A stretch of DNA of 63,811 nucleotides, filler included, from Olpidium bornovanus S191 (Eukaryota; Fungi; Olpidiomycota): NCBI GenBank assembly GCA_017911155.1. It is 33 parts of 33 records of this genome, joined end to end, with 100 filler letters (N's around TTAATTAATTAA, not from the genome) between each part and the next. Parts side by side here need not be neighbours in the genome. Positions count along the whole stretch, not along the records: positions 42,244 to 45,017 come from JAEFCI010003406.1; 32 more parts are not named here. One strand, given 5' to 3'. A program made the position numbers and the translations under genes. The stretch's first letter is position 1. Each line of letters starts with the position of its first letter. This document shows positions 1-63,811 of the stretch, one piece after another. Under the pieces are notes generated by a model. That model did not search any database, was not told where the DNA came from, and saw nothing but the letters and a program-made list of their open reading frames with translations.

Positions 1-33
1 AAAAAAAAAAAGCCCCCAGCCCGCCCCCGCGAA

Positions 34-1623
34 ATGTCCCAGCAGCAGCCCGCCGCCGCCGCGCACCCCGCCGCGCCGCCCGCCTGGTGCCTGCGCAACC
101 CCCCGCCGCCGCTCAGGCCCGCCGCCGCCGCCGCCGCCGCCGTCCTGAAGGCGCCCGCGCTGCTGCGGAGGGCCGCGTCCGTGCCCTTCGCAACCATCTT
201 CACGTACGTCGTCGCGTTCAACGCCGCCACCGTCCTCTTCATGATGTCCTCCTGCCTCGTGCCGGCCGACCAGCGAGGCCGCGCGGGCGCCCCGCCCGCC
301 GGCCAGTACGCCCGCGGCCCTGACGACGAGGAGGCCGCGTCCTGGTGGAGCTCGATTTTCGCGCCCGGCTGCCGCGACCCGGCGAGGCTGCTCAAGAGCT
401 GGGACACGGGCGACGACGGAGACGACTCCGTCTTCGAGGAGGGCAGCTTCCCACTGGCGCCGCGCGGCGCCGCCGCCGCGGCCCGGCGGCAGGTCAGTTT
501 CCAGTGGCCCCCGCCGCAGGGGACCGGCGCGTCCCGCTTCCCCCACGCCGAGGCGGGAGCCCCCTCGATATCTTTCCCGGCCGTCGACTTAACCGGGCTG
601 CGGAGAAGCGCTTTCAGCACCCGGCCGGGCGACGTCGCGTTCGACGACGTCGTCGTCTCGAAGATCTTCCAGCGGGCCTTGCACCCGACCAGCATCACAC
701 CGTTCTTCGTCACCGGCGAGCGGACGCCGAACCCGGACGAGGTGACGATTTCAACCCATGCCACCATGGACCGCATAGAGGTGTTCATGGCGCTCGTCGC
801 GCGGAACCAAGGTGCGTGCGCCGCGCGCGCGCCCGATCGCTGAAATGCGGGTCGCAGATCGGACGGGAATTTTGTGTTGTGTTCGGTTCGCGCGAGAAAA
901 CCGGTCCGTTTCTCACGGCGCCGCGACGCCGAACGCTGGTGGGGTGTGGGGGACATCGCAGGGCCCATATCGTGCGCCCTGCACGTAAACGACGACGAGC
1001 ACGCGCACAGCGTGCTCGAGTTCGTCCGAGAAATGCGCGCGGCCAGCCCGCTGATGCGGCGGAACGTCGACGTGCACGTCGTGCGGGACTCGTACGAGCG
1101 CCAGTACAACCTCCTGCGAAACGTCGCGCGGCTCTTCGCCCGGACGGACTACTTCCTGCTCCTGGACGTCGACTTTTCCGTCCGCACCGACCTGCAGCGG
1201 GCGCTCGCGGACGCCCTGCGCGAGGGCAGCCCCCTGGCGGAGACGATGAGGTCCGGAGAGGCCGCCCTCGTCCTCCCGGCGTTCGAATACGCCGACCCCG
1301 CCGTCGAGCCCGCGCTGCCGGACCCCGTCACGCACGAGCCCGGGGTGCAGGACCTGATCGCCGCGGCGTCGTCGACGAGGTTCAACGGCACGAGCGTCAA
1401 GCTCGGCGTAGCCCCGCCGGTCATAGGCCGTGCCTGGAGGGCGGCCGCGCGCAGCGCCGCCCACTCGCCGGACACGTTCTTCCCGGTCACGAAGGAGGAC
1501 CTCATGAGCCAGATCGAAACGGGGCGGATCACAGTCTTCCACGCCAGGTGGCCGCGGGGCCATTATTCCACCGACTACCCGCGGTGGTACGAGTCCACCG
1601 CGCCTTACGTCGTCACCGAGTAC
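34..1623 (+). CDS. Glycosyltransferase family 49 (LARGE/B4GAT1-like), 3'-truncated
   Basis: Exons 34-811 and 962-1623 joined by a GTGCGT...CAG intron (812-961), giving ARNQG|PISCALHV. Has an N-terminal hydrophobic anchor (IFTYVVAFNAATVLFMM) and GT49-type motifs NLLRNVARLFARTDYFLLLDVDF (DxD) and ALVLPAFEY. Confidence 0.85.
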
Positions 1624-1723
1624 NNNNNNNNNNNNNNNNNNNNNNNNNNNNNNNNNNNNNNNNNNNNTTAATTAATTAANNNNNNNNNNNNNNNNNNNNN
1701 NNNNNNNNNNNNNNNNNNNNNNN
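1624..1723. other. Artificial contig spacer (44 N + TTAATTAATTAA + 44 N); first of 32 identical spacers
   Basis: The 12-mer gives stops in all six frames and recurs at 1668, 3767, 5616, 7349, 9706, 11217, 12937, 14125, 15625, 16895, 19192, 20691, 23476, 24988, 26392, 28868, 30150, 34372, 35690, 37782, 39788, 42188, 45062, 47094, 48600, 51002, 53000, 54467, 56960, 58385, 61216 and 62660. Confidence 0.99.
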
Positions 1724-2859
1724 CATGGCCGCTCCCCAGGTCTAGCACCTTTCGACCGCCCGACAAAGAGCCTCATCCCCCTCCACCGTCTTCGCTAAAC
1801 GGTTGTTTTATTTCCTCCCTTTTTTACATTTTCTCTTGTTTCGCGCTTTGTCTCATTTCTTCCCTGTTGCTTTTTTCTTTTTGCCATTTTTCCTTTTGTC
1901 CATACTGCATTTCGCGGCCCGACGCACGCTGTTTTGTGTTACGATTCTCTTTCCCGCGCAATTTTCCCTGACGCGCGAATATGTATGCATATGACTTGAT
2001 ATCTGCCCGTCGAGCGTTCGGTTTGTGCGGTGCGGTTGTGCACGCGCGTGTGCATGCGTGTGTGCGTGTGAATTCGAATTCGAATCGAAGTAACTCCCGT
2101 GTGAGATGACGACGACAACGACGACAACGACGACAACCCAAATGTTTGTTCTTACCTGAAGAACAGAGAGAAGACTGACTCTGACAGGTACCCGGTCCCC
2201 CGCTTCTCCAGCCCCTCCTCTTGCCCGCCCCCGCCCACTTCTAGGTCCTCCCCAGGGACCGCGAGTTCTTCAGCGAGAGATTCACGACGGGAAAATCATG
2301 ACAATTTAGGACGGTGACACCCCGGTGATGAATATGGCGGCAGCCTAAACAAAAAGGAAGAAGACGAAGAAAAGAAGATTTTGTCGGCTGACGCCAAAAT
2401 AAAAAATAAAGGTAAACAGTACGCTGGGGACCGTCCCAAAAAAAAAAAAAAAAAAAAAAAAATGATACGCCGGCATTTGTTTTTGTCTTGATCTTAAAAT
2501 AACAGATATAAATTTTGCGGCGAGTTTTACCGCAATTCCTGGCGCGAAGCCTGCCGTGAATTTGGCAAAGTCCGCCGGGAGTACTGCGCCGGGGAGTTTA
2601 AACCCCTGAACCTTTGGAGGGCTTTTGCCGGCCGCCGGCGGTTGGTTCCGAACACTGAATCTCCGGCTGTTTTGTGCTGTCAAAGGACATAGACCCGCGC
2701 ATCTCTGCCTTTGCCACACTCCCATTTGCGTTCGCATTTTGTAATCTGCCTTCCGGAGAATTTGGGGAAAGAAGAGGAAGGTTGCCGCCAGATTAAGCCC
2801 CCAATAATAAATGTTCTTTTTGGGCGTATTTTCTTGTCGAGCGGATTAAGTCGCGGAAC

Positions 2860-3435
2860 TGGTCTCCAGGACTCGCTGCAAAATCCCCCGGCAGGATGCA
2901 CAGAATCCGCGACTGGATCCTGCCGCAGGATACCCCGTAGAATTTTCGCAGCAACATTTCGTTAACGAGATTCGCAGCGGAACTCGCAGCAGAATTTGTC
3001 GCAGAATTTTGCGGCAAGATTTGCAGGACGATTTTTTGCAGAACACCCGCGATAAAATTTTACGGCAGAATTTACGATTGGATTTGCGGCGGAATTTGCG
3101 CCAGCGTTCACGGCAGAATTTACCGCAGAATTTGGAGCAGGAATTCGCCGCGGAAACGAGCGATGAATTCAAGGCAGGATTTGCTCCAGGGTTTTTGCCA
3201 CAGAATTCAAAGGCAGGATTTTCTGCAGGATTTATGCCGAGTTCGATGCAAGAAGCGCGACAGGATTCTCAGCAGAATTCGGAGCCATCGCAGAATTTGC
3301 AGCGCAGTGTCCACCACAGGATTCGTGGCAGGATTTGAGGCCGAATTTGCCTCCGAGTTTGCGGACGGATTCGCGACAGTATTCACCGAAGGTTTTGCAG
3401 CAGGATTTGGCAGAATTCACCAACAGGGTTTGCGG
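2860..3435 (+). repeat. Degenerate tandem repeat with 12-nt period (consensus nnnnGCAGAATT / GCAGGATT)
   Basis: Visible phasing such as CACGGCAGAATT TACCGCAGAATT, CGTGGCAGGATT TGAGGCCGAATT TGCCTCCGAGTT TGCGGACGGATT CGCGACAGTATT. Confidence 0.75.
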
Positions 3436-3823
3436 CTAACGAGCCCAGGTTCGCAGAGAACCTCGCGCGGCGAGAGGTGACACGCGGCGCCAGCTCCAAG
3501 GGAGCAGCGAACCTTTGAGACGGAAACGAGCCAAATGCCCCACAGCATGGCGCACCAAGGACAATGGTCACGTGACCGGCGTTGCCACCCCGCTCAACGG
3601 CCATGCAAAACAACACTCGCCTTCAAAGGAAAGCAGCTAAACGCGAAAAACTTCGCGCGCACCCCCGCTCGCCCCTCTCGGAAACACTTCCCCAATTTTC
3701 CCCGCGGCAATGTCGACCAGCGNNNNNNNNNNNNNNNNNNNNNNNNNNNNNNNNNNNNNNNNNNNNTTAATTAATTAANNNNNNNNNNNNNNNNNNNNNN
3801 NNNNNNNNNNNNNNNNNNNNNNC

Positions 3824-4780
3824 ATGCGTCCCGCCGCTGCTGTCGGCGGCCGGGCCGCCGTCTCCGCCTTTCGGATCGCGAAGCACTTCGCGGCGGCGCG
3901 GCCAATCGCGCGTGCCTCATACTCCATCGACACCCTGTCCGGGTAAGAAAAAGAAGAAAAAAAAAGAAAAAAAGAATAAAAGAAAAAGAGTGAAAAGAAA
4001 AACACCGGGCGCACCCCGCGTTGGTCTTTCTTACGAGTTCCGAGATATCTTCGCTTTTTTGCTGCGCGCGCAATCTCCGCAACGGCCGCGCCGCAGAGTA
4101 GAGCTCACCTTCCTTTCCCCGTTTTTTTCCCCCGACTTTTCCGCGCGCTCCGACTTCTCGGCGCGACACCCGCGGTCGGTTTCAAAGCAAGGACCCGGAC
4201 AGGGTGGAAACCTCCCTGCACGAAAAGGAGCGGTCTCTTCGAGGTTTGCTGATGAACCTTTGGCGGGAATGGGGTGTGGCGTTGCTGCGCGTCGATGAAT
4301 GTTTGTCCGAGCCCAACGTTCGGTTACTTCCTCTCTCTTCCCCCTCCACCCCGCCGTTTGCCTCTCGTCGGACGGCCTTAGGAAGAATAAAAGGATACCC
4401 GTACGCCCCACCTGGGTGGAACGAGAAACTCGCCACCGCTGCCGAAGCCAACGTGCGTTTAGTGATCCCGCTAGCCTTTTTTTTCTCCTGCCTCGGCAAG
4501 AAAAAAAAAAACGAAAAATGTCAATCTGCGGGTGTCTCTCTCTTTCTTCTCTCACTCTGTCTCTCTTTATCTCTTTCTCTCTCTCTTTTTCTCTCTTTCT
4601 GTTTTTCTTCCCTCTCTGATCACGCGACCCTGCCCCAGATAGGTTAAGGCCGACAGGATGCCGGACGTCCCCCTTGACGTGCTCCAACGGAAGACGGTCG
4701 AAATGCTGTGGTCCCAGGAATATCACTGCGACGATGAGTGCGCGTTTCCGACCGCCGGCAATGAACGCGGCTACGGCTAG
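3824..4780 (+). CDS. Small conserved fungal protein of unknown function, probably mitochondrial (127 aa, 4 exons)
   Basis: Exons 3824-3942, 4188-4243, 4382-4452 and 4643-4780, all GT-AG and phase-compatible. Product: MRPAAAVGGRAAVSAFRIAKHFAAARPIARASYSIDTLSGKDPDRVETSLHEKERSLRGRIKGYPYAPPGWNEKLATAAEANVKADRMPDVPLDVLQRKTVEMLWSQEYHCDDECAFPTAGNERGYG*. The N-terminus is Arg/Ala-rich. I recall the PGWNExLAxxxEAxVKADR motif from small fungal proteins. Confidence 0.75.
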
Positions 4781-5281
4781 GATGGCGGTGGTGTGACGGA
4801 GCGAGTCGGTCACCAAAATATTGTCTGAGCGGGCCCGCGACAAGGTGCCTCGCTTGTGAAAGGGCGCGTTGGAGGAAAGTGCGAATTAGAGGAAAGGGCG
4901 ACTTGTTCCCAGACGGCGCAGAGAGCGACTTTTTTTTTGTTTTGATAAGCGGAAGGAGGTGGGAAGACCAGTCCTGTGCGCCTTCTCCCGATTTTTTTTT
5001 CAAGAAGGAGAGCGTTTTGTTTTCGAGTCGTCCTTCTTTTGTTGCTGAGGATAATTAGTCCTAGCCACTTTTTGCCGTCGAAATGTTCGCCTGTTTTTGC
5101 CGTAGAAAAGAACGTTCGGCAGAAAATTCAAAAGAAAAGTGCTTCCCGGAATTATACCGTCTTCGGCTTTTTTTGTGTTCGTCATTTCCGAAATTGCCGT
5201 CCTCAAAACGAGGGACGATTAGAACCTCTTTCCTTGCTTTCAGGCCGCCAGAAAGTTTTGACTGCCGCCGGATGTCTCCCG

Positions 5282-5432
5282 GGGGCGTGCGCAAACTTTG
5301 ACCAACGTTTTGACAATGTTTTAGCAGGTGCACAGAAGTGCGTCAAAGACGAGAAAAGGGGCGTGCGCAAACTTTGACCAACGTTTTGACGTTTTAGCAG
5401 GTGCACAGAAGTGCGTCAAAGACGAGAAAAGG
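5282..5432. repeat. Tandem duplication, 76-nt unit, two copies
   Basis: GCGTGCGCAAACTTTGACCAACGTTTTGAC...GACGAGAAAAGG starts at 5285 and 5361; the second copy lacks AAT. Confidence 0.9.
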
Positions 5433-5671
5433 AGGGAATTATCACATTCCGCGAGGGAAAAAGACTAGTTACTCATTTGGGGGGCGTAGTCTATACCCCA
5501 CGAATGCAGACTGTCGTGTAAAGTTGGCAAACCGGGGACTTGCGGGAGAAATGCCGGCCACCGAACACATGNNNNNNNNNNNNNNNNNNNNNNNNNNNNN
5601 NNNNNNNNNNNNNNNTTAATTAATTAANNNNNNNNNNNNNNNNNNNNNNNNNNNNNNNNNNNNNNNNNNNN

Positions 5672-6797
5672 CATGTCCACGCCGCTGAGCTCGGTGCTCT
5701 TCGTTGGGATGCTGGCGTGCATACCCGTTTGGGCGACCGTGATCTGCCGCAACGAGTACGCCAGGCGCCTGATCGGCGCGGGGTGGATACCCATATTTTT
5801 TGCGATGGTGATATCCAGGTAAAACTACTCTTCCAAGTCGTTCGGCAGCGTGTCGCGTACCGAAATTCGGACGGGATTGACTCCGAGGTCGTTTTGCCCC
5901 GCAAGCGCGTCGGGCTTGATACTCGAAAAATTTATTGCGGCTGACGTGGGAATGGCCCTGCTTGCCCCGGTATTCAACGGTAGGCGGTTGGCGTCTCAAC
6001 AAAGCCGCCCTCTTCCGCCCCCTTCCCCCCCACCCCACCAACCCACCCCGCTCGTGATCCCACGCGATTCTGCCCGACGCAGTTTTTTCTCATTATTCAT
6101 ATGGGTTTTACCTCCTGCTTATAGGGATCGGCGGCAATATCGGCTCCATCTTCGCTTCGCGGATCTCGTCGGCGCTGCACGCAGGGTCCGAGGAAGCGTA
6201 CGGCGATGCGCGCAACATGCTCTTTATGCTCAGCGTCCCAAATCACGCCGGCTTTCTGCTTGTGACCCACCTGCTGGGAATCGGCCACGTGCACGTGGAC
6301 CTGTCCTTCTTTGCGCTCTACATGGCCGCGAGCCTTGTCCTCAGCGCCATCATGCTCTTTCTGGCCGAGCGGATGACCCTCGCGTTCTGGCGCAGGGGTT
6401 GCGACCCGGACAACTGCGTGCTGCCGCTTCTGTGAGTTGGGGCCCAGGCAGGCTTCGTTTTCGCCTTTCTTTTTTTTTTTTTTTTTTTCTCTCTTCTTCT
6501 CCGTGCGGGGGTTTTTCCCCCCTACCGTTGCTGCCGCACCGCATTCTTCTCCTGCAGTTTTCCTCTCCTGCAGTTTTTTTTTTCGAGCTCTGTTTGCAAA
6601 AACCGGCTCTCTGCGCTCTTCTCACCCCGATTGTTCTTCCTCCCTGGATTGTCGTCAGGACTGCACTCGGCGACGTCTTCGGCACGGCGCTCCTGGTCAT
6701 TGTCTTCGCAGTCTACAAGCTGATCGACTCCGCCGGCGGTGAGCCGACGACACCGGCTGTTCCCCCAACTCTGAGAGTCCGTGCTCTTTGGATCTAG
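5672..6797 (+). CDS. SLC41/MgtE-family divalent cation (Mg2+) transporter, C-terminal part, 5'-truncated
   Basis: Exons 5672-5818, 5906-5979, 6125-6431 and 6659-6797. They splice to ISSASGLILEK...LLAPVFNGIGGNIGSIFASRISSALH and DPDNCVLPLLTALGDVFGT, the SLC41 PxxNGxGGN and DPDN...TALGD motifs. Confidence 0.88.
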
Positions 6798-7238
6798 GTG
6801 CAATTCGACCGCCATCTGGGGTATTGCCGAAACAGCTAGCTGCACTGTCCAATGATTTTTCGTACCTAGCCCACTCCGCTAGAACCCTGCATAGACAAAC
6901 TTTCACCCTCGCGTCCTGCTTTAAGCAGGCAGTATTAAGCCAAATCTGCTTATTCCATACTCAACAGATCACCTCATTTTTTTTTTCCTCCACAGCGCAG
7001 TGGATACAAATAAATATAAATTATATATATATATATATACCCAACCACACTACCAGCAATCATCACCATAGCGGAGATGTCAACCGTTTTGGTTCCGCCG
7101 TTCCGGACTCAAGTTCGCACAGTCGACTTCCGCGGTGGCTCCGGGAGAGTTCCCGGGACGGTACGCATCGGTGTTCGTCCTCGGCACTTTGTATTCGTGG
7201 TTTGGCGAGCTGTGGTGTACTGTGCCCACTGCAGACAT

Positions 7239-7281
<43 letters not shown>

Positions 7282-7915
7282 CCAACGGGCCCCGGGGCCC
7301 CAAANNNNNNNNNNNNNNNNNNNNNNNNNNNNNNNNNNNNNNNNNNNNTTAATTAATTAANNNNNNNNNNNNNNNNNNNNNNNNNNNNNNNNNNNNNNNN
7401 NNNNACATGGGCATATTGCGCATATTACAAAGGCCTCAGAGCCAAGCAAAAACCAAACGTCGTATTCTAAGGCGCGTGACGGTACCTGGGTTCCCTTCTC
7501 AAAGATCTCCTGCAAGAACTGTGGCAAAAAAAAGGAACACTTTGCCGCGAAGTGCAAAACCAAAGAGAAAAACGAAGGGTAAACAGGAGAGGTGTCAAGA
7601 AACTTCACGCAGACTAATTGTATCAAAACTTCGCCGGCTCCTCCTCCAGAAAGCAGCACTTCGATGATCACGTGACCCTGTGAGCGCACCGTACGGTTCA
7701 CAGCAAATAGTAAAGGGGGGGCTGCAGGCGAGCCCCACACAAAGCAGGCCGCACAGCCATGTGGCGGGCGCTGTTTCCGAATGCAGAAGAAACGCTTCCT
7801 CTGCTCCTCATCTCGCCTCGCCGCGTCCTCTTCGGGTTGCCGCCTCTGAGCTCCCGACGACCTGCCTGACCGCCGCCGCGCTGCGAGCCGCTTACCAGGG
7901 CGCACAGAGGCGCCT

Positions 7916-9661
7916 ATGGCACGACCCGCTGCTTCCGCTGCCCTGCGCCCGGGGCCCGCGCAGATGCGGAGAGCGGCCGCCGCCGCCCGAGAGGAACGCC
8001 CGTCGAACGAAGAGAAGCAGACGGGCGACCGGCCGTTGACGGCTCAGGCGTCGGAGATCCTGAGCTCGTCCGTGACCGGCGCGTCGTACCTCGTGTCGCT
8101 GCAGCTGTTCACGAGGATGACCACGTTTGCCCTCAACCAGCTGCTTCTCCGATACGTCACGCCGACAACGCTGGGGATCGCCTCCGTGCAGCTGGAGTTA
8201 CTGCTCAACACCATCCTCTTCCTCTCGCGGGAGGGGTTCCGCTGCGCCCTTTTGCGTGGCGCCACGCCGGACGATAGCGACCGCGGTACAGGCACGCAGG
8301 ACAGCGACGTCCGTCGTCGGAAGGATTGGACGTGCCCGCCGTCTGCGGTCGATGGCAGCACGCAGTTCGGCGCGGTGCAGAAGATCGTGAACGTGGGAGT
8401 TATTCCGCTGGTTCTTGCCGTCTTCGTGACTACTGGAGTGTGTGCTCATTATCTTAGAGCTCCTCCAGACGCCGGTAACGGCGCGCCGCCGCCGCACTAC
8501 GCCAGCAGCGTTATCCTTTACGGACTGGCGTCCCTGATCGAGATCGCTTCCGAGCCGCTCTACGTGCTCGCCCAGCTCGGCCTTTTTTTCCGGGCCAGGG
8601 TGGCGATCGAGGCCGGCTCCGTTATCGTTCGGTGCATCGTCACCCTCGGACTCACCCTTGTCGGCGCCGGCAGGACGGGGACCGACGCGGACGCCGAAAA
8701 CGTGTACGGCGTGCTGTCCTTCGCCGTCGCCCAATTCCTCGTTGCTTTGGTCGTCACAGGAGGATATGTGTTTTTCTGGATAAAACGCATCAGCCCCCGT
8801 CAGTCTAAACCAGCACTAACGGCGGCCGACGTTGGGCCGGCCGATCCAGATTGTGTAAGGGGGCTGCTCCCTCGGTCTATTTGGAGACCCCACACACGGT
8901 ACGTCACTCTCGTCCAAGACTTGGCCCGGTTGCCATCACGAGGTTCACGTATCCGTCATCATTCCTTGCGCAGCACCACGTACTATTTCGATCGTCAACT
9001 TGTGGCTTTAGGCTCCACGCTCACGACGCAGTCATTCTTAAAACATATGCTTAACGAAGGGGATAAGATAATGATTACGGCATTCTGCTCGACGCACGAC
9101 CAAGGAGTGTACGCGTTTGTCGTCAACTATGGTGCGCCTCTATATGCTGGCCATTTCACAGCGACGTATTATTGGACGAACGGTCCACCATGGTTAAGAC
9201 CCACCGGTCGGTTTTACTGTCCGCCTCGCGCTTTTCCAGGCTCCCTCGTCGTTCGAATCCTATTTCAGCCATTGGAGGAGACTGGGCGCATGATGTTCAG
9301 TAAACTGTTAGGTCCGTTGCAGCAGCCCTCGCTATCGCTTCCGCCGGCGAGCGAACCGCCGAAACCGCGATCTCTCTCTTCCCAGGAAGCGCAGCTGGTC
9401 ATTACAGCCGCCCGGCTCCTCGCGAACTCGATGAAGTTCCACATCATTCTGGGCCTGGCCTTTGTTGGACTGGCAACGAACCATACTGGCGCGCTGATTG
9501 ATTTGCTGGTTGGCCCTAAATGGTCGCGCGAGACGGACGCCCCGGCGACACTGGCAGCGTACTGCTTGTACGTGCCGCTTATGGGCGTCAACGGGATCGC
9601 CGAAGCCTTTGTGCAGGCCGTCGCCTCCGAGCGGGAGCTGACTCGCTGGAGCCGGGCCATG
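7916..9661 (+). CDS. RFT1: Man5GlcNAc2-PP-dolichol translocation protein Rft1, 3'-truncated
   Basis: Motifs LQLFTRMTTFALNQLLLR, QLELLLNTILFLSREGFRCALLR, QSFLKHMLNEGDK, VVNYG|SLVVRILFQPLEE and LYVPLMGVNGIAEAF. Likely in-frame introns at 8899-8973 and 9132-9239. The start could be 7916 or a downstream ATG. Confidence 0.93.
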
Positions 9662-11871
9662 NNNNNNNNNNNNNNNNNNNNNNNNNNNNNNNNNNNNNNN
9701 NNNNNTTAATTAATTAANNNNNNNNNNNNNNNNNNNNNNNNNNNNNNNNNNNNNNNNNNNNCCCCCCCCCTTACCCTTCACCCGCCTTTCTCCCCTCCTT
9801 CCCTCTTAACTCGCGAATACATATAACCTGTCCAAACTGAGAGTAACCCCCCCCCCGCGATGCCTTCGGCGCCCTGCGATAGATATGTATCACGGGCTGC
9901 CAGGCGGGATAAGTCGCAAACCGCGGAATGTTCTTTTGGGAAATCTCTGCGTCAAGGCCTAGGTGTCAGGCGGCAGTTGGAATCGGGCCGTCACTGGTGT
10001 GCGCTGCATGTCTCGTGATTGGCAAGTGCTGAAACGAAAACGGTTGTTCTCCGCTCAGGTTTCGCAAGCGGGCCCCGGGGTGCGTGCGTTGCGCCGGTCG
10101 ACGGGAGTTCGTTTGATGCCGGCGGTCCGGCCTGACGCGCGCGGGGGGGGGGGGGGGGGGGGGGTTTCGGTTGCGGTCCGCGATAACGCGGAGAAACTTC
10201 GCTTTGAGAGAATAATCTGCGACCCCGAAAACCAAAAATCTTCGGGGGGAAAAAAAAAACCCCCCAAAATATTTCGGTCGTTTGCGCCCGGGGACGCACC
10301 CCCGAAATTTCCGAACTGTTCCGAGAGTTCTACACGAGGGTCCGTCGGCGACACGGGCCGTCCTGTTCCGGTCGGCGGCGCGGTTTCGTTGTGTGCGGCA
10401 GAGTCGGGAGCCGTTCTGTCGGCAATTTTTTTTTTTTTTTGACTCGCGTGATCGGCAAACGCGGGCGGCCCGAGCAAAAACAAAACGGCGCGGGACCCAA
10501 CCCGGTTTGAGAGGTGGACAGCGGGAGCCCGGGCGAAGGGCGCGGCGGGCTTCGAAGGGCGGGGGAGACTCCCGCTGCCGGGGCGGGTGTGCCCTGCAGC
10601 TTGCCTGCGGTCGGCGTCCGAAGCGAGGCAGCAAACGCGAGGCGTCGGCGGAACTGCCGCGCTGCCGCTACCCACAGGAAATAAAAAAAAAAAAAAAAAA
10701 AAAATAATTGTGCGACGCATTCGCCCCCTTCCTCCCCAGGGGCTCTCTCGCACTAACCGCCAACCAGGAGAGACGCGCGCGCTCCGCGAAAGGAAACCGC
10801 CCGGGCCCGTCGGCGTCTCCAGCCGGGCTCACTGACCCGAGTTGTGCCAGGCCCGCTGGGAACCCCTGTGCGCCGGCGCAACCTCTCCTCGGCGCTGGCA
10901 CAGGGGACGCGTCTCGGGACCCGACTGTCATCCCGGCCGCTGCGTCGGGCGCTCCTCGTTCTTGCGACCTCGCCGTCGTGAGAAAAGCCGGGCGAAACGG
11001 GAGACCGGGGGAAGAGCGGAAGGGGGGGGGGGGGTAAATGCTGAAACGAGAGTGCTGAAACGAGACCTGAAACAAAGGGGTTCAGGGGGGAGATAATGCA
11101 CTGCGCCCACCCGGGTTTTCCCCTGAAATCCTCTCTATAAAGTAGGGTAGATTCCCGGAATAGAGCAGCTCCNNNNNNNNNNNNNNNNNNNNNNNNNNNN
11201 NNNNNNNNNNNNNNNNTTAATTAATTAANNNNNNNNNNNNNNNNNNNNNNNNNNNNNNNNNNNNNNNNNNNNGCATGGAAAGAAAAAAGTTGCCGCGGGC
11301 AAAGGCAAGATGAGCAAGAGCGGCATTTGATTCGCCCCGCCGTTTTTCTTTGTTCACGGCCGTTCATACTGTAGCCCTGACGTTTGCGGAAATCATATAG
11401 AGATGGCATTAATATAGTAGGAGCCGCATTGCGTTGCTCGAAATAGGCGGGCCCGCCGAGGCGTGTGCACTTTGCGTCGTCGTTGCCTAAGGAATGACGA
11501 GCCCGAGCACTAAGCTCGTTACGCAAACAACAACAGAAGGGTGATGAGGCCAAACAACTTTCCCTGTGTGCGTTACGCGCGGGTCACGAGGGAGCGTTCG
11601 AGAGTGAGCAAAGCGACAAAGCGGCCGATCGTCCCGTCCCTACAACTAACAAGCGTGTTGAAGTTGCGACGGTCGCCAAACCTTTCTGATTGACCGCGCC
11701 ATTCTGGCTGCCGCGGAAACCTTCTTCTCCGCTTTCTCGATTTCCATTTCGGAAAATTCCACTTTCACAGCTATCGTCTGGAGCTTTTCTTCGTTTTGGG
11801 ACCCGGCCGTGCGCATCTGCTTTAATAAATGAAAGTTTTTTTTTTGCTGAGCAGGGACGGGGGAGCGTGAA

Positions 11872-11914
<43 letters not shown>

Positions 11915-23431: not shown

Positions 23432-24375
23432 NNNNNNNNNNNNNNNNNNNNNNNNNNNNNNNNNNNNNNNNNNNNTTAATTAATTAANNNNNNNNNNNNN
23501 NNNNNNNNNNNNNNNNNNNNNNNNNNNNNNNATTCCTTTCCCCTCCCCAAAACATTACACCCCGAAGCCAGGGGCACAACCGCAGATGAGATTGGCCCGT
23601 GAAGCCGAGTCAACCAGAAAGAAACTACGTGCCGAGAGAGTTCCGTCATGTTGGCCAGAATGACAGATAGCTTCCCTTCATGCCGCCGGCTGAAAGAAAA
23701 ATCAAATCTCAAATATTTCCCCTACAAAAAGAAAATCCATTGAGCAGCATTCGCGAATTCGGGCTTACCGTCGTAGAAAATCGGTCACCGGTCGCAAACT
23801 CTGACGTCGACCTCCGTCTCCGCCAAAACTCAAGCGATCTCAAATCCGTTCAATATGTTTTTAGATCTAGTTCATCTTTTCATTCGTAGTTGAAACGAAT
23901 CCAGAAATCTTGATTTTCTGAGGAGGAGACGCAGTTTACGGGCCAAAAGACGGTTAAGTTCGACTGGCCGCACCATACATCAGCTTTTCCGGGGGTGGGG
24001 AAGGAAGAGGAGAGGGAATGTTTACGACCTACGGCGCCGCGCGGGTCAAAAAATCCCGCCGCGTTTTGCAAACCGGGAAACGACGCACATAGTATTTGTT
24101 GTCTTCCTGCTGCCGCGCTCATCCTCCTTCCCCGCATCCCTCCATCCCTCCATCCTCCTCTTCCCCACCCCCCTCCCCCTTTCCTGCTGCAGAACTTTTC
24201 TCCCGCAGTTAGGGGTCGGGACACAATAGCCGAAGACGGCCCGGCCCATACGCGGGCAAGGCTCAACCTGAAGTCCGTCGGCCGGTCGCGGCCAGCACAC
24301 GCCGCTTTTGCACAATTTCGGGTTCGCGAGGACCAGGCGAAGTCATCGCAATTTTTTTTTTCTGGTTTTATTCAG

Positions 24376-24811
24376 TTACGTCGTGTCAGCGAATCGCTTC
24401 GCCGCCAGCAGCCGATAGTTACAGCTCGTGGGGCCGAAGACCTCCAGGGGGGTCCGGCCGCCCCACGTCCACCCGTAGCGCTGCGCGCTGGTGGCCGGGA
24501 ACGGGTAGGTCTGCATCGGCGGCTGCTCGTGGAGCCTGCGGTGGGTGTGCGGGTGGAGGTCCGAGTGGTAGGACGACGAGGACGAGGTCCCGTTGGCGCT
24601 GACGTAGAGGCCGCGGGCCGGCGTCGTCGGGGCCCGCTCCTCCTCCGCGGGACGCCCGGCCGCTTTCCCGGCCGACGTTGCCGGGGCGCCGCGCCGGCGC
24701 TCGTTGGCCGTCCGCCGCCGCATGATGGAGGACGAAGCCCACGACGACTCGCCCGTGTCCTCCGTGCCCGGCGTGCACACCGGCGGGTTCAGTATGCTGT
24801 AAAGTGCCCAC
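24376..24811 (-). CDS. Terminal exon of a hypothetical protein, possibly a SPMIP1/ATP6V1FNB-like axonemal microtubule inner protein
   Basis: Acceptor CCAG lies just before 24811. Reads WALYSILNPP...GLYVSANG...RRLHEQPPMQTYPFPATSAQRYGWTWGGRTPLEVFG...*; the Y-x-F-P-x-T-S-x-x-x-Y-G-W motif recalls this family. Confidence 0.4.
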
Positions 24812-24824
24812 CTGGTCGGCTGTT

Positions 24825-24859
<35 letters not shown>

Positions 24860-24872
24860 CCCCCCCCCCCGG

Positions 24873-24938
<66 letters not shown>

Positions 24939-25424
24939 GGAGANNNNNNNNNNNNNNNNNNNNNNNNNNNNNNNNNNNNNNNNNNNNTTAATTAATTAAN
25001 NNNNNNNNNNNNNNNNNNNNNNNNNNNNNNNNNNNNNNNNNNNAAAACTTGGTTTTGTATAGCTAAGATGTTTGAGATCATGCAGTCCGTCCCCGTATAC
25101 TTTTGAGTGTTTGTGGGAGGTCGTGCCGTTTTACTTCGTTTCCCCTACCCGCTCCCTTCCTCCCATGGACGGGTTTGGCATATCGGAGCTTTGGCGCTGC
25201 GGTCGGGCGGTTCGTTGGTCGCGGCCGTTGCGAATCCTCAGAAGTGTGACGGCGATGACCACTGTGGCGTGGAAAAGCTGGGGGTCACGTGATGTTTGCT
25301 GCTGGGAACCCATGCCCCGCTTGGGCTCAGCCCTCCTCGACGGTTACCCGGCCGGTTGACGGCCCCGTTCTGAGCAAACCCTTCCGCAACCCGCAGAAAG
25401 CAGTGGCGCGGAAAGGAAGCAAAC

Positions 25425-26347
<923 letters not shown>

Positions 26348-26912
26348 NNNNNNNNNNNNNNNNNNNNNNNNNNNNNNNNNNNNNNNNNNNNTTAATTAAT
26401 TAANNNNNNNNNNNNNNNNNNNNNNNNNNNNNNNNNNNNNNNNNNNNTCCCTTGACTCGCTGCGAGTGGCCGTGGTGCCGTCACGCATCGCCCAACTTCC
26501 GGGGCGCCCTCTCTCGTTATCCGCCGTTGCATAGTACGCGCGGTCGTCGTCATACGCGATCTCATGTCTCTCTGTGGGGCGTCTCAGGCGTCACCTGGAG
26601 TGCCCCGGGCATGCCTTGTGCATACCGTGGTCTCCCTTTGTCCAGGACAGCACTTGCGCTGAACTGCTGGTGATGGTAACGGCTTTCTTCCATGGTTCTT
26701 CCTCTGACCTGGAGAGGTTTTTCTTCTTCGTAGGCGGAGAGTCCGTTTGGGCTTATAACCTGTTGACTTCGGGTTAAAAAAGGAGCGGCGGAGGCTCTTC
26801 TATTCCTTGGTTCTACTCGGTTTTATAGAGAGGGATTCAGGGAAAAGTCTCCAGTCCAGGGGTTAGATGTGCGCGGTGCCATGCGTGCTTTGCCCCCCCT
26901 TTTCCTACAGCG

Positions 26913-26987
26913 AGGGCGGGCCGGCGGGGGGGAAGGGCGGGCCGGCAGGGGGGGAGGGCGGGCCGGCAGGGGGGGAGGGCGGGCGGG
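26913..26987. repeat. 21-nt G-rich tandem repeat (AGGGCGGGCCGGCAGGGGGGG), about 3.5 copies
   Basis: Units start at 26913, 26934, 26955 and 26976. Confidence 0.8.
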
Positions 26988-27402
26988 AAAACCCGGCGGT
27001 CCGCGGCGAAAGGAAAAAAAAAATGCACGAAGGAAAAAAACGCCGCGTGACGGCGCGCTCTGTCTGCCGTGGACCCGGCCCAGAGCGCGTTTGACGACGG
27101 GGAAACTTTCGCTGCCGCCGCCCCCCCCCCCCCCCTTCTTCCTCGCCGACTCGCGAACCCACCGCACTCGGCGACCCGCGAAGACGAAGGAGACCCTACC
27201 CGCTCCCCTTCAGCAGCAGGTATATGCTCAACCCGAACGACCGAGCACGCGGGTGCAGCGGACCCGTGCCTCGCCCGAACTGGTTCCCCGTTAGCCCACT
27301 TTTAGTGAAGCGGAGTCTTTGAAGCGTCTGGCGAATATCTGCGGTTGCGGAATCTCCTTGGCCCGTTCTGATTTTTTGCAGAGTTGTTTTCTGCTGTGCC
27401 CC

Positions 27403-27450
27403 CGAGAATAAATTTTCGCGAGAGTAAATTCTCGCGAGAATAAATTTTCG
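27403..27450. repeat. 16-nt tandem repeat CGAGAATAAATTTTCG x3
   Basis: Units start at 27403, 27419 and 27435; the middle unit has two substitutions. Confidence 0.8.
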
Positions 27451-28503
27451 TGCCCGTCTCCCATGTTCTTGACGTCTGGCAGTCGTTGTTGTGGGGCCTT
27501 TCTTCCAGGCAAGATAGTCCCGCCTATCTTTTTTCTCCGTTTGCTTTTGTGCTCCTTGAGAGCACAAAGTTCTCTGCGCCCGCGAGTCCTGTGGCTGAAG
27601 ACCAGCGCTTAGACGAGCCAACATCTCCGAGCGAACGTCCGGCCAGGACTTTGTACAGCACTGCCGAACGTGCCTGCCGGCATCCAGGAAACCCCTGCGA
27701 TCTCCGTCGCCCACGTCCGATCCTTCAGAACAGGTCGTGCGTTTAGCAGACTCCGGTTGAGATGCAGGTTACGGTTGCACTGGAAACGGTTGGCAAACAC
27801 GGCACTGGCGCATCTAGAGGCGCCCGACAAGCGTGTATGGAATCAGCTGCGGCGTCATCTTTCTGTGCAATCCTCATGATCTCCGCTTTCAAGTGACCTT
27901 TCAGCGAGAAAGTGTGTTGGCCGCCGGAATTCAAGCGGGACCAGATCAAGCTCAAGTCCAGCGAGGACGGCCCTGGACGGGCGCGTCGGCCTGGTGGACG
28001 GCACAGTCATCCTTCTCAGTCATCGACGTATGCGGCGTGCCCGCCGAATTGGCTGCCAAGACGAACGAAGCTGTCCGCCCGGCCGACCTACACGGTGGCG
28101 GCGGGCTCCACGTTGTCGCGGGTCACGAAGAGTGCCCGCGTGCGGCGCGCAGAACGGCAGCCTTGTTCCTCCGCGACTTTCTCGACGGTGTTTCTAGGCC
28201 GCGCGCACGGCCGTCGTCCGCGGCGCCGAATCCGGTCTGCGCCTCGTGGTCTACGTGAATGGGGAAGACGTCTGCCGGCGGCGACAGGGGGTGTATGTAT
28301 CGACCACGCGCCAGCCTCCAGGAAAGAAGCGTTCGGGCGGGCGTCGCCCGAAGCCGACACACACGCCCCGTCGGCTTTTGTCGATGGAAAATCGCCTTAT
28401 CCCTTTTTTTTTCACGTGTGTCAGGGAATGACAGGGGAGGGAACGGGGGCCCTGCGTTCGCGCGCGCACGTCGCAGGCGGGAGAAACCTCCTGTCCGCAG
28501 CAG

Positions 28504-28539
<36 letters not shown>
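28504..28539. repeat. (AAC)12 microsatellite
   Basis: Read directly from the sequence. Confidence 0.9.
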
Positions 28540-28540
<1 letters not shown>

Positions 28541-28702
28541 CGCAACACGCACACGCCACGTGCGAAAGAGGCGCGGAGCGAGCGAGCGGTTTTTTTTTTT
28601 TTTTTTTTTCCCTTGGTGCTGCTGTGTGTTTGTGTTTTGCGTTTGTGTGTTGGTTGCGAACGGGGCGCAGCAGCAGCCCGCAGCAGGAAGAGGAAAATTG
28701 AA

Positions 28703-28823
<121 letters not shown>

Positions 28824-28923
28824 NNNNNNNNNNNNNNNNNNNNNNNNNNNNNNNNNNNNNNNNNNNNTTAATTAATTAANNNNNNNNNNNNNNNNNNNNN
28901 NNNNNNNNNNNNNNNNNNNNNNN

Positions 28924-29618
28924 CATGGAGCGGTCGCCACGGAAGCTGCAGGTCCTTGTGCGTAAGATGTTCTTCTTTGCTAAAGGCGGAGAATTACTTT
29001 TGTCAACTTTTCTCTGCGACCCTCACTTTTTGTACCGCGCATTTAACGTTCACATCTGCTGACCACCACTGACCAGATTAACGTCGACGCCATATCTGAC
29101 AGTGCAAGATCGTGTCAAGCTCGTGTCTCAGACAAATTCCTTTCCTTGGCAAAATCACTGACGCGGAGCTTACCGGCAAATGTGTCGATAACGGTGGGAT
29201 CCATTCCGGGAGATACCACCAGTTCGAAGAACATCTTTCCGAAATAAGCGCGGTCTTGGCGAGACAAAGGATACTTGAGGTCTAGGTAGCTGACGACACG
29301 GTCAAGGGACGCGTTAGCACGGTCTGCGGCGTGGCGCGGATCGGTCCTCAGGGAAGCCGCGGAGTGTCCCTCCGCTCCTCTGCCGGGGCAAACCGCGATT
29401 TATACCCTGCGTGGCAGAAGGGTAAAAGGATGACCATCTCACTTTTTCAGCTGCTTTGACCAGAACGTAGCGCCGGACGTCCACTCCGCAGCAAGTACCG
29501 CGGTGGCCAGGCCGGTCTTGATGGCGATCAGCATGGCTTCCCCTTCGCGCACGAAGTTGCTCATCCGGTCGCCATCAAAGTATGGCAGGAGCGGCTTCTT
29601 GACCGCGGGAGCCGACAT
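28924..29618 (-). CDS. BLM10: Proteasome activator Blm10/PA200 (PSME4), N-terminal part
   Basis: Exons 29618-29443, 29289-29174 and two short downstream exons. Reads MSAPAVKKPLLPY...AAEWTSGATFWSKQLK|NYLDLKYPLSRQDRAYFGKMFFELVVSPGMD...|CKEEHLTHKDLQLPWRPLH, matching the PA200 LLPY, G..FW...L and DLxLPWRPL segments. An upstream exon is possible. Confidence 0.85.
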
Positions 29619-30462
29619 CTGTCCCAAAGGTGGTGTTCGTGGCTGCGTGCGGCCCTCGCGGCCGGCGACGCGAAGTGACGGAGACTATTTTACGGCGGGC
29701 AACCGTGCCTGTGGATTTCCCGTGCGTCGCGGCGTCACCCTGTTCTGTGTCCGAGCTGCAGCGCGGGCAGGGGAAACTCGCTCTCTCTCGCTCGGCGCGA
29801 GCGGGGGAGTGTAGGACGCGAAGCGCCGGAGGGAGTAACACTTCGACAATCCCAAGCCAGCTCCGGTCCACGTGATGTCACGTGAGCGTTTTTTGAAGAA
29901 AGCTTCTCCGCCCCTGATCCCCCCCTAAAGAGTTTTCGGGGTTTGAACGAGCTCTCGGGGAGCTGCTCTATTCCGCGTCTACGCTGCTTAGACCGCGTTT
30001 CACGGTTGAAACACACGTTTCAGGAGTGAAGCAGGGTGGACACAGTGTTCACTCTCCCTCTTTCTGACACCCCTTCCTAACTGGGCACACAATTTTGGGC
30101 CCATGNNNNNNNNNNNNNNNNNNNNNNNNNNNNNNNNNNNNNNNNNNNNTTAATTAATTAANNNNNNNNNNNNNNNNNNNNNNNNNNNNNNNNNNNNNNN
30201 NNNNNGGGGGGGGCCAAGAAGAGCGGAAAACAGAACACACGGACCAGCAAAGGAAATAGAAAAGGGTAAACGTGGAAACAGAGCAGAAACGACATCTCTA
30301 AGGGACTCAAGGAGTCATCTTTCAAGCGTTGATCCACGCCGATTCTGTTGCATTGTCCGGAACACGGCAAGAAATCCAAAAGTTAGCGCCCCTGCGGGAC
30401 TGATTACCAGCAGAATACATCCGGGAAAGATCAACGGGGCAAACAAGTGAATTAAATGCGTC

Positions 30463-33400
30463 CTACGCACCGACTTTCTGGGGCGCGGAGCCCCATCCCT
30501 CTTCGGCTGGGCGGCCGGTCTCACTGGGCAGATCCCAGCTATTGTTGCCGGAACAACCGCCGGCGGAGCTCGTAGATGCGGCCGCCGGGTTCGGGCGGTC
30601 CCGCCCCGGATCCTGCCGTTCGCCGCTATCGCGTGCGTCGCCCCCTTCCGCGGATTGGTGTCTGCTTTCACGGCGGTCTTGTCGCGAAGACCTATGGTGG
30701 CTTTTGCCCGGTCCGTCGTTCACCCGCTCGCCGGAACCGCATTCATCCTGCACCGCAAATGGAGATGTCGCTCTCTGCGAAGGGCGGTCCCACCCGCCAG
30801 CTCGCCTAGGTGATTCAGGTCCAGCGTCGCCCTTGATTCGGGGGGAAGTGCCCCAACCTTTCGGCGTCGGCGCCCGTTCCTTGCACGCATCCCAGGAGGG
30901 CCCAGCGTGTTCCGCGGAAACGCTCGGCTCCTCACGAGCTGAGTTGTTCCAGCATCCGCCGCCTGTCTGCGGCGGTCGATCCCCGCGGTCAGCCCGCCCT
31001 GCGCGACTGTCGCCTCGGCTGCCACCAACATCCCCACGATCGCCTCCGTACCCTCCGCCACGATCGCCTCGGTATCCTCCGCCGCGGTCACCTCGGTATC
31101 CTCCGCCGCGGTCACCTCGGTATCCTCCGCGGTCGCCCCCTAATCCTCTTCCGCGGTCGCCTGCGTAACCTCCACCACGGTCGCCTCCGTATCCCCCACC
31201 ACGGTCGCCTCCGTATCCGCCACCACGGTCGTCTCCGTACCCCCCGCCGCGGTCGCCTCCGTATCTCCCGACACGTTCGCCACCGCCACCACTACGGCCG
31301 TCGCCGCCGCTGCCACCGCCGCGTTCAGGGGCGCGATCGGGGGCGCGATCGGGGGCGCGGTCGGCGACGCGGTCGGAGACGCGGTCGGGAGCGCGGCCGG
31401 GGGCGCGGTCGGGGGCGCGGCCGGGGCCGCGGTCGGGGACGCGGTCGTGGACGCGGTCGAGGACGCGGTCGGGGGCGCGGTCGTGGACGCGGTCGGGGAC
31501 GCGGTCGTGGACGCGGTCGAGGGCGCGGTCGTGGACGCGGTCGAGGGCGCGGTCGTGGACGCGGTCGGGGACGCGGTCTTGGACAATGTCGCGACCGTAA
31601 CCTCCGCCGAAGTCCCCAAAGGAGCTCCCGGAGGCTCCTCGGTCATTTCGACTTCTGGAGTAACCGCCTTGTACAGTGATGCTTGAGTATTGTGGCTTCC
31701 CACGGTCGGTATTCCCGCGGTCTACAAATTCTCCGTTGTGGCGATTGCCACCTCGGGCGGATATGCCACTTGAGTCTCGGTCGCGGCCGCGTTCGGCAAA
31801 ACCGCTGCAGCATCTGTCGGAATAGCCACGGTCGTCGGTTTGGTCGGGCAAGCCGCGGCCGGCCCCTCGGTCAAAATAGCCGCGGTCGGCGCCTTGGTCT
31901 GGCAAGCCGCGGCCGCCACCTCGGTCGAAATAACCGCGATCACCTCCGCGTTCCGAGCAGCCTCGATCGTCATCGCGGCCAGGGTAGCCTCTGCCGCCTC
32001 CACGTCCTGAATACCCGCCTTCGCTGCCACGGTCCAGATTGCCACCAGGCCCACGCTTATGGGGCCCATCCGAAAATCCTGCACCACGGCGGTCCACAAA
32101 GCCACCGCGCTCGCTTCGGACATCGGAAAACTCGAGGGCACCGCGGTCGCCGCCACGGTCAGCGTACCCGGAAGGGCGTTCGCCACCGCGATCAGAAAAA
32201 CCACCGCCATATCGACCGCTGTTGCCGTATCCGCCGCCGCGATCACCGGATCCGGCAGCTCCACCGTAGTCGTCGTAGGCCCCACGGCCGTTGCGTCCAC
32301 CAACTCCGCCGCCAAGGTTGCCGTACCCGCCGATTCCACCATTACGGTCGCCGGATCCACCATAACCGCGGTCTGTCCCCCGGTCGTTGTAGGCCGGGCC
32401 GCGACCCGCGTATCCACGATCAACTCTGCCGATCGAACTTTCCTGGCCGCCGTTGTGTGCATTATCGGCCAATCCCGCCCGCCCTGCCGGACGAGCGCTG
32501 ATATCGTTGTATCCGCCGACACTGCGTCTCGGGGATGGATCCAGGTGCCGACCACTGTGGGCGCTCGGGTAACCTCCGCGCCGCGGACTAAGTGATCTGC
32601 GCGGGTTGCTGCGTTGCCTGAACGCAAAAGCGACCGGATGAGATTGTCAGCTTGGCCGACTCTGTCGCGAGCAGTTATAAAAATCGTAGGCCCAGGAAGA
32701 CGTACCGTGATGGGGCAGGCGACCGCCGGTCGGTATGGTCTGGACTTCTGCGTCCTAGAAATGCGAAACCGTGGTAATAAGTCAGAACGAAAAATTCCGC
32801 AAAGTGTTCAGTACGCGCCATTGAGACGTACGTCCACCACTGCCGTTGACATTAGCTTCCGGACCAGCCGCGCCGGTTTGGTCTTCCCATCCTCCGCCGC
32901 CCCTGCCGCCCCTGCCGCCCCCGCCGTCCCAACCTCCGTCTCCCCCGTCCCTGCCTCCGCCCCCGGCCGAGTTGCCTGATTTTCCTTTGCCCCACTCGAC
33001 AATGATCCGCGAGCTTCCCAGCCGCGCGCCGTTGAATTCCCTCAGAGCCTCGTCAGCGTTTCGCGCATCTTCGTATTCGATAAAGGCGTAGCCTACGGAA
33101 CCAAGCAGCATTCAGCAAGCCGTGAGTCTCAACGCAGATATCATATAGCGAAGAGCGCCGACGACGTTATACGAGAAACAGGGTTGCACGCGCGTATCGC
33201 AAACATAACAAAAAAGAAGATATAAATCGCGCAAGATGGAATCCTCCACGGGAGTTGGCAGAAGGCAAAACAGAGACGGACGGTTGGAGTGCGCCATTTG
33301 TGCCTTCGGGGAACAGCCGGCGTTTGGGCCTCACCAAACTGCGCGCCGCGCTAATTCCCGCGGCAGTAGACCCAGAGATAATTTCCGGAGGCGGTGAGAT

Positions 33401-33545
33401 CGAGGACACATAACGTTCGCGCGTAAATATATCAACGGCTCCGCACCTTCAAGTCGCACCGCGAGACCTTCCCGAACTTTGAAAACAGCTGCTCCAATTC
33501 ATCCCTGTTTGTTTCGGGAGCAACACGGCCGACGAAGAGCGCCAT
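30463..33545 (-). CDS. SR/Npl3-like RRM RNA-binding protein with a very long RG/DR-rich low-complexity tail (about 859 aa, complete)
   Basis: Exons 33545-33447, 33350-33335 (16 nt), 33092-32832, 32754-32706 and 32617-30463, all phase-compatible. RRM: ALFVGRV...GKVSRCDLK|RGAQFG|[15 protein letters not shown]...[11 protein letters not shown] motifs and DRGGGYGG / DRVHDRAP repeats follow. Confidence 0.88.
31060..31580 (-). repeat. Coding 24-nt and 12-nt tandem repeats (DRGGGY[GR]G; DRVHDR[AV][PL]; DRAP)
   Basis: Plus strand shows CCTCGGTATCCTCCGCCGCGGTCA units near 31060-31270 and GCGGTCGTGGACGCGGTCGAGGGC-type units near 31325-31580. Confidence 0.9.
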
Positions 33546-34162
33546 GTCCGTTGACAAGAGGTGTTCCAGAGTCGACCGGAAAGCGTGCGCGGCCGGTCGC
33601 GGCGGAGCGGCGGGGAATTGTCCGCCGCTTTTGCACGCAGCACTTGTTCGTTCGCAAGAGCCCTTTCGATACGCCGCCAGGGACATGGTAGTCAGTCGGT
33701 CGGGCCGCTCAAAGCGGGATGGGGAGAAACGGCGCCGAGCATCTTAGAAGCCCCCGGCGCGCGAGCTGCGCACAGGGCTAACCTGCGCCTCTTCGATTGG
33801 CTCCCCTCCTTATTGGCTTCGCTCTCGCAGGCTCGTCACCCAACCGCCGTCCCAAGCCGCCCACCTCCTCCTCCTTCTCCCCTCTCCATTCGCTCCCGCG
33901 TCTTCGCTTCCACAACGGGCCCGCCAGCCCCGCAGCTCCAGGGAGTACGCCCGCGAACGCTCACCTTTTGGCCGCCCGACCAAAGCAAGGTTCGTTCACG
34001 CCGGGGGCGGTGCGCAGGGACGCGTTCGCGCGGGTAGTGGACGTTGGAAACGGCCGATGTTTTTGCTGAGAAAAACCGCAAAACAAAAAAAAAAAAAAGA
34101 AAAAAAAAAAAAAAGGCCAGGGGGGGGGGGGGGGGGGGCGGGGGGGGGGGAAGGGGGGGGGG

Positions 34163-34218
<56 letters not shown>

Positions 34219-34427
34219 AAAAAAAATTGTAAAAAAAAAGAAAAAAAAAAAGGCGCAAGTCGTGTCTCCTTGGCCGCAGTTCTGTCAAACTTCTCGTGTG
34301 GGTGCGGGAGTTTCGCACACTTTTTGANNNNNNNNNNNNNNNNNNNNNNNNNNNNNNNNNNNNNNNNNNNNTTAATTAATTAANNNNNNNNNNNNNNNNN
34401 NNNNNNNNNNNNNNNNNNNNNNNNNNN

Positions 34428-35400
34428 CATGGGCGGTTTAGTCGGAGTGCCCCTGATTAGAAAACTGAGGGATAATAATTCGGTCTGCGCACTCGAGATT
34501 TTGGACAGTGTGCACGTTAATTCCCCCTTTTGATCGGGGTTCGGGTTGACGTGTCTCCCTTCTCTAAATTTTTGTGTTACAGTACTCAGGAAAGGAAAAC
34601 CGACACCTCGCCCTCTCCCTGAAAGGTCTCTTCACACTTCCCCCCACGAACCCCCCCTTTCGCACCACAACGCCCACAAAACCTCCACCAACCTCGTCGT
34701 CGAACCCCCGCGAGCGGCTCGCCGAACCTACGTTCGCTCCGCCATTTGTTGTCATTGCTGCTCCCCGTTCGACCGTTGTATACAGAAATTTTTTTTAGCG
34801 GCGTGAGGGTTCGTCCCAACAATTTCCAGTTGAACAGAAGACCCCGGCGGACTGAACCACTGCCGTACTCATCTTCAGTAGTCTTATTTTCTTCATAAAA
34901 CGGCTCTGCCAGAATATACTTACTTGCCCCATCAGCTTGTTGACGCCTAGGGCAAGCGATGCATTCTCACTGGGTTCCAGCTTGAATAGCATTTCCATCT
35001 TGCTTGGTGAAATCCGTGAGAGCCTTGGTTTCTCCTGTGCCTGTGAACTGAGGCATAGAGGGAAGCAGTTTTCTGACCACGGAGTCTGGGACTTTGTCAC
35101 GGTAGGTGTTCTGACTGTCGCGCACTTGGGGGTTCGCGGCCTTGTGGTTCCATTTTTTCCGAGGTGTCGACGAGCTCTTCTATGATGTTCTGGTATTCCT
35201 GCATCCCTTGGGCCATTGCTGTCTTCTCCGCTTGAGGAGCGGCCAGCTCTCGTTCAAATTCCTTATTCTCGCGTCAACGTTTGCGTCGCCGCAGCAGTCC
35301 CTTTTGGAGTTTCCTCTTTGGGCGAGAGCTCGTTAGAGCTTGATGGAGTCTACAATTTGCTACTGCTTGGCGTTTTTTAGATTTGGACTTGACGGAGGTA
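34428..35400 (-). mobile_element. Degenerate LTR-retrotransposon gag(-protease)-like relic
   Basis: Frameshifted pieces: a coiled-coil ENKEFERELAAPQ, then KVPDSVVRKLLPSMPQFTGTGETKALTDFTKQ / MEMLFKLEPSENASLALGVNKLMGQVSIFW (gag-like PxFxG...LxG...W). Ends in FLIRGTPTK, resembling a protease start. Confidence 0.42.
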
Positions 35401-35478
35401 CTCCGTCCGTGTGAGCCGGTCAGTTTGGCGTTCACGGTCGCCCCCAAAAAACCTCTGCTCCTTGTTACGTTTGCGCGC

Positions 35479-35523
<45 letters not shown>

Positions 35524-35564
35524 GAAAAGCCAAGCGGGGGGCTTCCGGGGGGAAACTTCACCCC

Positions 35565-35638
<74 letters not shown>

Positions 35639-36360
35639 ACCCCCCNNNNNNNNNNNNNNNNNNNNNNNNNNNNNNNNNNNNNNNNNNNNTTAATTAATTA
35701 ANNNNNNNNNNNNNNNNNNNNNNNNNNNNNNNNNNNNNNNNNNNNAGGTGAACAGCTAACGGGAGTGCCGGCCTGCTGCCAAATGCGAGACGGTTCTCGC
35801 AAGGGAAGAGGGCCGGCGCGCTCCCGGGCGGTCGGCCTTGGGACTGCTTACATAATGGAGCAGTGGTTTCGCGGCGCACCGCGTGCGGCCACTCCACCAA
35901 CGTGAACGAAAGCGGGAAAACAGCAACTCTGACCTTTGACGTGTCTCATGGGAGGAGCCGGAGGCAGGGAGCGCGGTCGAGAGCGGCGTTCCAGAATGAG
36001 AAACGAGCTTCGAACTTGGCGTTTTGGTTTTGCGGGAGAGGCTGAAGGCAGGGAGCGCAGGCGAGAGCGAGAATGACGGGCGAGTTTCGAACGTGGTAAA
36101 CAAAACCGCTGTGTGGGGTGGGCGTTGGGGGGGGCAGCGCGATTTCCCGGAAACGGCTGCACTGGGCGGAAGAGGCGGCCAGGAGGTCTCTCGGGTAAAA
36201 CACAAAAGAGGACAACTCCGGCGCCGCTTCGGTCCCCCCTGCATCCCCAAAACTGCGAGAACAGAGGGCGACGCCGGCCCCGCCCGGTCCCCCGCCCGGT
36301 CCCCCGGCGTCCCAAATCACCAAATATGGCGCCCAAAACGTACCTGGCGTCTCTCCTTGG

Positions 36361-37611
36361 GACAGTTCCGGCCGTTTCCCATGCGGGCCGTCTTCCCCGC
36401 CGTTTGACCTTGAGAAGGAGTTGCCCGCCAGCTCGGTACTGGTATGACAGGATACCTTCGATGGCTTGTTCGTCCTCTTTGGGCGCTTCCACGTGTGTTT
36501 CCGTGGTTATTTCCGCGGGTTCCGCTGCTTCAAAGTCAGCGGGGGGCGTAGGGTCGGTGCTCGTCTACGGTCACGTCGAATCGCTCAACAATTTGGTCGG
36601 AACTTGGGTCCCAGAGTCTGTACGCTTTACTGGTCCTTGAGTAGCCGACCAATACCAGCTTCTCTGCGGTAGGAGCAAGTTTTCCGGGTTTCCGTTCGTC
36701 CTTTAAGAGATGAGAGTTGATGGTGCTCCCGATAATGCGCAGTTGGTCCAAGTTCAGCTTTTCTTTATGGAATTCGACGTGCGGGATTCCTCCGCCGAGG
36801 TGTTTATGGGGAAACCTGCTGTAGAGGTGTATCATGGTTCCTCAGACTTCGTCCCATAGCTTTTGGGGCAACTTGGCGGCGACCATGGTTGACCTTGCTC
36901 GGTCTGCCAGCGTTCTATTGATTCTTTCGGCGATCCCATTTTGTTGCGGCGTCTCGCGGACTGTGGTCTCTATGCGTTTTCCGTGGGCTTTTAACCACTC
37001 CTGGTAGGAATCGCTCATGAACTCTCCGCCGCGGTCAGAACGGTGCACCTTGATGGGGTACCCATGCTTTTCGATGAACGGGACGTAGTCCTCCAAGGCG
37101 GCTTGCGTAAGGGCACTGCTCTTGGTGGGCATGAAGTATCCTTGTGCGCTTGGGCCCTACAAAGGTTAGGGTGTATCTGTTGCCATGGATCAAAGTTTTA
37201 CATCATGCACTGAAATTGATGCACGAGTTGACGAAGGCACAGCATGACAAAAGATACTGCAACGCCGTGCACACATGTCTTAACAGGCCCGTGGGCCTGC
37301 CATACTCTCATCGTGCTCGCAAAAGTTTGGCGGCAGAAGGGCCACTTCCCGATGTCACATTTTTTTGTGCGCCGGTGAGATTGCGAACGCGAGCTACATT
37401 TCAGCATTATTGCAGACGGATAAGGTGTTCCACCAAGTTCACTGACGTCATGATCAACTCCCGCCTCGTCAGCAACACATCCTGTGCAATCAGTCGGTCT
37501 CTTTATCGCAAAAGCAGCCCTTGGCTCCAGTGCAAGATCCAGCACCAAGTTGAACGGAGGGCCTGGACACCCCGAGAGGACCGCGTGGGGCGTAGAACGG
37601 CAACGGTCCAC
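36361..37611 (-). mobile_element. Degenerate Ty1/copia pol: integrase core, retroviral SH3 domain and chromodomain-like segment
   Basis: HGNRYTLTFV, YFMPTKSSAL, IKVHRSDRGGEF, TPQQNGIAERINRTLADRARS, then a premature TGA at 36842-36844. Next KLAPTAEKLVLVGYSRTSKAYRLWDP...DVTVDE, a frameshift in the C6 run near 36541, and QAIEGILSYQYRAGGQLLLKVKRRGRRPAWETAGTV. Confidence 0.88.
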
Positions 37612-37837
37612 AATTCTACGAGGCGTAATCCAAGCGCATTCGAAAGAGTCAACGTGAATTGCAGAAAGCGCGGCTGAATGCGCAGCTCCTTTTTGGCCCT
37701 ATTTCGTTTTATGGGCGACCAACGTCGGGCAGCATGGNNNNNNNNNNNNNNNNNNNNNNNNNNNNNNNNNNNNNNNNNNNNTTAATTAATTAANNNNNNN
37801 NNNNNNNNNNNNNNNNNNNNNNNNNNNNNNNNNNNNN

Positions 37838-38992
37838 AGAAAGGCGGCGGCGGGGAAGGAGGCCGGCGGCCGCAAGAGAGAGCCGAACCCGAACAACCCT
37901 TTCAACGCTCCGCTGCAGCTGTCGGAGCCGCTCGCGGCGCTCGTCGGAGCGACGGAGGTGAGATTTGCACGTTTCTGTTTCTCTTTTTTTTTCATTTTTT
38001 TTTTCATTTTTTATTTCCTTTTTTTTTCTTTTTTTCCTTTTTTTTTCCTTTTTTTTTCTTTTTTTCCTTTTTTTTTCCTTTTTTTTTCTTTTTTTCCTTT
38101 TTTTTTCATTTTTATTTTCAATTTTTTTTCATTTTTTTTTCATTTTTTTAGTTCATTTTTGCCTCTCATCCGTGTGCCCTTGTTCGGTTTTCTATCCTCG
38201 TACGAGCGGTTTTTCGAAAACTGTGCTTAGTTTTGCCGATGTTTATTCCCGTCTTGTTCGCGCGTTTCTGTTTCGGATCAATTCGTTCTTTTTCCTTTCA
38301 TTTCAGATCAATCCGGTCTTTCTTTCCTTTTCCGTTTCGTTTTTGACTTTTTTTTTCTTTTTTTCCTTTTTGCCTTGTTCGGTTCCTTTCCTCGTAGGAG
38401 TGTTTTCGAAAACTGCTTTTTTGCCGATGTTTATCCACGTCCTTTTTTTAATTTTTCTTTTCCGTTTCGTTTTTGAATTTTTTTTAAACTTCTTGCCCTT
38501 GTTCGGTTCCTTTCCTCGTACGAGTGTTTTCGAAAACTGTTCTTTTTTTGTCAATGTTTATCCCCGTCCTTTTTTGACTTTTTTTTATTTCCTTTTCGGT
38601 CTTGTTCGGTTTCGCCCCTTGTGCGAATTGTTGTTTAATTTTCATGCTGAGGATGACTTACATTTCCGCGCCCTCGCGTCCAGCTCTCAAGACCACAGAT
38701 CGTCAAGGCCATCTGGGCCTACATTAAGGACAAGGGCCTGCAAGACGAGAGCGACAAGCGGTACATCGTGTGCGACGCCCGGCTCACGTCCCTGTTTGAC
38801 ACCGACCGCGTGCACATGTTCACCATGAACAAACTCATCAGCAAGCACGTCGACAAGGACGGCGGAAAGCGCGCGAAAGACGACGGCGGCAGGCAGACCG
38901 GTGAGGCGCCGGCGCCGGCGCCGCCGCCGCCGTCGTCGTCCCCGCGGCCGCCGCAGCAGCCGCCGCCGCCGCCGCCGATGTTGTCAACGTGA
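37838..38992 (+). CDS. SWIB/MDM2-domain protein (UAF30/Spp27-like), 5'-truncated
   Basis: Exons 37838-37957 and 38684-38992: NPFNAPLQLSEPLAALVGATE|LSRPQIVKAIWAYIKDKGLQDESDKRYIVCDARLTSLFDTDRVHMFTMNKLISKH. Confidence 0.92.
38176..38575. repeat. Three diverged ~75-nt repeats inside a T-rich intron, each with a central TTTTCGAAAA palindrome
   Basis: CTTGTTCGGTT...TCCTCGTA(C/G)GAG..TTTTCGAAAACTG...ATGTTTAT.CC.CGTC recurs near 38178, 38373 and 38497. Palindromes at 38211-38220, 38402-38413 and 38526-38537. Confidence 0.8.
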
Positions 38993-39843
38993 TTTTTCTC
39001 TTTTCTTTTCTTTTTTTTTTTTTTTTTTTTTTTTCCCGGACGGGGAAAAAAAGACTTTTTTTTTCGGGTCACGGGGGACGGGTCCGTCCGTCCCCTCCTG
39101 AAAATTTTTGTCTTCCGCGCTCGTTTCGTTGCCCCATCCTCTCTGTTCTCTGTTCCCGAGGGGACCGGGAGGGGGTGGGGGGAAATGGGTGGCGGGTAGA
39201 GCCGGCGGTATTTAGGAAGCGCGCGCGCGCGCTTCCGTCTGATTTTTTTTTTTTTTTTTCCCCTGAATTTTTTTTTCCGGTTTTTCCTTTCGTTTTTCTT
39301 TTTTTTGTTTCTCAGACCGGGGGGCGTGGACGGGGACAGGGACGGAGACGGAGACGGAGACGGGGACGGAGACGGGGACGGGGTGGGGCGGGGGAGAGCA
39401 TTGAGAGGGTGGCCGGAGAAGGAAGAGTTTGGCGGACGATTTGGCCCCATGGGCGGGGGCTCTCTTCCCCCACTTTCCCTCCTGCACCGCCCGGATCCGA
39501 AAACCTGAAAAATCAACCACCTCGCCGGGGCTGCGATTCAAATCGCATAATAATCGGAGTTGCGCAGACCGCGCCGCCGCCGCCGCCGCCGCCGCCTCCT
39601 TCCCTCCTTGTCCTCCTCCTCCCCCACCCCCTCCCCCCCCCCCCCCCCCCCCCCCCCAGAGAGGCGCCTCGCTGCGATCGCCTCTGAGCTCTTCTTCTTC
39701 CTCCCCCCCCCTCCGGCGCCTGCCTCCGTCGCGTCCCCTTTCCNNNNNNNNNNNNNNNNNNNNNNNNNNNNNNNNNNNNNNNNNNNNTTAATTAATTAAN
39801 NNNNNNNNNNNNNNNNNNNNNNNNNNNNNNNNNNNNNNNNNNN

Positions 39844-41559
39844 GCATCCGCCGGCCGTCCGGCTGGAGGCGGCGAGGTTCGTCCGTCGCGTCTGCGAAGC
39901 GTCGACGTTGAGCTTGCAGATGTTTGTCAGCGGGCGCGGGCTCCGAGTGCTGGCGGCGTTCATGACGGAGAACTACCGGCAACACCGGGAATTCGTGTTC
40001 ACCGCCGTCAACGGGGTCACGAGCGTGTTCGACCTTCAGGTTTGTCCGGAGAACGCGGGGGAAAGGGTGGGTGGATCGCCCGCCCGCAAGTTTGATCTAA
40101 ACCACCCGCCCCCCTCAAACCCCGCATGCAGGGCCTGATACCCAAGAACGACTTTTGTCGCCTCCTAGCAAACTGCGGGATCCTCCAACCGCTGGCGAGA
40201 ACTCTCACGGCCCTCACCAAGGATCCGACGGAAGACGCGGGGCGGCTGATAGCACGCGTGGTTGGGCTGCTGGTCGTCTTCTCTCAGTCGGACACGAAAG
40301 TGAAAGAAATGCTTGGCACTCGGCGAGGGATCAAATGTGAGCTACCGACCCCCGTTTCGCCTCACTACATCTCCCGCCTTACAACCATTTTGGAGTCGAA
40401 CCTGAACCATAAAAAAACAACCAAAAAACAGGCATCTTGCAGGAAGTTGACAACGTGGCCTCACCACAGACGCTGGGGTTGGTGAAGTGCATAAAAAATC
40501 TTTCGATGCTGCCGACTGCATTGGATATTCTCGAAAAACAAGGTACAATCAGTACTCTCACGAAGCTCCTGTACCGGAAAGAAGGGCCGTTTACCACTGT
40601 CAGTACCACACACACACACACTCTCTCTCTCCCTTCACCCCTTCTTCCCCCCTCCTGCGCGCCACCGAAAAGCGCAGGCTCTAATGGCTTTTTTTATACG
40701 GACGGCTTGCCCGCAACCGGCACAGGAGATACGCAGTCAGGTGCTGAACGCTCTCTATAACCTGTGCCGGCTAAATCGGCGACGGCAGATAGAGACGGCA
40801 CAAGCCGGCGCAATACCTGCGCTCCAGCTCCTGGTGCTGTCCAACAGCCCGTTTAAGCAGTTCGCGCTTCCGATTTTGTGTGACATGGTCCACGCCGGAA
40901 GCCAGTGCCGAAACATCCTCCGGGAGAAAGGGGACGTGAGCTTTTACCTCGGCCTGCTCAGCGATCCTTATTGGCAAGTAAATGCCCTCGAAGCCGTCAA
41001 CGCATGGTAAGACGGTCCCCACCGCTGTTAAATGGCGGGCAATATTGCTTTTTTATTATAATTTTTTCTTTTTGCTTGGCGTTCCAAACCGCTTTTCCGG
41101 ATCTGCGCCCATTTTTTTTTTCATTTAAACAAAAAAAGGCTTTCCGACGAGGACGACAGGGAACACGCCCGCATCGCGAACAAACTCGCCGAGCCCGCCT
41201 CGCTGGACCTGTTGTCCAAGGCCTTGCTGACGGCGCGCTCGGCGGGCCTGGAGAAGCTGCTGGAGCAAGTATACAAGCTCATAATGAAAGCGCGGAAGCT
41301 CGGCCCGCTCCTCCTGGCGCGCCAGGGCGTGCTGCCCCGGATCTGCGAGAAGCTGGACGCCCCGCAGGCCCAGATAAGACTCGGCGTGCTGCGGATGGTG
41401 AGCTCCGTGGCGGAGTCCTCGGTCGGCTGTCCGGGACTCGCCGCGAGCCCGGAGCTGCGCCGGAAGGTGAAGAAGCTCGCGTCGGACGACCCCGGGCTTT
41501 TGGTCCGGGAGCTCTCCGCCAAGGTCCAATCGCGGCTGTGGCCCAACGAGATCGTCTAG
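39844..41559 (+). CDS. sepH: Septation/mitotic-exit kinase SepH/Cdc7(pombe)/Cdc15, C-terminal ARM-like half, 5'-truncated
   Basis: Exons 39844-40039, 40132-40336, 40432-40598, 40725-41006 and 41139-41559. Motifs VRLEAARFVR, LQMFVSGRGLRVL, VFDLQ|GLIPKNDFCRLL, KCIKNLSM, QVLNALYNLCRLNRRRQ, KQFALPILCDMVHAG and YWQVNALEAV. Confidence 0.9.
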
Positions 41560-42391
41560 CCAACAAAACGCAAGAAAGTTCCCTACTTGTGGGGAAGGGA
41601 GGGGCGGTGGGACGGGCAGTGGGAGGAGGGCCACGAACTCCGGGGAACATTCCCGGTTCAATTCCTTCTTTTTTTTTTTCCTTTTTTTTTTTCCCGCCCC
41701 TCTCAGCCGATCCATCACGTAAAGGCTACATCGCACATTAGGGGATATCATCGCCGGCCTGGAGTAGAAAGCTTCTGGTCTAACAATTCCTTCCTCCTTT
41801 TCTCTTCCCCGAATTTTTCTCTATTTCTCTCTCTGTCTCGTGGGCCCTCCATGAGATTAAATTAATCCATGTACTTATTCCTTTTCATCATACCATTTAA
41901 CAACCGGAGTCGACCCCGAGGCGGGGGTAATAATCCCGTGCGTTTTACGGGGTAAGAGGACGGCGGCGCACGCCCCCGCCGTTCGCGGCAGGAAAGCAAG
42001 AAAAAACCGGAAAAAAAAGGGGTGCGGCGTTCCTTTTATTTCTTTTTCTCGTTGTCGGGTTAAACACCAAACTTAAGCACTGGTTCGACCAGCGCACGCA
42101 AAACCCTAGGGTAAACCGTGGTGCCATCTCTGAGGGAGCGAAANNNNNNNNNNNNNNNNNNNNNNNNNNNNNNNNNNNNNNNNNNNNTTAATTAATTAAN
42201 NNNNNNNNNNNNNNNNNNNNNNNNNNNNNNNNNNNNNNNNNNNCATGCGGTGCTACAAGCCATTTCTGCTTTGGTCAGGCGGGCCGGCAATTATGTACAG
42301 TTACGATTGATGCGCGCTTTGAAATTAATTTCAAAGAGCTGCTAGGATATCATACAGCTTCCACCCACACAAATGCAGATAAAGATTCCCG

Positions 42392-43366
42392 CTATACACC
42401 AAAGGAGGCCCCGCAGCCGCAGCCGGTGACGGCCTTGGGATTCTTTGTTATGCGAAATGCCGAGCCGATGAGTTCCTGAATGTAGTCCAACGTGGAACCC
42501 TCGATAAATGGCAGCGACACCGTGTCAACGACGACACGAGACGCGTGCTTCTCGAACAGCCTAACATCGCCAAATTGTAAGTAGATAAACGTGAGCGGCG
42601 CATTTAGTACACCGGAAGCAGGTGAACGGCGGCCGGGCGCGACAGTTCAAAACCCACACATCGTCTTTTTCCAATTTCGTGGTCAACTCCAGACGGTACT
42701 GAAAACCATGGCAACCCCCGCTCTCGACCGTGATGCGCAGCGCCTGGTCCGGCGCTCCCTCCTTTTCCGCCAAATACTTCAATTGCTAGAGCGTCCGAAT
42801 TGGCCAGGCGCGTAGACCGCGACACGGTGACGAGCGGTCAAAGACGCCGAGGTACGGGAAAAACGGCCGGACAACTGTGAATCTTTCAGTGCTCCGCACT
42901 GGTCCGGGAAGAAGACTTGGAAAGTCCCAAACTCTGCCCCGCCCACCTTTGCAGCCTGGTCCGTGATGGTCAGCTCGTCGTCCGTTCCGATGCGCGATAC
43001 CGTGAACTGCGCGCCTCCTGCGGCGCACGGCGTCGCGGCGACCGTGGTGAGGGGAAGCGCAAACGTCGGCTGCGCAGCCCTCTGCCACGGACGCCCCGAG
43101 GACCGGAGGACAGCAAGCGGGCCCCACAGTGGCGACGACACCCGGCGGATTTTTCCCGAGCGGCAACAGGGCCGTTCCGCGCAAAACGGCTCCGGGCGGC
43201 CAGCTGTGCAGCATCGGGACAGGCCGGACGCGAAGCCACGGAGGAGAACGGCGACGCCCAGGGGTGACGCCGCTCTTCGAGCTGCCGCTGCCACTCGCGA
43301 CTTTGAAGCGGGCCGCGGCAGGAAGATGCGCTGCATCCGTAAGGCTGTTGGTGTGGTGTGACTCAT
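42392..43366 (-). CDS. ISA2: Mitochondrial A-type iron-sulfur cluster assembly protein Isa2 (complete)
   Basis: Exons 43366-42947, 42785-42658 and 42560-42392. Long presequence, then LTITDQAAK|QLKY...LRITVESGGCHGFQY...VVVDTVSLPFIEGSTLDYIQELIGSAF...GCGCGASF. Confidence 0.95.
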
Positions 43367-43703
43367 TCGCGAAAGCTGGCGCTGCCGTCCTACCACCCCA
43401 GGACCTCTGCTCGCCTGGCCCGCGCTTGATGCCGCTGCTCCTGCTGCTGCTGCTGGCGAGTCGCCGTATCGTCCAGTCAGAAAGGCATCCCGCGTTTTCC
43501 GTTGTGACGCGGCCAGAAGGCCGGGGAGGGTTGGCTGGTTTGTCTCATGGGAGCTGGTCCACATGCCGGCCGGCTCGCGGCTGGTCAGTCACGTGACTTG
43601 CGAACGGGTCTTGCAGCGCTCCCTCAACTTACACAACACTGATAACTTTTGACGACGGAGAAAACGCGACTGCCCGGCGGGCCCGAACCGCATGCAAAGG
43701 AAA

Positions 43704-44375
43704 TCAACAATTCTCCCCTCTGCCATCCCCACCGAATGTGCGGAAAATCAAACATCCGAAGTGCTGTCCGGTTCGGTTTGTACGCATGTTCCATGATCCG
43801 AATGTAGTCTCCAAAAACCTCAAGGAACTAGCAGGCGTTGCCGTCAAGCTCGGCCGGCTGCCTGAAGCCGTAGAAAGCGCCGCAGAGTCATATAATCTTC
43901 CCTGGCCCAGAATTTGCTGACAGTCGCACCCGGAGGAATCTGCAAGTAAGTTTCTTCCGGTGGCGTCCCATTCAGGTAGGCTGCAGCAACGTCTGTAAAC
44001 TCCATCTGTATTCCGTCGTGTGCTGCAAGGTGCGAAGCGCACCCTGAGCGTCACCAGGCAAACGACGGGTGCGAACGCCCCCGTGTAGTCGATACTGGTG
44101 TGGGAAAAACCGAGTGCAAACATGACGCGTTTTCCCATTCTTTGAGACTGCCGTCGGGGCAGAATGCTTGTGGTATAAATCCATCTGCTGCCAATGACCT
44201 TGCGTCCTGGAGGGAGATCGACGACGGGTCCCGCCCATCTTCTGTTCTGGGGCGTGTACGTCGAGCTCGTTCTCAATGACGTGAATGCAGGCTTTGAACG
44301 AAGGGCTACCCAATACGCCCCGAAACTGACTAGATCTCGCCAATAACTCACCGAACGCTGTTGGCTTCCTTGATG
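43704..44375 (-). mobile_element. Degenerate Ty1/copia reverse transcriptase relic (copy A)
   Basis: KPTAFGELL (EP-like motif), VVDLPPGRKVIGSRWIY, FALGFSHTSIDYTGAFAPVVCLVTLR: RVT_2-type motifs with deletions and frameshifts. Confidence 0.82.
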
Positions 44376-44390
44376 AAATTGAACATTGCC

Positions 44391-45017
44391 CACGAAATTG
44401 CCAAAATCGCCTCTCACCGAGGTGCCGGTGCTGAGCTCGAATTAAGATTTGGTGGAACGGATATGGTCCTGCTGACGACACCTGGGAGCCCGCCAAACAT
44501 GTTGATGGGCGCAATGATGAGATTCGATTATACTGTGCTCGCAAACACTTTAACTTTCCCATCGCTGCTCTCGCTTTCACTGCGACACTACCGGCGTATC
44601 CACCAGAACCTCGCAACTTTCGCTGACGCGATGCGCTTTCCACAAAGCTGGTCATTAAAGCGCAGCTGCTGAGAAGAAATTCAACAGTACGTTAGACATA
44701 GGCGTTTACATTCTGGTGTTGCCGCCACCCCATGTCAATATCATTAGTACCAAATTAGACACAAACTAGATGATGGTCACTCCGTCTAGAAGGATCGTGC
44801 TCGATGGGTAGCACGAGGGCTCTCCCAACAAGGGAATGCCCACTATGACATAACCTACATCCCCGTCGCTGCCTATACCTCCATTCACATCGTCCTCGCC
44901 ATGGCCGTTTGGAATAGTTGGATCATCTGGGCCAGCAACATTCCCGTCACGTGCCTACACACCCCAATTGACTCATCTCCTTTACGCGACTCAGCCCGAA
45001 GGCTTTTTCAATCCTGC
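44391..45017 (+). mobile_element. Degenerate Ty1/copia pol relic (copy B): chromodomain followed by the RT N-terminus
   Basis: [17 protein letters not shown] / (1-nt shift) [28 protein letters not shown]...PPEPRNF. Then ADAM..., EEIQQY, DIGVYILVLPPPHVNIISTK, RARWVARGLSQ, YDITYIPVA and YATQPEGF, with stops and frameshifts. Confidence 0.87.
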
Positions 45018-45122
45018 NNNNNNNNNNNNNNNNNNNNNNNNNNNNNNNNNNNNNNNNNNNNTTAATTAATTAANNNNNNNNNNNNNNNNNNNNNNNNNNN
45101 NNNNNNNNNNNNNNNNNCCCCG

Positions 45123-45153
<31 letters not shown>

Positions 45154-45265
45154 CCCCCTCCAACCGTTCGCCGGGAAAAGAAACACGAGAACGCGAGATC
45201 GCCCCCCGTCGCCTCTGAGGTTTTGGCTTGCAGCGACCGCCGACGTCTCCCCGTACCCTCCAACC

Positions 45266-47001
45266 ATGGTAATAGCACCTCCTCCCCCTCCCTCCCCGCC
45301 CCCCACTTCCCCCCGGGACGCGCGGGAGGGTGAGGAGGGCACGGGCGGGCGAGTGCGCGGAACGGGAGGGCGCGGGGACTGCGGGAGAGCACGCGCCACC
45401 TCGCGTGAGGAGCGGCCGGGTGCCTGCTCCCCACGGGTTTGGTCCCAGTATCCGCGAAGGGGAAAAGCGAGGAAGGGGGGGGGGGGGGGAGGGGGGGGGG
45501 GGGGGGGGGGGGGGGCGGTGGACGGGATCACGCTGAGTCGCCTTGTTGCCTGGACGTGTTCCGAGACGGCCAGACGCGTTCCCTGGAAGTCGCCTCACTG
45601 CTCTGCGTTGCCGGCCGAGGGGGTCCCTTTTACACTCTGCCTTTTTGAGGATTTCCTTGTAGACCACAATTTTGAACTTGTCGGCGCTTTTTCCTGTCTC
45701 CTCCGCAGGATGAGACGTACGACGTCATCGTCCTCGGCACCGGCTTGGCCGAGTGCGTCCTCTCGGGACTGCTTTCTGTGGAAGGCAAGAAGGTCTTGCA
45801 CATCGACAGGAACGATTACTATGGAGGGGAGAGCGCGAGCTTAAACCTCACGCAGGTGGGTTGAGTTTCGTTTGTTTCGAAAAGCGCGCTGCATACACGC
45901 TGGACAAAGCGAACTTCTTGGCTGCGGAGCGAAGTTTGGATTTCCTTTGTCTTGCGAGGGAAAGGAAGCGCTTTGAGCCCGCAGCTGCCTAGTCCTATCG
46001 CCTGTATCCGAGTCTTTCGAGGAAAGAGACCCGAAATGCCTGTGTTGATAGTGGTGTTTTCCATTATTTTTTTGTTTTTTTTCTCAAAAATCTCTCCTCC
46101 AGCTTTACCGCAAGTTCCGTGACGGCCAGTCTCCGCCCTCCGAGCTCGGTCGTGACCGGGACTACAGTGTGGATCTGATACCCAAGTTCATGATGGCTAA
46201 TGGGGAGTTGGTTAAGGTGCTCACCCACACAGACGTGACCCGCTACCTTGAGTTCAAGCAGGTGGTCGGCTCTTTTGTGTACCGCGAAGGCCGCATCAGC
46301 AAGGTGCCTGCTTCGGAGATTGAGGCCGTCAAGAGCCCGCTCATGGGATTGTTCGAGAAGAGGCGAGCCAAGAAGTTTTTTGAGTTCATCCAGGACTGGA
46401 AAGATGCCGACCCGGAAACTCACCAGGGCATTAACCTCGACAACGCAACTATGGCCGACGTCTTTAAGAATTTTGGCCTGGAGCCTGGCACCCAGGATTT
46501 CATCGGTCACGCAATGGCTCTTCATCACGATGACGGGTAAAAAAGAGACGAAAAGAAAACGTGAAAAAAGTGTTCTGCGCTTGATTTCACCCCGCATGGA
46601 TGAAGCGCGACACGTTTTTGGATCCGGAGAATCTCCGATAAACGGATGACATCCTGCGTCGTACCACATCGCTTTCAGGTACCTTAACCGACCCGCGCGG
46701 GAAACATATGATCGTATCATGCTCTACGTCTCGTCAATGGCGCGCTACGGCAAGAGTCCGTACATTTACCCCCTTTATGGGCTCGGCGAGCTCCCGCAAG
46801 GTTTTGCTCGGTAAAGTCAGATTCGTCCATATGCAGCGGTTGCCGGAGTGAAAGATCAATGACAATTATGGTCTTTGTGAATTTTGGCGCATGTACGTTA
46901 GCTTGAGCGCTATATATGGTGGCACCTACATGCTGGACAAGAAGGTCGACGAGATTGTCTACGAGAACGGCATTGCCGTTGGAGTCCGGTCTGGAAATGA
47001 G
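45266..47001 (+). CDS. GDI1: Rab GDP-dissociation inhibitor, 3'-truncated
   Basis: Exons 45266-45268 (ATG only), 45709-45855, 46103-46536, 46679-46810 and 46902-47001. Motifs M|[61 protein letters not shown] and [19 protein letters not shown]|[11 protein letters not shown]. Confidence 0.97.
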
Positions 47002-48221
47002 GTGGGACGACGTGATCATCTACGTAAACTGGCCGGACGCCATCGGAGCNNNNNNNNNNNNNNNNNNNNNNNNNNNNNNNNNNNNNNNNNNNNTTAATTA
47101 ATTAANNNNNNNNNNNNNNNNNNNNNNNNNNNNNNNNNNNNNNNNNNNNCATGTTCTGGCAGGAAAGGCGACGACGGCGGCACCGGCGTCAGCTTGTACC
47201 GGAAGATATCTGACGCGCTGTTGCGCTGGTGAAATGTGACTCCCGCGAAGTGTGCGTGTGTCTATAAGCCGGCCTGGAGCTTCTACGGGGAAGTTGACGG
47301 GAAAGCCATCCTTGGGATCGCTATGGCTTTTAGGCCGCGGATACATTCAGAACCTACAAAGCAGGGCCGGCCGTCGACTGGCCTTATTTTTCCGGGTGTC
47401 TTTCTGACGTCTCAGCTCTGCACCGCGTTCTGAATCAAAATCCAACAGGACGTGTTTTCGCGGCCGAAATGCGGGAACGTCCAAAGCTATTTTTTTTTTC
47501 CCCCGGAGATCCTTTTCGGATGAAGAGTTTTCGTTTTTTTTTCCGCCGTTCTTTGCTGCTGGAAGTCTCTGCCGGTTTAGTTGCCGCGGTGCCGAAATTT
47601 TTTACGAGGCGGCCGCCGCATGCTTCTGCACCCAACTCGAACGGTATGGAAGCGCCTGCACCTCGCGCGATGTTCTGTTGGAGTTTCTGGCGCGAGAGCG
47701 CGATTTGTGCGGGCTCCAAATCCAAGACTACCTTGCGCGCAGCAGTCGAGCCGGTTGTCCATTTTGCATGCCGGCGATGAAGGCGACGGACGGAGGAAGG
47801 ACGCATTCCCGGAAAGCCGAAAAATGCATATAGTTGCGGCCCATCCGCCCCCTGTATAAAAGCAGCCGTCGGCATTAGGGTTAATAGCGCCGCACCGGGG
47901 CCACCCTTTGACGAGGATGACGTGGAGGAGAAACCGTCGGGGCGGGTGGGCGGGAGGGCCGGGGGGGAAGACGCGGCGGTTGTCGGGGGGGGGGCATTTG
48001 AGCCAGAGGATGGGGGGCGGGGGAGTGTTTCACGTGGGAATCTTTTTCTTTTTTGGTTTTTTTCCCCGAATCCGGGTTTTTTTTTTTTGTTATGATACAG
48101 GACTACCGGACGCGCGCGTTTTTTGCCAAAGAAAAAAAGGAAAAAAAAAAAGAAAAAAAAAACGGGGGGAGGAAAAGGAAACGGAAAAAAAACAAGGTGA
48201 AAAAAAGGGGCCTGAAAGAAA

Positions 48222-48259
<38 letters not shown>

Positions 48260-48513
48260 AACCCGGAAACAAAAAAAAAAAAAAAAGGGGAGGGGGGGGG
48301 GCCGGGAAAACCCCCCCAAAAAACCCCGCGCCAAAGGCCGGGGGGGGGGGGGGGGGGGGATGCCTGGTGACGGGTGGCCAGGCACATCAGGGAAAACCGG
48401 ATCGCTTTCCGAATACCTCTCGTTTGCAAACGTCTTCCTCCTCGGGGTCTCGCTCCCGGGGACAGGGCCAAACGCCTCCCATTGCTTTCCCGGTTTTTCC
48501 TGACCGGGGGGTT

Positions 48514-48551
<38 letters not shown>

Positions 48552-48844
48552 CCCCNNNNNNNNNNNNNNNNNNNNNNNNNNNNNNNNNNNNNNNNNNNNT
48601 TAATTAATTAANNNNNNNNNNNNNNNNNNNNNNNNNNNNNNNNNNNNNNNNNNNNCATGCCGCTCAACCTGGTGCTTACCAGGCATCGTCGTCAAACGGT
48701 CGCCATTCGACGCTTTCAAAGAAGAAATTTCCTAACGTGACGGAAATTCCAAAGTCAAACCCCAACTCGATTTAAAAGCAAGAACCTCGAAGGAGACCGA
48801 CATTTACCGCTCGTTGAGTCCCAGATTCTCTTTGATTGTTTAGC

Positions 48845-49402
48845 CTAGTCGAAAACAGGCTGTTTTTGGTCTGGCAAAACATTTAGTGAGAATTTTTTGG
48901 ACCAGATCAAAAAAGGCCTCCTGTAGAGGGTTTGACTCTTGTTTTGTGTATCCTGTGAGGTGAGCAAGATTTGGATTTGGACACCAGGAGTATCCCTCAG
49001 GAGGCCATAGGCAAGGGTGCCCTGTGGGAGGTGTTTACGTTCCTGAAAGTGGCTCGTACGGTGGAAAATGGCTGGGACCACAGTCCCTACCGGGAGGTTC
49101 CGGTTCTCGGCCGCTTTCCGCTGAGCAGATTGGGCTTCGAAAGCCGTATAGTCCCGTGTGACGAGACGCGCCGTGCCCTGCTCCGCTCTCACCAAGATAT
49201 CCCCGAGCAGGCTACGCTCCTCCATCCCCGTGCGCTCGTTTTTCCACGACCTGGTCTCTCTCGAGTCAACGGCGTGGCGGAGATTGGAGATCTCGCGGAT
49301 GTGTGCGTAGGGGTACGGCCGCCGAGACGCGTTGGCGGCCATGCAGGGCAAGCGTGCACGGGCGGCGGCGGCGGACGCGTCGCGCGCGGCGACGCCGGCC
49401 AT
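48845..49402 (-). CDS. Hypothetical protein with a presequence-like N-terminus
   Basis: Stop-free frame from ATG 49402 (MAGVAARDASAAAARARLPCMAANASRRPYPY...) with GC-rich 5' codons. No recognised domain; exon structure uncertain. Confidence 0.3.
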   Translation of the reverse strand: MAGVAARDASAAAARARLPCMAANASRRPYPYAHIREISNLRHAVDSRETRSWKNERTGMEERSLLGDILVRAEQGTARLVTRDYTAFEAQSAQRKAAENRNLPVGTVVPAIFHRTSHFQERKHLPQGTLAYGLLRDTPGVQIQILLTSQDTQNKSQTLYRRPFLIWSKKFSLNVLPDQKQPVFD

Positions 49403-50131
49403 CCTGGAACTGGGCCCAGGGGAAATCGGGAGTAGCGGGTGTGAAAACGGGAAAGGGGCGTCGCGACGGAGGGGAGCGCGCGGGGGAAGAGGGCGGAACG
49501 CTGGGCACTGGGGTTCACGGCCGGGGAGGCGGGGGGGATGTGTGTGGGGGCTTGGGGAGGGGGAAAGGTCTGAGGGACGCGGGAAGGTCTGAGGGACCCG
49601 CGGCGGCCGGAGCGGACGGACGGGGTCTTCTCTGCCCGACGCGTTCTGGTGCGCGTGGCCCGCATCCAAAGGCGGGTCACGTGACCGCCCATCGTGAACC
49701 GTCCCCCTTCATCCCCGCCCGCCGCCTGCCCGCCTTTGTTCGCCGGGCCACCGCCTCCTCCTCCTTCCCCCAGGGCGTTCTCCAGCGGCGGCGGAATATC
49801 CCCGCTCGCAATTATTGGCTTCACCGTCATTGACGGAATATCGACTGTCACCAAGTCTGAGGCAAAAAAAAAAAAAAAAAAAAAACAAACAAACAAAAAA
49901 CAAAGAAAAAACGGCCCGCTTTTCTCGGTATATCGCCGAGGGTGCGAATCTTGGAGCAGTCTGCGTTCCTGTCGAAGTGATTTGACTGTTGCGCAAGATC
50001 TTTCGACCTCCCTCGACCTCCGTTTGCGACGTTGTTCGTCCCTGCGTCAGGTCGGAGCTCTTTAGGCGCGTTTGACGTCTGATACCCCGCCACACCCTCC
50101 CCTCCCCCACCACCAGCGTTCCAGGTTAACA

Positions 50132-50893
50132 ATGGTACGTGGGCAACTAGTCAGGCGGCGCGAGCTTCCCTACAAGAAGATGATGCACCGTTGGAGCAGG
50201 ATTTTTTTTTGTTTTCGCCGGCTGCGTCCACGTCTGCTCAGGCTAACAAAATCCGCAAAAGATCGCTTAGATAACACCTGTGGTTTCGTCAAAGAGCAAA
50301 CAGCTCGGGAAGATTCGAATTCCCAATCCGACCCTCACGACGGTCGCCCGCTTCTGCTCGCCGCCGCTCAGTCGGTTCTCCTCGGCGGTGGCTCGCCCGA
50401 CGGTGTGCAGCGAGGCCGCGGCGGTCGCCCGCCGTTCCGCGGGCGAGCAAGCAGCGGCCGGCGAGCATCATAGAAAGCTCGACGTTTTTGCGGGCGGTCT
50501 TCGACGGCAGGGGGTTGTTTAGCGTTTGGGAAACGAATCTTTTGTTGGGGTTGGGAGAGAGTATAAGAGGGGAGGGAATTTTGAACGAAGTGCCATTCGA
50601 CACTGCGTGGTGCAACGTAAGCGGTCACAAGCCGTCAGATCCGAGTTGGGTTCATCCCTGTTGCGTTTTGTGTGTTTCGCCGTTGCAGTTAAGCGCTGTA
50701 TTCAGCGCGGGCGGCGCGTAAAGTACAACGTTGAGGGGCTCCGATCTAGATCCACTGGCGCGAGTAATTCAACATTGTTTGTTCTGAATTGCATCAACTA
50801 AAGTGATTACAAAGGGTATGCGGACTTTATCGTGGCCATAAATCGGAAGGACTTCTCTCAGCGGACGTTTCCTGAGGGAGCAAATCTCACCGA
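50132..50893 (+). CDS. Possible fragmented hypothetical gene
   Basis: ATG|GTACGT at 50132, an acceptor at about 50270 (ITPVVSSKSKQLGK...), and a later exon-like DYKGYADFIVAINRKDFSQRTFPEGANLTE|GTGTAG. The full splice path is unresolved. Confidence 0.3.
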
Positions 50894-51152
50894 GGTGTAG
50901 CAAATAAGGAGCTTGGGGGGATTTTTTTCTTTTTTTTGTTTTAGAGATTTGCACATGNNNNNNNNNNNNNNNNNNNNNNNNNNNNNNNNNNNNNNNNNNN
51001 NTTAATTAATTAANNNNNNNNNNNNNNNNNNNNNNNNNNNNNNNNNNNNNNNNNNNNACCAGGTTGGGTGCGATGTTCACCTGCGGTTTCGCAGTCGCTT
51101 TAGTACGGTGAAAGCCGTCACAAGCCGTCCTGTTTAAGTCGTGTCTGCGCAC

Positions 51153-52769
51153 CTTCTTAGGGTTAGCGATGTTCCATGCAAGCAAAATCGCAAGCTTGTA
51201 ACAGGCGCCATGCATATCGGGATCGCTGCAAGGCGATTGATGGATCCGAATGCTCAGCCCGCAGGGACGTGTTTCCTACGGCTCATTGACTGTTTGCTTT
51301 TGAACTCCGACCCACCATTCAGTGGAGTCCTTAATGTATTCCCTCAGATAGTTCTCCGCGAGGTGACGTTCGGCCTTGCTTTTTTTTAAATTCCAGTGTA
51401 AGTCCCCGAGCTGGAGGTTCGCGTGAGCTTTCTGCAAACGCAACCACGCGATCTGCTCCGCCGCCTCGGGCGTGAGCTCCGTGTTGGATTCGACTTTGCT
51501 GCCCTGCGTTTTTTTCTTGCCGGCGGCACCTTTGCCCTTGCCGATGGGCTTGCCTTCCACTTCGGACTTGAAGGGCTTTACAACGCGGCCGCCCACGTAG
51601 CTGTTGGGGTCCTCCATAATGGTCTTGATCTGCGCGGATGCGAGCTCCAAGGCGCTCCTCGCATCGACAGAGACAATCGAGCTGGCCCTGGGCCCTCCCA
51701 ACTGAGAGAGGAAGCCGGCGCGGATAATGCGCAGGCGAGGGTCGTCGGGGTCAGCCGCAACGGCCATATCAGCAGATGCTCGGACGATGCGGGATCCATC
51801 CTTGGTATCAATCACACCGCGCAGCTGCGGAGTGGCGGTCAGGAGGAACGTAATGTAGGCACGGGTGATCAGGGGGAACACCGCTTTTCCCTTCCCTTCC
51901 CTGGCGGTATCCTTGTTATCAATGGCTCTCCTGAGATACTCCTGAAGCTTTTCCCCGATGCCGCCGTCTTTGCGCGGAACCAACTCGGCAAAGAAGGACG
52001 CGCCGAGGATATCAAGGTGGATGGCCTTGCCGAAGTCGTCGACGCAAGTTTCCTGGAATACCGTGTCAAAACCACATCCATCCTTTACTAGTTGAAAAAG
52101 CCGCCGAGCGGAGGATTCATCTTACGTCATCGGCCCGCAGCTTGGCCTGCCCGCGGTTCCTGTTTCCACGAGCGATATTGGGAACCGTCAACAGTGAGAA
52201 TTCTGCGGGTCTTGGCGCGCAGATGGCGGACGGTTCACGGCGGAAAGTCCGTTTTGTCCAACGCCATAAAAAAGTCTCACCAGTACTCTGCCGCCTTGAT
52301 TACTCGTTTCCCGGTAACGGTGTGCTTGATTGCTTCAGGTCGGCACTGACGACGAGAAAGCGAAATCAGAATTGAGCGCCTGGAGGGCTATCCCGCAACC
52401 GATGACACAGGACTCGACTTCGCGCAAACGGGGTTTCGTCACCTGCTCCCAGCTCCTCGGGGAGCCAGCTCCGGCGGGATGCGCCCTGCCGTTAGGCTTC
52501 GCATCGGCCGCGGAGGGCCCACCGGCTGGAGACGCTTCACCGTTAGGCTTCGCCTCGGCCCTCTGCAGATCCACCATGCGGGAGTTCTGGGCGGCGGCTG
52601 GGACCGGGGCCGTGACACCCCGCTCAACGGCGGCGGCGGCGGCAGCGGCGGAGGCCGTGGGAGCGGCAGCGGAGGCCGTGGAGACGGCGGCGGAGGCCGG
52701 GGCGGCTGGCCCGTTGGCCGGGCCCTTCCCGGACGGGCGCGACTTGGAGCGCGACTTGGAGCGGGGCAT
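51153..52769 (-). CDS. Hypothetical helical-repeat (TPR-like) protein, 3'-truncated
   Basis: Exons 52769-52443, 52052-~51313 and ~51225-51153 are phase-compatible. Reads SPRSWEQ|ETCVDDFGKAIHLD...LQKAHANLQLGDLHW...STE|CDPDMHGACYKLAILLA. The TPR call is by eye only. Confidence 0.6.
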
Positions 52770-52908
52770 CTGCCTGGCGCTGGCTAAGAAGGGGTTTTCA
52801 ACCGGGGCGGCGCTCGCGCGGCCGGAGGAGCGTCAAGGGGAGCTTAAAGCGGAGGAGCGGGCTGAGGTTTTTTTTTTTTTTTTTTTTTGGGGGGGGGGGG
52901 GGGGGAAA

Positions 52909-52946
<38 letters not shown>

Positions 52947-53577
52947 AAAAAAAAANNNNNNNNNNNNNNNNNNNNNNNNNNNNNNNNNNNNNNNNNNNNT
53001 TAATTAATTAANNNNNNNNNNNNNNNNNNNNNNNNNNNNNNNNNNNNNNNNNNNNGATTTCCTTAGGAGGATCCACACTATAAAATGACCAGAGTCGGAT
53101 GCGGGGGGTGCCCTTCTGCGGATTCCAACAGAGAGGTCCTCCTGACTCTGCTTTCCCCGTCTTTCCTCTGCACCCGCCCTTCCGCCGTTTCCGCCGTTGC
53201 GGTTCGTCCTCTGCGTCGCCTTTCGCCGTTTCCACCCGCGGCCGGTTTCGTCGGTCCTCCACGCCGCCGCCGCCGTTTCGCTCCGCGCAGACGGGACGGC
53301 CTTTCGCGGTTCCCGCGGCGCCACCGCGTTGGTTCGTCGTCCGCTGCTGAGGCCTCGCCGCTTTCTGCTGCCTCGATAAACGGGGGGTCTCAGCCGTTTT
53401 TACCAAGCCAGTAGGCAAGTGCCGGCTTCTTCTGAGCCGCGCATTTGCTTTCGACAAACGCCTAACGGAGTTTTTTGCTCCTGCTCTACCAGCTCGAGGA
53501 ATAGAGGCGGTGGCTGCATAAACCACGCCTCCGCTCGCCTGTCTTCACGAGGCGCCGCCCGTGATCCTGCAGTAAAG

Positions 53578-53796
53578 ATGAACCTTGAATTCCCCGCCTA
53601 TTGGAAAACGACGAGCCCGGAAGAAGTCGGCTGTCAGACCTGGCTAGCGTACGCGTTTGATGTCAACCCGGAGTGGAAGGCCGCTGGTGCCGGCCACTGG
53701 CTCCGCGAGTGGTGGAAAGAAGCTCGCAAGGCCTTGGCCGCCTTCGCCGGCGACGGTCGCTTGCACGCCCGCCTGACCAGCTGCTTCGAGTTCAAG
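53578..53796 (+). CDS. Possible exon of an unknown Trp-rich protein
   Basis: MNLEFPAYWKTTSPEEVGCQTWLAYAFDVNPEWKAAGAGHWLREWWKEARKALAAFAGDGRLHARLTSCFEFK, then a GTGAGG donor; GC3-rich codons. Confidence 0.35.
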
Positions 53797-54045
53797 GTGA
53801 GGTCGAGCGACGTGTGGCTGTGTTCTATGCCTGCGGGAGTCACTCAACGGAGAGGTAGCCCGGGGTGCCGAGTGCTCCGCCCCCCGGTTGAAGCGCGTAG
53901 TGCTATGCGCCCTTCCGTCAGTCTTCGCCTGGTAGCCGCAACCTCGTCACCCAGTATTGGCAGGGACGCCTGCCTTTTTTTTTTTTTTTTTTTTTTTGTC
54001 AGGGACGCCTGCCCAGTTTATGGCAGCCCAGCCCTGCATAGTTTA

Positions 54046-54150
54046 TGGCAGCCCAGCCTGCCTTTTTTTCTCTTCTGGCAGCCCAGCCTGCCTTTTTTTC
54101 TCTTCTGGCAGCCCTGCCTGCCTTTTTTTTTTCTTGGCAGCCAAATCTGC
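54046..54150. repeat. 30-nt tandem repeat TGGCAGCCCAGCCTGCCTTTTTTTCTCTTC, about 3.5 copies
   Basis: Units start at about 54046, 54076, 54106 and 54135. Confidence 0.85.
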
Positions 54151-54522
54151 CGGCTTTTTTTTCAAAGGTTCATTTTTATGTCCAATCATTTGGTGGAGGC
54201 ACTGCGTTGATGGAACAGTGCTGTTCCCCTGTGCGGAGCGAGTACCCGCAGTGAGCCAATCCTGGATAAATGCTAGCCCGTCTCGCCAGTGCTGGCAGAT
54301 GGTTGATGGGCCAGTGCTGGCCTGCACCTAGATTGTGGCTCAGGTTACGATCACATCGGCACCTCGAGCTTCTGCCTCTGATAATTTCTTTTTGTTCTTT
54401 CTTTGCCCGAGGCTGACCATGANNNNNNNNNNNNNNNNNNNNNNNNNNNNNNNNNNNNNNNNNNNNTTAATTAATTAANNNNNNNNNNNNNNNNNNNNNN
54501 NNNNNNNNNNNNNNNNNNNNNN

Positions 54523-55335
54523 ATTCTGCCTCAGAAACCCACAAGATTCTGTGTCAGAATTTTGCCAAAATGAATTTCCATCATATTCTGCTTCAAAATC
54601 TCAGTCAGAATTATTCTCTCAGAATCTCCGTCAGAATCTTTTCCTTCGAATCTCAATGGATTCTGAGTCAGAATCCCCGTTGGATGCTAGGTCAGAAACA
54701 CCGTCAAATTTTGCGTCAGAACCCCCTTCAGATTCTGCATCAGAATCACCAGCTATTCCCTCAGAATTTCTGTCACATTCTGCGTCAGAATCTTTGTCAA
54801 AAGGGTCTGCATCGGATTCTGTGTCTGATTCTTTATCAAAAAAGAAGACGCGCTAGTTGCAAAAAAGAAGACGTCCCAATCGTAAAAAAATAACGTGTCA
54901 CATTCTGCATTAGAGCCTCCCTCAGATTTTACATTGAAATCTCCTCAGATTCTGCGTCAGTCTTCCTCAGATTCTGTGTTAGAATCTCCGTCAGATTTTT
55001 CGTCAGAATCTCCGTCAGATTTTGTGTTAAAATCTCCGTCAGATTTTTGGTCAAAATCTCCACCAGATTCTACGTCAGATTCTGCGTCAAAATCAACATC
55101 TAATTCTGCGTCAAAATCAACATCAGATTCTGCGTCAGAATCTCGGTCAGATTCTGCGTCAGACTCTCGGTCAGATTCTGCGTCAGACTCTCGGTCAGAT
55201 TCTGCGTCAGAATCTCGGCCAGATTCTGCGTCAGAATCTCGGCCAGATTCTGCGTCATAATCTCGGCCAGATTCTGCGTCAGAATCTCGGCCAAAATCTG
55301 CGTCAGAATCTCGGTCAGATTCTGCGTCAGAATTT
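54523..55335. repeat. Satellite-like array: 12-nt monomers forming a 24-nt dimer CAGATTCTGCGTCAGAATCTCGGT
   Basis: Regular copies at 55124, 55148, 55172, 55196, 55220, 55244, 55268, 55292 and 55316 (partial), with progressively more diverged 12-mers upstream. Confidence 0.9.
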
Positions 55336-56770
55336 CGCTCGACAAGTACCCTCTCTCATGTGGTTCCATCAGAGTCTCCGATACAGTTCCTGGCGAACAC
55401 CATTTTCTCGGTGACAGTCGAAGTCTATAACGTTGATAGCCCCCTCGTCATACAGAATTATACTCGCAGTTGCTCCGGCTAGACCATTTCGGTCCGTTTC
55501 GAGGGTTTTCTCCTGGAAAATCCCCGCAGCGGCCAAAGTGGCTCCAGTCGGGTTGTTTTAATTCGGGGTTTTTTGACAAATTTAGAGTTTATGGGAAACC
55601 GTTTTGACGGTGTCTCAGACACAACGGCGGTAACTTTCTCACAAAAGGAAAGGCATTCCCCCCAAAAAGGAAAATGTGCCAATGTGCCCATTGCCAAAAA
55701 AAACGTTTGTCGCAAAAATGGAAGTTGATATGCCCATGGCAAAAAAGAAGATTAATTGAAACGCAATCTTTACTGTAAGAGAAAACGTAGGGTAGGGTAA
55801 GTATCAAGGGTAACCCTGGCGCTATCTCTGAGGGAGCAAAGCTCGCCGATGTGTAGCTAATCATATTATCCATGTTAGGAAATACATAATACACATCTCG
55901 AATTATATTTGCCCTGGGCCAAATTATACTGTGCATTCTGCCTGCTGTCCTTGTAATCCCATGACAGCGCTGGGCTGCCTTCAGATGGAGCGGCAGCGGG
56001 CAGAGCGGGGTTAGGGGTGAACACCCCCTTTAAAACCCCAAGGGGACCCGACAGAAAGGACAACCCCACACCAGAAAAAGAGCAAGTCAACATGAACTTC
56101 CGCTTGTACTTGGTCTCAACTGACGTGATGGCATTTGCAACTGCCATCCGAGGCGAGACGTCGTGAGTACACAGCGTTTGCAAAGCACACAATGGCGTCC
56201 GCAATGCGCGCAACGTACGCAACGGATGCAATGTGTGTGAGTGTGTGGGTGTGAGCGTGTGAGTGTGCGTGTGTGCGTGTGCGTGTGTGAGTGTGTGAGT
56301 GTGTGAATGTGTGTGAATGTGGGTGCGTGCGCGCGCGCGTGAATTGTCGGCTCGCTCAGATAAACTCGGCGACTGCTCCCTTCCCCCCCGTCGCTCACTC
56401 GCCCCGTCGTTTTCTCACCCCGGCTCCCTCCCCTCTGCCCCTTCCCCCACCCCCGCCGCCTTCCCCCGCCTTTCCCCTCCTCCTGCCGCCAGCACCGGCT
56501 CCCGTGCAAGACACAGCGCGACTTTTTGGAGACGTTGTGAAGGGTTATGGGGGCCAGGGGGCGAAAAGTGTTGGGTCGGCGACCTGGACCGCCGCGATCG
56601 CGATGCAGGCCGCCGACCGCAGCCCCCGCTCGGCCGCAGCGGAAGAGTTCGCGAAAAGCGCCGAAGCGTTATCCAACGCCCGCGGGCCACGCCGGCCCTT
56701 TGCGGCTTCGCTTGCCGCACTGCTCTTCCCCCTAGGTTTTCGTCGGGGAGGTCGGCAGCGGGACGTTTAT

Positions 56771-56915
<145 letters not shown>

Positions 56916-57015
56916 NNNNNNNNNNNNNNNNNNNNNNNNNNNNNNNNNNNNNNNNNNNNTTAATTAATTAANNNNNNNNNNNNNNNNNNNNNNNNNNNNN
57001 NNNNNNNNNNNNNNN

Positions 57016-58048
57016 CTTTCCGGTCAGCAGGACCTGGCACTCGACCCCGTCGGCGCCGGCCATGCGGAGTTCCCTGTGAAGCGACTGGCTCCAGACTTTG
57101 TTGTAGGCCTGAGGAACACCGGTAAGCGTCGCGGGGTGAGCAAAAACTTGCCAGTCGGACGTTTTTTTTTTTTTTTCGAAAGCGGCCGTCACACTCCCGG
57201 CTTTACGCCCCGTGCCGCTTTTTTTTTTTTTGTCACGGGGTACCAACCTTGGTGCCGCTGTAGACGCCCAAGTAAGGGGGGGCGAGTTCGGAAAGGACGG
57301 AGCCGACGTTCAGGATCAGCGACGGCTGGTTCTTCACCAGGGTGGGCAGGAGGCGTTTGGTGATCAGGGTGGGGAAGACGTCGTTGACGGCGACGATGTC
57401 GGCGAGGTCGTAGTCGTCCTGAGCGGAGAGCGCTTCCACGGCGGAGATCCTGCCGACGTTGTTGACGAGCACGGTGAGGGGGCCGGGCAGGGCGGCGACG
57501 GCGGCGTCCAGCTCGGCGAGGAAGTCCGTCTGGTCGAGGCTGCCGGCGTTGGTGACGACCACGCGGACCATGGTGCCGGGAAAGTCGTACTCGATCCCGC
57601 GTGCGGTGAGGGCGAGCTTGTCCCTGTCCCGGGCGACGAGCACGACGTTGAAGCAGGCGGCCGCGAGCTCGTACGCGAAGGCCTTGCCGATCCCGTCCGA
57701 GGCGCCGGTGACCACGGCCCACGGCCGGTGCGGGCCGCCGTGGTGGAAGCGGCGCAGGCGCGACGGGCGGACGTGCGGGTAGAGGAACTTCGCGGCCGAC
57801 AGGGCCCACGAGACCGCGGTCGCGGCGCCGACGAGGGCGAGCCCCGTCGCCAGGGCGGGCGCCGGCGAGCGGCCGCGGCGCGCCACGGCGGCGGACGCGC
57901 CCGACGCGGCGGCCCCCGCGGCGGGCCCGGCGGCGGCGTCCCCGGCGGACGCCAGCCCGCCGCCCTGCAGGCCGCCCGTGAGCGCCCGCAGCACCGACGC
58001 GACGCCGTCCAGCAGGGGGCGGATAGCGTCGGCAACCGCGTTGGCCAT
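57016..58048 (-). CDS. Short-chain dehydrogenase, very-long-chain 3-oxoacyl-CoA reductase (KAR/Ifa38/HSD17B12) family, 3'-truncated
   Basis: Exons 58048-57248 and 57108-57016. N-terminal hydrophobic segment, WAVVTGASDGIGKAFAYELA, VLVNNVG, ILNVGS and YSGTK|AYN (YxxxK). Confidence 0.9.
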
Positions 58049-58584
58049 CCTTTCCGTCCGCGGCCTCTCTCCTCCTCCTTCCCTTTCTTTTTTTTTTTCT
58101 TCTTCTTTAATCCCTGCGCGCGCGCGTCCCCCGGGACCGGTGTGGGAAAACCCAGACCGCGGGAAGGGGGGTGTGGAAGGAGGAAGAAGAGACGGCGGGG
58201 CGGATTTTTTTTTTTTTTTTTTTTTTCAGACGAGAGACGACGCGTGGCGGCGACGCCCGAGCGGCAGACGACGCGGGCGGGCGCGCGCGTGCGCCGAAGG
58301 GCGGGGGAGCACCTCCACCGGACGCCGACCGCGCGCGGGANNNNNNNNNNNNNNNNNNNNNNNNNNNNNNNNNNNNNNNNNNNNTTAATTAATTAANNNN
58401 NNNNNNNNNNNNNNNNNNNNNNNNNNNNNNNNNNNNNNNNAAACACAAAAAAAAAGAAAAAAAGAAAAAAAAGGGAGGGAAGGAAGCGGAGGGGAGGGGG
58501 GTGGGGGGGGAAGGGGGGGTATGGAAAGGAATTAAAAATTTGCGCCAAAAATTTGTTACGGGGGAAAGCGGCGAGGACGCGCAC

Positions 58585-60875
58585 GGACCCGCCAACGACG
58601 TCTCCGTTCTTGTCAAACACCATCGGACCGGCGGGGCCTGTAAAGCCGGTATTCCAAGAATCGAGCGTGAAGTTCGCCCGAGCGCGCCCGCTGCCGAGAG
58701 ACCTGAGCCTGACATCGGCATCGGTCGCGTTTTTTACAAACGAGGAAAAGCCGCGAGCGAGGACGAAGGCGCAGCTGTACGCCATGCTTCAAAATCGATA
58801 ACGGAAATTTATTTCTTGTTTTCATCAAGGCTTAGCGGCAACGGCAACACGTTTCCTCACCCTTCGTTTTGAGAGATCAACCGCTGCCCAGCCATCGGGT
58901 ACTTCGACGGGTTCAAGAGGGCCCACTTGTCGATAAAGGCCTCGTACGCCGGATCGCCCGGCAATTGAAGAAGGTTGTCAACCATTATAAGGCCCCTCCA
59001 AGTCTGGTTGAAAGTATCCGGAAATACCGGACGAAGGCTGTCCACGATCTAAGTCGAAAGATCGGAAACACGGCGCAGCAACAACGACCGAAGCGTTCCG
59101 GACAAGTCAGAGCATGCTCCGTGGGGAGGAAGCGCCGATAACCGAAAACGAGGACCCCCTTTTTTTGCCTACGTTGTTCGCAACAACCCAAACAAAACCG
59201 TTTTCCCCCGTCATGTTCAGGGCACTGCCGGCGCATTAAACGCCCTGAATCAGTTGAAACGCTTTTTTTCCCCTGTACTTCAGGAGTCGGAAAGCCGAAA
59301 GTGATCTTACACCGCGGTGGTCAGGATGTCGGTTTGCGTCGGCCCTGTTGCGCCGAGCAAAATAATTCTGACGTTGGCGTCCAACATGCTCTGCAACGGG
59401 CCTTCGAAGTCGGTGTGCGTATTTCCGCACGGCTGAACACGTACGACGTCTAGGCCGACGGACCTGCCGCGGTTGGCAGCGGCGGCAGCCACTGGCGCGC
59501 GGGACCGGCTGGGGGCATCAGCGGGAAAGTCGCGCAGAGCCATAACACGCCCGAGGACTCGCTTCCCGCACGTAAACCGTCGCCCGGAACCTCACTTTGC
59601 TCTCCGAGTATATCTGTGCTGTGCAGTATCCCGAATCTCTTCCACCCTCGGTCCTTTATAATGTCGACCATCACGTTCGAAACCGCCCGGTCTGCAGGTA
59701 CTGTTCGGAAAAATGTTCTTCAAGTTCAAAATAAAACGGCAAGTTTGGTTGGTTTTTTTTTTACGTTTACCTGCACGCTTTGTCGAGCATAAGTTTTTAT
59801 TTTTATTTTTTATATATTTTTTTTGCATGCGTAAGAAGAACGACAAAAAAGAAAAAAAAAATTGTTTTGTGGTTTTTTTTTTTTTTTTTTTGGTTTCCGA
59901 GCGACCTCTCCTCCCCTCCGCCCCACCCCACCCACAATACGGACTAAGAAACGTTACGCACGAGTACTGGTCCTTTTTGCTAAGCTCGCTCGATCCGGCC
60001 GAGAACGAGCACTGCGGGAGGCTCAGCTTGGAAGTGATGACGGCGCTGAAGAGCGATTGCGCCGAGGTCGCGTCTCCGATGATCGCCGCGACGCCGGCCT
60101 GGTCGAGGGCCAGGGTCGCGTATATCGCCGCGGCCGCGCTGGGATTCGTCCGCGCGCGGCTGCGGTTCGGGAGCAGACCGAAGCTGTCCTGAGCTATGAC
60201 CGTGATCCACGCGCCGGGCAGGAGCTGAAGGGCGCGCGCGGAGAGCGAGGGGAGGGTGGGGGAACCCCACGGCGCGGGAGGGAAACAATTGTCTGCACTC
60301 CGTCGCGTCGGCCACGTCACGTCGCGGGAAGTGCAGGGGAGACAGGGGTGGGGGGGGAAGGGAGGGAGAAAAGGCGCGCACCCCGGACGCCGGAGTTGGG
60401 GCTCACCTCCTGCTTGATGTTGACCTCTGCAAAAGCCAAACGGACGGCCGAGGTCCCTCTTTTCGCGCAAAGACATTCCCCGTCAGCTTCTCGGACTCCT
60501 TCTCCCGGGGCGCGAACCCTCGCGGGGGCCGGCCGGGACTTACGAGATGGTGATGTCGCGGATCAGCGGGCTGTCGTCCTCCGAGTACGGGAGCAGCAGG
60601 CCGACCTTTACGTTAACCAGGCCCGGCGGCACCTGCTGGTCGTCCATCCCGTCGATCTTCGCGACCAGGTCCTGCGCGCTGTAGCCGGCGAGGGCGGCTT
60701 GCTGCGGCGGAGGCAGCGCGAAGGAAGGGGAGGAGGTCGCCGCGTCGGGCGCGGCGGCGGAGGCGGCGGCGGCCGGCGCCGAGAGGCAGGCGAGCAGCAG
60801 CAGCAGCAGCAGCCGCACAAAGGCGGCGGCGGCGGCGGCGGCGGCATATGGCGCGCGGGCCGGCGGCGGCGGCAT
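58585..60875 (-). CDS. Secretory-pathway receptor with an ANF_receptor / Venus-flytrap ligand-binding domain (class C GPCR-like), 3'-truncated
   Basis: Signal peptide (RLLLLLLLACLSAPAAA). Exons 60875-60544, 60458-60407, 60224-59962, 59717-59596 and further. Motifs VKVGLLLP, SGTSAVRLAFAEVN, VAAIIGDATSAQS, LPQCSFSAGSSELSKKDQYS|TFFRTVPAD, GWKRFGILHS, AYSCAFVLARG and FTGPAGPMVFDKNGD. Confidence 0.85.
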
Positions 60876-61009
60876 GCAGCCGGCGGGAAAGGGGGGCGGA
60901 CGGGCGGGCGGTGGAGGGGGAAGAGACCTCTAAGATATTTCGTGAGGGAAAGGGGGAACGCGCGGACCGGGCGGGCCGCGGGAAAAACGAGGGGAGGGCG
61001 TTTTTTTTT

Positions 61010-61048
<39 letters not shown>

Positions 61049-61619
61049 CCCCCCCCCCCCCCCCCCCCCCGCCGGTCGGGAATCCTAGGTTGCCTACGTA
61101 CCCCTATTGTGAGAGGATCAGGGACGTCGTAGTTCCGTGGCCTCCTCTTTCTACGCCATCTCGTCGCTTCCNNNNNNNNNNNNNNNNNNNNNNNNNNNNN
61201 NNNNNNNNNNNNNNNTTAATTAATTAANNNNNNNNNNNNNNNNNNNNNNNNNNNNNNNNNNNNNNNNNNNNCAGGGTTATTTCTGCTCTTGCGCCCATCG
61301 TTTCTGCTTTGACCGTTACGCGTCGAGGTTATGAGTCGTCCTTAAGCCAGTGTCCCGATGCCAGCACCGTCGATAGCGCTCTCCAGCGTCGAACCCTCCG
61401 CTTTTCCTAAACTTCTCGTCGTAACCGCTCTTGCGTTCTCGCAGAGGCCACCAGATGAGGTGCGAAAAATGAGCACTCGATGGCCCAAGTTTCCTTTGGG
61501 ATGATCGCGAGTTCGTTGCTTTTATTGCGTTCGATTCTACGTTCGGTTTCGTTCGTTGGTGCGTTCAAGCTCGGGGGGGGGGGGGGGAAAGAAAATCTAT
61601 CTACATACAGCCGTCGAAC

Positions 61620-61910
61620 GCGTAAACTATTGCCACACGTAAACCGAAATCGAGAAGCAATACAAAGGCGACTCGAAGGGGGCAGACTCCAATCGAAGGT
61701 TACAGAATCGAACTCGAATAGAATGAAATCAAATCAAATAAAGTACAATCGAAATCGAAATAAAATAAAGTCGGAATCGAAACGGAATAAATTAAAATAA
61801 AAGCGAACAAAGTTCACAAATCAAAATCGACCAAAGTACAATCAAAATCGAAACAGAATAAAATCGAAGTAATAAGGGAAAAATCAATATCGAAGTGAAC
61901 AAAGTTCACA
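61620..61910. repeat. A-rich degenerate simple repeat (AATCGA/AATCAA/AATAAA-like)
   Basis: Recurring AAATCGAAA units and a duplicated AACAAAGTTCACA near 61807 and 61897. Confidence 0.65.
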
Positions 61911-61939
61911 CCACAGCGTCAAGAGTCCCATCGCCGCCT

Positions 61940-62615
61940 CTAGTTTTTTGACTTCCGGATTTTTCTCTTCTTTGGACAGGCCGACGCTTGATGGTCAGCC
62001 TTTAAAAGCCTGCAGTACAGACAGGTGTTCCGCGCTCGAAGGAACTCGCGCAGCGGTTTCGTCAGGCGCGGGAAGATGGAAAAATCATCTGTAATTGCCC
62101 ATGTCGGGCGTCGGTTCGCGAGTTGTCGCGACTGCGCTGAGGTCCATGGGCACAGGTCCTTTGTCGGGGGGTCCTGGGCGGCGAGCCTGTCCGCTCTGCG
62201 GATGGCCCTGCGAGCGCCCGGGTCCTCGACGACGTTGCCGGTCGATTTCGTCGAGTTCCTCCGTGACGGGGATGGCCTCCTCCAGGGAGGTCACCCGCAT
62301 AACGCGGAGGTCTCGTTGGAGGCCGTCCGACAAGCCTCGTTTGTAGGCGAAGAACTTGTCGGCTTCGGTGAGGTCAGGAAGGAGGAGCGCCAAACGTCGG
62401 AATTCTTCCGTGTATTGGCGCACTGAGCCGGTCTGCTGGAGGCTGGCCAGCCGCCTCCGTGCTTTCTCCTCTTCCAAGGGGTCTCCCCAACAGTGGAGGA
62501 AGAGCCGTCAGAACTCGGTGAAGTTTGGCACCGAGCCCGCCAGGCTTTGGTACCACGCAGCCGCTTCGTCCGCGAGCATCGCGCTGATTGCCACGACCCT
62601 GGCCGAGGGCTCGAG
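61940..62615 (-). mobile_element. Ty3/gypsy gag relic with zinc knuckle
   Basis: AMLADEAAAWYQSL..FTEF*RLF (TGA at 62508-62510), ARRRLASLQQTGSVRQYTEEF, KFFAYKRGL and GPVPMDL. After a frameshift: RLTKPLREFLRARNTCLYCRLLKADHQASACP...SKN*. Confidence 0.85.
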
Positions 62616-62754
62616 NNNNNNNNNNNNNNNNNNNNNNNNNNNNNNNNNNNNNNNNNNNNTTAATTAATTAANNNNNNNNNNNNNNNNNNNNNNNNNNNNN
62701 NNNNNNNNNNNNNNNCATGCGTTACGGCGGCTCCTTAACAAACAGTACGCAGTC

Positions 62755-63120
62755 TTTTCCCTGAAATTTCCCGCCAAAATCCCCGTAAAATTCCCGCGAA
62801 GTTCCGTTGGAATCCTCAGCCAGAGCGTGAGCTGCAGCTGGAATCACGGTTTGCATATGCACGTGATTTGCAATCACATTCGCGGAATCCGCGTTGTTAA
62901 TCTTCAAACGAGACTCGCCGATTGGCGGGATCCTCGGATTCAGATTGGCAGTATTCGCTGCTGCGGGCTCTCAGGATTCGCAAGACTCTTTTAGCCGGAG
63001 GAGGAGGCAGAGCCTCTGGTGCCGGGATATGCATCTTTGCGGAATTCGCAAATTTGTGGGGATCTGGAGGGACCTGTCTCGTTCGGTGTATTCGCAGAAT
63101 TTGAACGGAATTTCATTCAC
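62755..63120. repeat. Short degenerate copy of the 12-nt-periodic GAATT/GGATT repeat family
   Basis: AAATTTCCCGCC AAAATCCCCGTA AAATTCCCGCG AAGTTCCGTTG is the reverse complement of the 2860-3435 pattern; scattered GCGGAATTC and GCAGAATTT follow. Confidence 0.45.
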
Positions 63121-63811
63121 AGGGGGCCAGAGCCGGAAGGTCGCGGTGGATGATGCCGGGGAAAGCTTCCCTTGCGAGACGCGGTACCTCCACGCTCGCG
63201 TTGGAGAGCAGCAGATTTTCAATTGTCGGCCTGCGCATCCTGCTGCAACAGCAGCGAGGCCCCTTATGGTTCGTCTCTCCGCTTCTTGCCGTGCTCGCTC
63301 TGTTTCTTGCCGTGCTCGCGCTCCACTTCTTGCCGCACTTTTCTCTTTGCAGTAGGACGGAGTCCACGATTCTTTGGGAGTGTGCCGACTGTCTCGACGC
63401 TCGTAAGTTTCGCGAGAAGTCGGAGTTTCTGGAATCCCTGGACTCGCTGGGGGCACCGTCCATGGTGGCGTCCCGAGTTGGGCCCCTTCCTCTCTCGGCA
63501 GTCGCATAGCAGGCACGCGCCTCATCTTCAGGTGCCCGAAGAGCTCCCGGCATGCCGTATGCATGCCGCCATTGCCCTTCGTCTAGCACTGCGCTCGCGC
63601 TGAGGCCGCTGGCCCCTTCCATGGTTCCGCCGCGGACGGGCAAGAGACGGTTCTCTTCTTCGGGTTTTAAAGGGAGTCGGCGGTTTATGCTCATGCTTCC
63701 CCCCCTTTTTTGGTGTTTCGAGCGGGCACCGACGGACGGCCTTTTTTTTGCGCGGGCACTTCGCGCAATTGCCGACGGACGGCGTGAGGCGAGGGCGCTA
63801 ACTTTTCGCCC

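Follow-up and report, generated by a model that had tools for sequence, protein, structure and literature searches.

Ty1/copia retrotransposons are organised in the domain order PR-IN-RT-RH within LTRs. A chromodomain in such elements was described by Llorens et al. in 2009 for the CoDi-A group of the diatom Phaeodactylum tricornutum (CoDi2.4, CoDi3.1, and CoDi4.1), whose integrase carries a putative C-terminal chromodomain (PMC2774666). An independent capture of this chromodomain was suggested, and chromatin tethering was proposed as its role (PMC2774666). In 2017, Ustyantsev et al. restated the chromodomain for CoDi-I and added Chronos, a gypsy group of oomycetes (PMC5348765). In gypsy elements, the chromodomain directs integration towards chromatin with H3K9 methylation, as shown by Gao et al. 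2008 (cited in PMC6673714 and PMC3248453), and multiple independent chromodomain captures by gypsy lineages have been described for Ectocarpus. CopiaMBD, a Ty1/copia family of arthropods, captured a host methyl-CpG binding domain, which is proposed to guide integration (PMC6673714).

Chromodomain-bearing Ty1/copia elements have been known since 2009, and a fungal host would be new if the case discussed here is real. The searchable literature yielded no description of a fungal copia element with a chromodomain. The first-pass annotation of this locus had regarded chromodomains as a hallmark of Ty3/gypsy elements only. This view is out of date, since CoDi-A/CoDi-I copia elements carry them (PMC2774666, PMC5348765), and the novelty claimed for a chromodomain copia element was overstated, given the CoDi-A/CoDi-I elements of Phaeodactylum reported in 2009 (PMC2774666).

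Source contig and feature layout

Olpidium is a zoosporic obligate root endoparasite whose genome assembly stems from non-axenic zoospores that were treated as a metagenome (PMC7865070). The window, i.e., the whole stretch of DNA, comprises 63,811 nucleotides from Olpidium bornovanus, filler included, and all positions count along it. Positions 42244-45017 correspond to one whole contig of 2774 bp from this short-read, metagenome-derived assembly (MAG). The contig consists of four parts, namely an ISA/HesB-like gene and a copia fragment on the minus strand, and a chromodomain and a copia pre-RT and RT region on the plus strand (Table 1).

Table 1. Features of the contig at positions 42244-45017 of the window.
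Feature	Position	Strand	Remarks
A-type Fe-S carrier (ISA/HesB-like) gene	about 42387-43508, also given as 42387-43564	minus	Host gene; introns from spliced RNA-like contigs
Decayed Ty1/copia fragment	43847-44370	minus	Reaches from the EP-like motif to around position 107 of the RVT_2 profile
Junction window	44371-44390	none	Between minus-strand copia and plus-strand chromodomain; 5' truncation point of the plus element
Chromodomain, N-terminal half	44391-44441	plus	Frame 0, 17 residues; aligns to MPP8 FEVEKIL...; carries the first cage position (His)
Frameshift, frame 0 to frame 2	44442-44443	plus	Affects a single residue within the chromodomain
Chromodomain, C-terminal half	44444-44533	plus	Frame 2, 30 residues; Pfam Chromo 23.1 bits (E 7e-5) by itself; carries the cage Trp and Tyr
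Linker	44534-44599	plus	22 codons (24 with the two Pro of PPEP), stop-free, in the frame of the chromodomain C-terminal half
Copia pre-RT region	44600-44690	plus	PPEPRNF in frame 2, 1-nt shift at about 44621, C*EEIQQY in frame 0, one stop
Ty1/copia RT (RVT_2), N-terminal third, decayed	44701-45006	plus	Further frameshifts and a stop; contig ends at 45017

The ISA/HesB-like protein contains the motif ...RITVESGGCHGFQY... and a C-terminal ...GCGCGASFGV. Its two introns, at 42560-42656/42658 and 42786-42946, are confirmed by spliced RNA-like contigs, with the splice joints 42559/42657-42659 and 42785/42947, both CT..AC. Alternative joints 2 nt apart occur in different runs (42559 to 42657 and 42559 to 42659), and only the joint from 42559 to 42657 leaves the last exon in frame. 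Exon 1 matches the NCBI protein BJ554DRAFT_6181 (P0065, 279 aa) of the Olpidium bornovanus MAG. This protein model looks mis-annotated, because it reads into the second intron and is without the last exon. The runs X1, X5, X7, and X13 share one species label. The small runs among them contain spliced Olpidium ISA transcripts at 99% or more, while the large WGS runs contain no read of the contig, which suggests that the label denotes a host or a mixed sample, not Olpidium itself.

An assembly artefact would mean that reads of different repeats were misjoined and that the adjacency of chromodomain and copia RT exists in no genome. In favour of such an artefact, all 2774 bp of the piece make up one contig of a non-axenic, metagenome-derived MAG (PMC7865070), and its transposon part is without read cover in the runs examined. 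In the two runs containing part of the contig, the RNA-like contigs cover the ISA gene only and none lies over the transposon part; two WGS runs labelled as this species gave zero reads on the contig. However, neither a repeated k-mer nor a low-complexity stretch that might provoke a misjoin is present at 44533-44606, and the frame relations across the join are orderly. A misassembly is considered improbable.

The chromodomain

With the frameshift read as X, the chromodomain region 44391-44533 (+) matches the Pfam family Chromo (PF00385) with 27.3 bits (E 3.5e-6, profile positions 3-50 of 53), which exceeds the curated gathering cutoff of 25.1 bits. The best match among PDB sequences is the chromodomain of MPP8 (3lwe, E 8.9e-6), aligned over 42 residues and gapless, followed by CDYL, CDYL2, CBX3, and HP1. 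The X falls opposite a single MPP8 residue, which makes the break a plain gain or loss of 1 nt inside one codon. At the aromatic-cage positions of the MPP8 alignment the decayed copy reads His, Trp, and Tyr. Two of the three positions are kept and the first is His; the Trp and Tyr are aligned to what we take to be W80 and Y83 of MPP8. Judged by these profile and alignment scores, the chromodomain is real and beyond chance.

The best single-domain matches are P0028 and P0064, which represent the tail of a Termitomyces gypsy chromovirus (39.9 and 38.7 bits) and contain ...HPVFHVRLL... upstream of their chromodomain. The C-terminal half shares 59% identity with P0028 (counted by hand, 39.9 bits). 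The soil-catalogue fragment P0046 is also among the three best single-domain matches (37.8 bits). A gypsy chromovirus tail as the best match is in line with a chance chimera within a transposon graveyard. In this account, a deletion brought a short chromodomain-coding fragment next to an unrelated copia element that had lost its 5' part, and no chromodomain-bearing copia lineage ever existed. The chromodomain would then stem from a Ty3/gypsy chromovirus Pol tail, a host HP1-like gene, or another chromodomain transposon. Debris of gypsy chromoviruses is abundant in fungal genomes (PMC3248453), and the locus was chosen from a very large scan, in which rare coincidences are expected. Such an origin nevertheless requires that the gypsy or host fragment was trimmed on both sides to about 215 nt. 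Furthermore, the surroundings of the chromodomain contain neither gypsy IN/GPY-F or RVT_1 nor a stop codon or polypurine tract. Specifically, a Pfam scan detected no gypsy-type domain (RVT_1, rve, GPY/F) in any frame piece of 42244-45017, and no stop codon, polypurine tract, or LTR-like start lies 3' of the chromodomain.

The copia fragment on the minus strand

The neighbouring fragment on the minus strand is a second decayed copia RT, which had been missed in the first-pass annotation. Its RVT_2 pieces are colinear, with 23.6 bits for profile positions 6-68 and 17.4 bits for positions 70-107. The minus-strand and plus-strand copia fragments lie head-to-head. Its EP-like motif, RKPTAFGELLA, occupies 44338-44370, which leaves 21 nt to the chromodomain start at 44391; the minus-strand fragment is also cut just before its own EP motif. 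Due to this short distance, the plus element is understood to be truncated right at the start of the chromodomain.

A foldback, i.e., an inverted duplication of two copia arms, was considered and rejected, as the DNA local score of 27 compares with 24 +/- 3 for shuffles and no inverted repeat is present. On the basis of its DNA, the minus-strand fragment is unrelated to the plus element. The chromodomain thus lies 21 nt from an unrelated copia fragment, which demonstrates that tight chance junctions do occur at this locus. This second junction of unrelated fragments, at 44371-44390, adds to the case for a chance chimera. In addition, a stop-free minus-strand frame of 239 codons (43975-44691) runs antisense to the chromodomain and linker, in the frame of the EP-like motif of the minus-strand copia fragment. 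It matches no Pfam family and is treated as chance.

The plus-strand reverse transcriptase and its continuity with the chromodomain

On the plus strand, 44790-45017 matches RVT_2 with 37.5 bits at profile positions 34-93, above the cutoff of 31.6 bits. The peptides of this region occur in colinear order, namely PPEPRNF (44600-44620), an 11-residue segment (44619-44651), EEIQQY (44673-44690), GVYILVLPPPHVNIISTKL (44701-44757), RARWVARGLSQ (44796-44828), and LLYATQPEGF (44977-45006). The pre-RT segment presumably represents the copia EP...W..A...E motif, to which it was matched by eye. The profile match and the order of the peptides identify the plus-strand domain as a real copia RT. By language-model features, an Atlas cluster from Bacillariophyta (one member with known phylum) is among the nearest to the RT piece 44790-44972, a very weak hint of an affinity of the RT to diatom copia elements.

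The chromodomain and the copia RT lie on the same strand, and a single frame without stops (44435-44623, +) covers the chromodomain's C-terminal half, the linker of 24 codons, and PPEPRNF. The spacer from the chromodomain to the EP motif measures 72 nt (44534-44605), and the linker at 44534-44599 shows no recognisable homology. Near 44621, a 1-nt shift takes the reading into frame 0, as in the N-terminal half of the chromodomain. The N-terminal half and the RT segment after the EP motif thus share frame 0, and the second 1-nt shift undoes the first. The descriptive part of the first-pass annotation is borne out by these data: on translation, all peptides it quoted are present at the positions it gave, the chromodomain reads across one 1-nt frameshift, its C-terminal half runs without a stop into PPEPRNF, and a frameshifted copia RT follows.

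In a simulation, a random 72-nt stretch was free of stops 0.37 of the time. Multiplied by the chance of the same strand (1/2) and the same frame (1/3), this results in a probability of about 0.06, a coincidence that a chance chimera requires. Both breakpoints must also fall within 72 nt, with the copia element cut within 24 codons of its EP motif. For a single ORF, only the truncation on the left, which falls at the chromodomain's edge, has to be a coincidence. In view of the arguments on both sides, a chance chimera is regarded as less likely than not, and as the main rival of the single element.

The plus-strand copy at 44391-45017 is disabled by at least five frameshifts and two stops and is without integrase or LTR. 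A Pfam scan of frame pieces and a repeat check revealed no rve, protease, RNase H, or LTR in 42244-45017, and no target-site duplication was found for the plus-strand element. The present copy is dead and non-functional. Disabling changes amount to 1 in 77 codons of the chromodomain and linker and to about 6 in ~129 codons of the RT, a difference that is not significant. The same data that suit a chance chimera also suit a one-off capture, in which a local rearrangement fused a chromodomain to a single copia copy that never transposed; this would be real DNA without a lineage, and the in-frame fusion is compatible with it. On the other hand, these data fit the chimera and a true lineage as well, and chromodomain and RT are not significantly different in their decay. 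A one-off capture is deemed very improbable, even more so than a misassembly. Taken together, chance or a one-off chimera is a quite possible origin of the locus, though not the favoured one.

Search for relatives and further copies

A 63-aa piece comprising the chromodomain, linker, and EP motif was used as the query of an exhaustive HMMER search against 1.84 billion representatives, which yielded 63 matches. Among the 61 matches scanned with Pfam, 58 contain Chromo, 16 Chromo_shadow, and one PIF1. RVT_2 or rve was found in none of the 61, and none of the matches extends through the linker. The top match, P0001, was dismissed as low-complexity noise. The other significant relatives, apart from the gypsy tail, are host-type chromodomain proteins, which again is compatible with a chance chimera.

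Further collections were searched as well. A scan of JGI metagenomes returned ten loci, all of them host chromodomain genes or gypsy chromoviruses and none with the copia layout, and no relatives were detected in IMG/VR or in GTDB genomes. Exact-protein look-ups of the ORFs of the window and of P0046 gave no record. Feature searches in the ESM Atlas retrieved only short clusters with either Chromo or RVT_2. In a word-indexed protein search, P0046 retrieved only itself and the RT piece nothing. A second copy or relative that combines chromodomain, linker, and RT was present in none of the collections searched, which likewise favours a chance chimera.

P0046 originates from a soil catalogue (SRR5207253) and is a 101-aa fragment with a chromodomain of 49.5 bits in Pfam. 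It starts with VVFDE, and the chromodomain begins 27 residues later. We take VVFDE to resemble the conserved ...RDVVFDE motif that follows the copia integrase core. Pfam gave no placement for the N-terminus, and the likeness of the tail after the chromodomain to the linker region was discarded as not significant (p about 0.34). The Atlas clusters nearest to P0046 are from Zoopagomycota and Mucoromycota. P0046 may possibly be an IN-chromodomain fragment of a copia element from a soil eukaryote and serves only as a lead.

A proposed chromodomain-bearing copia element as the best explanation

The best explanation of 44391-45017 (+) is a remnant of a chromodomain-bearing Ty1/copia lineage, a reading that is probable by a modest lean. 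The plus stretch would be the 5'-truncated, frameshifted remnant of a single Ty1/copia Pol gene, in which an HP1/MPP8-type chromodomain sat between integrase and RT, 24 residues upstream of the EP motif. From the copia gene order, the chromodomain would be assigned to the integrase's C-terminal end. As only 24 residues separate it from the EP motif, it may instead form the N-terminal end of the mature RT. While the ancestor was alive, the chromodomain would have been set free as part of the integrase C-terminus or, with lower probability, of the RT N-terminus. By binding the methylated tails of histone H3, it would anchor the integration complex in heterochromatin, i.e., H3K9-methylated chromatin, in the manner of a chromovirus.

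The layout of CoDi-A/CoDi-I provides a precedent, which is counted for the single element. The first-pass annotation had proposed such a lineage, and part of its case stands: chromodomain, linker, and EP motif are read on one strand in a single frame free of stops, and the piece contains no gypsy domain. Against the single element, the copy is the only one, is decayed, and has neither integrase and LTR nor a target-site duplication, the searches for relatives were blank, and the best single-domain match is the tail of a gypsy chromovirus. The low prior for a chromodomain-bearing copia element in fungi also counts against it. The annotation had named a gypsy fragment or chimera as the outcome that would overturn its proposal. 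This idea retains the gypsy chromovirus tail as best match, but the piece contains no RVT_1, rve, or GPY/F. The wider claim, that Olpidium (Olpidiomycota) once hosted an active Ty1/copia element with an H3K9me-reader chromodomain between integrase and RT, independent of CoDi-A, is put forward tentatively, with somewhat more doubt than belief.

As a single dead relic, the locus changes nothing that is established, and its main value lies in showing where to look for further copies, namely in Olpidium and its relatives. If the wider claim is true, the locus would represent the first chromodomain-bearing copia lineage in Fungi and a further case of convergent chromatin-reader-guided integration outside Ty3/gypsy.

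Comparison with known systems

MPP8, CDYL, and HP1 (CBX), which are readers of methylated H3K9, provide the closest solved structures, and their Trp and Tyr cage positions are kept in Olpidium. In contrast to these proteins, the Olpidium chromodomain has His at the first cage position instead of Phe or Tyr, its frame is broken, and it is accompanied by no chromo-shadow or host-type partner domain.

CopiaMBD resembles the proposed element in being a Ty1/copia family with a captured chromatin-reader domain. The reader domain and the host group are different, and CopiaMBD is intact, multi-copy, and functionally tested.

CoDi-A/CoDi-I share with the Olpidium fragment the assignment to Ty1/copia, with the integrase after the protease and before RT in CoDi-A/CoDi-I, and their putative chromodomain lies between IN and RT, which is the place proposed for that of the Olpidium element. 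The hosts differ, with a diatom (stramenopile) on one side and a zoosporic fungus on the other, and the Olpidium copy is a dead fragment without integrase. If intact copies confirm the reading, chromodomain copia elements would be extended from diatoms to an early-diverging fungus.

The chromodomain of the Ty3/gypsy chromoviruses (e.g., Tf1 and MAGGY, and fungal tails such as Termitomyces P0064) is of the same type. In these elements it ends Pol after RT-RH-IN, preceded by ...HPVFHVSLL... at the end of GPY/F and followed by the Pol stop. In the Olpidium fragment, by contrast, the chromodomain is followed in frame by RVT_2, gypsy domains are absent, and a minus-strand copia fragment lies 5' of it. 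If confirmed by intact copies, it would offer a fungal copia system to set beside the gypsy chromoviruses.
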